From Candidatus Bathyarchaeota archaeon (lineage in GTDB: Archaea; Thermoproteota; Bathyarchaeia; Bathyarchaeales; Bathycorpusculaceae), in contig CAWAKC010000009.1 of assembly GCA_963782525.1 (NCBI GenBank), positions 128,001-192,000 on the forward strand: a stretch of DNA of 64,000 nt. Direction: 5' to 3'. The notes under the pieces were generated by a model. It had not been told where the DNA came from. It searched no databases and saw only the letters and a list, made by a program, of their open reading frames with translations. Of the stretch, positions 1 to 64,000 are shown piece after piece. Numbering within the stretch: the stretch's first letter is position 1; each line of letters opens with the position of its first letter. The position numbers and the translations under genes are program-made.

Positions 1-299
1 GTGAAAACTTTAGTTAGAATACTGTCATAGCCGTTTTCTTTAATCAACACTTCTGCTTTGCTGGAAAAAAACGTTTTATCCTCGTATTTAACTACAGGAA
101 CCCCAAAGCCCATTCCTTCCTCAATCAACTCGTCCTCGTCAAGCAATAACACAAGCCCCTTTTGGAGGACTCCAGTTTCCAAAATGTTAGGGCGGCAGTC
201 CTCGTATAGCCTGACAGATAAGCGATCAGTAAGTTTTTGGGTAAACATTCCCGTCGAATCCAAAGAATTTGGTAAGCTAACTGTTTGGAGCTGACTCAA
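1..299 (-). CDS. hypothetical protein, partial (runs off window start)
   Basis: Open frame from TTG at 299 (MSQLQTVSLPNSLDSTGMFTQKLTDRLSVRLYEDCRP...GMGFGVPVVKY...), with GAGG SD-like sequence upstream; not in the ORF track. Confidence 0.65.
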   Translation of the reverse strand, partial: MSQLQTVSLPNSLDSTGMFTQKLTDRLSVRLYEDCRPNILETGVLQKGLVLLLDEDELIEEGMGFGVPVVKYEDKTFFSSKAEVLIKENGYDSILTKVF

Positions 300-429
300 A
301 TATGAACCTCTCAAATTGAAAGCAGAAAAGTACAGGTTAACTGTGCCACTTAATATTTAATAGATATAACTATTTAACATTGATCATTAATTAATCTGCA
401 AAAAGCTTACAAATTAAAGTTAGGCATAG

Positions 430-1638
430 ATGGAGTTAAAAATTGTGTGGGAATGGGAATATTTATGGATAGTTTGGATATTCTCATCTGTTCTGTTTAT
501 AAGATTCTACGTTTACATTGCCGCCTTCGGAAAAAAATTGATTTCTAAACCGCTGAAAGAAAAATTTGGTACCCCACGCCTAATTTTTCAAGTAACCACA
601 AAAGGAAACATACTCATCGTCCAAAACACTGTTGACCGCATAAACTCCGTCTGCAAAGAAATCGGCTACGAAAAATATGAGCTCTGGGTAGTTACAGATG
701 CACAGGAACAATTCCAGAATTGCCGAACAATCAGTGTTCCCCCAGAATTTTCATGCAACGCTCTCTACAAGGGACGGGCTCTCCAGTACGCTGTTGAGGT
801 TCGACAAAAAGAAGGCAAAAATACCGAGGAAATATCCGTCTTTCATCTCGACGATGAAAGCTTAATTACAAAACAGACCCTCTGCAGTGTCCTTACCTAT
901 TTGGAGGGCAACAACCCTAAACCGATAAGCGAAGGCTTAATCATTTATCCGCTGCGAGAAAAAGAAAAAATCAAATTTTCAAACCTAATGGACACCCTCA
1001 GACCATTCTGCTGCTTTGAATGCTTAGAGTTCATGAATACAGGTAAACCCGCATACATTCATGGATCAAACCTTCTTATACGCAGCGACATAGAGGAAAA
1101 AGTAGGTTGGCAAAACGGCAAAACCTTAGCTGAAGACACCCTCTTCGCCATCCAAGCTAAAAAGAAAATTGGAACCCAAGCATTCGGCTGGCACGGCGGG
1201 GTTGTAGAAGAGCAAAGTCCATTGAATTTTCCTGACTTGATGAAGCAGCGAAAAAGATGGTTCTGTGGGTTACTGCAAAACCTAAAGTACCTAACAAGAA
1301 TGGAAAAAGCTTCCCAAACTGGCAGAGCGATACTGTGGACATCTGGTTTTATCGCTGGCATTGCCTCGATTTTCGCTTGGATAGGACCCTATCTTAACAT
1401 GCCGTACCAAAATATACCGTTAGAGTTTAAAATTTTATTTACGATAACTAGCGTAATGTGGCTGCTTGCGTATCAAATTGGCGTTTTAATGAATGGTAAG
1501 TACTTGTCTTTGAAGAAAAGGGTAGAGTTTCATTTCATGACTCTGCTGTTTTCTATTCCAATCGGCTTAATCGAGTGTGCTGTTCCTTTAGTTTCGGTTA
1601 TTAATAAGCCCAAATCTTTTGAAGTTATTAAAAAATAA
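430..1638 (+). CDS. glycosyltransferase family 2 (membrane, processive-type)
   Basis: KGRAL, HLDDES (DxD), LAED and QRKRW motifs; N- and C-terminal TM helices. Confidence 0.85.
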   Translation: MELKIVWEWEYLWIVWIFSSVLFIRFYVYIAAFGKKLISKPLKEKFGTPRLIFQVTTKGNILIVQNTVDRINSVCKEIGYEKYELWVVTDAQEQFQNCRTISVPPEFSCNALYKGRALQYAVEVRQKEGKNTEEISVFHLDDESLITKQTLCSVLTYLEGNNPKPISEGLIIYPLREKEKIKFSNLMDTLRPFCCFECLEFMNTGKPAYIHGSNLLIRSDIEEKVGWQNGKTLAEDTLFAIQAKKKIGTQAFGWHGGVVEEQSPLNFPDLMKQRKRWFCGLLQNLKYLTRMEKASQTGRAILWTSGFIAGIASIFAWIGPYLNMPYQNIPLEFKILFTITSVMWLLAYQIGVLMNGKYLSLKKRVEFHFMTLLFSIPIGLIECAVPLVSVINKPKSFEVIKK

Positions 1639-1644
1639 CTACCC

Positions 1645-2910
1645 CTAATTTTTTGATTTCGTTCCCAGCAATTTTAGAACTAAACGCCAAGCAAAAACCT
1701 GCCAAACCACAACAACTAGAAAACGTACAATTAGTCGCCATTCCCGAATGTTGTTTTCAATTGTAAGCGCCGTCGTTACAAGTGATTGTGGAGAAACAAG
1801 ATAGAAAAGCTGTGCAAAATTAGTGGTGAGAACCATGAAAACAAGGGGAATAACCCATAGAAAATGAAAGTCTCGAAAGCTTACCTTGGAAAAAGGAAAC
1901 GCCAAAAGAACTAAAGCAATAACTATGATGACGTAGGGTTCTGAGAGCCAGGAATATGTGAGGAAAAATATAAGCATTAAACCAATTGCTTTCTGAGTTA
2001 GTTCGTTGAAACTTTTAGGAGGGTCACGGTAAACCAGGTAATAACCTGCAAGTAAGGCAGGGATCCAAAGGTAACCTAAGAATTGTAGTCCTGCTGGGAG
2101 GGTCACAGTGTCTTGTAAAAGCTCCACTATACTGAAGGGGGTCATTCCGCCAGCCCTCATGAAAAAGGATGTCAACTGACCAGCCGATGAAGGCAAAACC
2201 CAGCCAAGCAGGTAGAAAGGCAAAATCCACAAACTGACAATAACTAATATGGCGATAATTGAATATTGAACTGTTTTTTTCCAGCTCTTTCCTTGGGAAA
2301 ATAAAATTGGCAAGCCAAGCAATGGAAAAGAAATCGGTTTCAAAACAACACTTAAAGAAAGCAGTACTGCACTAGTTTTAACCATGCCTTTGCTGAGGAA
2401 GTAAATGGAAGCCACACATAGGAGTGCGATTAGAGTGTCGAATTGTCCCCAAGCAGCGGTTGTTAGCAGAAGGAAAGGGTTGAAAAGCAAGAAAAACCAT
2501 GCGAACTTGATTTTTTCCTCGGATGCACCTTGCTGCCGCAGAATGTTCCTTACAGCAAGTGCTAAGCCTATGTTGGCTGCAATGACTGGAACTTTAACTG
2601 CAAAATTGTAGAGAAAAATGTTCGGCACAAAACCGTAGGTTAACCGGTAGATTGCTCCTAAAAGTAAAGGCCAAAGTGGCGGGTCTCCAATAATCGGGTT
2701 AATCCCGATCATGTGAGGCGAAAAAATCGTGATCATGTAATGTTGATAAGGATTTAACCCGGAACCTACTATGAACCCAGTATCCAGAAACGATGTTTGG
2801 TCATAAGCGTGTCCAAGAAAAACCGCCAACGGCACCTGCACCAAAACACTTAGAATAACCGCTACTAAATCGCGATGAAGTTTCAGCCAAAGTAAGCCGC
2901 TAACTCTCAA
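1645..2910 (-). CDS. polytopic GT-C fold glycosyltransferase (GT87/mannosyltransferase-like)
   Basis: Multi-TM with GHAYD, NPY, PPLW, LFNP and WGQFD motifs; start uncertain (TTG 2910; ORF open to 3009). Confidence 0.7.
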   Translation of the reverse strand: MRVSGLLWLKLHRDLVAVILSVLVQVPLAVFLGHAYDQTSFLDTGFIVGSGLNPYQHYMITIFSPHMIGINPIIGDPPLWPLLLGAIYRLTYGFVPNIFLYNFAVKVPVIAANIGLALAVRNILRQQGASEEKIKFAWFFLLFNPFLLLTTAAWGQFDTLIALLCVASIYFLSKGMVKTSAVLLSLSVVLKPISFPLLGLPILFSQGKSWKKTVQYSIIAILVIVSLWILPFYLLGWVLPSSAGQLTSFFMRAGGMTPFSIVELLQDTVTLPAGLQFLGYLWIPALLAGYYLVYRDPPKSFNELTQKAIGLMLIFFLTYSWLSEPYVIIVIALVLLAFPFSKVSFRDFHFLWVIPLVFMVLTTNFAQLFYLVSPQSLVTTALTIENNIREWRLIVRFLVVVVWQVFAWRLVLKLLGTKSKN

Positions 2911-3080
2911 AACAAGCAACCAAAAGTAAAGTAAATAAAATGTCAGTAATAAAGAAAAAAAGCAAAATACTTGCAATAGAATGATGTTTTGCATCTTTTT
3001 TGGGCGCAACTGGGTTTTTTCGAGTTTTGTTTTAGAAATAGTCTTATGGTTGTTTAGTTGATTGTATTTGCGAAGTTTAC

Positions 3081-4268
3081 ATGCCCACTAATTTGCCACC
3101 TGAGGCGATGGATAAATGGGAGCTTGTCGAAGCTGCCCACACGCCCAAAGAAAAAATGGATGCCATGATAGAGTTCCTAAAGTATGTTCCGCATCACAAA
3201 GGCACCATGAAACTGCGCGGTGAAATGAACCGCAAAATTGCGCTTATCCGAGATGATTTGGACAAAAAGAAGCGCCAGGGCACTGGCAAGAGCAGCGGGG
3301 GACCAAAACTTTTCATCGAGAAGGAAGGTTCAGCCCAGATAGCGTTGATAGGTATGACGAACGTGGGCAAAAGCGCCCTCATGACCGCTGTTACAAACTC
3401 TAAAGTGCAGGTTACCCCTACGCCATTTAGTACGCATGAGCCTATGCCGGGCATAATGAGTTACATGGATGTTCAGTTCCAGATTGTGGAAGCACCAGCA
3501 GTAATGGAGGGAGCAGCAGAGGGAAAAGCAGGCGGCAACGTTACACTTGGCTTAGCACGCAACGCCGACGGAGTAATTTTGATGGTAGATTTGGGCAGAG
3601 ACCCTGTTGAGCAGTTGGAGCTGATTTTGGATGAACTGGAGAAAACCCGAGTTTTAGTCTACAAACCCAGCGGAAAAGTCGATATTGACAGGCGGCACTC
3701 TGGCACGGCATTAAGAGTTATCCTCGTGGGCAAATTGATCGATTGCAGCATGAATCAAGTGGAACAATTGCTACGGGACTACAAAGTCCACGATGCCATC
3801 GTGCATATCAGTGGCCAGGTTACTCTGGAAGATGTAGAGAACGCAATTTATGAGAGCACCATTTACAAACCGGCAGTCATTGTAGCTAACAAGCTGGATT
3901 TAAAGGGGGCTCAAGCGAACCTTAGGCTTCTAAAGTCGTTTGTGAACGGAAAATTACCCATAGTTGCTATGTCTGCTCAGAATAAAGTGGGGCTTCAAGA
4001 ACTGGGAAAAAACCTGTTTGATGCTCTGGGACTTATTCGAGTCTACACCAAAGAACCCGGCAACAAAGTGCATGCCGACCGCCCCTTCGCACTTAAAAAA
4101 GGCGCCACCGTCAACGAGTTGGCAAAGAACATTCACAAGGAACTTTTAATGAATTTCATGTTTGCCATGGTTTGGGCGAAACGGTTACCCTTCAGTCCCA
4201 AGAAGGTCGGGATGAACTTTGTTTTAGACGACTGCGACATCGTGGAAATACACGCCAGAGTTATCTAA
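3081..4268 (+). CDS. DRG/OBG-family GTPase with TGS domain
   Basis: PHHKGT, GMTNVGKS (G1), FST (G2), NKLD (G4), IRVYTKEPG, C-terminal TGS. Confidence 0.9.
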   Translation: MPTNLPPEAMDKWELVEAAHTPKEKMDAMIEFLKYVPHHKGTMKLRGEMNRKIALIRDDLDKKKRQGTGKSSGGPKLFIEKEGSAQIALIGMTNVGKSALMTAVTNSKVQVTPTPFSTHEPMPGIMSYMDVQFQIVEAPAVMEGAAEGKAGGNVTLGLARNADGVILMVDLGRDPVEQLELILDELEKTRVLVYKPSGKVDIDRRHSGTALRVILVGKLIDCSMNQVEQLLRDYKVHDAIVHISGQVTLEDVENAIYESTIYKPAVIVANKLDLKGAQANLRLLKSFVNGKLPIVAMSAQNKVGLQELGKNLFDALGLIRVYTKEPGNKVHADRPFALKKGATVNELAKNIHKELLMNFMFAMVWAKRLPFSPKKVGMNFVLDDCDIVEIHARVI

Positions 4269-4319
4269 GGTTTAAAGTCAAAACTAAGGTTTTATTAGTT
4301 TCTAGAATATTTGCAGGTT

Positions 4320-4841
4320 TTATTCTATGATTTCTGCCTGTTTGAAACGGATAACGCGGGTTTTGCTTTTGTCTAAGATGACTTTTCCGCCTTCAACAGT
4401 GAGGTAAGAAGCGATTGTGCCAACGGTTGTCATGCCAGGAATAACCTTGACTGATTCGGGCAAAGCATTCCTTATTCCGCCAAAACCAGCCATACAACTT
4501 AACGTAATTACGGCATCTGAACCCTTGGCTGCATTGACGACTTTTTTTCGGTCGTTTTGGTTCAGCTGACAATAAGGCGAGGTTGGCAGACCGAAGAATT
4601 TTATGTTCACCGATTTTCCGGTTTTTTCCAGAAGTTCTTTGATGCGGTTTGCTTCGGCAGATGTTGTGAAACAGCTAAAACGTAGGCCACCCAACGAGGA
4701 GGTGCCAATGACGGATATGTCATTTTTGTAAGCGATGCTTTGGTTAGCACAGAAGCCACAGCCGAAAATAGTCACAGATTTAGCGTCCCCAACTTTGTTA
4801 AGCAGAAATGAATCAGTTGCAAGTTCAGAGTAACATCCCAA
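4320..4841 (-). CDS. Cys-containing protein resembling the N-terminal domain of MetV/MTHFR-associated proteins
   Basis: GCGFC...C...SCMAG pattern. Confidence 0.5.
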   Translation of the reverse strand: MGCYSELATDSFLLNKVGDAKSVTIFGCGFCANQSIAYKNDISVIGTSSLGGLRFSCFTTSAEANRIKELLEKTGKSVNIKFFGLPTSPYCQLNQNDRKKVVNAAKGSDAVITLSCMAGFGGIRNALPESVKVIPGMTTVGTIASYLTVEGGKVILDKSKTRVIRFKQAEIIE

Positions 4842-4950
4842 CAGAATTCACCACGTGCACTATTGATTTACCTTGTATTTAAGAATATTTAAAGCGGCAA
4901 ATTAGACTAAATGCTAACTTGACAAAAAATAAAAATGGAAAAGAGTTTGT

Positions 4951-5544
4951 TTATCTGCTGGATTGTGCAACGCGTTCGATTTCGTTGCGTTTAGCGATGG
5001 CAACGCTCTTGATGTCTTTGTTTGCTGCGAGGACAAGTTCATCAGCGAGGGTTTCTTGGATGCTGCGCGGGTTGTTCTTGCTTGAGGCGCGTGCACCTTC
5101 GGTGATGTGGCGTATAGCAAGGTCGATTCTGCGTTGGGGTGCAACGTCCACGGATAAGTGGTAGACGACTCCACCGTAGCTGACACGTGTGGTGTCTTCG
5201 CATGGAGAAGCGTTCTCGACTGCTTTCACGAGTAGTTCGATGGGGTTTTTGCCCGTGCGTATGTTGATAATTTCGAAGGTTTCTTTGACAATGTTTGTAG
5301 CTTTGGCTTTTTTGCCCGCGTTTTTGCCGCTACGCATTAAGCCGTTGATTAAGCGTTCAACGATGTTGACTTTGGATTTGCGGAAGCGTTGGTGTTCATG
5401 GCGTCCCATACTGTGGGGTGCAACCATTGGTGTTAAGTTGAGGTATCTTTGTAATCCAATGTCTACGACTGCAATATCTTTGAAACTCCATTTTTGGAAG
5501 AGCTTAATTTCTTGGGGTTGAGAAACTGAAGATATTTGTGACAT
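4951..5544 (-). CDS. rps7: 30S ribosomal protein uS7
   Basis: PHSMGRH, IVERLIN, EDTTR, VDVAPQRRID, ERVAQSSR. Confidence 0.98.
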   Translation of the reverse strand: MSQISSVSQPQEIKLFQKWSFKDIAVVDIGLQRYLNLTPMVAPHSMGRHEHQRFRKSKVNIVERLINGLMRSGKNAGKKAKATNIVKETFEIINIRTGKNPIELLVKAVENASPCEDTTRVSYGGVVYHLSVDVAPQRRIDLAIRHITEGARASSKNNPRSIQETLADELVLAANKDIKSVAIAKRNEIERVAQSSR

Positions 5545-5550
5545 AAGCTA

Positions 5551-5991
5551 TTACCTTGCTGGTTTTTGTTTACGTCCATAGACGAGTTCGTTTAGGCTTA
5601 CGCCGTTAACCATAACGACCTTCCAGCGTACACCTGGAATGTCTCCCATAGCGCCGCCTCTTGTTCCACCAATGCCTTCTACAACGACTTCGTCGTGTTC
5701 GTCGACTACGTTGAGGGCGCCGTCACCAGGCAAGAACGCTGTGATGGTTCTTCCGTTTTTGATGAGCTGGGTGCGGACACATTTGCGGATGGCGCTGTTG
5801 GGCTGTTTTGATTCGACACCTACTTTTTCTAGAACGATACCTCTGCTCTGAGGTGCACCCTGCATAGGGTCAACTTTTTCGTCGAGCATAAGCATGCGTC
5901 GGTTAAAGTAACGATCTGACCAACGGAAGTTTTTCCGTTTCTTTGCTAGTTGCCTTGCGGCAAATTCGCCTCTTGGAGACTTGGAACCCAT
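5551..5991 (-). CDS. rps12: 30S ribosomal protein uS12
   Basis: [26 protein letters not shown]. Confidence 0.98.
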
Positions 5992-6405
5992 TCTAAGATA
6001 TTCCTTCTTTTTGCAACATCATAGTCATAATACTAATATTTAAACAAAACGAAGCCGCAGAATAAAAAACTGTAGAGACCTTTTTCTTTACTTATTCGAT
6101 TGGAAATTGCAATTTAAATTTTGTTCCCTTGTCAATTTGGCTTTCAAGCAAGTTGTGCCGCCCTGCGCCTCAACCAAACAATAAGAATTTGAGGGATGAA
6201 AATCAAAGTTGTTGAGGAAATTAACGCCTTGAAAAAGAGAATTTCGGAACTGGAGTTTGAAAAGAAAAAATCTAACGCCGTTCAAAGTTAACATTTTGTT
6301 TTTCTTGGGTATGCAGTCACATATCTTTTAGGCTATAATCTCATAAGAGAGAGTTTGTATAGCGCAACATAGTTAAATAAGTTAAAAAATATCTAATTAA
6401 AACAA

Positions 6406-7203
6406 ATGCAGGTTCTTAAACTTCACAAATGGATTGTTTTAGTTGCCGTTTTATTAGTTGTTGTGTTGCTTGTGTCTTTTTTTGTGGTTCAGAATAGTTA
6501 TAAGCCTTCAGCGAAAGCCTCGCCTACGCCTCCTCCGTCGCCGACTTCCACGTCAACGGGAACTACAACTCCGTCCCCTACTTCCAAGACCACTCCGTCG
6601 CCTACTCCTCTGTTAACTCCAGTGCTGCCCACAATCGTTCCTCAACTGTACCCAGGAGAACTCATCCAGTACCAAAACCAAACTCTCTCACCGATTAGCG
6701 CTGTCTACCAGAACGCAATCGCTGGAACACAGTACATAAACCAGTCAACTTACCGTCTATCCATCAGTGGCCTTGTAAATCAGCCTTTGAAGCTTTCCTA
6801 TAACCAAGTCGTTAACAGCCACCAACCGCTCCAGAAAGTTGTCACGCTTAACTGCGTAGAAGGCTGGAGCGCCACTATTCTTTGGGAGGGAATCCAAGTC
6901 AACGACCTCCTCACTGATGCAGGCGTCAACTCGCAGGCGACAGTCGTCATCTTCAAAGCTTCCGACGGCTACACCACCGCTCTGCCGTTAGACTATGTTG
7001 TGCAAAACCAAATAATGATAGCCTACAAAATGAACAACGTAACCCTCACGCCTGAGATTGGTTGGCCTTTTATGGTTGTGGCTCAGGACCAGTATGGGTA
7101 CAAGTGGGCTAAGTGGTTGATGGAAATTGAGGTTTCAAGTGATATGGGTTACCTTGGTTACTGGGAGAGCCGGGGATATTCCAACGATGCGAACGTGCCA
7201 TAA
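6406..7203 (+). CDS. molybdopterin-dependent oxidoreductase (sulfite oxidase/MsrP-like) with membrane anchor and Pro/Thr linker
   Basis: LNCVEGWS, DGYTT, YGYKWAKW, GYWESRGY; N-terminal TM then PT-rich stretch. Confidence 0.85.
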   Translation: MQVLKLHKWIVLVAVLLVVVLLVSFFVVQNSYKPSAKASPTPPPSPTSTSTGTTTPSPTSKTTPSPTPLLTPVLPTIVPQLYPGELIQYQNQTLSPISAVYQNAIAGTQYINQSTYRLSISGLVNQPLKLSYNQVVNSHQPLQKVVTLNCVEGWSATILWEGIQVNDLLTDAGVNSQATVVIFKASDGYTTALPLDYVVQNQIMIAYKMNNVTLTPEIGWPFMVVAQDQYGYKWAKWLMEIEVSSDMGYLGYWESRGYSNDANVP

Positions 7204-7431
7204 CCAGCGATGCAGAAAAAATTCTTCCTGTTGCATGCACAACCAGCCTGCAACTTAAAATAGACACAGATAACAAAGCGCAGTTGACGGTTTTGCCTGC
7301 TGGTCGTTGATGGGACATGGCAAAAACTCAGGTACCTCTAATGAAAAACAGCTGTTTGTGGCAAATTGTTGTCACACATCTTTAAAGCCCAAAGAGCGTG
7401 ACTTGTTTTAGGTTTTTGGAGGTGAGTTTGG

Positions 7432-7707
7432 TTGGTTGAGGTTGAAAGGATTAAGTCTGAAGCAGGTTCCGGGATGGCGTCGACTGCTAACTTTGATGTT
7501 AATGACTTAATCAGCAGAGTGCTCGATTTTGTGGACAGCTTTAAAGAGGCATCTTTGGGTAGGCAGCGTATGGCGGTTGATGTTGAGGGGTTTAATTTTT
7601 CGGTGGGTAAAGAGGGTAAAAAATATGATTTTTCAGTGAGTGTGAATTTATCGTTTAACCCGAAAAAGACAGAAGCGGCGGCTGAGCAGCCGGTTAGTTT
7701 CCCCTAA
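7432..7707 (+). CDS. hypothetical protein
   Basis: 91-aa ORF, GGAGGTGA SD directly upstream, TTTAAA TATA at ~7381. Confidence 0.65.
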   Translation: MVEVERIKSEAGSGMASTANFDVNDLISRVLDFVDSFKEASLGRQRMAVDVEGFNFSVGKEGKKYDFSVSVNLSFNPKKTEAAAEQPVSFP

Positions 7708-7751
7708 GCTTATAATTATGCAAGCAAATATTATTGGCTAAGGTTATTGGT

Positions 7752-7856
7752 ATGGAAAAGAAATGTCCAGTCTGCAAAAAGAAATACACCACTTTTGATT
7801 CTAAATCCAAATATTGCAGTGACGCCTGCGCCAGAAAAGCTGGCAAATCAAAATAG
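7752..7856 (+). CDS. 34-aa zinc-finger microprotein (CxxC...CSxxC)
   Basis: MEKKCPVCKKKYTTFDSKSKYCSDACARKAGKSK; below ORF-track cutoff. Confidence 0.7.
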   Translation: MEKKCPVCKKKYTTFDSKSKYCSDACARKAGKSK

Positions 7857-7935
7857 TTCGTCAGGCGCCATTATTTTTTTTATAGCGTAAGCTATTTTTT
7901 TGTTAATTCACAGTTGTTTTCAGGGAAAAAAGCAG

Positions 7936-8106
7936 TTAAGTCGCTGGGATTCCGCGAAGATTCTTTTTCTCTATTTCCAGACACTCGTCGCACAAATCAT
8001 GTGTTGGTCGGTTGGTGCGTTTTTGGATGACTACGCGAGGATACTGTTTGCAGTTTTTGTTCCAGTGCCATCTGTCGGGCTCGGCTCCCTTAACATATTC
8101 GTCCAC
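7936..8106 (-). CDS. small His/Cys metal-binding protein
   Basis: GTG start: MDEYVKGAEPDRWHWNKNCKQYP...LCDECLEIEKK; ORF open to 8202. Confidence 0.6.
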   Translation of the reverse strand: MDEYVKGAEPDRWHWNKNCKQYPRVVIQKRTNRPTHDLCDECLEIEKKNLRGIPAT

Positions 8107-8307
8107 CCTACAGTCCTCACCAGAATATATGTCAATGGAAATATTTCTAATTTGCGTCTCACCAGCATATTGGAGCCTTAGAAAATTCATGTTCATTTTC
8201 AAATAGAAATTCCCTTTCTATAGGGCCTATAGAAAAAAATCACAGTTATGCGGTTATGCATTTAAGCTTCCAGTACATAACCAATTTCATACAAACAGTG
8301 AATTACC

Positions 8308-9210
8308 ATGCCATATGACAAAGAAGAACTAACAAAATTCCGCATATCAGGCAGAATCCTTCGGGAAACACGTGAGGAAATGCGCAGTTTCGTTAAGGAG
8401 AACATGGCGGTTATCGATGTTTGCGAGAAAGCAGAAGGCTTAATCCGCTCTAAAGGTGGGAAACCTGCGTTTCCCTGTAACGTCAGCATCAACGAAGTCG
8501 CAGCACATTACACTGCACCACCAGGGGACAAAACGGTGATTCCTGTGGGTTCCACGGTTAAAGTGGACATTGGAGTGCAGGTTGATGGTTACGTCACCGA
8601 CACCGCTTTTACGGCAGCGTTTGGCGCTGAAGGCAGAAGCATGGCAGCCACCGCCGAGCTTGCTCTGAAAACAGCGATAGACAACATTCACGGCGACATG
8701 GCGCTGGGCAAAATCGGCGCCCTAATCGAAAACACCATCAAAAACCGCGGCTTCAAACCCATCAGCAACCTCACGGGACATTCTGTTGGACGCTATTTGA
8801 TTCATGCTGGAACATCAATCCCCAACGTTGCTCAAACGTCGCTGGGAAAGGTGCATTCGGGCGAAGTGTACGCGATTGAACCTTTCGTCACTCAACCAGA
8901 CGCCATTGGCAGGGTAGACGATGAACCCCAAATCACCATCTACCGTTTACTTAAAGCAAAATCTACAAAAACCGACGCAGCCAAAAAAATGCTAAAACAC
9001 ATCGAAACCAACTTCCGCACTCTGCCCTTTGCTGAACGCTGGCTCATCGGTGTGGTTCCGCCAGAACAGCATAAAGCTGCTTTCAAAGAATTGTTTGCCT
9101 CTAAAGCGATTATGGGGTATCCGATTTTTGTGGAAGCCAGCAGAAAACCAGTTGCCCAAGCAGAACACACTTTATTAATAAAAGATGATGGGTGTGAAGT
9201 TTTAACCTAA
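8308..9210 (+). CDS. map: methionine aminopeptidase type II
   Basis: AFPCNVSINEVAAHYT, DIGVQVDG, NLTGH, AIEPF, QAEHT. Confidence 0.95.
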   Translation: MPYDKEELTKFRISGRILRETREEMRSFVKENMAVIDVCEKAEGLIRSKGGKPAFPCNVSINEVAAHYTAPPGDKTVIPVGSTVKVDIGVQVDGYVTDTAFTAAFGAEGRSMAATAELALKTAIDNIHGDMALGKIGALIENTIKNRGFKPISNLTGHSVGRYLIHAGTSIPNVAQTSLGKVHSGEVYAIEPFVTQPDAIGRVDDEPQITIYRLLKAKSTKTDAAKKMLKHIETNFRTLPFAERWLIGVVPPEQHKAAFKELFASKAIMGYPIFVEASRKPVAQAEHTLLIKDDGCEVLT

Positions 9211-9225
9211 AAAAGGTTAAGCTTC

Positions 9226-9672
9226 TTAGACGTTGTAGGTTTTTTCTTTTTCTTTAACTTCTTTGTAGATGGCTGTTACCATTTGTTTGCCGCCGCATTT
9301 GCCGCATGGAACATCGATTTCTTTGTAGACGTAGTCGCCACGTTGGAATTCACGGCTGGCTTTGTTGTTGCAGCCTTTGTTTGTGCATTCTGTGAGTGTC
9401 ATTACTTTGGGGGCTTCAATTTTAACGGCTGCACTTTGCCTCTTAGACTGGAACAGTAACCCCACAGACATGGCCAACGCCAGTATTCCTATGCCGGCTA
9501 ATACGCCTGCAGCTATCTGGTCACCTGCCAAGTAAGTTTCGCCTGCTATAAGCAAAGCTGTTACAGCTAGCGCCATAACAATCAGAACGATTAGGGTGAG
9601 GTAGGTGGAGATTTTGTTGTTTGCAGATGCAGATTGGGTTTGGTTTTGAGTCGTCATGTTTCTCATCCTCAT
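9226..9672 (-). CDS. membrane protein with C-terminal zinc ribbon
   Basis: Two TM helices, CxxxxC...REFQRGDYV...CxxC; coupled to the DUF1512 gene. Confidence 0.75.
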   Translation of the reverse strand: MRMRNMTTQNQTQSASANNKISTYLTLIVLIVMALAVTALLIAGETYLAGDQIAAGVLAGIGILALAMSVGLLFQSKRQSAAVKIEAPKVMTLTECTNKGCNNKASREFQRGDYVYKEIDVPCGKCGGKQMVTAIYKEVKEKEKTYNV

Positions 9673-10781
9673 TATTGTCCAACTCCGATAGAGTTGCCGA
9701 CACCGACGATTATGACTTTGTCGCCTTCTTTGGTGCGCTCCAAAACGACCGCTTTAACGCGTTCGATGACTTTGTCGGTTGCATCGTTGATTTCTTTTCG
9801 CATTGGGGAAACTGCGTCGCCGATGTCTTCTTTGATGATGACTGCGTAGTTGGGGATTTTGTATTTTGTTAGTGATTCTTCAATCTTGAATGCGTCAACG
9901 CCAGGTCCGCCGATGGCTGCACCGATGCCTTCAGAGACTTCTCCGACAAGTTCGCCTTCAAGCTTTAAGCCTGCATCAATCATAATGAGGCAACCGATTT
10001 TGCCTTCGTTTTCATCAATGACTTGTACGATAGCTTCGCCTGGTTTGCCGACGTTTCCGCCGGGTCCTTCAGCTTTAAGAACGAATGCTGTGCGTCCTTC
10101 GAACGGAACACTTGCAACAACACAATCTTTGCCAACTTTGCGTATTTCATAGCCATGCATAAGTTTGCCTGCAACCAGCGGTCCTGCGCCATCTCCGATT
10201 GGTTGCCCGTAGGCAAAGGCTTTAAGTGCGCTGCTGTATGCGTCTGCTTCTTTCATAACCATGGGCAGAATCATTTGGAGCTGCATAATAACGTAGAGGC
10301 TGAGGGTTTTTTTGCCTTGAATATAGTAGTGACGTACAACTTTGTAGATGAAGTTGAGTGCCATAGCGGCTTCCAGGGTGTTTTCAAGGTTGTTGATTTG
10401 AACGTCATCGTTTTGGACTGCGGGAGCCATAAGTCGGACTTCTTCTTTTAAGCGTTCATCTCGGACATCTAGCACATGGTCGAGTTTGTTGACGATGCCT
10501 GCTGGATCCATGTTTTGGGGACCAATGGTGAAGTAGTCGAGGTAACGGTCAACACGTGCCGCTGGGTCGGTTGTGGGTTTGCCGATTTCTTTAAGGGTTT
10601 CAATTGCGGTTTTTCTGCCTTCCTCTTTGATATGCTTGAGTTTATGCAGAGAGTTTTCGACTTCACGGATCATAACATACATTTGGATACGTTGCCCGTA
10701 GAAGATGAGTACTATAAAGAACACGTAAGAGAGTAAACTGATTATCTGGGTAATTGAATCGCTTCCGGGAATAAGACTCAC
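9672..10781 (-). CDS. DUF1512 family protein
   Basis: PIGDGAGP, GPGGNVGKPG, IDAGLKLEGE, GVGNSIG. Confidence 0.8.
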   Translation of the reverse strand: MSLIPGSDSITQIISLLSYVFFIVLIFYGQRIQMYVMIREVENSLHKLKHIKEEGRKTAIETLKEIGKPTTDPAARVDRYLDYFTIGPQNMDPAGIVNKLDHVLDVRDERLKEEVRLMAPAVQNDDVQINNLENTLEAAMALNFIYKVVRHYYIQGKKTLSLYVIMQLQMILPMVMKEADAYSSALKAFAYGQPIGDGAGPLVAGKLMHGYEIRKVGKDCVVASVPFEGRTAFVLKAEGPGGNVGKPGEAIVQVIDENEGKIGCLIMIDAGLKLEGELVGEVSEGIGAAIGGPGVDAFKIEESLTKYKIPNYAVIIKEDIGDAVSPMRKEINDATDKVIERVKAVVLERTKEGDKVIIVGVGNSIGVGQ

Positions 10782-10871
10782 TTTAAGACACCACTTCTTT
10801 TCAAAACTATAAAAAGACAGTTATAAAGCTATGCCAAATCACACTCAGAAATTTAGGAGTGAAAAGAATGT

Positions 10872-10986
10872 TGCCAGCTTTCCCAGGTTCACGTGGCCTA
10901 AGACCACACTACAGCTGGAAACGGAACACGGTTTAACTTCTGAGTTCGGAATGGGATCAGGTGGAACCCGTGCCCTTTGACCGGCA
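10872..10986 (-). rRNA. rrf: 5S rRNA (stand-alone)
   Basis: Minus strand contains CCTGATCCCATTCCGAACTCAGAAGTTAAACC; terminal helix TGCCGG/CTGGCA. Confidence 0.95.
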
Positions 10987-11181
10987 GACGAAACATAACT
11001 GTTCAACAATCCCATATATACCTTCTGCTTTGTTTTTGAAAGAAGAACCTTTTGCAATGGTTTGCATGAAACAAACTGATGTGAACGTTATCAATGATTG
11101 TTTGAAAGCTTAAACAAAGATTTTCAACATGTTAAGGCAGCAGAAAACCAATGACACCCACTCCCCAGTGTTTCTTACATG

Positions 11182-11370
11182 CTACCGTCGCTTCTGCAAA
11201 TCTTGTTTTTTGAACCAGACTAGACCTATTATGGCCACGGTTATCGCTGTCAAGGCGGCTACAGGGTTGATGGCCTGCAATGCAGCATAAGAATTAGTCA
11301 AAAACACAATTAAAGATAACATAGAAAACAAAATTATCGCTATCCCGATGGCAAAGTTTTTACGGCTCAA
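11182..11370 (-). CDS. small 2-TM membrane protein
   Basis: 62-aa ORF with two hydrophobic helices, GGAGG upstream. Confidence 0.55.
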   Translation of the reverse strand: MSRKNFAIGIAIILFSMLSLIVFLTNSYAALQAINPVAALTAITVAIIGLVWFKKQDLQKRR

Positions 11371-11563
11371 TTTTTCACTAAGCCTCCAAGTATGTAAATA
11401 GTTGGGCTGTTTTGATTTAATACTAAGGTTTAGAACAGCCTGTTCAGTGAATAGACATATGTTGAGCCCTCGAAAATTCTGTTTGATAAAACCACAGATT
11501 ACTCAATAACACAGCGCGCTAACTAAAATTAATTTGAAATGATAAAAATTTTAGGGAAAAACC

Positions 11564-11842
11564 CTAATCTTCTTCTTCAAGTTTACGTTCTTTAATTTTC
11601 AGTTCGTCTTCATCACCGATAACCTTGAAAGTTTCAGATAGCTCATGTTTATGAAGGAACTTTCTAACAATTATGCGAATATATTTTTTTGAGAGCGCTT
11701 CACCTTCACCCTTCACTGTCACGGTTTTTCCGTCTGTAGCTACGTCTCCGCCTGTTTTGTCCTTGAGGAAATCAGCTAGTTTCTCGAATAGTTTGCTTTC
11801 GTCGCCTTTTAATTCTGAAGCGTTAACTTTCATTTCAACCAT
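11564..11842 (-). CDS. ribosomal protein eL22-like
   Basis: LSKKYIRIIVRKFLHKHELSETFKVI resembles eL22 FSKRYLKYLTKKYLKK...WLRVV; acidic tail; GAGGTGA SD. Confidence 0.7.
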   Translation of the reverse strand: MVEMKVNASELKGDESKLFEKLADFLKDKTGGDVATDGKTVTVKGEGEALSKKYIRIIVRKFLHKHELSETFKVIGDEDELKIKERKLEEED

Positions 11843-11936
11843 TTTTCTTGTTCACCTCGATTCATGCTGCGCCAATTAACAGATGATTTAGCTTACTTTC
11901 TCATATCTGCTCTATTGATAAATTTTCCGCTTACAG

Positions 11937-12000
11937 TTGTCAGTTCGCCCGTCGAGTCTATCTCACAGCTTATGCTCAGACTCTAAGTGCACATCATCCA
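11937..12000 (-). ncRNA. candidate box C/D guide sRNA
   Basis: Minus strand: GATGATG (C-like), 12-nt guide, CTGA (D'), TGTGAGA (degenerate C'), guide, CTGA (D); ~62 nt; CTTAAA TATA-like ~25 nt upstream. Confidence 0.55.
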
Positions 12001-12096
12001 AACAGGTATTCAACATCAGACTTTAAGACTGTTACGCTGCCAAACTATTTTTGCTATAGAGAAACGGTTTTTATTGTTACCACCGAGTCTTTATTT

Positions 12097-12633
12097 GTGG
12101 AGTTATGGAGCATGGACCTGTTAGATGCAATCATAAATCGGAGAAGTATAAGGAACTACAAAAAACAAGAGTTATCACAATCATCTGTTGAGCGGTTGCT
12201 AGAAGCCGCTAGACAAGCACCGTCCGCTGGGAACGTTCAGCCATGGGAATTCGTGGTTGCAAGCACACAAAAAAACAAGACTGACCTATCCTTTGCAGCT
12301 TATGGACAAAAAGACCTCCAAGACGCTTCGGTTGTCATCGTTGTTTGCACTGACGAGAAACGTGCAGCAGAGGCCTATGGACTCCGAGGTAAAACATTGT
12401 ACTGTATCCAGGATACAGCTGCTGCAATTCAGAACATCCTGTTAACCGCTTGCTCAATGGGTTTAGGTACCTGTTGGATAGGCGCTTTCAAAGAAGATGA
12501 AGTAAAAAAGGTCATTAACGCACCGACATACATACGTCCCGTAGCGTTGATTCCGGTGGGCTACCCCAATGAATCGCCAAATGCCCGCCAAAGAAGACCG
12601 CTAACTGAAATTACGCACAAAGAAAATTTCTGA
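12097..12633 (+). CDS. nitroreductase family protein
   Basis: RRSIR, APSAGNVQPW, GLGTCWIG, IPVGYP. Confidence 0.92.
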   Translation: MELWSMDLLDAIINRRSIRNYKKQELSQSSVERLLEAARQAPSAGNVQPWEFVVASTQKNKTDLSFAAYGQKDLQDASVVIVVCTDEKRAAEAYGLRGKTLYCIQDTAAAIQNILLTACSMGLGTCWIGAFKEDEVKKVINAPTYIRPVALIPVGYPNESPNARQRRPLTEITHKENF

Positions 12634-12824
12634 TTTCTGATTCAGCTGAAATTACTTAGTTAAAATCTATATTTCAATATTCATAAAGTTTAAAAGCGCC
12701 TTCCACATCTATCTGAGAACTTCAATGGATGAATGTCCATGTGTGAATCGGTAGAACGCTGGTTCAACAAACATGTGTCAATTCACCAATGAAAAATCAT
12801 AATCACAGGAGGAAAAACAAAGAA

Positions 12825-12950
12825 ATGTTATCGCGAGATTGCGATGGATGCTCCCAAATGAAGCCATGCAGCAAACGATTCGGCATCGCCCATACAGGCG
12901 AAAAAGTTTACTGCCCAGATGGAACAGCCCATTTAGTTGACGGCTGCTAA
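12825..12950 (+). CDS. 41-aa Cys/His-rich microprotein
   Basis: MLSRDCDGCSQMKPCSKRFGIAHTGEKVYCPDGTAHLVDGC; GGAGG upstream, T-rich terminator downstream. Confidence 0.7.
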   Translation: MLSRDCDGCSQMKPCSKRFGIAHTGEKVYCPDGTAHLVDGC

Positions 12951-13032
12951 AACAACGACCAATATAGAGTTAGTTTAAGCAAACAATTTTTCCCTGTTTT
13001 CTTTTTATTTTATTTTTCAGTTTTCAGAATTA

Positions 13033-13440
13033 CTATTTTCCAAGTGTTTTCTTAACTTCAGCAATGATGTCTGAGAAATCTGCTTCTTTTTCAGGTTTCA
13101 TGTCTTTCTTCGAGACTTTCAAAATCGTATAATATCCCTTGCTTTTCAAGTCCTTTTCCATAGCTTTCATGGTCCGTTCGTTGCCAAATATACGGTATGT
13201 GCAAAACAGAATGGCTTATTTGCCTTCCACCTTAGACAAGCTTTCGATGAATGCTTTGGTTTCTTTGGCGGGGCTTGAGCCTTCCACTGGTGTGCCCAGG
13301 ATTATGAGGTCGTAGGTTTCGACGGTTGATGGCATCGTTCCTGACATGTCAAAGATTGGGGCTTTTGCTGTGTCGGCTATGGCTTGGGCTAAACGTTTGG
13401 TGTTGCCTGTTCTTGAAAAATAAACTACGCAAGGGTTCAT
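13033..13440 (-). pseudogene. flavodoxin interrupted by an in-frame TAA
   Basis: YFSRTGNT FMN loop; after TAA at 13216-13218 the same frame continues AILFCTYRIFGNERTMKAMEK... to TAG at 13033. Confidence 0.8.
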
Positions 13441-13540
13441 AGTTTGAATAGGCGCTACTAACCTTATAAAATCTTGCATCATAGACTATGTGGTAAGTTT
13501 AAAAGTTCAGCCAAGCAGTATTTCTTGTGAGCGAAAAACC

Positions 13541-15313
13541 ATGGATTACGCTATAATCGCCGATGCATACGAAAAAATCGAAGCAACCACCAAACGCTTA
13601 GAAATGACAGATTTGCTGGTTGAACTCCTAAACAAAACACCTAAAGACATCATTTCCAAGGTTGTATATCTAACGCAGGGCAAATTGTATCCTGATTTCA
13701 TGGGCGTGGAGATGGGAGTTGCCGAGAAACTCGCCATAAAAGCTTTATCTCGTGCTTCTGGACAAAGTGAAGGTGTAATCCAGTCAGAGCTACAGAAGAG
13801 CGGCGACATCGGCGAAACATCACAAAAACAATTAGAAAAACGCAAACAATCTACCTTCTTCACCAAAAAACTCACCGCCGAACGCGTCTACGAAACACTC
13901 GACAAACTCGCCAAAACCTCAGGCTCAGGAGCAGTGGATACGAAGATGGCGCTTCTCTGCGGCTTATTAACTGACGCCTCGCCCAAAGAAGCCAAATGGA
14001 TAATACGCACCGTCACAAGTAACTTGCGTTTGGGCGTTGCGGACATGACGGTTCTAGATGCTTTGGCTATAGCTTATGGCGGCGGAAAAGAGACACGCGA
14101 ATTCATCGAACGCGCCTACAACATCTCCTCGGACCTGGGCAGAGTCGCTAGCATCGTAGCCGAGAGGGGCATAGGAGGCATCAAAGAGTTCCAAGTAGTG
14201 GTTTTTGAACCTATAAGACCCATGTTAGCTGAGCGTTTGGGTGCACCAGAAGAGATTTTAGAGAAGTTCGGAGGCAAATGCGTAGCAGAATACAAGTACG
14301 ATGGCGAGCGTATACAAGCGCACAAAAAAGATGACAAAGTTATTTTGTTTTCCAGGCGATTGGAGAACATTTCTGATCAGTATCCCGACGCCTTGGACTT
14401 AATTAAAGAAAAAATCGATGCAAAAGAAGCAATTTTAGAAGCTGAATGCGTCGCGATGGATTTGGAAACTGGCGATATGCGCCCTTTTCAGGAATTGATG
14501 CATCGCAGACGCAAGTACGGTGTGGAAGCAGCCATCAAGGATTATCCGATTTCCCTTTTCGCCTTCGACGCACTATTCGTTGACGGCAAAGATTTAACCC
14601 AAGAGCCATTCCCAAAGAGACGCAAAACCCTCGAAAAAATTATTGCTCAAACTGACCGCATAAAACCAGCCACACAAAAACTTGTAAAAAACCCCAAGGA
14701 ACTAGAAGATTTCTTCGAGCAAGCCATAGCTGAAGGCTGCGAAGGATTAATGTGCAAATCAGTCGCCAAAGACTCCGTTTACCAAGCTGGAAGCCGCGGC
14801 TGGCTCTGGATAAAGTACAAACGCGACTACAAGAGCGAAATGAAAGACACCGTGGACCTTGTAGTTGTCGGCGCTCTTCATGGAAGAGGAAAACGCGTAG
14901 GAACTTACGGCGCACTACTCTTAGCCACCTACAACGATGAAAACGACACCTTTGAAACAGTAACCAAATGCGGCACCGGATTCACCGACAAAGATTTGGC
15001 AAAACTCTACGAAATGCTCCAGAAACATATAATTCCCCGCAAAAACAGCCGCGTGTATTCGATGCTGGAGGCAGATGTTTGGTTTGAACCATCGGAGGTT
15101 TTGGAGATTTTAGGTGCCGAAGTCACGTTAAGCCCCATCCATATGACCGCCATGAACTCCATCCGCAAAGGCGCAGGGTTAGCCATCCGTTTCCCACGCT
15201 TCACAGGCAAATACCGAACCGACAAAGCCCCAGAAGATGCAACTACCTCCAAAGAAATCGTGGAAATGTACCGTGCGCAACTAAAGAAAATCGGTGAAGA
15301 GCCAAAAAGCTAA
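13541..15313 (+). CDS. lig: ATP-dependent DNA ligase
   Basis: EYKYDGER, EGLMCK, WIKYK, DLVVVGA, RFPRF. Confidence 0.97.
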   Translation: MDYAIIADAYEKIEATTKRLEMTDLLVELLNKTPKDIISKVVYLTQGKLYPDFMGVEMGVAEKLAIKALSRASGQSEGVIQSELQKSGDIGETSQKQLEKRKQSTFFTKKLTAERVYETLDKLAKTSGSGAVDTKMALLCGLLTDASPKEAKWIIRTVTSNLRLGVADMTVLDALAIAYGGGKETREFIERAYNISSDLGRVASIVAERGIGGIKEFQVVVFEPIRPMLAERLGAPEEILEKFGGKCVAEYKYDGERIQAHKKDDKVILFSRRLENISDQYPDALDLIKEKIDAKEAILEAECVAMDLETGDMRPFQELMHRRRKYGVEAAIKDYPISLFAFDALFVDGKDLTQEPFPKRRKTLEKIIAQTDRIKPATQKLVKNPKELEDFFEQAIAEGCEGLMCKSVAKDSVYQAGSRGWLWIKYKRDYKSEMKDTVDLVVVGALHGRGKRVGTYGALLLATYNDENDTFETVTKCGTGFTDKDLAKLYEMLQKHIIPRKNSRVYSMLEADVWFEPSEVLEILGAEVTLSPIHMTAMNSIRKGAGLAIRFPRFTGKYRTDKAPEDATTSKEIVEMYRAQLKKIGEEPKS

Positions 15314-15359
15314 AACTGATAAGTCTCCTGTACCTAAGTAGTTGCGAGTGCTGATTGCT

Positions 15360-15977
15360 ATGTCGCTTGACCCAGAAAAAATGAAAACGATGATTGCCTT
15401 CAAAAAAAGGCTTGAAGATCAACTTGAAAAATTAACTGCTGAAACTAAAGAAGTCCAAGCAACCTTAGACACTGTTAACCAGATTTTGCTCGAGAAAGGG
15501 TTCAAACGTGGAGATATAAAAGAAGTCACCGCCACCCCGCCGATACCTAAAGAAGTTGTTTTACCCAAACAAGAACCTGAACCTCCAAAAGCTCCGCTGA
15601 CACAGCAACACACGGAACCCGAAAGCGTCATACCTCTAAAAACTATGTCGGATGAACCCTTAGCACTCATGTACTTTGACAAACAAACCATCCACGTTTA
15701 TCCTGATGAAACAAAAAACTTCACCGTCAACACGCCCCCTTTTACTAATTTTCTCGTTGAGAAAGTGTTCGCTAAGATGCAGGAAAAAGACAAGGAACTC
15801 GTGCGGCTTGGGCAGTTGACAGCTGAAAAAATGTTCTCCTACAACATCGTCCGTGAAGACGACCAAATCCGCGAAATAATAATCAAAAACGTCGATGACG
15901 AGCGCCTGAAAGAGTTGAAGTCGAGCATCCGCTGGACTTTCGAGAAAATGTTTGAAAAAATGAAAAGTAGCCTATAA
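15360..15977 (+). CDS. hypothetical protein with N-terminal coiled coil
   Basis: Long ORF co-directional with lig. Confidence 0.75.
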   Translation: MSLDPEKMKTMIAFKKRLEDQLEKLTAETKEVQATLDTVNQILLEKGFKRGDIKEVTATPPIPKEVVLPKQEPEPPKAPLTQQHTEPESVIPLKTMSDEPLALMYFDKQTIHVYPDETKNFTVNTPPFTNFLVEKVFAKMQEKDKELVRLGQLTAEKMFSYNIVREDDQIREIIIKNVDDERLKELKSSIRWTFEKMFEKMKSSL

Positions 15978-15980
15978 AAG

Positions 15981-16307
15981 CTACATTGAATGCTTGTTTA
16001 GGCTTTCAGTTATTCGGTTTTTGGGGCATAAACCAACGAGTCGCTCTGCTTCTTTGCCATCTTTGAAGACTATCATGGTTGGAATGCTTTGGACACCGAA
16101 TTTTTCTGCAGTTGCTGGATTCTCATCAACATCTAGTTTGCCGATGACAAATTTTCCGCTGAATTCCTTTGCTAATTCCACGATGGTTGGAGCTAAAGCG
16201 CGGCATGGACCACACCAACTAGCCCAGAAATCCACAAAAACCAGCTTGTTTTTCTTGATTGTTTCTTCAAAGTTTGCGTCAGTTACATGAAAAGGTTCAG
16301 TACTCAT
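15981..16307 (-). CDS. trxA: thioredoxin
   Basis: DFWASWCGPC, SIPT; ATG 16307 gives a typical ~108 aa. Confidence 0.93.
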   Translation of the reverse strand: MSTEPFHVTDANFEETIKKNKLVFVDFWASWCGPCRALAPTIVELAKEFSGKFVIGKLDVDENPATAEKFGVQSIPTMIVFKDGKEAERLVGLCPKNRITESLNKHSM

Positions 16308-16575
16308 GTATAATTTCTCCTGATAATAAATTAAAATTAATGATTTGTTTGATATAAAGTGTTCGTGGGCAAAAAAGCCTCTTTTCTGTTTTACTGGTTT
16401 TAGTTGTTTGGCTGTTCGGCGGTTAAGTTGCAACAGAATAACTAGGGCTCATAGCTGGAACACCAGATAATTGAATGTTGAAAAACTAAAAAACCAAAAT
16501 GAACAAACAATAGTGATTCAGATTATTCTTTAACCAACTTAAACAAAAGAAAAAAGATTAGGAGGTTAGGCAAAA

Positions 16576-16944
16576 TTATTCTATATTCCATCTTTTGACA
16601 ACTTTTACCGCTAGGAATGCAAGTAATGCAACGATAAGGAATGTGATCAAAGCTACAAGGAAGTCGCCGACTGCAAATACACCCACACTCGTAGTTGCTA
16701 GGTTGTTCATGCCTGGAATTGCTAAGCCTATTGCTGGTAGCAGTAAATCTTTGACTAACGCTTGAACTAACGTACCCAAGTACAAGGCGATAATGAAGGC
16801 AATTGCAAGCCCGAAAATCTTGTATTTAGACAGAAAATCCTTGAACTCATTCCACAAACCCTTCGGCGGCTCTGGTGGCGGCGCTTTCTCGACAGCTTCT
16901 CTAATTTTCCGCAGTTCAACTAACATTTCGTCTTCTTTACTCAA
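16576..16944 (-). CDS. mscL: MscL-family mechanosensitive channel
   Basis: EFKDFL S1 helix, LAIAFII...LVQALVKDLLLP TM1, GDFLVALITFLIVA TM2. Confidence 0.8.
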   Translation of the reverse strand: MSKEDEMLVELRKIREAVEKAPPPEPPKGLWNEFKDFLSKYKIFGLAIAFIIALYLGTLVQALVKDLLLPAIGLAIPGMNNLATTSVGVFAVGDFLVALITFLIVALLAFLAVKVVKRWNIE

Positions 16945-17113
16945 TCAAAAAACCTCTAACTATACACTAGTTGCTGAGTTTAAAAAATTACCGCTCCGAA
17001 GCACTTTTGACTTGTGATTGCCCGCTTACTCCCACAAAAACATATACCCAACTTAAAGATTGAGAACTTGATCCACAAGCACCCTACTTGTAAACAAAAA
17101 TAGGTTCCATGTT

Positions 17114-18109
17114 ATGAATCGGAAGGATCTTTACGTGCTTTTTAAAACCTCCTTTCGGGATTGGCTAAATGATAAAGCCACCCTAAGAGCAGCCGCACTC
17201 ACTTTTTTCATAATCCTACCCTTGCCAACTCTGCTTCTAGTCGTTATAGATATTTTTGCTCAGTTTTTCGGCCAAAGTCAAGCAATCCAAATGCTAATAT
17301 CACAAATAACCGCGGTCGTGGGACCTACCATGGCAGAATTATTTAGACAATTGATTACAAATGCAGGCTCACCATTTACTTCCGTTTGGACCGCAATCGT
17401 TGTAGTGGGCTTTTCAATTGGCGGAGCAATTGGCGCATTTTCAGTTTTAAGGGACGCTATGGATTGTATTTGGGAAGTGAAAGTGCCCGAGAAGTGGCCG
17501 TTATGGAAAAGGGTTAGGCAGACTATCGGTCCCTTTGTTCTTGTATCCGCACTTGGCTTAATTGTCATAGTGTGGACGGCGATAGCGAGCAGTTTGTTTA
17601 GTTTGATAAGGTTATATTCAATAAATGGGGCTTTAACCGTAATTGCGATTGCCATAGCTCAAGTAGTGTTATCGTTCGGTGTTGCAACGTTGCTTTTAGC
17701 ATTAATCTATAAGATGATTCCAGAGGCAAAAGTTCACTGGCGAGATGTAATCGTCGCGGCAATAGTAACCGGGACGGCATTTACGGTGACAAACTATATT
17801 TTTGGAACGTACATCCAAACCTTCACCGTGACTACCGTAATCGGAACTGGCGGCACATTAGTAATTATTTTGCTTTGGATTTTTGTTTTAAACCAAATTG
17901 TGCTCTTCGGAGCTGAACTCTCAAAAGTTTACGCTACAACTGTAGGAGAACACGCAAAACAACATTTGCCCGAGTCTTTAGAAAGGTTAGTTGTACCTTT
18001 AGAGAAAGCAGGCGAAATTATTGAGCAAGCATCGAAGGATGAGTTTGAAACTGAGCAAACAGCGAATGGGAAGGAACAATCGAGAAGGGAAAAATCCTCT
18101 GACAGCTAA
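17114..18109 (+). CDS. YihY/virulence factor BrkB family membrane protein
   Basis: AAALTFF, LIYKMIP, LLWIF...VLFGAE. Confidence 0.85.
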   Translation: MNRKDLYVLFKTSFRDWLNDKATLRAAALTFFIILPLPTLLLVVIDIFAQFFGQSQAIQMLISQITAVVGPTMAELFRQLITNAGSPFTSVWTAIVVVGFSIGGAIGAFSVLRDAMDCIWEVKVPEKWPLWKRVRQTIGPFVLVSALGLIVIVWTAIASSLFSLIRLYSINGALTVIAIAIAQVVLSFGVATLLLALIYKMIPEAKVHWRDVIVAAIVTGTAFTVTNYIFGTYIQTFTVTTVIGTGGTLVIILLWIFVLNQIVLFGAELSKVYATTVGEHAKQHLPESLERLVVPLEKAGEIIEQASKDEFETEQTANGKEQSRREKSSDS

Positions 18110-18195
18110 ATCCTGGGTTCAATAGTGAGTGCGTTTTATTTTTGACACACTAGTCGTTAATACGGATTTTAGGCTACTTGTAAAACGGATTAGGT

Positions 18196-18543
18196 ATGAG
18201 ACGCTCCAAACTAGAAATGTATGTTGACATCCTGAGGGTTTTAGCCCACAAAGGTCCTTTACAGATATCGCTTCTCATGTGCGAGGCTAAAGTTAACTGC
18301 AATGGTCTAGAGGAGCATTTGGGTTTTCTTATCAAGCAGGGTTTGGTCGCAGAAATTGAGGTGGGCAAAAACAGTGTTGTCTATGCAAACACGGATCGGG
18401 GGACGTCGGTTATCAGGTTTTTTGGGCAGTTGGACAAGTCGCTTCCTGCGAAACAAGAAACAGATTCTTGCACGTTTAAGATTGAAAACGGAAACCAGGG
18501 AGAATTAGTCGATTCGGAAAATTCCTGTTCCGCTAAATATTGA
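18196..18543 (+). CDS. winged-helix transcriptional regulator
   Basis: MRRSKLEMYVDIL...LIKQGLV...YANTDRG. Confidence 0.8.
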   Translation: MRRSKLEMYVDILRVLAHKGPLQISLLMCEAKVNCNGLEEHLGFLIKQGLVAEIEVGKNSVVYANTDRGTSVIRFFGQLDKSLPAKQETDSCTFKIENGNQGELVDSENSCSAKY

Positions 18544-18783
18544 GTCGTCCTCTAAACCAAAATAAGCGCAGAGTCTTTGTCCCTTTTCAGTTAAAGAATA
18601 AACCACTTTTGACCCCGAGGTTTTTTTGCGGACTATCTCCAATTTGACCAGAAAATCGAAGAATTCTTTTGTTGGGAGGGCGGGGATGCCTGCTTTGCGC
18701 ATTATTTGTTGCTGCGCCATTGAATCCGCATTCTCTAAGACCTTGATTACGGCGAGGTACATCTCCATTCTGGAAAGTCCCAA
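18505..18783 (-). CDS. winged-helix transcriptional regulator
   Basis: SRMEMYLAVIKVL...FLVKLEIV...YSLTEKG. Confidence 0.75.
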   Translation of the reverse strand: MGLSRMEMYLAVIKVLENADSMAQQQIMRKAGIPALPTKEFFDFLVKLEIVRKKTSGSKVVYSLTEKGQRLCAYFGLEDDSIFSGTGIFRID

Positions 18784-19022
18784 ATTGCATCGTCCTTTCA
18801 GGAGAAAAATGAAACCTTTCAACTATTAAGCCTTTCGACTTAAGACAGTTTTCATGAAAGAGAAAAACTAACATTTTTCAACAAAAACCGAAATAATGAC
18901 AAAAAAAATCTTTTAAGCCACGGATAAACAACGCAACTTCATTGCAAACTCGCTCAACACCAAAAAGGGGTTCAAAGAAGGTTTAAGAGAGTCTGCAGCC
19001 AAATCTAAATTGGTAAAATTTT

Positions 19023-19790
19023 ATGCAGAAAAGTTTGTTTTCAACATTCATAATTTTATTTGTCCTACTTACTGGTTCTTTGAGTGCGGCTTTCGGCGAA
19101 ATGATGCCCACAGTCGGTGTAGCCAACGGCGACTTTTTTCGATACAATTATACATGCTACTTTAACTCAAATAACCCTCACGTAGTTCCATCAGCATCGT
19201 TTTCTGCCATAAACCAAACCGATTATTTCATGGTTAATGTAACAGATGTTTCCGGCGCCTCGGTGAATTTTGAAACGATGCTCCGAGGGTTGAATGGATC
19301 CAGCAGCATTGGAGTCTGCAACATGAACGTAGGAACTGGGATAACATCATTCTCCGGTTATGCAGGGTCCGTTTCCACAAATAATTTCTACTTCATGGCA
19401 AGAGGCGTTGGCATGATGGGCAGAATGTTCCCTTCATCCACTTCGAGTCCAACCATAAACGATACTTTTCTGATGCCTTATGCAAGTGATTCACGATTAA
19501 CCAATCATTTTGAAACGAACGATAACAACACCTTAATCGGCGTTTATAACAATTTAGACATCTATTACGACCAAGCAACAGGCATGATGGTACAGTGGCG
19601 CCAAGAAACCATCCAGACAAGCGGTACCACTCAGACTAACAGTACCCAAATGATGAACATAGCTTCATCCAATGTGTGGGTAATCCCAGAGTTTCCAACT
19701 GTTTTTGTTTCAGCTTTGGTTGCTGTCGGAGTAGCCTCAACACTTGGAGCAATTGGAATAGCCAAATACAGAAGACACTTGTTTCCCTAG
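19023..19790 (+). CDS. secreted/cell-surface protein with PEF-CTERM-like sorting signal
   Basis: Signal peptide, several N-x-S/T sequons, VIPEFP + TM + KYRR tail. Confidence 0.75.
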   Translation: MQKSLFSTFIILFVLLTGSLSAAFGEMMPTVGVANGDFFRYNYTCYFNSNNPHVVPSASFSAINQTDYFMVNVTDVSGASVNFETMLRGLNGSSSIGVCNMNVGTGITSFSGYAGSVSTNNFYFMARGVGMMGRMFPSSTSSPTINDTFLMPYASDSRLTNHFETNDNNTLIGVYNNLDIYYDQATGMMVQWRQETIQTSGTTQTNSTQMMNIASSNVWVIPEFPTVFVSALVAVGVASTLGAIGIAKYRRHLFP

Positions 19791-19803
19791 ATGAAGTAAG
19801 GGA

Positions 19804-20142
19804 TTATTTTTTCCCGAAAGTTTGCGGGTCAATCTGCCTGCGATTGCCATCCTTATCAACCACGTACATGTGGAAATCGTATTCGTTGCAGTAATTCTTG
19901 AATCCCAAGTACCTTTGCAGGTTACCTTCAAACATTTCGGGAGTTGCAATTTCGCAAATTCTGGTTACGCAGCCCTTTTTTTCTGCTTGAACATCGGGGA
20001 GGTAACCTTTGGCAATTTCGGATGGTTTCTCGTAACCTTCCACATCCGCTTTCACTAGCCAGTTATCACGTTTCAATTCTTCAGCCACTGCTCTAACGCA
20101 AGCGTCATGATTCTCTTGGGATCTAATTTTTTTCTCAGACAC
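19804..20142 (-). CDS. hypothetical protein, PD-(D/E)xK-like
   Basis: H...PDVQA...ICEIAT pattern; AGGAG SD. Confidence 0.65.
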   Translation of the reverse strand: MSEKKIRSQENHDACVRAVAEELKRDNWLVKADVEGYEKPSEIAKGYLPDVQAEKKGCVTRICEIATPEMFEGNLQRYLGFKNYCNEYDFHMYVVDKDGNRRQIDPQTFGKK

Positions 20143-20208
20143 AAACAGTTCTCCTTGATTTACATATAACCCTGACAGTTAATTCAAATATCAATTTTAA
20201 GTTTGAGG

Positions 20209-20445
20209 CTAATTATGACTGCTGGCTACTTCAAAAATTTGCTCAATCAAATCTTGTTCGTCAGCGCCTTTATGGTGGGTTAAGTGATTTTTCAAAGCTC
20301 TAGACATAGCTGCTACGTCAGGAACCACCAGGATTTTTGCTCCGCAAGTGCAAACAGTTAACGGCATGTTTTGGATTGGCAGCCGTTCATCTTTTTTGTA
20401 GGCTTCCTGGTTGATTTTTAGTTTGACGGTTTGATGTTTTTTGAT
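20209..20445 (-). CDS. small CxC...H..H metal-binding protein
   Basis: IKKHQTVKLK...MPLTVCTCGAKILVVPD...NHLTHHKG; AAGGAGG SD precedes ATC at 20445; first ATG at 20367. Confidence 0.6.
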   Translation of the reverse strand: MKKHQTVKLKINQEAYKKDERLPIQNMPLTVCTCGAKILVVPDVAAMSRALKNHLTHHKGADEQDLIEQIFEVASSHN

Positions 20446-20585
20446 AGAAAAAACCTCCTTGAATACTACACAGGACCCTGTAGGTTAACTTATTATATCT
20501 TACTTGAACCGACATAAGGGTATGTGGTAGGCTTAAAGCAACCACAATGGAAAACAGCAATACTCAAAATGCGAATGGGTAGGGA

Positions 20586-20663
20586 TGGTGGGCCGAGGCG
20601 GATTTGAACTGCCGACCTTTCGATTATCAGTCGAACGCTCCAGCCAAGCTGAGCTACCGGCCC
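20586..20663 (-). tRNA. tRNA-Ile(GAT), CCA encoded
   Basis: Cloverleaf, anticodon arm TTCGA-CT GAT AA-TCGAA, T-loop TTCAAAT. Confidence 0.95.
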
Positions 20664-20764
20664 CCATTTGACGCGTCACCAATTTAATATTATGTGGTTT
20701 TATAAGCATTGCCGTAAATCTTTTAATGCAACTCCATTATTGAAGTGTTAGGCTAGTATTGTTT

Positions 20765-20840
20765 GGGTTCGTAGCCTAGCACGGATTAAGGTGTCGGCCT
20801 TCGGAGCCGGAGATCGAGGGTTCAAATCCCTCCGGACCCG
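20765..20840 (+). tRNA. tRNA-Arg(TCG)
   Basis: Cloverleaf, anticodon arm TCGGC-CT TCG GA-GCCGG, T-loop TTCAAAT. Confidence 0.95.
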
Positions 20841-20952
20841 CTTTGCTGCCTTTTCAACAAGAAAAAGGAAACCGACAGTATATTGTTGTCATAACAAATC
20901 TTAAATCTCCCCCTATATGCATAAGAAAGAACAAAAATCAGGGGAGATATGA

Positions 20953-21903
20953 ATGGTAGATCCAATCTTAATCTTAGCAATAGTGGTTCCATTAGTAGTA
21001 ATTGCATATGCAGTTGTTTCGTCTCTGCGAATTGTTAGACCAACTGAAAAAGGGTTAGTTGAAAGGTTCGGCAAATACCACCGGTTCGTTGAAGGCGGCA
21101 TAACCTTACTGGTGCCCTTCGTGGACCGCATCATCAAAGTCAACGTAACCGAACGCATGACGCCTGTGCAGCGTCAAGACGTCATTACCAAAGACAAGGT
21201 CTTCATGGGAGTCGACGCCGTGGTCTTCTACCGAATCAAACAGGATGAACAGTCAGTAAAAGCCTCACAGTACGCCGTAGCAAGCTTTGCTGCTCAAATC
21301 GATACGCTTGCCAGAACAGTCCTAAGAGACATCATCGGCGGCATGGACATGGCTATAGCAAACACATCCCGACCCATCATTAACGCGAGCCTCAAAAATG
21401 CTTTAGATGAGCAGACAGAGAAATGGGGCATAGAGATCGTGCGAGCAGAAATCAAAGATCTTGAGCCCCCACGTGAACTCATCGTTTCCATGGAATCGGT
21501 TCTTAAAGCGGACAACGAACGCCAAGCTGCAGAGAAAACCGCCATTGCCCAAGCAACCTTAGCCAGCGGACAGAAAAACGCCGCGATCCAAGTTGCAGAA
21601 GGACAAAAACAAGCAGCGATTCTTCAAGCTGAAGGACAAAAAACCGCTACAATCGCCATCGCTGAAGGAGACGCCCAAGCCACCCGTCTTAGAAACGAGG
21701 CATTAACCACGTACTTCAAGGACAGCGCCGTCACCTTCAAACAATTAGACACTATTACAGCATCACTTCAGAACAACACCAAGATAATCGTTCCAGAAGG
21801 CAAAGCAATTTCCTTAATCCTCAACGAGCAAGAAAACCTATCCAAAGCAACGATAATTCCAATTCCGCCGCAGCCAACACAGAAAAGCAGCAAACAAATG
21901 TAA
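20953..21903 (+). CDS. SPFH/band 7 (stomatin/QmcA-like) protein
   Basis: TM, VERFGKY, QDVITKD, WGIEIVRAEI, AEG repeats. Confidence 0.9.
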   Translation: MVDPILILAIVVPLVVIAYAVVSSLRIVRPTEKGLVERFGKYHRFVEGGITLLVPFVDRIIKVNVTERMTPVQRQDVITKDKVFMGVDAVVFYRIKQDEQSVKASQYAVASFAAQIDTLARTVLRDIIGGMDMAIANTSRPIINASLKNALDEQTEKWGIEIVRAEIKDLEPPRELIVSMESVLKADNERQAAEKTAIAQATLASGQKNAAIQVAEGQKQAAILQAEGQKTATIAIAEGDAQATRLRNEALTTYFKDSAVTFKQLDTITASLQNNTKIIVPEGKAISLILNEQENLSKATIIPIPPQPTQKSSKQM

Positions 21904-21932
21904 AATAGGCTCTTATTTGAGCCCTAATTTTT

Positions 21933-22349
21933 TTATTTTTTAACGTAATCTTTTATCATTAAGTTGTGCTCAAAGGCTAATGGCTTTGGCAAATCATTTA
22001 GGTTGAACAGTTTGATTTCCTGGATTTCGCTGTCTTGCTTTTTGATTTCTCCGCTCACAGGTTTGACCACGAAACAAGTTGGATAATACTCGTAGTCAAT
22101 GCCATCCTTGATGCCTTTTTCAACGTACTCGCCAACTTTATCCACAATCTCAACAATAAGTCCTGTTTCCTCCTTGACTTCTCTAACAATGGTTTGTTCG
22201 ATGTTTTCGTCTGGGTCCATTCTGCCGCCAGGTAGCGCCCAGTAGCCTAAGAAAGGGCGAGTGTTTCGTTTTATAAGTAAAATCTGGTTATTGGGAAATG
22301 GGATTATGGCAGTTGATGTTTTACCTGTGTATTTCTTCACACCGATCAA
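21933..22349 (-). CDS. NUDIX hydrolase
   Basis: PGGRMDPDENIEQTIVREVKEETG Nudix box; LAFEH. Confidence 0.92.
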   Translation of the reverse strand: MIGVKKYTGKTSTAIIPFPNNQILLIKRNTRPFLGYWALPGGRMDPDENIEQTIVREVKEETGLIVEIVDKVGEYVEKGIKDGIDYEYYPTCFVVKPVSGEIKKQDSEIQEIKLFNLNDLPKPLAFEHNLMIKDYVKK

Positions 22350-22351
22350 TC

Positions 22352-23158
22352 CTAAGTTGTAATTTTCAGTCTCCAGTTTATGATTATTGAAACCGCGAAG
22401 ATTATGATTCCTGAGAAAACAACCAGCGGACCTGAGAATGGAATAGCAGAGTTAGGACCAAAAAAGATGCTCCAGATAAGTACCCCCGAGAACCCAGCAA
22501 TGGAACCGAAAACTGCACTTAGCCATGAGTACCTTCGCATATGAGAACTCAAGTTTTTAGCTGCAATCGCAGGAACAATTACGAGGAAGCCTACTAGTAA
22601 TGTTCCAACTATTTGTATACCGATGGCGACCACTATTGAAACAAGGAAAAGATAGAGCAGGTTTACTCTTGCAACCTTTATGCCCTTTGAGATTGCAAGG
22701 TCTTCGGAAATCATCGCCAAAACCAACTTGTCGTAAATTAATTTCGTTAGAACTATCGCCACAACACAAACGGCTCCAGCAATTATCGTGCTAAGTAATG
22801 TGACTTGGGAAATATCGCCGAACAAAGCTGACTCAAGTGCATCCAAATTGTTCCCATAGATCAAAATACCTATTGCCAAGGCAAGAGTAAACATTGCGCC
22901 CACAAGAGCTTCGAAAGAGATTTTTGTTGTTCTTTGAATTTGCCAAATAATTGCTGCCGAAATAAACAAAAAGGCAAAAGCTCCCAAAAAAGGGTTAAAA
23001 TGAAAAGTAATGCCGATGGCTAAACCCGGCAGGGCAACGTGGGATAGAGCATCGCCAACGAGCGCCATCTTCTCCAAAACCATCAGTGACCCCAAGTAGC
23101 CTGTGGCAACGCCGACAAAGATTGAAAGTATTAAGCTGTATAATGCTGAGTCAAGCAT
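22352..23158 (-). CDS. Zn/Mn ABC transporter permease (ZnuB-like)
   Basis: GDALSHVALPG, LFGDI, VGTLLV. Confidence 0.9.
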   Translation of the reverse strand: MLDSALYSLILSIFVGVATGYLGSLMVLEKMALVGDALSHVALPGLAIGITFHFNPFLGAFAFLFISAAIIWQIQRTTKISFEALVGAMFTLALAIGILIYGNNLDALESALFGDISQVTLLSTIIAGAVCVVAIVLTKLIYDKLVLAMISEDLAISKGIKVARVNLLYLFLVSIVVAIGIQIVGTLLVGFLVIVPAIAAKNLSSHMRRYSWLSAVFGSIAGFSGVLIWSIFFGPNSAIPFSGPLVVFSGIIIFAVSIIINWRLKITT

Positions 23159-23861
23159 TGCGGTAGTTTTCTCCTCTTTCGGTTTCAACGCAGACTGTTT
23201 CGCCGTAGATTTGTCTTTGAATTTCCGGTTGCACAATTTGGTTTGCTGGTCCACAGAACGTAACGCACTTGTTTAGGGCAAGTAAAGCGTCGGCGTATTC
23301 TTGGACAATGTGGATGTTGTGGGTTATTAAGAAAATCGTTATTTTCTGGGTTTTTTTGATGTCGTTGAGCATTAGGTATATTGGTTCTTCACTGTCCATG
23401 TCGACACCCGTGGTGGGCTCATCCAAAAGCAGCACATTGGGGTTATCGTTCAATGCCCACGCGATTAAAACCCGCCGAAGTTGCCCTCCAGAGAGAACCC
23501 CTAACCTCTTATCCAAGATGGTACTGTCGAATAACCTCACTTTTTTCAGAGAATTTTCAACATCCACCCCATTTCCAATAGAGAGGAATTCTCTAACTGA
23601 CATGGGAATATCGGAGACAGCTACGTATTGCGGGACGTAGCCGATTTTTACTTTCTCTGTCCATTCGATTGAACCTGTATGGGGAACAAGATTTAGTAGA
23701 GTTTTAAGAAGGATCGTTTTTCCTGCGCCATTTGGTCCAAGTATGGCTAAGGTTGTTCCTTTTTCAACGTTGAAATTTATATGGTCGAGTAAAGTTTGAT
23801 TTTGTAACTTCACACTAAGATTCGAGACTTTCAATATGTAATCGATGCTGCCTTCAACCAC
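23151..23861 (-). CDS. Zn/Mn ABC transporter ATP-binding protein (ZnuC-like)
   Basis: GPNGAGKT, IGYVPQ, LSGGQ, LLLDEP. Confidence 0.92.
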   Translation of the reverse strand: MVEGSIDYILKVSNLSVKLQNQTLLDHINFNVEKGTTLAILGPNGAGKTILLKTLLNLVPHTGSIEWTEKVKIGYVPQYVAVSDIPMSVREFLSIGNGVDVENSLKKVRLFDSTILDKRLGVLSGGQLRRVLIAWALNDNPNVLLLDEPTTGVDMDSEEPIYLMLNDIKKTQKITIFLITHNIHIVQEYADALLALNKCVTFCGPANQIVQPEIQRQIYGETVCVETERGENYRNA

Positions 23862-23935
23862 TACTTTTCACACCGTAAATAACAATAGTGATGTGCAAAA
23901 TGTATGCAATAAGTATTTTGAACAACCAACCGCCA

Positions 23936-25549
23936 TTATGGTAATCGGTTGCTCAAGGTTTGCTGCTCTTTATCAGAGAACCAGCCCTCATGTTTAAGGT
24001 ATGGTAAGCCTTTCGCAATGTTTTCTCTAAATGCGGGGTTGTTTAAGAGGTTGTTTCTTTGGGTTAAATCGTAAAGCTGACTTTCAAACCGGCTGTTCTG
24101 ATTAGTTTGGTCTTCAACTTTTGAGATTAGAGTCGTTATTACTTTGAAGCGGGGCACGAGTAAATCTTTAGTTTTTGATAATCCAAATGCTCCTTTTAGT
24201 TTTGCTGAGAAATCAAAGAGGCTAATCATTGAAGGTGCGAGCATAACGTAACGGCTAGTCAAGCCTGTCTCATAACAAACAACAAGAAAAGGAATATAGA
24301 ACAGTGCGGGACTCTTCAACGTTTGATCCCTAAAGCCAAGCGCTTCAAAATTGGCTTTGAAGGATTCCCTCAGCGTAAGGCTCTTGTTTAAATCTTCAAT
24401 CACTGGCTTCTCAAGCCTAAACAGCTTTTCCGCTTCTAACTTAAAAACACGGATCTTAGTTTCACGGGCTGCTCGGAGGTTAATTAAAGGTTGCCGTGCC
24501 AACTTCAATTCTGAGTCGAGCTGAAGGTTTAATTGTGAAATTTCTTGAGTTTTCTGTTTGCTTAATTTTTTAGAATTGCCTTCTATTGCGCTAAGGTCTT
24601 TTTTTAGTTCTTTAACCTCTTTTTGGGCTTGCTTGATTTTCTCTTTCCATCGTTTCTCGTAGACAGCATGGTTTTTTGTCGCTTGGCTTTTTGCTTCACG
24701 TTCAAACTGCTTTATCTTGCTTTCGTTGCTTTCGATGGATTTTATAGTTTTTGCCTTCATTTTTCGCAGCCCTTCAAGTTCCTCATCGAAACGATCGGCT
24801 AATTTTCCTATTTTCACTTTATAATCTTTGTTAAGTTTCGCTAATTGGGGGTTTACGAATTCTTCCAATGCCCTAATTTTAGCATCCGTTTCTTCGGTAA
24901 CTGCTTCGGCTTCATAGTCGAGCTCGGTTATGTACTGCCCAGTTGTCTTGTTTACAAGTCTTATGCATTCGGGCAGTTTTAATGCTTCATCTCTCTGCGC
25001 TAATTGTAACTTTTCAAAGTCCGAAAGCATCGACGTAATCGTTGACTCTTCAAGGACTGGAGGAAGTAAAGCCACATTGACTTGCCCCGTTATTTCAGCA
25101 GCTTCTTTTCGGTAACCAATAAATTCGGTCTTAAAATCCAAATTTACAATTAAACTTCTGAAAACAAACTGTTTTTCCTTTGTGGATTTCTGAAAATAGT
25201 TGGTGTGATCCAACAGGAATGTGTAGTAGTTTTCTCTGGGCTTCGAATTCGTCTCTAAACTTTCCATAAACCCTTTAACCGATGGAGATTCAAGATAGGA
25301 CACACGTTGAGATATATCGTTAAAGCCATCGAACACGAAAATTAAGTCGTTTTTGGGAACTAACCACAAAGGATAGCCGACTTTTGATAGACAAACGAGT
25401 TTTTCCTCAGGCTGCCTTGCGATAAATCCGCCACCCTTGCTACGCTTAAACTCGGCAAAAGCGAAAACAGATGCTGCCTCAACCTCGGTTGAACTGCTTT
25501 TAGAGTTTGAGAAGGGAAGGATAAACCGTTTGGGTGCAGAGGTTAACAT
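23936..25549 (-). CDS. hypothetical long coiled-coil protein
   Basis: 537-aa ORF with central K/E-rich heptads. Confidence 0.75.
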   Translation of the reverse strand: MLTSAPKRFILPFSNSKSSSTEVEAASVFAFAEFKRSKGGGFIARQPEEKLVCLSKVGYPLWLVPKNDLIFVFDGFNDISQRVSYLESPSVKGFMESLETNSKPRENYYTFLLDHTNYFQKSTKEKQFVFRSLIVNLDFKTEFIGYRKEAAEITGQVNVALLPPVLEESTITSMLSDFEKLQLAQRDEALKLPECIRLVNKTTGQYITELDYEAEAVTEETDAKIRALEEFVNPQLAKLNKDYKVKIGKLADRFDEELEGLRKMKAKTIKSIESNESKIKQFEREAKSQATKNHAVYEKRWKEKIKQAQKEVKELKKDLSAIEGNSKKLSKQKTQEISQLNLQLDSELKLARQPLINLRAARETKIRVFKLEAEKLFRLEKPVIEDLNKSLTLRESFKANFEALGFRDQTLKSPALFYIPFLVVCYETGLTSRYVMLAPSMISLFDFSAKLKGAFGLSKTKDLLVPRFKVITTLISKVEDQTNQNSRFESQLYDLTQRNNLLNNPAFRENIAKGLPYLKHEGWFSDKEQQTLSNRLP

Positions 25550-25602
25550 TGCAGCGTCAATGAAGGTATAAGGGACTGGTTTTTTAAAACTTGCCGTTCA
25601 CG

Positions 25603-26943
25603 TTAGCCCTTAAAGAAATCAGTTATCCTCTTTTGGAACAGTGCCTTCTTTAACAATTCACTCTGCTGTATCCAACGTTGCATCGGAATCTCGAATCTAC
25701 TGCTGATGAATTGAAGGGATTCGGCGAGATTTTTGAACATATAGGGTTTTTGGCGCATAGCGTTTCGTACATTTTCACGAACCTGCCACACGCCAATGGG
25801 CATGATATAGCCAGGTCGCGCTTCTCTTAGCACGATGGCGATGGCTTGGCGGCGTTCTTTTTGAAGTTGCTCACAAATAGCTAAGCGTGCGGAGTAGTAG
25901 CAGCCTCCGATTTGGGCATAGGCGGTGCGTCCGCTGTTGCCTTCCCAATCGCTAAAGATAGCAATGTTTGAACCTGCAGGGTTCCAAACAGTGCCCGGCC
26001 ACCATGCTTCCATCGATTCATAGCTCCACTGAGCCGGAATCATCAAAATCTCAAAAACATTATCCATGTAGATGGATTCGTAAACTCGGTATTCGTTGAT
26101 TTCGGGAAAAGTTTTGACTTTTTCTCGCAGATTCTTAGAGATAATGTCATCGACGGCTGTGATGCTCCAGCGGGTTGGAACAAGACGACGTTTCTTTTCT
26201 ACTCCGAAGGCGCCGACGCTGAAGGCTTTCTGGATCTTACTGACCATGACGCCGCGGTTGTAGAGCTCAACCACTGCGTTCGTTGCCCGCAAATCTGTGT
26301 CGTAGTAGGCTTTCTCGATTTTGTCATCGTAGCGTGCGTTTCCGACGTGGAGGTCGCGGATTGGCGCTGATGGACCAAATGGCTGCACATCATCATCTAG
26401 GTAGATGGAACCTCGAGGCTTCTTTGTAAGGTTGAGCTCGATGTCCACGCAGCTATCAGCCAAAGCCAACTCCCGTGTCTGATCTAAAATTTTGCCGCCA
26501 TCCAAAAAATTCTGTACATTAACCCTGTGCTTTCCGCGGACAAGCAAACTGCGAAAACTCACAATCTCATCCATCGACTTCCCAAACCACCGCTCGGGCA
26601 AATCATAAATTCCCGTATCCTCATGGACTGGCGGCACAAGTGGTCCCGCGTAAACGTTGGGATATCCAATTCTTCCGATGAAAACGCTCGGCGGAGACAT
26701 GCCGTCGATATCTTCTGTTGCCATTAAGGGAACGCTCTTGAGGAAATAGCTGACTTTTACCATAATTGGGCATCGGGTTTTGCCGCAGAGGGCTCGTGCT
26801 CCTTTGCAGAGGATGCAGAGGCTGTCGTTTCTTGCGCGGGTTGTGATTTGTTGCTCAGCTGCGTTGCTGTTAACTTTTTTTATAATATCCATTAGCCAGT
26901 TGTCAGGTTTAGCGCCGGTTTGGATACTCTGTATCGCGGACAT
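25603..26943 (-). CDS. nreA: Nre-family DNA repair protein
   Basis: CxxCxGxxxLCGxxxCP, SPPSVFIG, LVPTRWSITAVD, GVWQVRE, C-terminal PIP box QKRITDFF; start uncertain. Confidence 0.9.
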   Translation of the reverse strand: MSAIQSIQTGAKPDNWLMDIIKKVNSNAAEQQITTRARNDSLCILCKGARALCGKTRCPIMVKVSYFLKSVPLMATEDIDGMSPPSVFIGRIGYPNVYAGPLVPPVHEDTGIYDLPERWFGKSMDEIVSFRSLLVRGKHRVNVQNFLDGGKILDQTRELALADSCVDIELNLTKKPRGSIYLDDDVQPFGPSAPIRDLHVGNARYDDKIEKAYYDTDLRATNAVVELYNRGVMVSKIQKAFSVGAFGVEKKRRLVPTRWSITAVDDIISKNLREKVKTFPEINEYRVYESIYMDNVFEILMIPAQWSYESMEAWWPGTVWNPAGSNIAIFSDWEGNSGRTAYAQIGGCYYSARLAICEQLQKERRQAIAIVLREARPGYIMPIGVWQVRENVRNAMRQKPYMFKNLAESLQFISSRFEIPMQRWIQQSELLKKALFQKRITDFFKG

Positions 26944-27018
26944 GTGTGCTTGATTATCTTGTTTTTCTCTCATATGGTTTTTTCTACATGAAAATGACAA
27001 AACGCATGTTTAGGAGCT

Positions 27019-27591
27019 TTACCCATTAAGCAGTCGAGTTAATTTTTTAATAAATAAAACCAGCCGCTTCGGAAGCTTCGGTTTCACCTCATCCACCTTT
27101 TGAATCACTATGGGCATCGGAATGCTGGTGACGTTTGCGTCAATAATTTTTACTTGCCCATCTATTCGCTTTAAATTTTCCTCCTTTATATCGAAAATTC
27201 CGTATTTGTAAACTACCCCTCTTAAAAGTGCCAATTCTTCGGGGGTAACGTGCGTTGGAAACCCATATTCCTGTAGCAGGCAGTATTTGGTGTGCCAAAA
27301 AATCCTTGCAAACAATTGATGACGCAAGTTCTCGGGAACTCGCTTGTAGGAGCGATGGTCGTTTTCAATGCTTTTTCTTGTGCCTACTTTTAGCACAATT
27401 TTTTGCTCTTCTGAGTGGATGGCGAAGACGATTTTGTGCCAACCGTAACTTTGAAAGCGTAAATCGGGAAATTTGGCTAAAATTGTGTTTTTTAATTCAT
27501 CCTGCGGAAACAAGGAGGCTCCTGAATGTAAATGGTGGTCTATTAAATAGTCGATTTTTCGGGCAGTTTGATGGAGAGTTTTATACTTCAA
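27019..27591 (-). CDS. small protein-kinase-like protein
   Basis: YGWHKIVF, IVLKV, DIKEENL, KIIDAN. Confidence 0.6.
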   Translation of the reverse strand: MKYKTLHQTARKIDYLIDHHLHSGASLFPQDELKNTILAKFPDLRFQSYGWHKIVFAIHSEEQKIVLKVGTRKSIENDHRSYKRVPENLRHQLFARIFWHTKYCLLQEYGFPTHVTPEELALLRGVVYKYGIFDIKEENLKRIDGQVKIIDANVTSIPMPIVIQKVDEVKPKLPKRLVLFIKKLTRLLNG

Positions 27592-27671
27592 ATCTGAGCA
27601 CTCAAAAATCGTTTAGGATTAAAACATAATGCATGGACAATAATAAACCTGAATAAATTGAATTAGAAGAA

Positions 27672-27749
27672 TGGCGCCCAGGCCGGGATTCGGACCCGGG
27701 TCCTACGGGCGACAGCCGCATATACTGGACCGAACTATACTACCTGGGC
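27672..27749 (-). tRNA. tRNA-Asp(GTC), CCA encoded
   Basis: Acceptor GCCCAGG/CCTGGGC, anticodon arm TGCGG-CT GTC GC-CCGTA. Confidence 0.93.
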
Positions 27750-27964
27750 ATAAGCGCCGCAACAATACTGACAACTTTAGCTAATTAACCTTTCTCGGAT
27801 TTTAGCGCTGAAGACTTAATGGAACCTGCAAACCTATGTTCGATGTGTTGAGCAGTTGAAAGTTCTGTTTTACTCTTGTTGGCTCTCTTGGAGATGGGCT
27901 TGAGTTGCTTGGTTTGTCTCTTTATGTGGCTGGGACGGTTTTTGGATTTTCACAAGATAGCAGT

Positions 27965-28205
27965 TGAGGGCGGTTGCTTTATGTGGGTGCAACCTTTTTC
28001 CGCGCCCGTTTCAGTGTTGCATAAGCGATTCCCTCCACAAGAACAACATAGCTCCATGCAGAAGCAGACTCGGTGTGGATGTGAACCATGTTAAGCCTGC
28101 TTTATTCTTCACACACGTTGCTTGGGCATGCATGCGCCCATACTGTTAGGTCGGTCTTGTCGAAATTCAGCTCGATGCAGGAGGTTGCTGGCGATTCTAG
28201 ATGGG
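27965..28205 (-). ncRNA. unassigned structured RNA candidate
   Basis: Several nested stems with G-U pairs on the minus strand and a possible pseudoknot; no credible CDS. Confidence 0.4.
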
Positions 28206-28360
28206 AAGACTTACAGGCAAAGCTTAGAAACGACAACCCAAAAACCAAAGAATAAGGGTTGCAATTGCAAAGAACAAAAAGAGACTTTAGGCATCAAAGA
28301 AAATTATGAGTTTTCTACTTCTTAACTGAAAACAGACCTACCTGTAGCGCTCAACTGACG

Positions 28361-28936
28361 TTAACTATCCCTTCTACGAATAAGCAAAGCTAGGACAACT
28401 GCCAAACTAACCAAAACTAAAATAACAATAGCAACAACCTCTACCAAAATATCACTACCAACCGCAGATGACGAAGGCAATGGCGAGGTTGAGGTTTCGC
28501 TCGGCATCACGCGTGAAGTTGGCGGAGCAAGCGCAGAATCAATATTTTGTTCAACGATGACTGTATAGTTATCTAAAAGTCCTGCATGGAAATCTAAAAA
28601 GAAATTTCCTGTCTGGTTGTGAACGATGTGATAGTAATATTGTCCTTGAGTTGGAAGAACTGAAATTGTGCCGACTGTACTGTTGCTGGAATCATCGCTT
28701 ATCTGATATATAGTTATGTTCAAATAAAAGTAGTCAATCGGGAACGTCTCGAATGCTGGAGCGTAATCCGAATATCTAATTCGCCACTCAGAATAATTAC
28801 AGGCGAAAGGGTTCGTTACATAATCGTTTCCTTGCTCTTGGAAAGCTTTTACCTGAACCCAATTCTCGGCTCGAATGCATTGCCAAGGGATAAGTAATAG
28901 AAACACAAGAAAGGCAATAGTTACCCATCGTCTCAT
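28361..28936 (-). CDS. secreted protein with C-terminal membrane anchor
   Basis: Signal peptide, EWRIRY, S/T/P linker, TM + RRR tail. Confidence 0.75.
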   Translation of the reverse strand: MRRWVTIAFLVFLLLIPWQCIRAENWVQVKAFQEQGNDYVTNPFACNYSEWRIRYSDYAPAFETFPIDYFYLNITIYQISDDSSNSTVGTISVLPTQGQYYYHIVHNQTGNFFLDFHAGLLDNYTVIVEQNIDSALAPPTSRVMPSETSTSPLPSSSAVGSDILVEVVAIVILVLVSLAVVLALLIRRRDS

Positions 28937-28983
28937 GCATTATAATCTCCAGCAAAACGTATTAATTTTTTTAAAAAAAAGGG

Positions 28984-29540
28984 TTATTTTATTGGCTCGA
29001 ACGCATTTACCTGCGAAAGCTTGTCATTAGGAACTATTGTTTTTATCAGAAAAGTTTGGTTAACGGCTGCCAGTTGTGTTATAGTCTGTCGCTGAATTCC
29101 AGTCATATCCGGTTGAACAGAGATAACACCGTTTGTAGTCGCTATGTTTCCAAGTCTGTGGACGGATACGGAGATGGCGTTCGGCTGACCTTCTGTCCAT
29201 AAGCCCAGTCCATGAATATAATCAGTGTATATTCCGTAAGATCCTACTTGTGCACTTAAAACTGATTCGCCCTCAGTCCAATTAAACTGGAAGTTACCCC
29301 TCACTGCATCAACCTTGTTTACGTCAAATAAATTGTAGATTCCAGCGGTTAGAGCATCAAGGTCTTGTTCAGAAAATTAAGGTTGGTGTTTGTTTCTGTA
29401 AAGTAGATGAAATTTTCTGCCAAGCCTTTGTCTGTAGCTACACTAACGTTGTATACTTCAAGAACAGCATCAGATTTGGCATCTTGGGCTGTCGGTTTTG
29501 TTACGTTAAAAATGATTGTTGAGGGGTACTCGCTGGTTGT
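28984..29540 (-). pseudogene. truncated, frameshifted fragment of a hypothetical protein gene
   Basis: Upstream frame YPSTIIFNVTK...ENFIYFTETN shifts near 29375 into SEQDLDALTAG...VRGNFQFNWT; no start/signal region. Confidence 0.55.
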
Positions 29541-29586
29541 GCGACAATTTTAATATCTCATACCATACTATTTGGGGTAAAGCGCC

Positions 29587-31500
29587 GTGAGGGAGGGGAA
29601 AAAAGTTAAGGCAGGAGCTGCGGAGGGTTGGCAAAAATACTGGATTCCCATAGTACTACTGCTGTTGACGGCGGCGTCGTTTGTTTGGGGCGGCATCGGC
29701 GTCTTTACCGCTTTAGTTTTCACTTTTCTAGTTCCAGGATTAATCGCATACCGATATTTTCACTTAAAAACCCATGAAATCTGGGCGTTCGTACCTATTT
29801 TCAGCGTTTTGGTTTCGGTTTCGCTGATTTACTACTTATCATTAGCCGTAGGCTACTCGCAGCAAACCATCCTCGCAAGTTTTCTGGCTTTTACAGCCAT
29901 CTATGCGTTGGTTGTGTATAAAAAAGGCGAACCAATCCAACCGCCCCAAATCCTAAACATAAAAAAAGTAAAAAAAACCAGCCTTTTAGTTTTCGCCATA
30001 ATATTCCTCGTCAGCCTCGGCGTGCTCTATGCAAGCGTTTGGCGACCAAACCAATATGGCATCGTTTTAACAGGTTCAAACTGGCAGGACACTCCCTTCC
30101 ACTACGAAATCATCGAATCCATAAACCAAGGCAACTTCCCACCCCAAACCCCCAACTACATCGGCACACCCTTAACCTACCATTACTTCGTCGACTTCCA
30201 CACAGCCATAATCGAAAAAATGTACGGGTACCTACCCAACATTTTGCCACTTCTAAATGCCCTCTTCATAGTCGTTTTTGCCTTAGCCATCTACGCTTTG
30301 GCTCGTCCTTATGGTAGAAAAGCAGCCATCATCGCTACGGTTTTGGCGGTTTTCGGCTGGGGACTAAGCTATTTCGGTTTGTTTGGCGCATTGTTTAACG
30401 GTCAATTTGACCCCAACCAGAATTATATTTACCAGTTTAGGCAGCTGTTTGGCTTGCCCTCAATGTTTGATAACTTGCTCCAGCAACGTCCGTTGCTGAT
30501 GGGGTTGCCGGTGTTTGCGTTTGTTTTGGCTTTGCTAAGAAACATGGATGATAAAAACCGCCTAATTCTCGCAGGCATCCTTACAGGATTAGTTTATCAA
30601 TTCCACAACGTTGCGTTCTTCTGCTGTTACGTAGCGTTCGCCGTCTGCGTGCTTTTGAACCTAAAACGCTTCAAACTCAACTATATTTACTTCATAATTC
30701 CAAGCGTGTTTGCGTTGCCGTTCATCTTTGGCGGTGGGCCGCCTTTAACCTTCAGCGTCAGCACTGCCTTTCTAACAGATTTTGCCCAAAACCCCTTCAT
30801 CTACTACTTTCTAAACCTTGGAATACCCTTCGTTCTCGCGATTATTTCTTTCATTAAACCCGGCTATGAATATCTCAAGTTAACGTTCCTGCTACTGGTT
30901 TTGATCCCAAACATTCTGTTGCTTACGCCATGGGATTGGGATATGTACAAGTTCTTCATGTTCGCCTGGGTCCCCATCGTGGTTTTGGCTGGCATAGTTT
31001 TGGCTAAGACACCCCGCATTTTGATCGTAACATTGGTTTTGCTTTCTCTCATCACCACAGCAAGCGTAATCATCTACAACACTCAAACCCAATACCTTGG
31101 AGTAACCTGGAATGAGTACAAACTTGGACTTTGGGTACGGGACAATACGCCGCAGAATGCTGTGTTCTTAACCTACTATGGGATACATGAGCCACCTAGC
31201 ATGATTGGCGGAAGATTGAGGGTATCGTCGTATGTGTATTGGCCGTATGGACATGGCGAACCGCTTGACCAAGTAAACCAGCGCGAACATGAAATTGATT
31301 TAGCATACACAGGTAACGAAACCCAGCTGGCGATTGTAATTCGAGAATACAACATAACCTATGTGTATGTTGGCGCTGAAGAATTAAGCAATTACCCAAA
31401 TTGCATCGCACATTTCAGTTCGATTACATGGTTGCTGCAGGTTTGTGAGGATGTGGGCTTGCGAATTTACCAAGTGAATTTAGCACAGATGGGCGATTAA
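29587..31500 (+). CDS. polytopic GT-C-like membrane protein
   Basis: NWQDTPFH, FPPQTP, YHYFVD, many TMs, C-terminal ITYVYVG domain. Confidence 0.75.
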   Translation: MREGKKVKAGAAEGWQKYWIPIVLLLLTAASFVWGGIGVFTALVFTFLVPGLIAYRYFHLKTHEIWAFVPIFSVLVSVSLIYYLSLAVGYSQQTILASFLAFTAIYALVVYKKGEPIQPPQILNIKKVKKTSLLVFAIIFLVSLGVLYASVWRPNQYGIVLTGSNWQDTPFHYEIIESINQGNFPPQTPNYIGTPLTYHYFVDFHTAIIEKMYGYLPNILPLLNALFIVVFALAIYALARPYGRKAAIIATVLAVFGWGLSYFGLFGALFNGQFDPNQNYIYQFRQLFGLPSMFDNLLQQRPLLMGLPVFAFVLALLRNMDDKNRLILAGILTGLVYQFHNVAFFCCYVAFAVCVLLNLKRFKLNYIYFIIPSVFALPFIFGGGPPLTFSVSTAFLTDFAQNPFIYYFLNLGIPFVLAIISFIKPGYEYLKLTFLLLVLIPNILLLTPWDWDMYKFFMFAWVPIVVLAGIVLAKTPRILIVTLVLLSLITTASVIIYNTQTQYLGVTWNEYKLGLWVRDNTPQNAVFLTYYGIHEPPSMIGGRLRVSSYVYWPYGHGEPLDQVNQREHEIDLAYTGNETQLAIVIREYNITYVYVGAEELSNYPNCIAHFSSITWLLQVCEDVGLRIYQVNLAQMGD

Positions 31501-31543
31501 GCGCTGACAAGTCTTAAATACAAAAACAAATAGAGAACAAGTC

Positions 31544-31996
31544 ATGACAACTAAACCAGCCAGCTTAGGCATAATCCACAAAATCCTCATAGTGTTCGTC
31601 GCAATCAACATCGTTGGTGACATCGGCAACGTTGCATTCTGGTGGGCTAACCCAGCTTCGCGCGCAGCATCTCTAAACACAGGCTACATCGGCGTCAATG
31701 CAGGAGTCAGCAATGCACTCACAGCTGGCACCGTAATCCTGCTTCTTGTTTCAGTCGTGTACATAGTAGCGTTGTATAGCTTGCTAAAACGAAAGATGTG
31801 GGCACCAAAACTAATCATAGCAATATCCGTAGTCAACCGCGCACTTGCCTTAGTTCTCTACTTCATAAGCCCCGCATTCGCGTTCTGGGCAATCTGGAGC
31901 ATTATACTAATAGCAGTATCCTACTTTGACTGGAGCAAAATGAACAAGGCAACCAATACCGCAATGCCAGCAACAACACCGACAACTATTTCCTAA
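31544..31996 (+). CDS. 4-TM membrane protein
   Basis: Hydrophobic 150-aa ORF. Confidence 0.7.
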   Translation: MTTKPASLGIIHKILIVFVAINIVGDIGNVAFWWANPASRAASLNTGYIGVNAGVSNALTAGTVILLLVSVVYIVALYSLLKRKMWAPKLIIAISVVNRALALVLYFISPAFAFWAIWSIILIAVSYFDWSKMNKATNTAMPATTPTTIS

Positions 31997-32003
31997 AATT
32001 TTT

Positions 32004-32516
32004 TTATTTTTGGTTTTTTGGCACCTGATGCTTTTTGCCAGACATATAATTTATATTTATTTTTCCCATGGTTGTGGATGCGAGTTTTTCAGGTTTAATC
32101 TTAGATAGTTTAACCTCGGGATTGATAGAAACCTGCCGAACGAGGATTTCCATGCCGTGCCGCTTCTCGGCTAGGTCAGTGATAAGAGAAAGTGTGCCGC
32201 TGAAGTGAACTGAGGTGTAAGCGTAGTCGCATTCTTCGGTGACGCCGAAGTCTAAGATTGCTTGTCCCCAAACATTCGGGTTTGCTTCTGCATAGAGGAG
32301 TTTTTTACCTTCAGGGGCACAGTGGAAATAGATGCAGTTGTGGGCTTGGTCATATCCGTGGTTGAGCGCAACCAGATAGGGCTCATTGTTCATGCAGAAG
32401 GCAACCGTCACATATTTCGTGTTTTTGAGTACCATCCGCATCTCATCTTGGTCGGTGATTTCCCGTTCCCTGCGCCTAACATGAAAAGACATACTTGAAA
32501 TTAAGCCGCGGGGCAA
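32004..32516 (-). CDS. pyridoxamine 5'-phosphate oxidase-like/NimA flavin-binding protein
   Basis: RRREREI, PYLVALNHGY, IYFHCAPEGKK. Confidence 0.85.
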   Translation of the reverse strand: MPRGLISSMSFHVRRREREITDQDEMRMVLKNTKYVTVAFCMNNEPYLVALNHGYDQAHNCIYFHCAPEGKKLLYAEANPNVWGQAILDFGVTEECDYAYTSVHFSGTLSLITDLAEKRHGMEILVRQVSINPEVKLSKIKPEKLASTTMGKININYMSGKKHQVPKNQK

Positions 32517-33035
32517 TTAAGTTTTTTCGCGTTTTATTTTTGTTTTTGATATTTTGTTTTTCAGGAAACCAACTATACTAGGGGTGAAGATCGAAAGCGA
32601 CGCCAATAGGAAGTTTAAAGGAAAAACATATGGGGACTCGAAGAGGTTGTCGCCGTATGAGCCATTGATGTTTTGTATGTAACCAACAAATTGGAACAGT
32701 GACCATCCTGCCACGTATAGTAGGGCGCCGCCGAGGCGAGCAAGATACTTCTGCTTTCGGCTTAAAGCCTCAGTTTGCAAGTTAGCGTAAAGTATTTCGC
32801 CTGCGATTGCACCTGCCCCTCCTGGGAAAAATGCGTTAACCAAAACCTTCTCTACAATGTTTCCGGGTACGAAGGGTGTAACCCACCAAGGCATAAACAT
32901 GCTTAAGATTGGCAGGTGAATGCTGCCTGTTGCTATCCTAATCGATGCAGGTGTGGCATAGATTAACGCGCCGCCTAACTGCCAAACCCAAAACCGCCTA
33001 TTTCGAAGCGTAGATGAGATGGCTTTTAGGAACAT
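32517..33035 (-). CDS. hypothetical membrane protein
   Basis: 172-aa hydrophobic ORF abutting the next gene. Confidence 0.7.
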   Translation of the reverse strand: MFLKAISSTLRNRRFWVWQLGGALIYATPASIRIATGSIHLPILSMFMPWWVTPFVPGNIVEKVLVNAFFPGGAGAIAGEILYANLQTEALSRKQKYLARLGGALLYVAGWSLFQFVGYIQNINGSYGDNLFESPYVFPLNFLLASLSIFTPSIVGFLKNKISKTKIKREKT

Positions 33036-33780
33036 AGCACAAACTAACTGTGCAAGTTTTAAAAAGCCTTTCCAAAATAAAAGTCAGTTTTGCTTGGGGG
33101 AGAAAATATAGTGTTCGACGGACCAAGCCATGCGCTAACATCGGTAAAGTGCAGAAGTTCGAGGGGGACACTTTATCCTTTGTTAGCAGCCAGACCCGCC
33201 TAACGAGGGGTATTATCTTTTTGCTTGGAACATGTTAGGTTTCAATTTAATTTAAAATGATGTTGTCTCATTTTGAAGTCACAATAAAAATTTTGAGCTA
33301 TTATTATACACAGAAGTGCCTGCCAGGTTTTGGACACGTGTAATTAGCCAAACGGAAAAAGCGTTTTCCATTTTCTTATCAGGTACATCAAGCTTTTTTC
33401 TACAGTTGGGGCAATTCGCCGCTAAGATGCAGTTTTGAAAATTAATCACCTATGAAAGTATAATATGCAAATAACTCGGTGGAATAGTTAAAAGAATATG
33501 TGTGTACGGTCAAGCAACAACAAATAAAAAATGCATTTTACCGACGTGCCGCAATCAAACTATTTTTTTGTTCTATCAAATATGACACTTGCTCTTCAAT
33601 TATAATTTCGAACATGCGCGTTGGCATACGCATTCAGTTTTTAGGTTTCCGTTGCTGAATGTCCCACGGAAATGGGTATGTTATTTTTGGTCTAACGCAT
33701 CAAAAATTTTCAACTGTACAGATATGCCTTTAAGCATCATTTCTGAGGTTTTTGTGGATTAAAATTGTGTTGATGACCTG

Positions 33781-36345
33781 ATGCGAGATATTGATGTTGA
33801 CTCGATAACAGGCCTCTCTAGCATGGAGGTATCCCGCAAGTTACAAGAGGAAGGTTACAACGAATTGCCTTCGTCTGGAAAACGAGGCATCTTAAGAATA
33901 GTTTTCAGTGTATTTAAAGAACCCATTTTTTTGCTTTTGGTCGCAAGCGGCAGCCTCTACTTTCTACTGGGCGAAGTCACTGAAGGCATTGTGCTTTTGA
34001 GTTTTGTCTTCGTCATCATCGGCATCACAGTTTATCAGGAACAAAAAACCGAAAACGCATTAGATGCTCTAAAAAACCTCTCCAGCCCCAGAGCATTAGT
34101 AATTAGGGATGGCGTGCAAAAGAGGATTCCTGGCCGAGAAGTTGTTTCAGGAGACATACTTATCCTGTCAGAAGGTGACCGCGTACCTGCCGATTGCCTC
34201 CTGTTAACATGTAATAACCTGATGGTTGATGAGGCGCTTCTCACGGGCGAATCTGTTCCAGTCCGTAAAGTTGCGTGGGATGGTGTGGAACAAACCTATC
34301 GTGCGGGTGGCGACGATTTACCCTTCGCTTACTCTGGAACATTGATTATTCAGGGTCAAGCAATTGCTGAAGTGAAGAGCACCGGACCAAAAACTGAAAT
34401 GGGAAAAATTGGGGCTGTTTTGCAAAAGGTAGAGCGGGATGAAACCAGGCTAAAGAAAGAAATTAGCCACATAGTTCGAAACAGCGCAATAGTGGGTCTC
34501 AGTTTATGTGCAATTATAATTGTTGTTTACGGCTTTACCCGTCTTGACTGGATTGACGGCTTCTTAGCTGGAATAACTTTGGCGATGGCTATTTTGCCTG
34601 AAGAGTTTCCAGTAGTTCTTACCATTTTCTTAGCTTTGGGCGCATGGCGCATGTCAAAGAAAAATGTGCTTACAAGACAGGTCCATGCAATTGAGAACTT
34701 GGGCGGCGCAACAGTTCTTTGTGTTGACAAAACAGGAACCTTAACACAGAATAAAATGTCTGTTCACAAATTATTTTCCAACGGCAAAGTATGCGAAATA
34801 GAATCATCTATGAAGTTGCCCCCAGATTTCTGCCACGAACTAGTCGAATTTAGCGTTCTAGCGTGTAAAGAAGATCCGTTTGACCCGATGGAGAAAGCAA
34901 TAAAAAGCTTCACCGAAGGCGAGTTCGCCAAAACCGAGCATGTGCATGACGACTGGCAGTTGGTGCAGGAATATCCACTTTCTCAGAAACTATTGGCTAT
35001 GTCTAATGTTTGGATATCGCCAAGCGGAGAAGATTATATGATAGCCGCGAAAGGTGCACCAGAAGCCATCGTAGACCTTTGCCATTTCGACGCGGCACAA
35101 GCTAGAGAGCTATCAGTTCATATTCAAGCGATGGCGCAAGAAGGTCTAAGAGTGCTCGGCGTAGCAAAGGCATCATTCAAAAAAACTGACCTGCCGCATG
35201 AACAACACGATTTCGTTTTCAGCTTTTTGGGGCTCATTGGATTTGCTGACCCCGTTAGACCGAATGTTATGGGAGCCGTAAAGGAATGTTACAGTGCAGG
35301 CATCCGCGTAGTTATGATTACTGGCGACTACCCTTTAACTGCACAAAACATCGGTCGACAAATAGGGCTTAGGAATCCAGAAAACTGTATCACAGGACTT
35401 GAACTAGACCAAATGTCAGATGAAGCCCTAAAAGGACGCATTAGGGATGTTAACATTTTTGCTCGGGTAGTTCCTGAACAGAAACTTCGAATAGTAAACG
35501 CCTTCAAAAGCGTCGGAGAAGTTGTAGCAATGACAGGCGACGGCGTTAACGATGCGCCTGCTCTTAAATCAGCAAATATTGGAATCGCAATGGGTGGAAG
35601 GGGCACCGATGTTGCAAGGGAATCTGCTTCTATGGTGCTTTTGGATGATGATTTTACCTCTATTGTCAGCGGCGTACGAATGGGCCGCAGAATATACGAC
35701 AACCTAAAGAAAGCCATAGCCTACATCTTTTCAATTCACATACCCATCGCCGGCATGTCAGTTATTCCGGTGCTGTTTGGATGGCCGCTAATTCTGCTAC
35801 CCCTGCACATTGTCTTTTTAGAATTGATCATTGACCCAGCATGCTCAGTGGTTTTTGAAACGGAAGGTGAAGAAGCCAACATAATGACACGAAAGCCCCG
35901 CAGCATGGATAAGAAACTCTTCAACAGAGAGGCAGTTGTGGTTGCGTTCCTTCAGGGCTTTGTGGTTCTGCTAATCGTAGCCCTCATATTCGTAACTTCA
36001 ATTAACCAGGGACTTGGCGAGCAAACCGCTCGAACAATGGCTTTCGCAACCATAGTTACCGCAAACTTGGCGTTAATTTTGGCAAACCGTTCTTGGGCTC
36101 ATACAATCATCGGGACCCTGCGAAAACCCAACAAAGCATTCTGGTGGATACTTGCCATCGCAACAGTTGCGCTTATCGTCGTCATATATGTACCGCAACT
36201 AAGCGGTCTCTTCAACTTTAGCCCTTTAAACCCAATGAACCTCTTAATCAGTATAGGCGCAGGAATATCCAGCATAATATGGTTCGAAATCTACAAGGCC
36301 ACTAAAATCTTTAGAAGCAGGAAGAATTCAAAAATAATTGAATAA
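33781..36345 (+). CDS. cation-transporting P-type ATPase (P2/Ca2+-like)
   Basis: LTGES, LPEEF, DKTGTLT, KGAPE, MITGD, MTGDGVNDAPAL. Confidence 0.95.
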   Translation: MRDIDVDSITGLSSMEVSRKLQEEGYNELPSSGKRGILRIVFSVFKEPIFLLLVASGSLYFLLGEVTEGIVLLSFVFVIIGITVYQEQKTENALDALKNLSSPRALVIRDGVQKRIPGREVVSGDILILSEGDRVPADCLLLTCNNLMVDEALLTGESVPVRKVAWDGVEQTYRAGGDDLPFAYSGTLIIQGQAIAEVKSTGPKTEMGKIGAVLQKVERDETRLKKEISHIVRNSAIVGLSLCAIIIVVYGFTRLDWIDGFLAGITLAMAILPEEFPVVLTIFLALGAWRMSKKNVLTRQVHAIENLGGATVLCVDKTGTLTQNKMSVHKLFSNGKVCEIESSMKLPPDFCHELVEFSVLACKEDPFDPMEKAIKSFTEGEFAKTEHVHDDWQLVQEYPLSQKLLAMSNVWISPSGEDYMIAAKGAPEAIVDLCHFDAAQARELSVHIQAMAQEGLRVLGVAKASFKKTDLPHEQHDFVFSFLGLIGFADPVRPNVMGAVKECYSAGIRVVMITGDYPLTAQNIGRQIGLRNPENCITGLELDQMSDEALKGRIRDVNIFARVVPEQKLRIVNAFKSVGEVVAMTGDGVNDAPALKSANIGIAMGGRGTDVARESASMVLLDDDFTSIVSGVRMGRRIYDNLKKAIAYIFSIHIPIAGMSVIPVLFGWPLILLPLHIVFLELIIDPACSVVFETEGEEANIMTRKPRSMDKKLFNREAVVVAFLQGFVVLLIVALIFVTSINQGLGEQTARTMAFATIVTANLALILANRSWAHTIIGTLRKPNKAFWWILAIATVALIVVIYVPQLSGLFNFSPLNPMNLLISIGAGISSIIWFEIYKATKIFRSRKNSKIIE

Positions 36346-36476
36346 CCCTAATTGAAAATGCCCACTAACAGCTTATTCATGAACCTATTTGGTCACCAAT
36401 AGTGGGTTCACTACAGAAACCTAATAGGGTCAGTGCAATGGAATTTTCTACTGTCAATGATATGTTAAAAAAGGTT

Positions 36477-37424
36477 TCAGGGTCTGTATCCGCTAAGGGT
36501 ACTAAGTGCTAATGCTGCGGCAGTTAAATCTGCGGTTGTGCCTGGGTTGCAGGAGTTGCCTTTTGAGCGAAGTTTTTTGTCGAATTCTTTGAGACTTTTT
36601 TTTCCTTTAGACGTTTCTAAGCCGCCTAGTTCAAGTATGGATTTGGCCTCAGAGGAAACCTCACGAGCTTTTTCTTTTCCAACTTTTCGAGCGATGAATG
36701 TGTCTGGGCGTTCGGATAGGATTTTTAAAAAAGTGTGAACTACTCCCGTGTTTAGGGGTTTGCTTTCAAGCTGAGCTTTCAGGTAAGGGTAGGCTAATTC
36801 GAAGGTTATCGGGTAGTTGTTGACCCATTCGTAGCATATGTCGTCGTACGCTGAGGCAAGCTTGAAAACTTCAAACAACCTCACGTTTTCTTTGAGTAGC
36901 CGCTCTTTGGATGCTGGATCGGTGACGTCGAGGTCTGGTGCATCACCAAGTCCGCTGGGGTTGGCAATGCCAACGGCTTCGTAGAGGTGAACAGAATCCC
37001 ATGCAGAGCTGGATTTGACGACCAAATCAATGTTCTGTCGCAATTTTTTGAAATCAAAAACGTAGCCTTTCTTTGGCAGCGTCATGCCAGCGGCCACAGC
37101 GATGGGAACAAACAGCATAACCGTACCGAGAATGGTGTTTCCACCCTTCTGCCAAGCATTAACATCCACCGCACAATCCTTAATGAGTTGGCCCAACCCA
37201 ACCTTGCCGACATCAAGCCGCTTCTCCGCTACTGCCGTACCAAGATAAGCCGCCTCCTGAAAAGTCGATGAGGCGGCAACCGCAGAAGCTAAAAAATGCT
37301 CCACCCTCGTCTTCTCAAAGCTTGCGGTGAAACTTACGTTGCCTGGTTTTTGGCTGCTGACTTCCAGCAAAATCGCCAATTGCAGGCATTTGGATATGTG
37401 TTTTGCTTTTTCGCAGTTGCTCAT
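36477..37424 (-). CDS. CitG-like triphosphoribosyl-dephospho-CoA synthase family protein
   Basis: LEVSSQKPGNV, NTILG, PDTFIARK, NPGTTADL. Confidence 0.85.
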   Translation of the reverse strand: MSNCEKAKHISKCLQLAILLEVSSQKPGNVSFTASFEKTRVEHFLASAVAASSTFQEAAYLGTAVAEKRLDVGKVGLGQLIKDCAVDVNAWQKGGNTILGTVMLFVPIAVAAGMTLPKKGYVFDFKKLRQNIDLVVKSSSAWDSVHLYEAVGIANPSGLGDAPDLDVTDPASKERLLKENVRLFEVFKLASAYDDICYEWVNNYPITFELAYPYLKAQLESKPLNTGVVHTFLKILSERPDTFIARKVGKEKAREVSSEAKSILELGGLETSKGKKSLKEFDKKLRSKGNSCNPGTTADLTAAALALSTLSGYRP

Positions 37425-37496
37425 TTGAATGTGCTCTGGTATTGTGGCTTAAAGAAGGTTTATTAAAGTTTTGAAAACTACAAGCTTTTGATTTGT

Positions 37497-38519
37497 ATGA
37501 AAGCACGCGAGGGCGATTTGATCAAAACCAAGAGCCAAGTGGTTTTTGACGTTAAAGGCTTAGTTCATCCACCCAACAAAGTTATTGCGTTCCCTCGCTT
37601 TATTCCCTCGCCGCAAGGCACAAGGCAAGGCAAGGATGCACTTTACGGCAAAGTCTACAGCCTAGGCGACCGCTTCAAGTACCTGCAAGAAAACCATCCT
37701 GACCTCATCGTTTTTGACCCGGTTTTCGGCGAAACAATGTGTGAAGTGACAGTTGACCAAATCGCTGAGCACTACCAACCACCCGAAAAACTTTCTTCTC
37801 TGCGCACAGCCAAAAACCCGAATATCCTAGAGAGCAAAGCGCTGCATCTGGCAACAACGTTAAAGGAAAAATCTGGCATTCCCTGGAGCGCAATCGGCAT
37901 CTCTGGCTCGATAATGGCTGGATTAACCACCGAGAAATCAGACATCGACCCCCTGGTTTATGGCATGGAAAACAGCTGCAAAGCCTATGCAGCGCTAAAA
38001 GAATTGCGAAAAACCGAGGGTTCAGGCTTCAAACCCTACAGCAAAGCAGAGCTTCAGACGCTCTTCGACTTCCGTTCGAAGGATACCGAGATGAACTTCG
38101 AAGACTTCATCTCTGTCGAAAGCCGCAAAGCATTCCAAGGCATGTTCATGGGAACCGACTACTTCATCCGCTTCGTGAAGGACTGGAACGAAACAAACGA
38201 GCAGTATGGCGACGTGTGCTACAAGAACAGCGGATATGCAAAAATAATTGCCAACATCGCTGACAGTTCCGATGCACTATTTACGCCCTGCACTTATAAA
38301 CTCAAAGATGTCTCAGTTATTGAAGGACCCAAACTTACGCGAATAACTGAAATCGTTTCTTTCCGTGGAAGGTTCTGTGAACAAGCAACGGTTGATGAAA
38401 AAATTGAAGCACAGGGCAAAGTCGAACTCGTAACTGATAACAAAACAGGCGAAACGCATTACCGACTTATCATCGGGGGCAAACCTACAGATTACATGGT
38501 TATCAAATTCCAAAGTTAA
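37497..38519 (+). CDS. predicted nucleotidyltransferase (COG1665-like), paralog 1
   Basis: REGD, VKGLVHPP, GISGS...SDID, C-terminal GKVELV. Confidence 0.8.
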   Translation: MKAREGDLIKTKSQVVFDVKGLVHPPNKVIAFPRFIPSPQGTRQGKDALYGKVYSLGDRFKYLQENHPDLIVFDPVFGETMCEVTVDQIAEHYQPPEKLSSLRTAKNPNILESKALHLATTLKEKSGIPWSAIGISGSIMAGLTTEKSDIDPLVYGMENSCKAYAALKELRKTEGSGFKPYSKAELQTLFDFRSKDTEMNFEDFISVESRKAFQGMFMGTDYFIRFVKDWNETNEQYGDVCYKNSGYAKIIANIADSSDALFTPCTYKLKDVSVIEGPKLTRITEIVSFRGRFCEQATVDEKIEAQGKVELVTDNKTGETHYRLIIGGKPTDYMVIKFQS

Positions 38520-38593
38520 CCCAACAATTCTAAAAGTTCTAATATCGATGGAAAACAATACGCTTAAAAAATAGGTCAATAGTGATTAGGCGC

Positions 38594-38728
38594 TTAGAAG
38601 CGCCTCAACTGATTTTTTGTGTGGTCCCTAACTTGCATCGCTTTCCTTTTAGCCATTGTACACTTAACAAAAGCAGCTACCAAAGAACTTGCACCGAAGA
38701 CTTGAATGCTTAGAGCTACTATGTCCAT
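38594..38728 (-). CDS. 44-aa single-TM microprotein
   Basis: MDIVALSIQVFGASSLVAAFVKCTMAKRK...; GGTGA SD. Confidence 0.45.
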   Translation of the reverse strand: MDIVALSIQVFGASSLVAAFVKCTMAKRKAMQVRDHTKNQLRRF

Positions 38729-38746
38729 GCATTATCACCGTTTGAC

Positions 38747-38878
38747 TTAGTAGTTCCCATCGTTTAAGTTGGCAGTTATTGCACTAACTTTCTTTGCTAC
38801 ATATATTTCAAATGCCAAGGTGCCAATCGCACTTGCGATGACACTCAAACCGACTATTATTAGGCTAAACATTTTCAT
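38747..38878 (-). CDS. 43-aa single-TM microprotein
   Basis: MKMFSLIIVGLSVIASAIGTLAFEIYVAKK...; AGGTGA SD, TTTATA upstream. Confidence 0.55.
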   Translation of the reverse strand: MKMFSLIIVGLSVIASAIGTLAFEIYVAKKVSAITANLNDGNY

Positions 38879-39089
38879 ATGTCACCTTTTAGTTACAACA
38901 GACAAACGCTCAATCAAATATAAATATAGTTATGACTTGTTCATAATTTATCATAACTATTGAAATAATGAAGAGCAAAAACAATTATTTCTAAACAATC
39001 AAATAGTTCGAGATTGAACTCCCACAACAATTATTTTTGAAGGAACAACTAATCGGATTCTCGTTCTATCTGTTGATATGAGTTCCTGT

Positions 39090-39233
39090 TGAACAAGCAA
39101 CATTTGATGAAAAAATTGAGGCACAGGGCAAAGTCGAACTCGTAACTGATAACAAAAACAGTTCAAACGAATATACCGATTAATTATTGTCAGTAAACCG
39201 TCGGATTACATGGTGCTTAAACATTCGATCTAA
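39090..39233 (+). repeat. diverged duplicate of the 3' end of the 37497-38519 gene
   Basis: Matches 38378-38519, including identical GCACAGGGCAAAGTCGAACTCGTAACTGATAACAAAA. Confidence 0.9.
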
Positions 39234-39261
39234 AAGCAACCCAAATCTGAAACTATTCAAT

Positions 39262-39316
39262 AGAAGTTGTTGTTGCTGCTGCTGCAACCCATTCCCACCA
39301 CCAATAGTTGCAACAA
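39262..39316. repeat. dispersed imperfect palindromic repeat, copy 1
   Basis: AGAAGTTGTTGTTGCTGCTGC...GTTGCAACAA shared with 59536-59585. Confidence 0.65.
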
Positions 39317-39350
39317 TTAACCCAAACGAAGTCTAATTCTTCAATTTGAG

Positions 39351-40424
39351 TCAGTGTAATACTTTTAGAACCTGTTCGTAGTAACGTGGACAATAAGTCA
39401 ATGTAGCTTGCCAAAAGCTCCCCGTGGAAGACTCGACTTCTTCTAGGTTACCCTCAACAATAACGATTTCATCTTTTTGTGCCTGCTGACGGAACTCTTC
39501 CATGTAACTATAAATCCGCGTTACCTCAAGCGCCTCTTTAGGACCGCTTAGAACTTCTAAGGGTTCTATGCCGTAGATTGATGGAATAAAAGGCGATTCA
39601 TCGTCCGCCGTAATTTTGGCTTTTAATTTAACCCAGCCCTTCTGCTTTATCCGGCATTGAGGGTCATATTCTGACTTGATTTCGCTCCACCCCTTCACCG
39701 GCTCAAACTCAGCTTTGATAACTCTACCACTATTCGCCGTATCATCGTAAAGCCCATAAATCATCTTGCGGCGTTGATGCCAAACAAAATCTTTAACATC
39801 AAAATTCTTGAAACGCCAGTCTTTCCCTTTCATGGCGTCTAATGATTCGAACTCGTTTCGCAAACCAGAACTGCTGTCAGCGTATAGTTGTACCATTGTC
39901 TTGCACATTTTGGCGTTTTCTGTTTTGCCGTAAATTGTGAAGTCGATATCTGAAAACTTTGGGTGATGAAAGCCATGTAGCATTGAACCGAAAACTCCGA
40001 AGCTTTCGGCTGAAACTCCTGATTTTCCAGTCGCAATGCCTAAGACACGCTCCATTGCAGCCAATAAGGGGTCGATTGGTCCTGCCTTGAGAAGTTCTTG
40101 GAGACGCGGTTGCGGTTGTCGTGGTTCGGCGATTAGTTTTTGGGGCACGCCGACGATTTTTAATCCAAGCATTTCATGGTTGATGAGGTATTGGGGATAT
40201 TTTTTGGCGACGATTTTCATGCCTTCGTCGTTGTAGAACTTGTAGAAGAGCTCACTTCTGCCTTCTCTGGGTGCTCTTGGGTCTGTTGAATGAAAAATTT
40301 TTGAGCTGGCATATTCGGCGTCGCAGATATATGCGTTTTTAGGGTGGCTGTAGCCGAAGACCCGGAAAATCAAGCCTTCCGCCGTTTGGATGGCGTCACG
40401 GTCGCGTAGTTTTACAATGGCCAT
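39351..40424 (-). CDS. predicted nucleotidyltransferase (COG1665-like), paralog 2
   Basis: RDRD, VFGYSHP, GVFGS...SDID, GNLEEV. Confidence 0.8.
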
Positions 40425-41470
40425 ATGTATTCTTCTTCTGAAGTAGCTGTACCCACGACAACTTGGTAGAAGACGCTGCTGTCTCGGGTTGATTGGACTT
40501 TTTCAAGGGTTCCTGCAACTTTAATTTGCTGTCCCGCTCGAGCAACATTTCGGTAGCAACCGATGTTTGAGACAACTTGAGTAGGGATTTTGTTTATGTC
40601 AATTTCTGATTGGTCGTCTTGTGGTTGGTATCCGCTTATTTTGTAGATTGCGGGGCGATACATTGTTTCTGTATCATCGCAGACTGTTGCGGAAAAACGC
40701 ATCGGCGCCAAAGGCGTATAGGTATAGTCTCCAAATTGGGTTTTGATTTCCTCAGGCTTTTTTGTTGCATTATACATCCAAATTTTGCCTTGGTATTTGC
40801 CCACGAATTTTCTTGCGGCTTCTATACGGTTCCCTGCAATGTAGGAGAGCTTGTTTTCGTTTACAAGTCTTTGTATTGCATCTTCTACAATGCGAAAGTT
40901 GTTTGTGCCATAAACGACGAAGTCGATGTCGGATTCGAGCGCATGCATCTCAAGCGCTATGGAGCCGTGGATGCCCAAATCACTACAGGGTACACCCGAT
41001 TCTTTTGAGATTAAATCTATTAATTGAAGCGACATATCTTGAAGCTTATCAGGTTTTTTGAGGTTCTGCAGCCAGACCAAACGGTCTTTGGGAACAAAAA
41101 CCTGCTCAATCGCGTCAAGCGGCGCTGTTATGAGTTCTTTTCCGCGTGTCTGATCGAAGTAGAGGTAGTTTGGGAATGTTTTGCGGAAGGCTTCGATGAA
41201 TGTTTGGTAGTTTTTTGCAGTGTAAAGTTTTTCTGCGCGGAAAAGCTGGTTTGTAAGTTCGTTTGTGCCAAATTTCCATGTTCGGGTCAGCATTTCCACG
41301 TTAAAAAGCTGTTTGTATTGGGCTGGGATGTACTTGAGGAATGCAAAGACACGGTCGTTAGGGTGTTCGTAGCCAAAAGTGTTCATAATGAAACCGTCTT
41401 TTGTAACGAAGGTGTCTCCGTCCATTGGAGTCCAAATATCTGCTGCTTCTTCCGTAAGGGTGCACCGCAA
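40412..41470 (-). CDS. predicted nucleotidyltransferase (COG1665-like), paralog 3
   Basis: DGD, TFGYEHP, GIHGS...SDID, GTLEKV. Confidence 0.8.
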
Positions 41471-42285
41471 AATAAGGGTGAAGAGTGTATTAAAAAAGCT
41501 ATCCCAAAGTTTGGCTCCAGAAAGCGTCAGGGGTGACCTAACTTTCTTTAGTCGCTGTAATTGTTAGATACTTCGCTTCAAATGTGCCTTCTGCATGCTT
41601 TTGAGTTCTATAGTCTATTACAAGTACTACTTTGACCCGGTAAAACTATGCTACGATTTTAAAGCTATAATTTTTTTCTAGACTGGATGCAGATCTCTAA
41701 AGGATTTGGAGTATGATTTATGCCACTGGTCAATTGTCAGTGTCGTTTATGAAATTTCAGGTGATTATGATTTTTTAACAATCTTGAAGCTGAGGGATCT
41801 ATGGTCTTGAATTCGTTAATTAAAAATTTGTTATTAATGCCATGCATTCAAGAAAACGTTGACTATAGTCGCCAGAGACATTGTGAAAGAAGATTTTGAG
41901 TGATTCTTGTTTTTTGCTGAATTTACTGGTATAAGTCTTAATTATGAATAAATCACAACCATCATTAAATTTAGTGAACTAGCCATCCAATGTTTGAAGA
42001 CAACAAAAGGAGTTGTGTAAAAAAAAACCCAATCTCCATTAGTGACTTTATCTGCGTTATGTTGGTAATTTGATTTATAATTTGATTAATTCTTGGATAA
42101 ATTTTGAGGTTTTAACTTAACTATCGCCTTAATATGAACAATATGCCTGAATTCCGGGCTTCTTTAAAACATGTATCCACGAAATATGTTTGTTTGTTTT
42201 CAAACGGATAATCTTATATACAACAATTATCTATTTGCACAGATATTAAACAAATAAGTAAACATATGTCAAATGGTGTAATAAA

Positions 42286-43563
42286 ATGAGTGTAACAACT
42301 TTAAGTTCAAACTCCGGAGACGTAGCATGGATAATTACAGCAACAGCCCTCGTAATGATAATGACACCTGCATTAGGCTTCTTTTACGGCGGCTTAGTGC
42401 GCAAAAAAAACCTCGTATCCACAATCGCGCAATGCTTCATCATTTTCGCCGTAATCAGCCTTACTTGGGCACTTTGGGGCTACAGCATGGCTTTTGGCCC
42501 CAGTTACCACGGCATAATCGGTAACCTGTCCCTCGCAGGATTAAACGGCATAGGCATACACGACATCAACCCAGCTCTAGCCGCAACCATACCCACACTA
42601 CTCTTCTTCGCGTTTCAGCTAAAGTTCGCAGCAATCACCCCCGCCCTAATCATCGGTTCATGCGCTGAAAGAGTTCGCTTTCGTTCATTGCTAATTTTCA
42701 TTCTCCTGTGGTCAACGCTAATCTACGTCCCGATTGCACATTGGGTATGGAACCCTGACGGCTGGCTCAAAGGCGTAGGCGCTATTGATTTCGCAGGCGG
42801 ATTAGTCGTCCACATATCCGCAGGTATCTCCGCTCTTGCAGCGGCACTCGTCATTGGCAGACGCAAAGGATGCACAGTTCCCTGGAAACAACACATGAAA
42901 GAAATCGACCAAAAAGAAAGAGTGGAGTTCAAACCAACAAACATTCCCTATGTCCTATTGGGCGCAGCTTTGCTGTGGTTTGGCTGGTTCGGATTTAACG
43001 CAGGCAGTGCATTGGCAGCAAACGACCTTGCAGTCTCAGCACTCGTGGTTACAAACTTAGCCGCAGCAGCAGCCGCAGTCAGCTGGATGCTTATGGATTG
43101 GCTCCTCAAAGGCAAACCATCTGCAGTCGGCATGGCAGTTGGCGCAGTCGTTGGCTTAGTCGTCATCACCCCTGCGTCAGGCTTCGTTAACCCTCAAGCA
43201 GCAATAATCATGGGTTTCATAGGCGGCATAATCTCTAACCTCGTTGCAAGCTGGAGAGCAGGCAGATCACGAATTGACGACACATTGGATGTCTTTGCAT
43301 GCCACGGCGTCGGTGGCATATGGGGTGCAATCGGCACAGGAATATTCGCATCAATAGGCGCAACCGGCCTGATATACGGAAACGTCCACCAATTCCTCGC
43401 CCAGCTATTAGCTGTTGGTGTAGTGGTGCCGTTCTCCTTCGTCGGTTCCTGGCTGTTGCTTAAAGCGGTCAACCTGTTCTCGCCTCTAAGGGTCAGCCCA
43501 GAAGCAGAAGATGCAGGCTTAGACCTCAGCGAGCACGGTGAAGAAGCCTACCAACTAGATTAG
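42286..43563 (+). CDS. amt: ammonium transporter, copy 1
   Basis: FFYGGLVR, HWVW, DFAGG..VH, WFGWFGFNAGS, DDTLDVFACHG. Confidence 0.95.
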   Translation: MSVTTLSSNSGDVAWIITATALVMIMTPALGFFYGGLVRKKNLVSTIAQCFIIFAVISLTWALWGYSMAFGPSYHGIIGNLSLAGLNGIGIHDINPALAATIPTLLFFAFQLKFAAITPALIIGSCAERVRFRSLLIFILLWSTLIYVPIAHWVWNPDGWLKGVGAIDFAGGLVVHISAGISALAAALVIGRRKGCTVPWKQHMKEIDQKERVEFKPTNIPYVLLGAALLWFGWFGFNAGSALAANDLAVSALVVTNLAAAAAAVSWMLMDWLLKGKPSAVGMAVGAVVGLVVITPASGFVNPQAAIIMGFIGGIISNLVASWRAGRSRIDDTLDVFACHGVGGIWGAIGTGIFASIGATGLIYGNVHQFLAQLLAVGVVVPFSFVGSWLLLKAVNLFSPLRVSPEAEDAGLDLSEHGEEAYQLD

Positions 43564-43846
43564 AGCGTTTCCCGCTCCATTTTTTCCTTTTTTGTCAATT
43601 TAACTTTTAATTTCTAGGTTTTAGCTGTGGTTAACTTTTGGACAAGTTATTCTTTAGCCACAGTTTTTTTGGACAATTTTGCGATTATCAGGTTAACTAC
43701 GAGATATTATAGTTCAGATATACCGCTTAGCATGCGGTTAATTGGACATTTATCAATATTTAGGCTTTTATTCGGTGCGAATGCATAGTTTAAATATTTG
43801 TTCTAACAAAAAAGGGGAGTAACAAAGCAGAGAGACAGGGGAAGAG

Positions 43847-45142
43847 ATGTCTTACAATCCAGCGGACGTTGCATGGGTTCTAACGTCAACAGCACTAGTT
43901 ATGCTGATGACTCCAGCCTTAGCCTTCTTCTACGGAGGCTTAGTCCGCAGAAAAAACCTTGTCTCCACACTCGTCCAATGCATCGCCATATTCGCAGTCG
44001 TCAGCCTTGTTTGGTTCTTTTGGGGATATAGCCTTGTTTTTGGACCCAGCGTCGGCGGAGTAATCGGAAACCTCTCTCTTGTAGGCTTAAACGGCATAAC
44101 CGTAAACCAAGTTAACTCAACTTACGCTTCAGGCATTCCAGAAATCCTATTCTTCGCCTTCCAACTTAAATTCGCCGCAATCACACCTGCTTTAATAATA
44201 GGTGCCTGTGCAGAAAGAATCCGATTCAAATCGTTACTGATATTCGTTGTTTTGTGGTCTACCTTAATTTACTCGCCAATTGCCCATTGGCTTTGGAACG
44301 TTAACGGTTGGCTTCACGTTTTGGGTGCCTGGGACTTTGCGGGCGGCATAGTTGTGCATGTTGCAGCCGGGTTGTCAGCGTTGGCGGCAGCACTCATTGT
44401 GGGTAGACGTAAGGGCTGCGTTTACTGGAAAGATCAAATGAAAGCTTTAGACCGCAAAGACGTCGGTACAACAGCTATTGGAACCGAGTTTAAGCCCACG
44501 AACATCCCATATGTGATTTTAGGTGCAGGCCTATTGTGGTTTGGCTGGTTTGGCTTCAACGGCGGCAGCGCACTAGCAGCTGATGGCATCGCTGTTTCTG
44601 CGGTGGTTTCGACAAACTTGGCGGCGGCAGCGGCTGCGGTAAGTTGGATGATTCTGGATTGGGTAATCAAAGGGAAGCCTTCAGCAATCGGCATCTCCGT
44701 CGGTGCAGTCTGTGGAATGGCTGCGGTAACAGCAGCAGCCGGCTACGTGAATTTCACGGCAGCAGTAATAATTGGGTTATCTGCAGGTATAATTTCAAAC
44801 TTGGTTGCGAACTGGCGTGCAGGCAGATCCAAAATCGACGATACTCTCGACGTTTTCGCTTGCCACGGAATCGGCGGCATCATCGGCGCACTAGCAGTCG
44901 GTTTATTCGCAACTGTTGCAGTTAATTCAATCGCTAATGTTAATGGATTGTTCTATGGCAATCCTGCGCAACTTGGCATCCAAGCACTCGCAGTAGTTGT
45001 TGTAGCAGCTTTTGCGTTCGTTGGTTCGTATTTGCTGTTGCGGTTGGTCGATGTGTTTTCTCCGTTACGCGTAAGTCCAAAAGAGGAAGATGAAGGCTTG
45101 GATATGAGTCAACACGGCGAAGAAGCATACCACTTAGATTAG
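43847..45142 (+). CDS. amt: ammonium transporter, copy 2
   Basis: Same Amt motifs; close paralog of copy 1. Confidence 0.95.
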   Translation: MSYNPADVAWVLTSTALVMLMTPALAFFYGGLVRRKNLVSTLVQCIAIFAVVSLVWFFWGYSLVFGPSVGGVIGNLSLVGLNGITVNQVNSTYASGIPEILFFAFQLKFAAITPALIIGACAERIRFKSLLIFVVLWSTLIYSPIAHWLWNVNGWLHVLGAWDFAGGIVVHVAAGLSALAAALIVGRRKGCVYWKDQMKALDRKDVGTTAIGTEFKPTNIPYVILGAGLLWFGWFGFNGGSALAADGIAVSAVVSTNLAAAAAAVSWMILDWVIKGKPSAIGISVGAVCGMAAVTAAAGYVNFTAAVIIGLSAGIISNLVANWRAGRSKIDDTLDVFACHGIGGIIGALAVGLFATVAVNSIANVNGLFYGNPAQLGIQALAVVVVAAFAFVGSYLLLRLVDVFSPLRVSPKEEDEGLDMSQHGEEAYHLD

Positions 45143-45368
45143 GTAAAACCAGACTTTAAAAAATAAAAATTCAAGTTTTTAGTGGTATCTAGTCTTTTGT
45201 GGTTTGTTTATTTAGTTAAATCGCTGCGTTATTGTCAAAACTAATTTAGGGCTGATGGAAACCAGCTTAAATTGGATAAGGTTGATCGGAAAAAAATTAG
45301 ATTAAGAAGTTAGCGGTTTTTTGCAAAGATATATGAATATAGAATTTGTATGAGGATTCTGGGTGTGA

Positions 45369-46994
45369 TTGGGCATAAAACAGCGAAGCGTTCTCTGCTT
45401 ATCCATTGCAGCACTCATAGCCGTATGTATTTTAAGCGTATAGTACATCGAACCCGCCGACCCATGTTTTGGCCCCTGCATAACCGCAGACATCGACAGA
45501 ACCCTTGTAAACATCAACGAAACCGTCACAGTAACTGGACAAGTGTGCCCTTCAGCTGAAAACAAAACCGTGCGAGTCGCGTTCACTCGACCAGACTACA
45601 CATATGTCGATCGGATCGTGCCAACTGACCCAGAAACAGGCAATTTTTCAGTCACCCAGCAACTTGACATGATAGGCTGTTGGAATATCTTCCCCATAGA
45701 TGGCCACATTGCTGACAGATTATTCGCTGAAGTAACCGATCCTGTCAATCCCAACGCACCCACGCCTACGCCAAGTATACCATCGACCTATAAGCCCGTT
45801 TACAACGTCATTTACGTTTGCGTGGCATTGTTAACTGTCGGTGGAGTAGCGGCTTTTCTTGGAACAAGAAACAAAACAAGAAAAATCAGTTCGCTTCGTC
45901 TGTTAGTTCAAATAGGTTTGTTGTTTCTAATTTTCTTCGGCACATTCATCGATCACTGGGGATATTTGGCGCCTGGGGCAGAGCTTGCTCCTCACGAAAT
46001 TGATGTTTCAACCAACGTATTTGGCGTTGGTATGCCTGATGGGATTCCAGCTCCCGTTTTTGGATGTTATTATCCGTGCGGACGGACCGTTACCTGCGCA
46101 TTGTGGCAGATTCAAACTTACATTTACCCATTCTTCAACGTAGGCGGCGGCTGGGGCGTGCACTATGATTCGACAGGCTTGGCAAGATTAGCTGTAGTTT
46201 TCGGTATAATCATCTTTGCTGCCGTTATTCTAGGCAGATTTTTCTGTGGCTGGATTTGCCCATTTGGCTTATACGTGGATTTGATGACGCGCCTGCGAAA
46301 AGCATTGAAGATTAAGCACCGGAACTTTTCTGATAGGTTTAACGAGCGGTTCCACCAGTTAAGCTACCTCATATTGGCACTCATCATCGTACTAAGCGTC
46401 GTTTTTGCCTCACAAGCCCTATCTGCTTCGCCCTTAATCGCCGGTACTCAAAAGGGCGGAGTCGTCTACAACTACTATTCAGCGCCCTTCTGCCAAGTCT
46501 GCCCCATGAAACCCCTGTGCCTTTTGTCAGAAGTCAGCGTTGGTCTGATGAAGCCAGAATGGGTAACTCAGACTACAACTGGGCAATTCTGGCAGCTGGG
46601 TCAATTCTTAACCTCAACCAACCTGCTCATACTTGGAATAGTAACGGTTGCGGCGTTCTTTTTCCGGCGTTCATGGTGCAGAATCTGTCCGCTCGGCGGC
46701 TTAATCGCTTTGTTTAACCGTTTTCCCCCGTTCAAATGGGTATCTGGTGTGGGTTTAAGCAAGGATGAAGAAAAATGTACCAAATGCGGAATCTGCAAAC
46801 GGGTTTGCCCAACCCAAATAAAAGAAGTTTACGAAGGAAAAAGCGGAGACAGAGCAACCTCACAATGCATCTACTGTCTGCGCTGCGTAGAGATGTGCCC
46901 CAGCGAGGGATGCTTGCAATTCAAGTTTGCAGGTAAAACTGTTTGTAAATCTAGAAACTGGTTAAATAAATCTGACAGCCTAAAAGGAGAATAA
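45369..46994 (+). CDS. membrane 4Fe-4S protein (NapH/MauN-like) with extracellular N-terminal domain; in-frame TAG at 45441
   Basis: CGWICP, CQVCP, CRICP and two CxxCxxCxxxCP motifs; signal peptide in the same frame from TTG 45369. Confidence 0.75.
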
Positions 46995-46995
46995 C

Positions 46996-47925
46996 ATGAA
47001 AAGAAGCTACTTGCATAAAAAACTGGTTTTAGCCATAATTTTCCTATTACTTGCCACGATGTTAATTTCAGTTAACCAAGTAAACTCGCAAACTCCCCTG
47101 GAAACAATTATCATACAACCAGACGGTACTGTTTCTCCTGCAACAGCTGCAATTCAGCAAAACGGAAACACCTACACCTTCACCGACACCGTTTACGCCG
47201 CCTTAAAAATACAGAAAAGCAACATAGTGTTAAACGGCGCAGGATACACTCTTTCTGGACCCTACAACGGAACCCAAGCAGACGTTTGGGTTATAGGTAA
47301 TGGACCGTCAGAGGGCTCTAAGGAATACGTTATTGGGGTTGATTTAGGAAACGCAGACGTTGAAGGTGTCTCAATTGAGAATTTGAACATCAAAAACTTC
47401 AGCATCGGCACGTACATCTGGACAAAAAACAACACATTTACAGGAAATTCCGTTGACGAGAACATCGTCGGTATCTTGCTTTCTGGCTCAAATAATACGG
47501 TTAGCGGAAATACGATTGCAAACAATAAGCGCGGTGTATTTTTTGGTTTTAACAGCGAAGTCGACATCATCCCTACCGATATTGTTCTTTTCAACAACAG
47601 CTTCGAGAATAATGGCATTCAACTTAACGGGTGCATGTGTGTTGACCAAAACACAACTGAGTCACCGCATAATTGGGACAATGGAAAAGAAGGAAACTTT
47701 TGGAGCAACTACAACGGCACGGACGCCAACGGCGACGGTATCGGCGACACATCGTATATCATAGACTCCTTGAACAGGGATCGCTATCCATTGATGGCAA
47801 GTCCTGTGCAGCCACTTGTTGCAGAAAATCAAAACTGGACTTTACTGATAATCTTCGTTGCAGCCTTCATCCTAGTTGTGGTTGCATTGTTCTTGGCGTT
47901 GAGACGGTTTAAGAATCGACCTTAA
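46996..47925 (+). CDS. NosD-like parallel beta-helix surface protein
   Basis: Signal peptide, NN/GI repeats, WDNGKEGNFWSNY, DGIGD, DRYPL, C-terminal TM. Confidence 0.85.
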   Translation: MKRSYLHKKLVLAIIFLLLATMLISVNQVNSQTPLETIIIQPDGTVSPATAAIQQNGNTYTFTDTVYAALKIQKSNIVLNGAGYTLSGPYNGTQADVWVIGNGPSEGSKEYVIGVDLGNADVEGVSIENLNIKNFSIGTYIWTKNNTFTGNSVDENIVGILLSGSNNTVSGNTIANNKRGVFFGFNSEVDIIPTDIVLFNNSFENNGIQLNGCMCVDQNTTESPHNWDNGKEGNFWSNYNGTDANGDGIGDTSYIIDSLNRDRYPLMASPVQPLVAENQNWTLLIIFVAAFILVVVALFLALRRFKNRP

Positions 47926-47980
47926 TTCGCTTGCGGTATTCTTTTATCCCGAATATTGTTAACATTTATTGTGAATTTTC

Positions 47981-48562
47981 ATGAAAGTTGTTGCTATTAA
48001 TGGAAGTGCAAGAAAAGACGGAAACACCGCCATCTTAATCCAACGTGTCCTTAAAGTCCTTGAGGGGGAAGGAATAGAAACAGAACTTATTCAACTTGCA
48101 GGTCAACAATTCCATGGCTGCACTGCATGCGGAACATGTCGAAAAGTCCAGAACAAACAATGCAAAATCGTAAACGACAACGTCAACCTATATATCGAAA
48201 AGATGATTTCTGCTGATGGCATAATCCTCGGTTCCCCCACATATTTTTCGATGATGACTTCAGAGATGAAAGCACTTATTGACCGAGCTGGATTTGTTGG
48301 CAGAGCAAACGGAGACCTATTCAAGCGCAAAGTCGGCGCGGCGGTTGTGGCTGTTCGTCGCGCAGGTGGAATCCCAACCTTCGATGCGATTAACCACTTT
48401 TTCCTCATCAGCCAAATGATTGTTCCGGGCTCCTCCTACTGGAACGTGGGTATAGGCTTAGCGAAGGGTGACGTAGAAAAAGATGAAGAAGGGATGAAAA
48501 CTATGGACGATTTAGGGAGAAACATAGCTTGGCTCCTCAAAAAAATTGGTCCTTCCATTTGA
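47981..48562 (+). CDS. iron-sulfur flavoprotein (Isf/flavodoxin family)
   Basis: [16 protein letters not shown]...C, GSPTYF, VRRAGG. Confidence 0.9.
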
Positions 48563-48650
48563 GTCTTTTTTTTATGTGGTTATAGGTCAGTTAGAAAAAG
48601 AAAAATCGGTTAAAGAAAAAAGAAGTTGCCCACAGAAGGGCGGGGGGAGC

Positions 48651-50267
48651 TTATTTCATTATGGCTTTGAGGTCTTCGTCTGGGGTCTTGATGGGCATTA
48701 TGTTGAACTTGTCAACGAGTACCTTGAGTATGTTTGGGGTTATGAATGCCGGTAGGCTTGGTCCGAGGCGAATATCCTTAATGCCCAAGTACAGCAGTGA
48801 CAGCAAGATTGCAACGGCTTTTTGTTCATACCAAGATATCACAAGTGAGAGCGGTAAATCGTTAATTTCTACATGGAACGCTTCTGCCAAGGCTTGAGCG
48901 ATTTTCACGGCTGAATAAGCGTCGTTGCATTGTCCGATGTCAAGTAATCGTGGGATGTCATCGATTGTTCCAAGTTCTTTGTCGAAGAAACGGAATTTTC
49001 CGCATGCCAAAGTCAAGATAATGGTGTTGCTGGGTGCTTTTTCCACGAATTCGGTGTAGTAGCTGCGTCCGGGTTTTGCTCCGTCGCATCCGCCTACGAG
49101 GATGAATCGTTTAATGTGTCCGCTTTTGACTGATTCAATAACTTTACCTGCTACGCTTAGAACCGCATTTCTGCCAAATCCAACTAAAACTGTTTTGCCT
49201 TCAACGTCCTCTGGGAAACCTGGTAATTCTAAAGCTTTCTTGATAACTGCAGAATAGTCTTTGCCTTCGATGTGTGGTACGCCTGGATAACCGACGGGTC
49301 CCGTTGTGAATATGTTGGCTTTGTAAGTTTCGATTGGGCGTTGAATGCAATTGGTCGTCATGAGGATGGCTCCTGGGAACTGGGCGAATTCTTTCTGTTG
49401 GTTTTGCCATGCGGTTCCGTAGTGTCCGTAGAAGTTGGGGTAGGCTTTGAGTTTTGGGTAGCCGTGGGTTGGGAGCATTTCGCCGTGTGTGTAGACGGTG
49501 ATGCCTGTGCCTTGGGTTTGTTTTAGTATGTTTTCTAAGTCGATTAAATCGTGTCCTGAAACGAGGATGGCTTTGCCTTTTTTATGTCCTAATGGTACTT
49601 TGGTTGGGACGGGGTGACCGTAGGTTTCGGTGTTGCCTGCGTCGAGGAGTTCCATGGCGCGTATGTTGATTTCGCCGCATTTGAAAACTAAGCCAACAAA
49701 ATCGTTTATGCCAAGTGACTTGTTGAATTGAGCTACTAGTCCTTCGTGTATGAAGTCGAAGACCTTTTGGTCTTTTTTGCCGAGAAGGTAGGCATGATAA
49801 GAGTATGCTGCGACGCCTTTTAATCCGTAAGTTAAAAGCCACTGCAATCCGTGCAAGTCAGGGTCCAAGGTAGAATCTGAGTTTATCCCGTGCTGTTTGC
49901 CCTGTGCAATCAAGCCTTCAGTCGTATTTGCTAACGGCAAATAATCAGTTTTAACATTAAGTTGTTTATGCAGTTTATCGTGTAGCTCAGCGGCTTTTCT
50001 TATGTAAGCGACTATGGCTTCGGGGTCAAAATTCACGTTTGTCAACGTAACGAAGAGTGCTTCAGCGGTGAAAACGCTTGTTTTCTCATCTTTTACTCCA
50101 GCTTTTTCCGCTTGGATAACGAGTTGGCTGAGTTCACGTAGTTTGTAAACTAACAGGTCTTGGAGGTTGGCGACGTCGGATGTTTTGCCACATACTCCTG
50201 CGATGGTGCAGCCTGTTCCTTTAGCTGTTTGTTCGCATTGGTAACAGAACATTTGGTTTTGACTCAT
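48651..50267 (-). CDS. hcp: hybrid cluster protein (hydroxylamine reductase)
   Basis: MFCYQCEQT, GVCGK, SGHDL, YTHGEMLP, GGCDG, GQCND, WYEQKA. Confidence 0.97.
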   Translation of the reverse strand: MSQNQMFCYQCEQTAKGTGCTIAGVCGKTSDVANLQDLLVYKLRELSQLVIQAEKAGVKDEKTSVFTAEALFVTLTNVNFDPEAIVAYIRKAAELHDKLHKQLNVKTDYLPLANTTEGLIAQGKQHGINSDSTLDPDLHGLQWLLTYGLKGVAAYSYHAYLLGKKDQKVFDFIHEGLVAQFNKSLGINDFVGLVFKCGEINIRAMELLDAGNTETYGHPVPTKVPLGHKKGKAILVSGHDLIDLENILKQTQGTGITVYTHGEMLPTHGYPKLKAYPNFYGHYGTAWQNQQKEFAQFPGAILMTTNCIQRPIETYKANIFTTGPVGYPGVPHIEGKDYSAVIKKALELPGFPEDVEGKTVLVGFGRNAVLSVAGKVIESVKSGHIKRFILVGGCDGAKPGRSYYTEFVEKAPSNTIILTLACGKFRFFDKELGTIDDIPRLLDIGQCNDAYSAVKIAQALAEAFHVEINDLPLSLVISWYEQKAVAILLSLLYLGIKDIRLGPSLPAFITPNILKVLVDKFNIMPIKTPDEDLKAIMK

Positions 50268-50423
50268 AAGTATCACTCTATAAACATGATACAGCGTTTT
50301 TATTAAATAGATGTTGTCCCGAACATCTAAGGGATTCTAGCCCGACTTCAATAAAAAGTGCGGATAAACTCGTGCGCTTTAGTTATATTGTACGTTTTAA
50401 TTATTGTTCTAATAGGTCTTTTT

Positions 50424-51335
50424 ATGATAACTGTAATTGGAGCAGGCAAAGTGGGAAGCGCAGCTGCCTTCGACATTTTGCGTTACAAAATAAGTGATGT
50501 TGTATTGATCGATACTAACGAAAAAGCGGCGAAGGGTGAAGCTTTAGATATGATGCAGGCTGCACCAGCCATCGAATTTGACGGCAAAATCCATGGAACA
50601 AGTGACTACAGCGAAATGGCTGGATCAGAGCTGGTTATTGTCACCGCTGGCTTAGGAAGAAGGCCAGATATGACTCGTTTTGACCTGATGAACACTAACG
50701 CACAAATTATAAAATCAATAGTTAAAGAGATTGTGAAGTATGCATCTAAGACTAAAATCATGATGGTGACTAACCCTGTTGACATAATGACGTACATTGC
50801 CGCTAAAGAAACGGGGATTCCTCGGTGCTGCCTCTTTGGCATGGGCAACATCTTAGACACTATGCGTTTTAGAACCTACCTCGCCAATGAACTGGATGTT
50901 TCGCGTGAGGACACACGAGCTTTGGTTATTGGAGAGCATGGCGACTCAATGGTGCCGCTTGTTGAATTCGCTTCTGTATCAGGTATACCTGTAACAAGTC
51001 TGTTATCTGAAGAGCAGCTTGACAAAATAGTTCATGCAACCGTAACTTCCGGCGCCGACGTCATTCAGCTTAAAGGCAGCACAGTTTATGCTCCAGGCAT
51101 GGTGATTGCGATAATGGCTGATGCGATTTTGACGGGACGCAACCGTGTGATGAGTGTATCCACAATGCTTGACGGAGAATACGGTGCATCAGGATTATCA
51201 ATTGGGGTACCTGTAGTTCTGGGGAAAGAAGGGGTTGAAAAAATAATTGAACTCGAATTATCCGATAAAACAAAGGAGCGGTTTGCCAAATCGGTTGCTA
51301 TCTTAAAAGAAGCGATAGCTGCTTTGAAGGATTAA
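50424..51335 (+). CDS. mdh: malate dehydrogenase (LDH-like)
   Basis: GAGKVG, GRRPDMTRFDL, VTNPVD, LDTMR, GEHGD. Confidence 0.9.
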   Translation: MITVIGAGKVGSAAAFDILRYKISDVVLIDTNEKAAKGEALDMMQAAPAIEFDGKIHGTSDYSEMAGSELVIVTAGLGRRPDMTRFDLMNTNAQIIKSIVKEIVKYASKTKIMMVTNPVDIMTYIAAKETGIPRCCLFGMGNILDTMRFRTYLANELDVSREDTRALVIGEHGDSMVPLVEFASVSGIPVTSLLSEEQLDKIVHATVTSGADVIQLKGSTVYAPGMVIAIMADAILTGRNRVMSVSTMLDGEYGASGLSIGVPVVLGKEGVEKIIELELSDKTKERFAKSVAILKEAIAALKD

Positions 51336-51348
51336 AAGGGAGAAAAAA

Positions 51349-51573
51349 TTAAATTATTGCCTTCATTTTGGCGCAGTAAAAATTTCCGTTTTGCCTAACG
51401 AACGCTGGGCATTTTCCGTCGTAGCAGTTTTTTAGCCATTGACATGGTGCCCGAATCTCATTCACCCTGGGCATGTAGGAGCGTGAGTTAAAAGTTTGTT
51501 GAGGGGTTGCTCGTTTAGAAATTTGTTCCATTAGAGTTTGCATTCCACTTTCCATTTTCAAAAACACCTTCAA
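51349..51573 (-). CDS. small Cys-containing hypothetical protein
   Basis: C-x5-C-x4-CP-x10-C; start uncertain. Confidence 0.55.
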   Translation of the reverse strand: MKVFLKMESGMQTLMEQISKRATPQQTFNSRSYMPRVNEIRAPCQWLKNCYDGKCPAFVRQNGNFYCAKMKAII

Positions 51574-51716
51574 GTTGCTTCCTGAATTGAAATACTATTG
51601 CTCGGGTCTGATTAATTAAAACTTGTTGCAAACGTTGTACAACAACAAAAGCATATAAGCACTAACAAGGAGCAAGAAAAAAAAAGCCGAACTAAGGCAT
51701 ACAAAGTGTTATTTAG

Positions 51717-52670
<954 letters not shown>

Positions 52671-52671
52671 A

Positions 52672-54888
52672 TTAAGTTGATGTAAAGCGGTCAAACGTCG
52701 TCAATGTGCTCATAGAGCCGCATGAGGGGCATTTATGCAGTGTTCCAAAAAAGTTTTTCTTGCAGTTGTCGCAGAAGCTGATTAGGCGGTTGTAAGTGAA
52801 GAATTCTATGGCTGAATTTTCCATTAGGCGCATTGTTAGGTTCATTAGGGCTTCGGGCGTGTATTCTGCTCCTTCGAGTTCAATGATGCTGAGGTTTCCG
52901 CCAGCGTTTAGTCCCTTCATTTTTTGGGCAGTTTCAAGCTGCTCGGTCTGAATGCTAAGAAGCTCAGCGGCTTTCACTTGGAAACGTTTAGCAGTTGAGT
53001 AATATGGTTTTTCTCTTGTTCCTGAAAACTTGACTTGGGCAACTCCGTACCTTTCAACGTCCAACTGCGCGAGCCGTTCAGATGCTTCGGGGCTACCTAG
53101 GATGACTGGGTAGAGGCGTTTTCCGTATTTTCTGCCGATTTTCTGTTTAAAAGCCAAAAGAGTCTGGATTGTTTCTTCAGCGAATTTGCGGCTCTCTTCT
53201 GAGTTAATGGGTTTTCCGGTGAAGGCTTCGGTGGCTTCTCGGAACCCTGCTAAATTGATTAGACGGGAACAGTTTTCTATTCTAAAGTAGGTATCGCGGT
53301 CAGCTTTTTGCAGCAGAAACGGCAGGGAATTTTTCCCGAATTGCCTAAGAGCATTGTTCTTTATTCCCAATGCTCGTGCTGCAAGTTCGAAGCGTTCGCG
53401 CATTAAATCGAAGAATTTGTTTTTATCTTTCTCGCATTCAAGCACAATCCGTGGCAGATTAATCGTAACGGAACCTAAACTGCCAGTGCGTAATGTGTCG
53501 GTTTCCCAGTCGCCCGTTAAATCGGGAGCGAATTTTACGCCTGAAGAAGAGAAAGCCACGTTTTCATTTTCTTTTTTAGTCATGTTAGCAAAATAGGGAA
53601 TCCCGTCTTTTGCCGCTAATTGGTGAGCTTTAAGAAGGATTGCTTTGGCGTTTTCGTCAGCCAACGCTGCACTGTTGATTTTTATCACCACTTTTGGGCT
53701 AAGCAGCGGCTTGTTGATGCTTTCTTCAGCAAAAACGTCCACGATAATTGAGGCTACAAGCTGGCTTTCCTGTACGTAGTCGCCGTATTTGCCCTTTGGT
53801 TTGCCTTCTGGACCTATGGCTTCTTTTTCCACAGTTAATTTTGGAGTCGAAAGCTCCAGTCCCAACGTGGCTTCTGCGTGTTGGTTGAGGTTTTTTATGA
53901 ATAAACGCAGGTTTTCTTTGATCTTTGCAACTTCGTTGCCTCTTACGTAGGGTGCGAGGAACACGTTGAAGTAGTTGAAGGTTTGAGTGCGGTTGGTTTC
54001 TTCGCTGGCATGCAAAATAACGTTAAACGCTATTGATAAGGCGGATTTTAGGTTGCTTGGCGGATCCATGGCGACTTGGAGGGGATTGTCAAGTTTCACG
54101 CCGTGTTGGAAGAAATAACGTAGGTCATGGATTACTTCGTTTGGTTTCAGTATCCAGGTGCCTAGTCCTTCAATGTGGATCGCTCCTGACAAATGTGCAT
54201 CCGCGATATCCCTTGGAAAAACGTTCAGTAACGTATATTCGCCAAGGACGCTTTGGCCTGCCTTGCTGATTGTTGCTTGGGCGTCTTGAGCAGCATCTTT
54301 TGACTCGATAAGAGCAGTGACTTCGTGGATGGGCATGCCCACGCGGGTAAGTTTGTTGCGGTAATCCTCGTAGCCCTTTTCCACCAAAATACCGTTGACA
54401 ACTTCCCTGATAAGTGATGCAGTGAGGTATTTGGTTTTTGATTTTACTAGTCGTTTCTCAGCTTCCTTTGCTGCCTTTTGCGCGAGTTCTGGTGGAACCT
54501 TGGCCTCTTTAATTAGTGAATTCGCAATTTTGTTAACATCAAACTCTTCTAAAGTCAAATGCGAGGTCCGAACAAGCATGCCGCGCGGTTTAACGGCTTT
54601 CTTCTCCACGCGGTCAGCCACGTCCAAAACCATTTTGCCAAGGTCAGTTAAGAAATATTTTTTTGCCTCCACATCTGCCTCAACCAAATCCGCTTTTAGA
54701 AGGAATTTTAGGTGGTAGGCAAACCTGCCTGCGTCTCGGCTGGGGTTCATTTTAAGTTGGTTCATAAGTTCAGTGTAGGAGAGGGCGCTGCTGTCGAAGA
54801 GCAAATTGAGGATTTGCAGCCTAAGCGGTGAAGAAACGGCTTTGAGCACTTTGACGCCGCGTGCACGATGCGGAGGCTGATTAACCAT
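52672..54888 (-). CDS. ArsR-type wHTH + ATP-cone + class III RNR (NrdD)-like protein lacking catalytic motifs
   Basis: N-terminal wHTH, ATP-cone (VRTS...EEFD), NrdD scaffold motifs (AHLSG, FNVFLAPY, PYFAN, TINLPR, CxxC-CxxC); ends FDRFTST without the glycyl-radical Gly. Confidence 0.85.
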   Translation of the reverse strand: MVNQPPHRARGVKVLKAVSSPLRLQILNLLFDSSALSYTELMNQLKMNPSRDAGRFAYHLKFLLKADLVEADVEAKKYFLTDLGKMVLDVADRVEKKAVKPRGMLVRTSHLTLEEFDVNKIANSLIKEAKVPPELAQKAAKEAEKRLVKSKTKYLTASLIREVVNGILVEKGYEDYRNKLTRVGMPIHEVTALIESKDAAQDAQATISKAGQSVLGEYTLLNVFPRDIADAHLSGAIHIEGLGTWILKPNEVIHDLRYFFQHGVKLDNPLQVAMDPPSNLKSALSIAFNVILHASEETNRTQTFNYFNVFLAPYVRGNEVAKIKENLRLFIKNLNQHAEATLGLELSTPKLTVEKEAIGPEGKPKGKYGDYVQESQLVASIIVDVFAEESINKPLLSPKVVIKINSAALADENAKAILLKAHQLAAKDGIPYFANMTKKENENVAFSSSGVKFAPDLTGDWETDTLRTGSLGSVTINLPRIVLECEKDKNKFFDLMRERFELAARALGIKNNALRQFGKNSLPFLLQKADRDTYFRIENCSRLINLAGFREATEAFTGKPINSEESRKFAEETIQTLLAFKQKIGRKYGKRLYPVILGSPEASERLAQLDVERYGVAQVKFSGTREKPYYSTAKRFQVKAAELLSIQTEQLETAQKMKGLNAGGNLSIIELEGAEYTPEALMNLTMRLMENSAIEFFTYNRLISFCDNCKKNFFGTLHKCPSCGSMSTLTTFDRFTST

Positions 54889-54891
54889 ACC

Positions 54892-54952
54892 TTAAACTCT
54901 CCTGAACTCCTCAAACTTTGGGGTTTACCTATTATTCCACTGGAGAGTTTAA
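54892..54952. promoter_or_regulatory. 11-bp perfect inverted repeat in the promoter of the HTH-NrdD gene (candidate operator)
   Basis: TTAAACTCTCC (54892-54902) / GGAGAGTTTAA (54942-54952). Confidence 0.45.
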
Positions 54953-54995
54953 ACTTAACTAAAAAAAGCGGTTGCTGCTTTGGGGTGTTTAACGC

Positions 54996-56054
54996 TTAGA
55001 CACGGCATGGCTGCTGTTGAGATATGCAGTGTATCGTGCCAAACCCGTAGACTAAATCCACGCAGCGAATCCCCACCACTTTTCGTGTTGGAAAAAGTTC
55101 CTGCAGAATAGCCAGTGCTTTGGCATCGTTTTTATGGTCAAAAATTGGCACCAACACTTTTTGGTTGCCTATGTAAAAGTTCGTGTAACTCGCAGGCAGC
55201 CGTTCATCTTCGTCACTGACAACTTTGGGCATGGGCAACTTTACAATTTTGAGTTTTTCGCCGTCTTGGTCAACTGCTTGACAGAGAATGTCATAGTTTT
55301 CTTTGAGGGCATCGTAATCGACGTCGTTTTGGTCGTCCTGATAAGCGCAAACAATGGTGGTTGGGTTTACGAACCTGGCTAAGTCGTCTATGTGTCCGTC
55401 GGTGTCGTCTCCGAGGATGCCACATTTCAACCAGATAAAATGGTTTACGCCAAGATAGTCTGCGAGGTATTTTTCGATTTGTTGCCTGTCAAGGTCGGGG
55501 TTTCGATTCTTGTTTAGAAGACACTGCGCTGTCGTAAGTAGGGTTCCTTTTCCGTTAACATCTATAGAGCCTCCTTCCAAAACTATGCCAGGTTTAAAAC
55601 AGCGCATAGACATTTTTTGGTTAATTACATCGGGAATTTGCCTGTCTTTTAGCAGGGTTTCATATTTTTCTCCCCATGAGTTAAAGTCCCAATGAATCAT
55701 CGCAAGTTCATGATTTTGGTTCTTGACAAATACTGGCCCATAATCCCTAAACCATACATCGGCGTAGTCGGAAACGTAAAAGTGGATTTTTTCCAAGTTG
55801 ATGTTTTCAGCTTTAAACATCCTTGTTGCTTTCTGTTTGGTGAGCTCATCGATGACGAAGAGGTTTACTTCTTCGCTTTCATGAATCTCCTTAACAATTT
55901 GGACATAAGTAGCTTCCACGCGTTCTACTCTGTCGGGGAAAGTGGTTGGGTCATAGGGCCATGCAAGCCAGATTGCATCGTGTTTTTCCCACTCAGCAGG
56001 CATACAAAAGCCCTGTTCACGGCAACTCCGCTCGGAACTACTCATCTTCCGCAC
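54996..56054 (-). CDS. aguA: agmatine deiminase
   Basis: MPAEW, WFRDYGP, LEGGSI, DTDGHID, ASYTNFY, GTIHCISQQ. Confidence 0.95.
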   Translation of the reverse strand: MRKMSSSERSCREQGFCMPAEWEKHDAIWLAWPYDPTTFPDRVERVEATYVQIVKEIHESEEVNLFVIDELTKQKATRMFKAENINLEKIHFYVSDYADVWFRDYGPVFVKNQNHELAMIHWDFNSWGEKYETLLKDRQIPDVINQKMSMRCFKPGIVLEGGSIDVNGKGTLLTTAQCLLNKNRNPDLDRQQIEKYLADYLGVNHFIWLKCGILGDDTDGHIDDLARFVNPTTIVCAYQDDQNDVDYDALKENYDILCQAVDQDGEKLKIVKLPMPKVVSDEDERLPASYTNFYIGNQKVLVPIFDHKNDAKALAILQELFPTRKVVGIRCVDLVYGFGTIHCISQQQPCRV

Positions 56055-56958
56055 CCTTCTTGATGTCTCTTACAAGCCGCTGATAGGTATCTGGGCGCCT
56101 GTTACGAAGGAACCCCCAGCCATCCTGGATTTTCTTGTTTTTGATTAGGTCGATTTTGGCAACCACGACTTCTTCTTTTGTGGTGCTGGCTTCGTTTAGG
56201 ACTTTGCCGAAGGAATCGCATACAAATGAGCCGCCCCAAAACTCTAGCTCTCCTTCTTCGCCAACACGGTTAACTGCTGCAACATGGATTCCGTTTGTGA
56301 TGGCGTGTGCACGCTGGACAGTTCGCCAAGCGTCATGCCAGTCGCCGTCCGCCGAAGTGTACCCTTTAACGTAGCCAATTGCGGTGGGATAAAATATTAT
56401 TTCTGCACCTTCCAACGCGTTGATTCGGGCGGGCTCGGGGAACCATTGGTCATAACAGATAAGCACCCCAATGCGTGCAAACGGTGTCTCAAAAACCCCA
56501 TAGTCCAAGTCGCCTGCCTCAAAATAGTCTTTTTCATAGAAGTAAGGGTCGTATGGAATGTGTGCTTTACGATAACAGCCCAATATTTCGCCGTTTGAAC
56601 CGACTACGACTGCTGTATTGTAGAATTTGCCGTTTTTGGCTTTCTCAAACAAAGGTGCGATGATGACTATTTTGTGTTTTTTTGCTAATTTAGAAAATAA
56701 GTTTGTAGATTCTCCAGGAATCAATTCCGCTAAAGCCGAAAAATCCTTCTTTTCTTCTTGTGGAAAATATGTTGTTCTGTAAAGTTCTTGGAGGCAGATG
56801 ATTTGGGCGCCTTTTTGTGCGGCTTCCTCAATTTTTTGGGCGGTTTTCGCCATGTTCTCGGCTATATTTTCTGAAACAGATGTTTGGATAAGCCCAACGG
56901 TAACTATTTTATCATTCTTTAATTTGGTAATTTTTGGATTTGTTTTGGAAGCCTTTAT
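56038..56958 (-). CDS. aguB: N-carbamoylputrescine amidase (carbon-nitrogen hydrolase)
   Basis: LQEL, YRKAHIP, ICYDQWFPE, YPTAIG; the VTVGLIQ strand lies upstream of ATG 56853, so the start is probably non-AUG (ATA 56958). Confidence 0.85.
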   Translation of the reverse strand: MKASKTNPKITKLKNDKIVTVGLIQTSVSENIAENMAKTAQKIEEAAQKGAQIICLQELYRTTYFPQEEKKDFSALAELIPGESTNLFSKLAKKHKIVIIAPLFEKAKNGKFYNTAVVVGSNGEILGCYRKAHIPYDPYFYEKDYFEAGDLDYGVFETPFARIGVLICYDQWFPEPARINALEGAEIIFYPTAIGYVKGYTSADGDWHDAWRTVQRAHAITNGIHVAAVNRVGEEGELEFWGGSFVCDSFGKVLNEASTTKEEVVVAKIDLIKNKKIQDGWGFLRNRRPDTYQRLVRDIKKGAEDE

Positions 56959-57185
56959 TTGATTTCCTTCCTTGTTTTCAACTAATTTATATCCTGTTCG
57001 TATTAACTTTTTTGAAAAATATAAGCAAACCTACCTGAAAAAATAAAATAAAACCAGCACACAACATAGTTTTTCGGTCTTGCACAAGGCACATACATGG
57101 AAAAAACTCTTTTTGGGTTGATGGCAACGAAACTATTTATTAAGACAATGCGGTGACAATACATAGTTTATCGGGGCCAAATAAC

Positions 57186-58625
57186 ATGAAAATATTCATC
57201 GTTCAATTTCCCTTCGGCGTAGCAGCCTTCGACGAAAACAACGGCTTAGTAGAAAAAGCATTGTTTCCAAAAAATGCGCAAGCTGCAGCTAAAAGCCTGC
57301 TTAAAACTGAGTCTGGAAAATTATCCGACCAGGTCTCCTCATTAATTTCACTTTTAGCAAGCGTAGGTTATGACACTTTTGCTTTTGAATCCGGCAAGTT
57401 GGCAGAGGAAGCCCAAAAGAAAATGAAAGTTGCCGTCGAAGTCGCTAAGCCAGCGGAAACTGCAGTTTTACATTCACGTATGGGTGAAGTAGCAATCGAA
57501 GCAGGCTTTGCCAAAGACGAACAAGAACTAAGCATATGGACGCGCAGCGTCAGTTTGGAACTTGCAAAACTAAGAATCAAAAGTGCCACCGGGAAACGAG
57601 ATTTAATCGTTGCCCAAGGCATCCAAACCCTCGACAGTCTAGACCAAACCGTTAACCTCTTCATGGGAAGACTCCGAGAATGGTATGGCGTCTACTTTCC
57701 AGAACTTGACCGCTTAATCGAGAAACACGAAACTTACTCAAGGCTTGTCGTGAACTTGGGCGACAGAGAAAACTTTACTGTTGAGAATTTAGAAAGAGAA
57801 AACATTCCAAAAGAACGGACCCAACTTGTTGCGAAAGCAGCTGAATCATCTATGGGCGCCGACGTCGCTGAAGCCGATTTGGAAATGGTGCAAGCCTTAG
57901 CCAAGGATGTCCTTAACTTCTATTTGCTACGCAAAACCATGGAAGACTATGTTGACAACACCATGGAGGAGCTAGCACCTAACGTGCGAGCTGTTGCAGG
58001 AGCTCTTTTGGGTGCACGCTTGATCGCCATGGCAGGTAGCCTACAGAACTTGGCGATGAGACCCGCAAGCACTATACAAGTTATAGGCGCAGAAAAAGCT
58101 CTCTTCCGAAGCCTAAAAACAGGCGCTCGACCACCCAAACACGGCTTAATCTTCCAACACACACTTTTGCACGATGCAAAGAGGTGGCAACGTGGAAAAA
58201 TCGCAAGAGTCATTGCAGGCAAACTCGCTATAGCCGCAAGAGCCGACGCTTTCGGAGCAGGCCACTACATCGGAGACAAACTAAAAGCAGACATCAACAA
58301 ACGTATAGAAGAAATCCAAGTTAAATACAAAGAACCGCCAGCGCCCAAGGAAGCTAAACCACGTCCCGAAGGAGCAGCAGGATTTGAACGCCGAGAACAA
58401 CACCCTCCACGAAGAGATGACCGCGGGGGATTCAGGGGCGGCGGCAAAAACTTTGGTGGCGGCGATCGAGGTCCAAGACCACCACATCGCGGAGGTGGCG
58501 GTGGAGGCGGAGGACGCAACTTTAGTTACGGCGGCGGACGAGACAGGGGAGATCGACGAGGCGGCGGCAGCGGTGGAAGCGGCGGTCAAAACCGGGGACC
58601 AGACAGACGTGCACCTCAAAGTTAA
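57186..58625 (+). CDS. nop5: Nop5 (Nop56/58) box C/D RNP protein with Gly/Arg-rich C-terminal tail
   Basis: RLREWYG, APN, PASTIQVIGAEKALF, PPKHGLIF, KLAIAARAD. Confidence 0.96.
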   Translation: MKIFIVQFPFGVAAFDENNGLVEKALFPKNAQAAAKSLLKTESGKLSDQVSSLISLLASVGYDTFAFESGKLAEEAQKKMKVAVEVAKPAETAVLHSRMGEVAIEAGFAKDEQELSIWTRSVSLELAKLRIKSATGKRDLIVAQGIQTLDSLDQTVNLFMGRLREWYGVYFPELDRLIEKHETYSRLVVNLGDRENFTVENLERENIPKERTQLVAKAAESSMGADVAEADLEMVQALAKDVLNFYLLRKTMEDYVDNTMEELAPNVRAVAGALLGARLIAMAGSLQNLAMRPASTIQVIGAEKALFRSLKTGARPPKHGLIFQHTLLHDAKRWQRGKIARVIAGKLAIAARADAFGAGHYIGDKLKADINKRIEEIQVKYKEPPAPKEAKPRPEGAAGFERREQHPPRRDDRGGFRGGGKNFGGGDRGPRPPHRGGGGGGGGRNFSYGGGRDRGDRRGGGSGGSGGQNRGPDRRAPQS

Positions 58626-59307
58626 ACCGCACCCAAAATTCAAAGAAATCTACCAAGTAATGCTGGAAGACGGCGCACAACGCCTCGCCACAAAAAACTT
58701 GACCCCTGGATTGAGGGTTTATGGTGAGCGGCTTTTCAAATTCAAATATGTTGAGTACCGTGTTTGGGATGCTTTCCGCAGCAAACTTGCAGGAGCTATC
58801 ATTAAAGGCGTGCAAAACGTGCCCATCGAGCCTGGTTTTAAAATTCTTTATTTGGGTGCAGCTTCAGGAACCACGCCAAGCCACGTCTCAGACATCGTCG
58901 GCGACACTGGACACGTTTACTGCGTAGAATTCGCCCAGCGTTCACTTCGGGATTTAGTCAACAACGTCGCTGCTTACCGAACCAACATTTCACCTATGCT
59001 TGAAGATGCACGAATGCCCGAACGATACGCCATGTTCATCTCAGGCAAAGTCGACACAATCTACTGCGACGTAGCACAACCCGAACAAGCAAAACTCCTC
59101 GCAGACAACGCAGACGTCTTCCTAAAACCCAACGGCTGGGTCATGCTGGCATGCAAATCACAAAGCATCGACGTAACCATGGACCCCAACGCAGTCTACC
59201 GCCAAGAAGCAAACATCCTAAGAAACAGAGGCTTTGACATAAAAGAAATCGTAGACCTAGAACCCTACGACAAAGCACACGCCATGATAGTAGCACAACA
59301 CCTCTAA
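58609..59307 (+). CDS. flpA: fibrillarin-like rRNA/tRNA 2'-O-methyltransferase
   Basis: VYGE, RSKLAG, LYLGAASGTTPSHVSD, DVAQP, LEPYDKAH; GTG start overlaps the nop5 end. Confidence 0.96.
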   Translation: MHLKVKPHPKFKEIYQVMLEDGAQRLATKNLTPGLRVYGERLFKFKYVEYRVWDAFRSKLAGAIIKGVQNVPIEPGFKILYLGAASGTTPSHVSDIVGDTGHVYCVEFAQRSLRDLVNNVAAYRTNISPMLEDARMPERYAMFISGKVDTIYCDVAQPEQAKLLADNADVFLKPNGWVMLACKSQSIDVTMDPNAVYRQEANILRNRGFDIKEIVDLEPYDKAHAMIVAQHL

Positions 59308-59535
59308 ACTTTTGATACTATAAGAATACTCAAAGAAGAAATGAAAAAGCGCCAATCAGATAATTTGTGTGAATTATTACCCAAAATCTTAGTAAATTTA
59401 TTAATTTCTAGATTTCGTGTGAGTTTTTATGGGTGAGTTGGTTGGTGGTTGGCGGTAGGTGGGAGGGCGTTGGTCAGAAAGTTTGTTTTTTGCGAATTGA
59501 TTATGCTAGTACCTTTAATGGGGCAAACTTGTAAG

Positions 59536-59585
59536 AGAAGTTGTTGTTGCTGCTGCAACTGTATTCTGCGCACCGGTTGCAACAA
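59536..59585. repeat. dispersed imperfect palindromic repeat, copy 2
   Basis: AGAAGTTGTTGTTGCTGCTGC...GTTGCAACAA shared with 39262-39316. Confidence 0.65.
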
Positions 59586-59879
59586 CAATCAAAGATAAAC
59601 CCAAATTGCCAAGTTTACTTTTACTGAATCACAAGTCAGACCATAGAAGATGATTGTGGTGATGATGATGCAAACCAATTTTGTTCTCAACAGTATCATC
59701 AATCAAACCAATGTCCGATTGCGCTGCTCACTGACTTGTTTGGTGATAATTGTCTGCTGGCGACCTATGGCAATCGAGAATTGCTGCTGCATGCTTGATT
59801 TTCTTTGGAAGGCTCAGTTTTGGAAAAACATTATAGCTTGGAACACAAACCCATTCTTTGTTTAGGATGAAAACCTCTC

Positions 59880-60542
59880 ATGTTGGTTGCAGGTGTTGAC
59901 GAAGCGGGGCGCGGATGCGTTATCGGTCCTTTAGTTGTTGCTGGCGTAGCAGTGAAAACTGAGAAGCTGCAGTTGCTCTTTGACTTGGGCGTTAAAGACT
60001 CCAAACTTCTTACCGCCAAAAAAAGGGAAGCCCTGTACCCAGAAATTATAAAATTAACTGAAAAACACCACATAATAAAAGTTCCACCTGCCCAAATAGA
60101 CAAGGTAGTTCGAAGTAGCAGAACTCTACACAAACTAAATCGCCTTGAAGCCCAAACTATGGCAAAAATAATTGAGGTTTTAAGACCTGACGAAGCCTAC
60201 GTTGACGCCGCAGATGTGGTTGAGCATCGGTTCGGAAACCACATATCTGAATTACTCAGGTTCAAAACTAAAGTTGTGTCGGAACACAAAGCTGACAGGA
60301 CCTATCCCATTGTTTCGGCGGCATCCATCATTGCTAAGGTGGAACGGGATGGCGAGATTGCGAAGTTAAAAGTGAAGTACGGCGACTTTGGAAGCGGATA
60401 CTTAACCGATGAAAAAACCATGGTTTTCTTAAAACGGCTGCTTGATTCGAACGGTGACTACCCAAGCTGTGTCAGAAAAGCGTGGAAGCCTGCACAAAGA
60501 GCAAAAAGCGAGCATGGAAGCGTACAGTCGAAGCTAATTTAG
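59880..60542 (+). CDS. rnhB: ribonuclease HII
   Basis: GVDEAGRG, DSK, EHKAD, SAASIIAKV, GSGY. Confidence 0.97.
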   Translation: MLVAGVDEAGRGCVIGPLVVAGVAVKTEKLQLLFDLGVKDSKLLTAKKREALYPEIIKLTEKHHIIKVPPAQIDKVVRSSRTLHKLNRLEAQTMAKIIEVLRPDEAYVDAADVVEHRFGNHISELLRFKTKVVSEHKADRTYPIVSAASIIAKVERDGEIAKLKVKYGDFGSGYLTDEKTMVFLKRLLDSNGDYPSCVRKAWKPAQRAKSEHGSVQSKLI

Positions 60543-60642
60543 AGTTAAATTAGTGTGTTTTGTAGTGTCTAAAAAGATACAATTTATAAACACCATCTAC
60601 CATCCGTACTAGTAAATACGGGTTTTATACGGCGGTAACTTG

Positions 60643-62334
60643 ATGAGTGAAAAAGACGTAACGAAATTCCTGCAGCTTTTAGGTTTATCTAAAAGAGAAA
60701 TTCAAGTTTACATGTTCCTCGCTAAAAGCGGTGTCCAATCAACCAGCTTCGTTGCAAAACGTCTCAAGATGGAACGTGTGCAGGCTTACCGTACATTCAA
60801 GAAACTGCAGGAAAAAGGATTCATCGAAGCCACCTTAGAGAGACCCACCAGATTCACGATTGTTCCTTTTGAAGCGTTAGTTGACAATTTCATCACCGCC
60901 AAAAAGAACGAGGTCGTCAACCTAAACGACCAAAAAACAAGCCTGTTAACCTCGTGGCAATCAATCAGCGCGCCTGAATCAGAATACCCCGTCGCCAAAT
61001 TCTCAATTATAACGGGCAAGAAAAAGATTCATACCAAAATGATTAACATGATTGAAGAATCCAAATCTGAAGTAATCGTGTTAACCACAGCGTTGGGTTT
61101 GATTCAGGAGGACATTGCAGGAATCTTTGATGCCGCAATAACTCCATCCCAAGAACACAATGTTCAAACCCAAATAATCACGGAAATTTCCCCAGAAAAC
61201 CTCAAAGTAGTGGAAAGAATAGACCGCAACATCGTCGAAGACAAACTCAACATTAAACTTCGCCATGTCGGCATGAGCTCCAAGTTTTTCCCCAGATTCC
61301 TAATCAAAGACGAAGAAGAAGCCATACTCTATGCACCCTTCGGAAACGAAGCGTCTGTTTTAAACCTTGAAGATGAAGGTTTATGGATTAACGACAAAAT
61401 GTTCATATCTGTTTTGAAAGCGTTTTTTGTTCAGATGTGGCAGAGCGGAGTAGACGCTTCAAAACGCATAGAAGAGCTAAAGAGCGGAATTCCAATCGGC
61501 GAAACAATAGTCATCAAAAGCGTCGAGGAAGCATGGAACAAAGTAACCAAGATTTTGGATTCAGCCAAAAAAGACGTCGTAGTCATCACATCTTCACAGA
61601 GCATTAACCGCCTTGCTGAAGACGACCCCATCGTAAAATACTTCAGAAAAGGCTTAAACACCCGCATAATGGCGTCCATCGATTTAGACAACCTTGAACC
61701 CGCCCAAAAACTGGCAAAAGACTACGAAGTTAAACATGTACCCATCAGCTACATGACCATGATGCTTGTTGACAACAAACACCTCTTCATGTTTAAGATG
61801 CCGCCTCTAAGTGACTTCGGCACAGAATCCGCCTTCTACTTAGCTGACACCTTCTACTCCAGCGACCCCAGCCAAATTGAAAGAGTAAGCGAAATGCTAG
61901 ACGACATCTGGAAACGTGGCATAGACATATCAGAGATTAGTAGCCAAGCCGGCACAAAGCTTCCAACGCTAGAAGTTGCCTCCACAGAAACCGTGGCTAA
62001 AACTGTTGGCAAAATGCTGCAGACCAGTGCGACATCAGTTTTAATTACTGAACAGCACAAACCCATCGGCGTAATCAACGATCGAGAACTACTACGAGAA
62101 GTCGTTGATGCCCGAAAAGACCCATTGAAGACACTTGCAAAAGACACCAATTACACCCCACTCATTATCCTTGAAGGGGACGAATCTATGATTACAGCGA
62201 TGAAAATTATGACTGAAAGAGGCTTCAAACGTGCAGCTATGGTTAAAAACGGGCAATTAATCGGCATGTTAACAGAAGAAGCAGCCAAAAAAGTGGCTCT
62301 GCAAATTAAACCCTCCGCCAAAAAAGTTCCTTAG
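60643..62334 (+). CDS. TrmB-family regulator with two effector-like domains and a CBS pair
   Basis: LGLSKREIQVY...KLQEKGFI wHTH; two repeats (SKSEV/AKKDV...IKDEEE/VDNKH); C-terminal IGVINDRE and IGMLTEE CBS motifs. Confidence 0.85.
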   Translation: MSEKDVTKFLQLLGLSKREIQVYMFLAKSGVQSTSFVAKRLKMERVQAYRTFKKLQEKGFIEATLERPTRFTIVPFEALVDNFITAKKNEVVNLNDQKTSLLTSWQSISAPESEYPVAKFSIITGKKKIHTKMINMIEESKSEVIVLTTALGLIQEDIAGIFDAAITPSQEHNVQTQIITEISPENLKVVERIDRNIVEDKLNIKLRHVGMSSKFFPRFLIKDEEEAILYAPFGNEASVLNLEDEGLWINDKMFISVLKAFFVQMWQSGVDASKRIEELKSGIPIGETIVIKSVEEAWNKVTKILDSAKKDVVVITSSQSINRLAEDDPIVKYFRKGLNTRIMASIDLDNLEPAQKLAKDYEVKHVPISYMTMMLVDNKHLFMFKMPPLSDFGTESAFYLADTFYSSDPSQIERVSEMLDDIWKRGIDISEISSQAGTKLPTLEVASTETVAKTVGKMLQTSATSVLITEQHKPIGVINDRELLREVVDARKDPLKTLAKDTNYTPLIILEGDESMITAMKIMTERGFKRAAMVKNGQLIGMLTEEAAKKVALQIKPSAKKVP

Positions 62335-62479
62335 CCCATTTGCCTTCTCTTTTTTGGAAAGCAAACAATTATTTTTCTTAACATTAATTGATTTTAGAAG
62401 TTGACGGTTATTACTAAAATACCAACAATTACCCCTTTTACACCAAACTTCTAAATACCAAAACCAATCATAACCAAAA

Positions 62480-62740
62480 TTGAGGGATTCACTGTTGGCA
62501 AGTACAGTATCCAAAATATCAATTTTTTACGGGGTTCTATGGCTTCTATCAGTTTTTTTTCAGAACACAATTTACTCAACAGCCATTTCTGGTTTTGGCG
62601 TAATTCTCCTTATCGTTGTTGCGATCGGATTAGCTGGCGTGTTTGGCGAAAATGACGAAAACAATCTAAAATTTAAGACTGAAATAGAGAACTTACGCAG
62701 AGAAATTAACGAGTTAAAAGAAATAAAAAATAGGCTTTGA
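62480..62740 (+). CDS. small membrane protein with coiled-coil tail
   Basis: Two TM helices + EIENLRREINELKE. Confidence 0.5.
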   Translation: MRDSLLASTVSKISIFYGVLWLLSVFFQNTIYSTAISGFGVILLIVVAIGLAGVFGENDENNLKFKTEIENLRREINELKEIKNRL

Positions 62741-62830
62741 AATCTTTAATATTTAAACATAACAAAAGCATCCTCGCTGCAATTCAGAAACAGAAGCCAT
62801 TCGAGTCCCACTCGCTATCTTCAACGGTAA

Positions 62831-63596
<766 letters not shown>

Positions 63597-63609
63597 CGCG
63601 TGAGCGCAA

Positions 63610-64000
63610 TTGAAGGTTGAACCTGAATGTGAATCGTGTCTGCTTTCGCGGGCACAAATACAAACCTACCAAGCCACCACAAACCCCGCATTACGTTTTA
63701 GGTGCTTAGCAGAAATCACGAAGTTGCTAAACCGCGAATTCAAACCGACCTCAGTGGCGGCAGATATAGGAACAAAACGAGACCGCATAATCCGCCAATT
63801 AACAAGCAACAACGACCCCTACAAATACAACAAAAAACTCGCCAATGAAAAAGCCCTCAAAATGCGTCCCCACGCAAAAAAATATGTTGAATCAGGCATC
63901 AACCAGCAGGAACGCTTCAAAAAAGCCTGTTTGTGCGCCATCGTTGGTAACATAATGGAGTTTGATATTCCAGGTCATAAATTTACCTTGAAGAGTCTGG
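63610..64000 (+). CDS. ARMT1-like/DUF89 damage-control phosphatase, partial
   Basis: MKVEPECESCLL...NDPYKYNKKLAN...AIVGNIMEF; runs off the window end. Confidence 0.85.
   Translation, partial: MKVEPECESCLLSRAQIQTYQATTNPALRFRCLAEITKLLNREFKPTSVAADIGTKRDRIIRQLTSNNDPYKYNKKLANEKALKMRPHAKKYVESGINQQERFKKACLCAIVGNIMEFDIPGHKFTLKSL

Follow-up and report, generated by a model that had tools for sequence, protein, structure and literature searches.

A predicted nucleotide-sensing regulator derived from a catalytically inactive class III ribonucleotide reductase in an archaeal genome

Domain layout and loss of the radical residues

The gene lies on the minus strand of the 64-kb window (the whole stretch of DNA that was analyzed), where we verified a real and intact open reading frame of 738 amino acids with an ATG start. 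The first-pass annotation had called the same 738-codon frame, for which the strand is now specified as minus. It had also proposed an ArsR-like winged helix followed by an ATP-cone and an NrdD region, and this architecture is borne out, with all domains above their Pfam cut-offs: HTH_5 at residues 20-70 with 29 bits (cut-off 22), a PF01022 match of the ArsR/SmtB winged-helix type, DUF7347 at residues 14-88 with 30.9 bits (cut-off 27.6), the ATP-cone at residues 105-176 with 32.2 bits (cut-off 25.8), and NRDD (PF13597) at residues 202-734 with 241.6 bits and an E value of 2e-71. The NCBIfam equivalog model for NrdD, TIGR02487, gives this HTH-cone-NrdD protein 260 bits, under the cut-off of 326.35, and gives 567.6 for the true NrdD of the genome (P0122). 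In the AlphaFold2 model (pLDDT 88.8, pTM 0.79) the ten-stranded RNR/PFL-type α/β barrel fold is present, and the top Foldseek matches are the solved NrdD chains 9d3x, 8p2s, 4coj, and 1h79 (E values from 1e-20 to 7e-27), with TM scores of up to 0.75 by target length.

Table 1. Features of the locus, in positions of the window
Feature	Position	Strand	Basis or remark
pyrB (aspartate carbamoyltransferase catalytic chain)	51720..52670	+	Pfam OTCace_N, OTCace
Whole gene: wHTH, ATP-cone, and catalytically dead NrdD core	52672..54888	-	738 codons and stop (52672-52674)
C-terminal RFTST replacing the glycyl-radical motif R-[IV]-[TV]-G-Y; protein terminus	52675..52689	-	Alignments
NrdD-like α/β barrel core, residues 202-734	52687..54285	-	Pfam PF13597, E 2e-71; AlphaFold2; Foldseek
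Zinc ribbon kept, C706-x2-C709 ... C720-x2-C723	52720..52773	-	Invariant in alignment
Former finger loop SSSG, residues 447-450 (MCCR/MGCR in active NrdD)	53539..53550	-	Alignments
E251 codon, aligned with T4 NrdD Cys79 and the Cys of paralogue GPYCV	54136..54138	-	Alignments
Post-cone linker RNKLTRVGMPIHEVTA, residues 177-192	54313..54360	-	R182, G184, and P186 invariant
ATP-cone, residues 105-176, variant opening VRTS	54361..54576	-	Pfam PF03477, 32.2 bits
ArsR-type winged helix-turn-helix, residues 14-88	54625..54849	-	Pfam HTH_5, DUF7347
Conserved promoter block TTAGTTAAGTTTAAAC...GAATAATAGGTA	54924..54963	-	Aligned upstream regions of 26 orthologues
TATA-like GTTTAAAC within the promoter block	54947-54954	-	Beside conserved element near expected transcription start

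Invariant columns of the alignment are concentrated in the HTH, in the cone and linker, and at the Cys4 site. Within the HTH, H59, Y78, and G84 are invariant in the orthologue alignment, and a family signature, RDAG[KR]F[AV]YHLK, falls in the putative recognition helix; this motif is found in 42 orthologues. Few stretches of the family are as well conserved as the post-cone linker, and its pattern, TR[LV]G[ML]P[VIL][HYF][DE]V, was one of the two signature patterns used in the search for related loci.

Substitutions in the NrdD core were read from alignments with P0122, which is the active NrdD of this genome, and with T4 NrdD, whose thiyl-radical cysteine is Cys290, on the finger loop. The finger loop SMCCRLR of P0122 reads FSSSGVK in the HTH-cone-NrdD protein, with S449 in place of the thiyl-radical cysteine, and GPYCV reads KPNEV. 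TPAEGT has become GSPEAS, FYTNSS has become YYSTAK, and SRVVGY has become DRFTST followed directly by the stop codon, with S737 opposite the radical glycine. P0122 continues for about 34 residues beyond that glycine, a tail that the HTH-cone-NrdD protein lacks, and the loop-2 R...Q stretch VPTRVGF of P0122 stands opposite a 7-residue gap. The first-pass annotation had read RPNC to KPNE, the finger loop to SSSG, TPAE to GSPE, YTNS to YSTA, and the glycyl-radical loop to RFTST, together with a deleted specificity loop, and the alignments agree with each of these. Its GN to GS change is not a loss, since the active paralogue has TGSIG there and the Thermotoga maritima chain also has serine. SGGQ to NRTQ is true here but specific to a sub-lineage, other family members holding AGEQ or SGEQ. 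The C-terminal CxxC-CxxC zinc site is kept as had been described, its four cysteines being invariant and intact in 68 of the 68 alignment rows that reach it.

As to whether orthologues retain the glycine and the cysteine, none of 80 HTH-bearing representatives has both, and two have the thiyl cysteine alone. These representatives were chosen by alignment occupancy, and three canonical double-cone NrdDs were excluded after a Pfam check. Glycine is found at the radical column in 14 of 65 distant members, never alongside the thiyl cysteine. Judged from these alignments, the catalytic residues are lost throughout the HTH-cone-NrdD family.

That the protein is still an enzyme, with a chemistry independent of the glycyl/thiyl radical pair, seems very improbable to us. 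The barrel is conserved, and the scaffold motifs NLPRI, RLAxLD, and GG are kept, but free variation is seen among family members at the former active-site columns (the finger loop, the TPAE loop, and the position of Cys79), loop 2 is deleted, the HTH fusion is conserved, and no activase is linked. No NrdG was found among the neighbors in the window, as had been noted before; the sole match to TIGR02495 (NrdG) above cut-off lies on another contig (C5), adjoining the canonical nrdD.

Conservation and linkage to working reductases

The reading frame is unbroken in this genome, and the same holds for nearly all orthologues. A strong orthologue is found in 107 of the 151 genomes sampled from the class, a relative is encoded by at least 565 species genomes (some family members carry the label Nitrososphaerales), and all four Pfam domains are present in 118 of the 120 best homologues. 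Whole-gene dN/dS values range from 0.036 to 0.079 in 13 of the 16 usable pairs, those with a finite dS, and the values for the dead NrdD core alone are 0.04 to 0.08. All domains are under strong purifying selection, and the gene is not the product of decay, in keeping with the earlier argument from its intact frame. Nothing was found to suggest a pseudogene in decay or an artefact of assembly, and with an intact frame, dN/dS far below 1, and such a spread we give that explanation almost no credence.

In at least 29 of the 107 genomes with a strong orthologue, the gene immediately precedes a working reductase gene, nrdD or nrdJ. In at least 25 of them it is followed at once, in the same orientation, by a class III nrdD, and the products of these tandem genes keep QCCR and R[IV]TGY in 10 of 10 loci inspected. 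The tandem active NrdDs have the same VRTS-type cone as the HTH-cone-NrdD protein. In another family the gene directly downstream is the class II nrdJ (4 of 4 loci inspected). The HTH-cone-NrdD gene is the only PF13597 match in 37 of the 151 genomes, 27 of which are at least 90% complete, and a class II reductase is present in all five of these genomes that were checked. The active NrdD of the present genome belongs to a different subtype, whose cone is of the canonical KRD kind, and its gene is not linked to the HTH-cone-NrdD gene.

These arrangements bear on the idea that the protein is a noncatalytic regulatory or scaffolding subunit, which would pair with active NrdD through the conserved dimer surface or the cones, as an inactive-active heterodimer or a higher oligomer, and modulate enzyme activity instead of transcription, the HTH maybe serving as a DNA tether. 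Its tandem position with nrdD, the shared cone type, and purifying selection over the whole barrel, which a mere sensor might not need, speak for such a subunit, as does the known role of cones in reductase oligomerization. Its occurrence as the sole NrdD-family gene in 37 genomes argues against an obligate NrdD partner and weakens the hetero-oligomer alternative raised in the first-pass annotation. The class II reductases found in such genomes, the nrdJ genes downstream, the different and unlinked NrdD of the host, and the members labelled Nitrososphaerales point the same way, and we consider a partner subunit unlikely.

On the other side of the gene, pyrB runs convergently and ends 1 base before the stop of the HTH-cone-NrdD gene; being convergent, the two cannot share a promoter. 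In 29 of 41 related loci a PyrB homologue is found no more than three genes away, and no link to replication genes was seen in the 41 loci inspected. We regard pyrB as a conserved neighbor that may belong to the same system. The family neighborhood is one of nucleotide metabolism (nrdD, nrdJ, pyrB, and pyrI) and not of metal resistance.

Nucleotide sensing, promoters, and the proposed regulator

The cone opens with VRTS in 121 of 121 close homologues, where the canonical sequence is V-x-K-R-D-G, and residues V106, R107, F116, I121, L125, E128, R161, and L168 are invariant. T108 and S109 stand at the canonical Lys-Arg pair that contacts phosphates; the Prevotella copri NrdD paper lists Lys7, Arg8, Arg87, and Arg91 as phosphate contacts. 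With Thr-Ser replacing Lys-Arg, binding of ATP or dATP is not assured. Y173, R177, and R182 may serve in place of the Tyr and Arg contacts on the C-terminal side. When the cone sequence was searched by itself against solved structures, no cone was matched.

The loss of the Lys-Arg pair, the ArsR type of the HTH, and the invariant Cys4 site could instead suit a DNA-binding regulator with a non-nucleotide signal, in which the Cys4 site or the barrel senses metal or redox state in the manner of ArsR/SmtB and the cone is merely structural. The Cys4 ribbon is, however, a structural feature inherited from active NrdD, and conservation within the protein is highest in the cone and linker. Together with the nucleotide-metabolism neighborhood and a score of 31.9 for the NCBIfam metalloregulator model NF033788, under its cut-off of 55, this makes a metal or redox sensor improbable.

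The host genome has a genuine NrdR, encoded in an nrdR-nrdD-nrdG operon with two NrdR boxes at the promoter, and the NrdR-box model matches this promoter only, genome-wide. NrdR is found in 20 of the 151 genomes of the class and co-occurs with the HTH-cone-NrdD protein in 16 of 16 genomes of the host's family. The suggestion in the first-pass annotation that the protein is functionally analogous to NrdR cannot account for everything here, as the genome already has an NrdR with boxes at its nrd operon.

The block upstream of the gene is the only conserved stretch across 26 aligned orthologous upstream regions, and TTTAAA[CG] occurs in 27 of 42 HTH-cone-NrdD gene promoters against 5 of 140 control promoters. 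A hidden Markov model of the 45-bp block found only its own promoter genome-wide (E value 4e-11; next best 0.63). With a weight matrix trained on HTH-cone-NrdD promoters only, 7 of 11 tandem reductase promoters scored above the 90th percentile of the controls (Mann-Whitney p 5e-5, which overstates the significance since the genomes are related). The same matrix did not separate unlinked nrdD promoters (1 of 16 above that percentile, p 0.17) or nrdR-operon promoters of the host's family (1 of 14, p 0.10) from the controls. The block shows no clear dyad symmetry and no NrdR box was seen in the HTH-cone-NrdD gene promoter, nor was an operator found that is common to this gene and the nrdR-nrdD-nrdG operon of the genome. 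We regard the block as a candidate autoregulatory site.

The TATA-like sequence GTTTAAAC has 67 occurrences genome-wide, 21 of them outside long open reading frames. A copy 135 nt before nrdR was considered as an operator and rejected, as the site is not conserved in orthologues.

Visual inspection of nrdD and nrdJ promoters showed, in several of them, palindromes resembling TACA...TGTA or GTCTAA...TTAGAC.

Five metatranscriptome runs contain small shares of the window. Parts of the gene are matched, at 90-99% likeness, by contigs from four runs, from which strand and level cannot be read, and two contigs extend through the TATA block to 54966 and 54967. DNA carry-over or read-through could explain contigs that cross the TATA block, and none of the contigs is counted as proof of transcription.

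The lack of a regulon in the searches of the host genome, and the high conservation of the gene in spite of NrdR control over the nrd operon, would suit a DNA-associated sensor outside transcription, such as one that links replication or repair to dNTP status, or a chromatin-type protein. The promoter element common to the tandem reductase genes and a place directly upstream of reductases, where local transcription factors are typically encoded, speak against such a role, as do the 41 loci devoid of replication-gene links, and we hold it to be quite improbable.

The architecture, the catalytic loss, the selection, and the linkage to reductases are better explained by a regulator than by an enzyme in decay. 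We favor, with a probability of about 0.58, a nucleotide-sensing transcription regulator that is derived from a pseudoenzyme and tied to dNTP supply. The proposal of a repurposed reductase in the first-pass annotation is supported in part, by the same four lines of evidence, with DNA and nucleotide binding being predictions; for the HTH-cone-NrdD protein we infer binding to DNA and to nucleotides, the direction of regulation, and dimerization alike. Such a regulator would probably be a dimer built on the catalytically dead NrdD barrel. Its ATP-cone, perhaps with remnants of other nucleotide sites, would sense the adenine-nucleotide or dNTP state, and the post-cone linker would couple this sensing to DNA binding by the N-terminal ArsR-type winged helix. 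The winged helix is predicted to bind the gene's own promoter and, in many relatives, also the promoter of the adjacent reductase gene. In the host genome the reductase operon lies elsewhere and is under the genuine NrdR, leaving the HTH-cone-NrdD protein its probable autoregulatory site.

A bolder version, which we put forward only tentatively, makes the protein the main archaeal regulator of DNA-precursor supply: the variant cone would read ATP/dATP (or dNTP) and switch the class II or class III reductase, possibly coordinating pyrimidine synthesis through pyrB and pyrI. In the host lineage, a horizontally acquired NrdR might then have taken over the nrd operon while the older regulator kept another essential target.

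The rarity of NrdR in archaea leaves the control of their reductase genes largely without explanation (PMC9110341), and a large conserved family beside working reductases of two classes offers a concrete candidate for the missing archaeal regulator. If true, this would also give a clear example of an entire radical enzyme remade as a sensor. Databases name the family proteins "anaerobic ribonucleoside-triphosphate reductase," so anaerobic dNTP synthesis is wrongly assigned to genomes whose only NrdD-like gene is the HTH-cone-NrdD gene. The protein is probably a gene regulator of a type for which we found no description, under a database label that makes it an enzyme.

Comparison with known systems

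We found no description of the HTH-cone-dead-NrdD architecture in the open-access article texts searched, passages of PMC9669993 and PMC9531940 among them; the first-pass annotation likewise knew of none. The HTH-cone-NrdD protein shares with NrdD the fold, the domain order (ATP-cone, then barrel, then the Cys4 zinc ribbon at the C terminus), and the scaffold motifs, and it has a clear common ancestry with the NrdD subtype that has a VRTS-type cone and often adjoins it. NrdD itself (PF13597, TIGR02487) is the catalytic subunit of the class III anaerobic glycyl-radical reductase, which has NrdG as its partner activase and a C-terminal zinc site of the Cys4 or Cys3His type, with solved structures from T4, T. 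maritima, P. copri, and Streptococcus thermophilus. Unlike NrdD, the HTH-cone-NrdD protein lacks the thiyl cysteine, the second cysteine, the radical glycine, the post-glycine tail, and loop 2, has gained a winged helix at the N terminus, scores below the TIGR02487 cut-off, and is present in genomes that have no active NrdD.

NrdR (TIGR00244) is a reductase-specific repressor of bacteria and some archaea, of about 150 amino acids, with a Zn ribbon and an ATP-cone for ATP/dATP; it recognizes palindromic NrdR boxes that lie in pairs in reductase promoters. The likeness lies in a DNA-binding module joined to an ATP-cone and in a genomic association with several reductase classes, often just upstream of them. 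The DNA-binding module of NrdR is, however, a Zn ribbon (two CxxC, RRRR) and not a winged helix, and the HTH-cone-NrdD protein carries a whole dead reductase barrel and a cone devoid of the Lys-Arg pair. TIGR00244 is not among its NCBIfam matches, its promoter is free of NrdR boxes, and a real NrdR coexists with it in the genome. The mechanism of NrdR and its rarity in archaea are covered in PMC9110341.

With ArsR/SmtB proteins (PF01022, NF033788) the HTH-cone-NrdD protein shares a winged helix whose recognition helix is of the H-L-K type, but it is not a small stand-alone dimer, and none of the metal-sensing sites of that family was identified in it. To our knowledge, no enzyme-derived regulator joins an HTH to a class III barrel. 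PutA, BirA, and other trigger enzymes also reuse a metabolic enzyme scaffold for regulation, but they are still catalytically active. The inactive R1 homologues of betaherpesviruses, which are of the class I type and are likewise kept under selection, act on host signaling proteins and not on DNA.

Architecture, lost catalytic residues and selection

The dead-reductase gene is an open frame whose 738-residue product (P0001) matches the Pfam models for an ArsR-type winged helix, an ATP-cone and the NrdD family (E = 2e-71), while its score against the NCBIfam NrdD equivalog model, 260 bits, lies below the cutoff of 326. An AlphaFold2 model built from a 61-row family alignment was confident (pLDDT 88.8, pTM 0.79) and, in keeping with the class III scaffold read by the first-pass annotation, its closest structures were the solved class III reductases of S. 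thermophilus, P. copri, T. maritima and phage T4.

We aligned P0001 with the active NrdD of its own genome (24% identity) and with T4 NrdD. Most of the substitutions listed by the first-pass annotation were borne out: E251 of KPNE occupies the position of T4 Cys79, the finger-loop cysteine is gone, with SSSG in place of MCCR, RFTST replaces the glycyl-radical motif RVVGY immediately before the stop codon, and loop 2, the specificity loop described as deleted, lacks seven residues (VPTRVGF). All four zinc cysteines are retained. The change of SGGQ to NRTQ is present in P0001 but is a trait of its sub-lineage only, and GN to GS had to be dropped as a catalytic loss since the active paralogue likewise has Ser there.

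The gene is not a product of decay, against which its intact frame had already been taken to argue. Identity to its 120 best database homologues is 76 to 98%, and the full set of four Pfam domains is present in 118 of these. Seventeen close orthologues matching the gene in length were compared with it, leaving out a 739-codon one; L131, one of the 17, was unreliable owing to frame problems, and 16 pairs were used. Whole-gene dN/dS was 0.036 to 0.079 in the 13 of these 16 pairs whose dS is finite, and the dead core gave 0.04 to 0.08, ratios that are rough because dS is at least 1.0. Invariant columns of the family alignment sit in the helix-turn-helix (HTH), in the cone and the following linker, and in the zinc site.

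In all comparisons dS was lower in the HTH-coding 5' part (codons 1 to 100; 0.55 to 1.3) than in the rest of the gene (mostly 1 to 3), and the lower values may reflect nucleotide-level constraint near the start. A few orthologues (G095, G032, G145, G113, L075 and L131) appear to be in two pieces or to have a single in-frame stop or frameshift, the result perhaps of misassembly or of rare decay.

Coordinates of the features discussed (window positions unless stated otherwise)
Feature	Position	Strand	Remark
Dead-reductase gene (P0001)	52672-54888	minus	738 residues
ArsR-type winged helix	P0001 residues 20-70; 14-88		Pfam HTH_5; DUF7347
ATP-cone	P0001 residues 105-176		Pfam
NrdD family domain	P0001 residues 202-734		Pfam
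HTH-coding 5' part	54589-54888		
Conserved promoter block	54924-54963		alignment of 26 orthologous upstream regions
pyrB	51720-52670	plus	tail-to-tail; ends 1 base before the dead-reductase stop
Nop5 (Nop56/58-type) protein	57153-58625	plus	
TrmB-type regulator	60640-62334	plus	564 residues; C-terminal CBS domain
nrdR-nrdD-nrdG operon	own genome, C5:10151-13300 (locus L001, 698-3963)		outside the window
Apparently disrupted orthologue, G095	C3:909614-911795		
Apparently disrupted orthologue, G032	C4:69465-71680		

Family spread and linkage to working reductases

Among 1.84 billion representatives searched, 1855 matched at E ≤ 0.001 and 339 at E ≤ 1e-30. An alignment of the wider family comprised 94 rows, namely 92 listed representatives of 600 to 820 residues, P0001 and the active paralogue. 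The HTH region, called by alignment occupancy and checked with Pfam only for P0001, P0154, P0158 and P0201, is filled in 83 rows, three of which proved to be canonical NrdDs in which a double cone or an unassigned extension, not an HTH, occupies that region, leaving 80 HTH-bearing sequences including P0001. The catalytic loss proposed from a single protein holds across this set: none of the 80 combines a thiyl cysteine with a radical glycine (two have the cysteine alone), and among the 65 whose sequence extends into the zinc ribbon, Gly stands at the radical column in 14 and Cys4 is retained in all.

A tree of 79 rows, built with no outgroup, places canonical NrdDs, the active NrdDs of tandem loci and one additional group on one side (support 98) and every HTH row on the other, and is therefore compatible with a single origin of the HTH-bearing family. 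Six NrdD-like proteins with no HTH (P0254, P0256, P0257, P0264, P0270 and P0210) form one clade within the canonical side; they lack the finger-loop cysteine, in most of them neither a zinc ribbon nor a glycine region aligns at the C-terminus, and P0254 has two ATP-cone stretches. They may be another dead-reductase lineage or truncated sequences.

Family members are source-labelled Bathyarchaeota or Bathyarchaeia, with a divergent subgroup labelled Nitrososphaerales. With one genome scanned per species, at least 565 genomes encode a relative, and the best 80 of those relatives are nearly all labelled Bathyarchaeia. One contig labelled Methanocella sp. (L097) encodes an orthologue with 69% identity to the window gene, among hits of the scan whose labels are otherwise all Bathyarchaeia; the Methanocella label probably stems from an error in binning or labelling.

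A strong P0001 match (best E ≤ 1e-79, the next value being 1.5e-47) was obtained in 107 of 151 genomes sampled from the window's class; 37 have weak matches only, to canonical NrdD, and seven have none. Co-occurrence with a separate NrdD was a test proposed in the first-pass annotation. By coordinates, nrdD lies directly downstream on the same strand in at least 25 of the 107, but in 37 genomes, 27 of them at least 90% complete, the dead-reductase protein is the sole Pfam NrdD match, single and of the weak type. Class II/I-type reductase barrels were present in all five of the latter genomes that were checked; none was found in the window's own genome. The neighbouring NrdD in the 10 tandem loci read retains QCCR and R[IV]TGY. 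Another family has, in four loci, a gene for a TSCPD-containing class II reductase downstream.

In a non-random survey of 41 loci, a pyrB homologue lay no more than three genes away in 29, and pyrI did so in 12. As in the window, pyrB is mostly convergent with the dead-reductase gene, an arrangement maintained across the class (29 of 41 loci); pyrI is often divergent from pyrB and not in a shared operon. Nearby in the window lies the gene of another ligand-sensing archaeal transcription factor, of the TrmB type. The Nop5 protein has a long Arg/Gly-rich C-terminal tail with RGG and GGGG runs, closer to the GAR domains of eukaryotic fibrillarin than to typical archaeal Nop5, and the listed fibrillarin ORF overlaps its gene only through an upstream alternative start.

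Coexistence with NrdR and a conserved promoter element

The products of the canonical nrdR-nrdD-nrdG operon, located on another contig of the same genome, all exceed their NCBIfam cutoffs (NrdR, 157 bits; NrdD, 1078, NF006126; NrdG, 183). NrdR was found in 20 of the 151 genomes, every one of the 16 from the window's family plus 4 of 27 from one other, a rarity that suggests acquisition by the window's lineage. In the window's family the operon promoters carry two palindromic boxes of the ACACTA-N4-TAGTGT type right after the TATA box, both conserved in 14 genomes, which we take to resemble the published NrdR-box consensus; a model of these boxes matches only this promoter in the window's genome. 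The lineage therefore has two different cone-bearing DNA-binding proteins, NrdR and, putatively, the dead reductase. Since the latter has stayed highly conserved in a lineage whose nrd operon is covered by NrdR, it does not simply duplicate the role of NrdR.

Upstream regions of 26 close orthologues are unalignable save for one block, TTAGTTAAGTTTAAAC...GAATAATAGGTA, and no second match to it was found across the window's genome. Of 42 promoters of the dead-reductase gene, from many families, 27 have TTTAAA[CG] between -15 and -110, compared to 5 of 140 control promoters from the same loci. With a weight matrix trained on dead-reductase promoters alone, 7 of 11 tandem reductase promoters scored above the controls' 90th percentile (Mann-Whitney p = 5e-5, inflated by related genomes), as did 1 of 16 unlinked nrdD promoters (p = 0.17), 1 of 14 nrdR-operon promoters of the window's family (p = 0.10) and none of four promoters from genomes without the dead-reductase protein (p = 0.80).

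Proposed mechanism and comparison with known ATP-cones

Beyond the observed architecture, selection, spread and gene linkage of the family, we infer its binding, ligand, dimerization and sign of regulation. A dimeric dead barrel would present two winged helices, and a nucleotide in the cone would alter the oligomeric state or helix placement, with K-L-T-R-[LV]-G-[ML]-P, the invariant linker, relaying the change. The protein would then bind DNA in or next to the TATA and start region and so modulate transcription of its own gene and, where one adjoins, of the reductase gene.

No description of the winged helix, ATP-cone and dead NrdD architecture was found in the openly accessible literature searched. 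This analysis adds the finding that the dead reductase coexists with NrdR and NrdR boxes, counts for the whole class, a promoter block compared with controls, and a search of the window's genome in which no shared operator was found.

Among the cones compared, those of canonical reductases and NrdR start V-x-K-R-D-G, whereas those of the dead-reductase family (121 of 121 close homologues of P0001) and of the adjoining active NrdDs, including all 10 tandem loci read, start V-R-T-S. The nucleotide contacts described for P. copri NrdD include Lys7, Arg8, Tyr83, Arg87 and Arg91 (PMC11226230). In the P0001 cone this Lys-Arg pair is replaced by T108-S109, while R107, R161 and R182 are invariant, R177 is almost invariant and P0001 has Y173; judged by spacing rather than by structural alignment, these five residues could substitute as nucleotide contacts.
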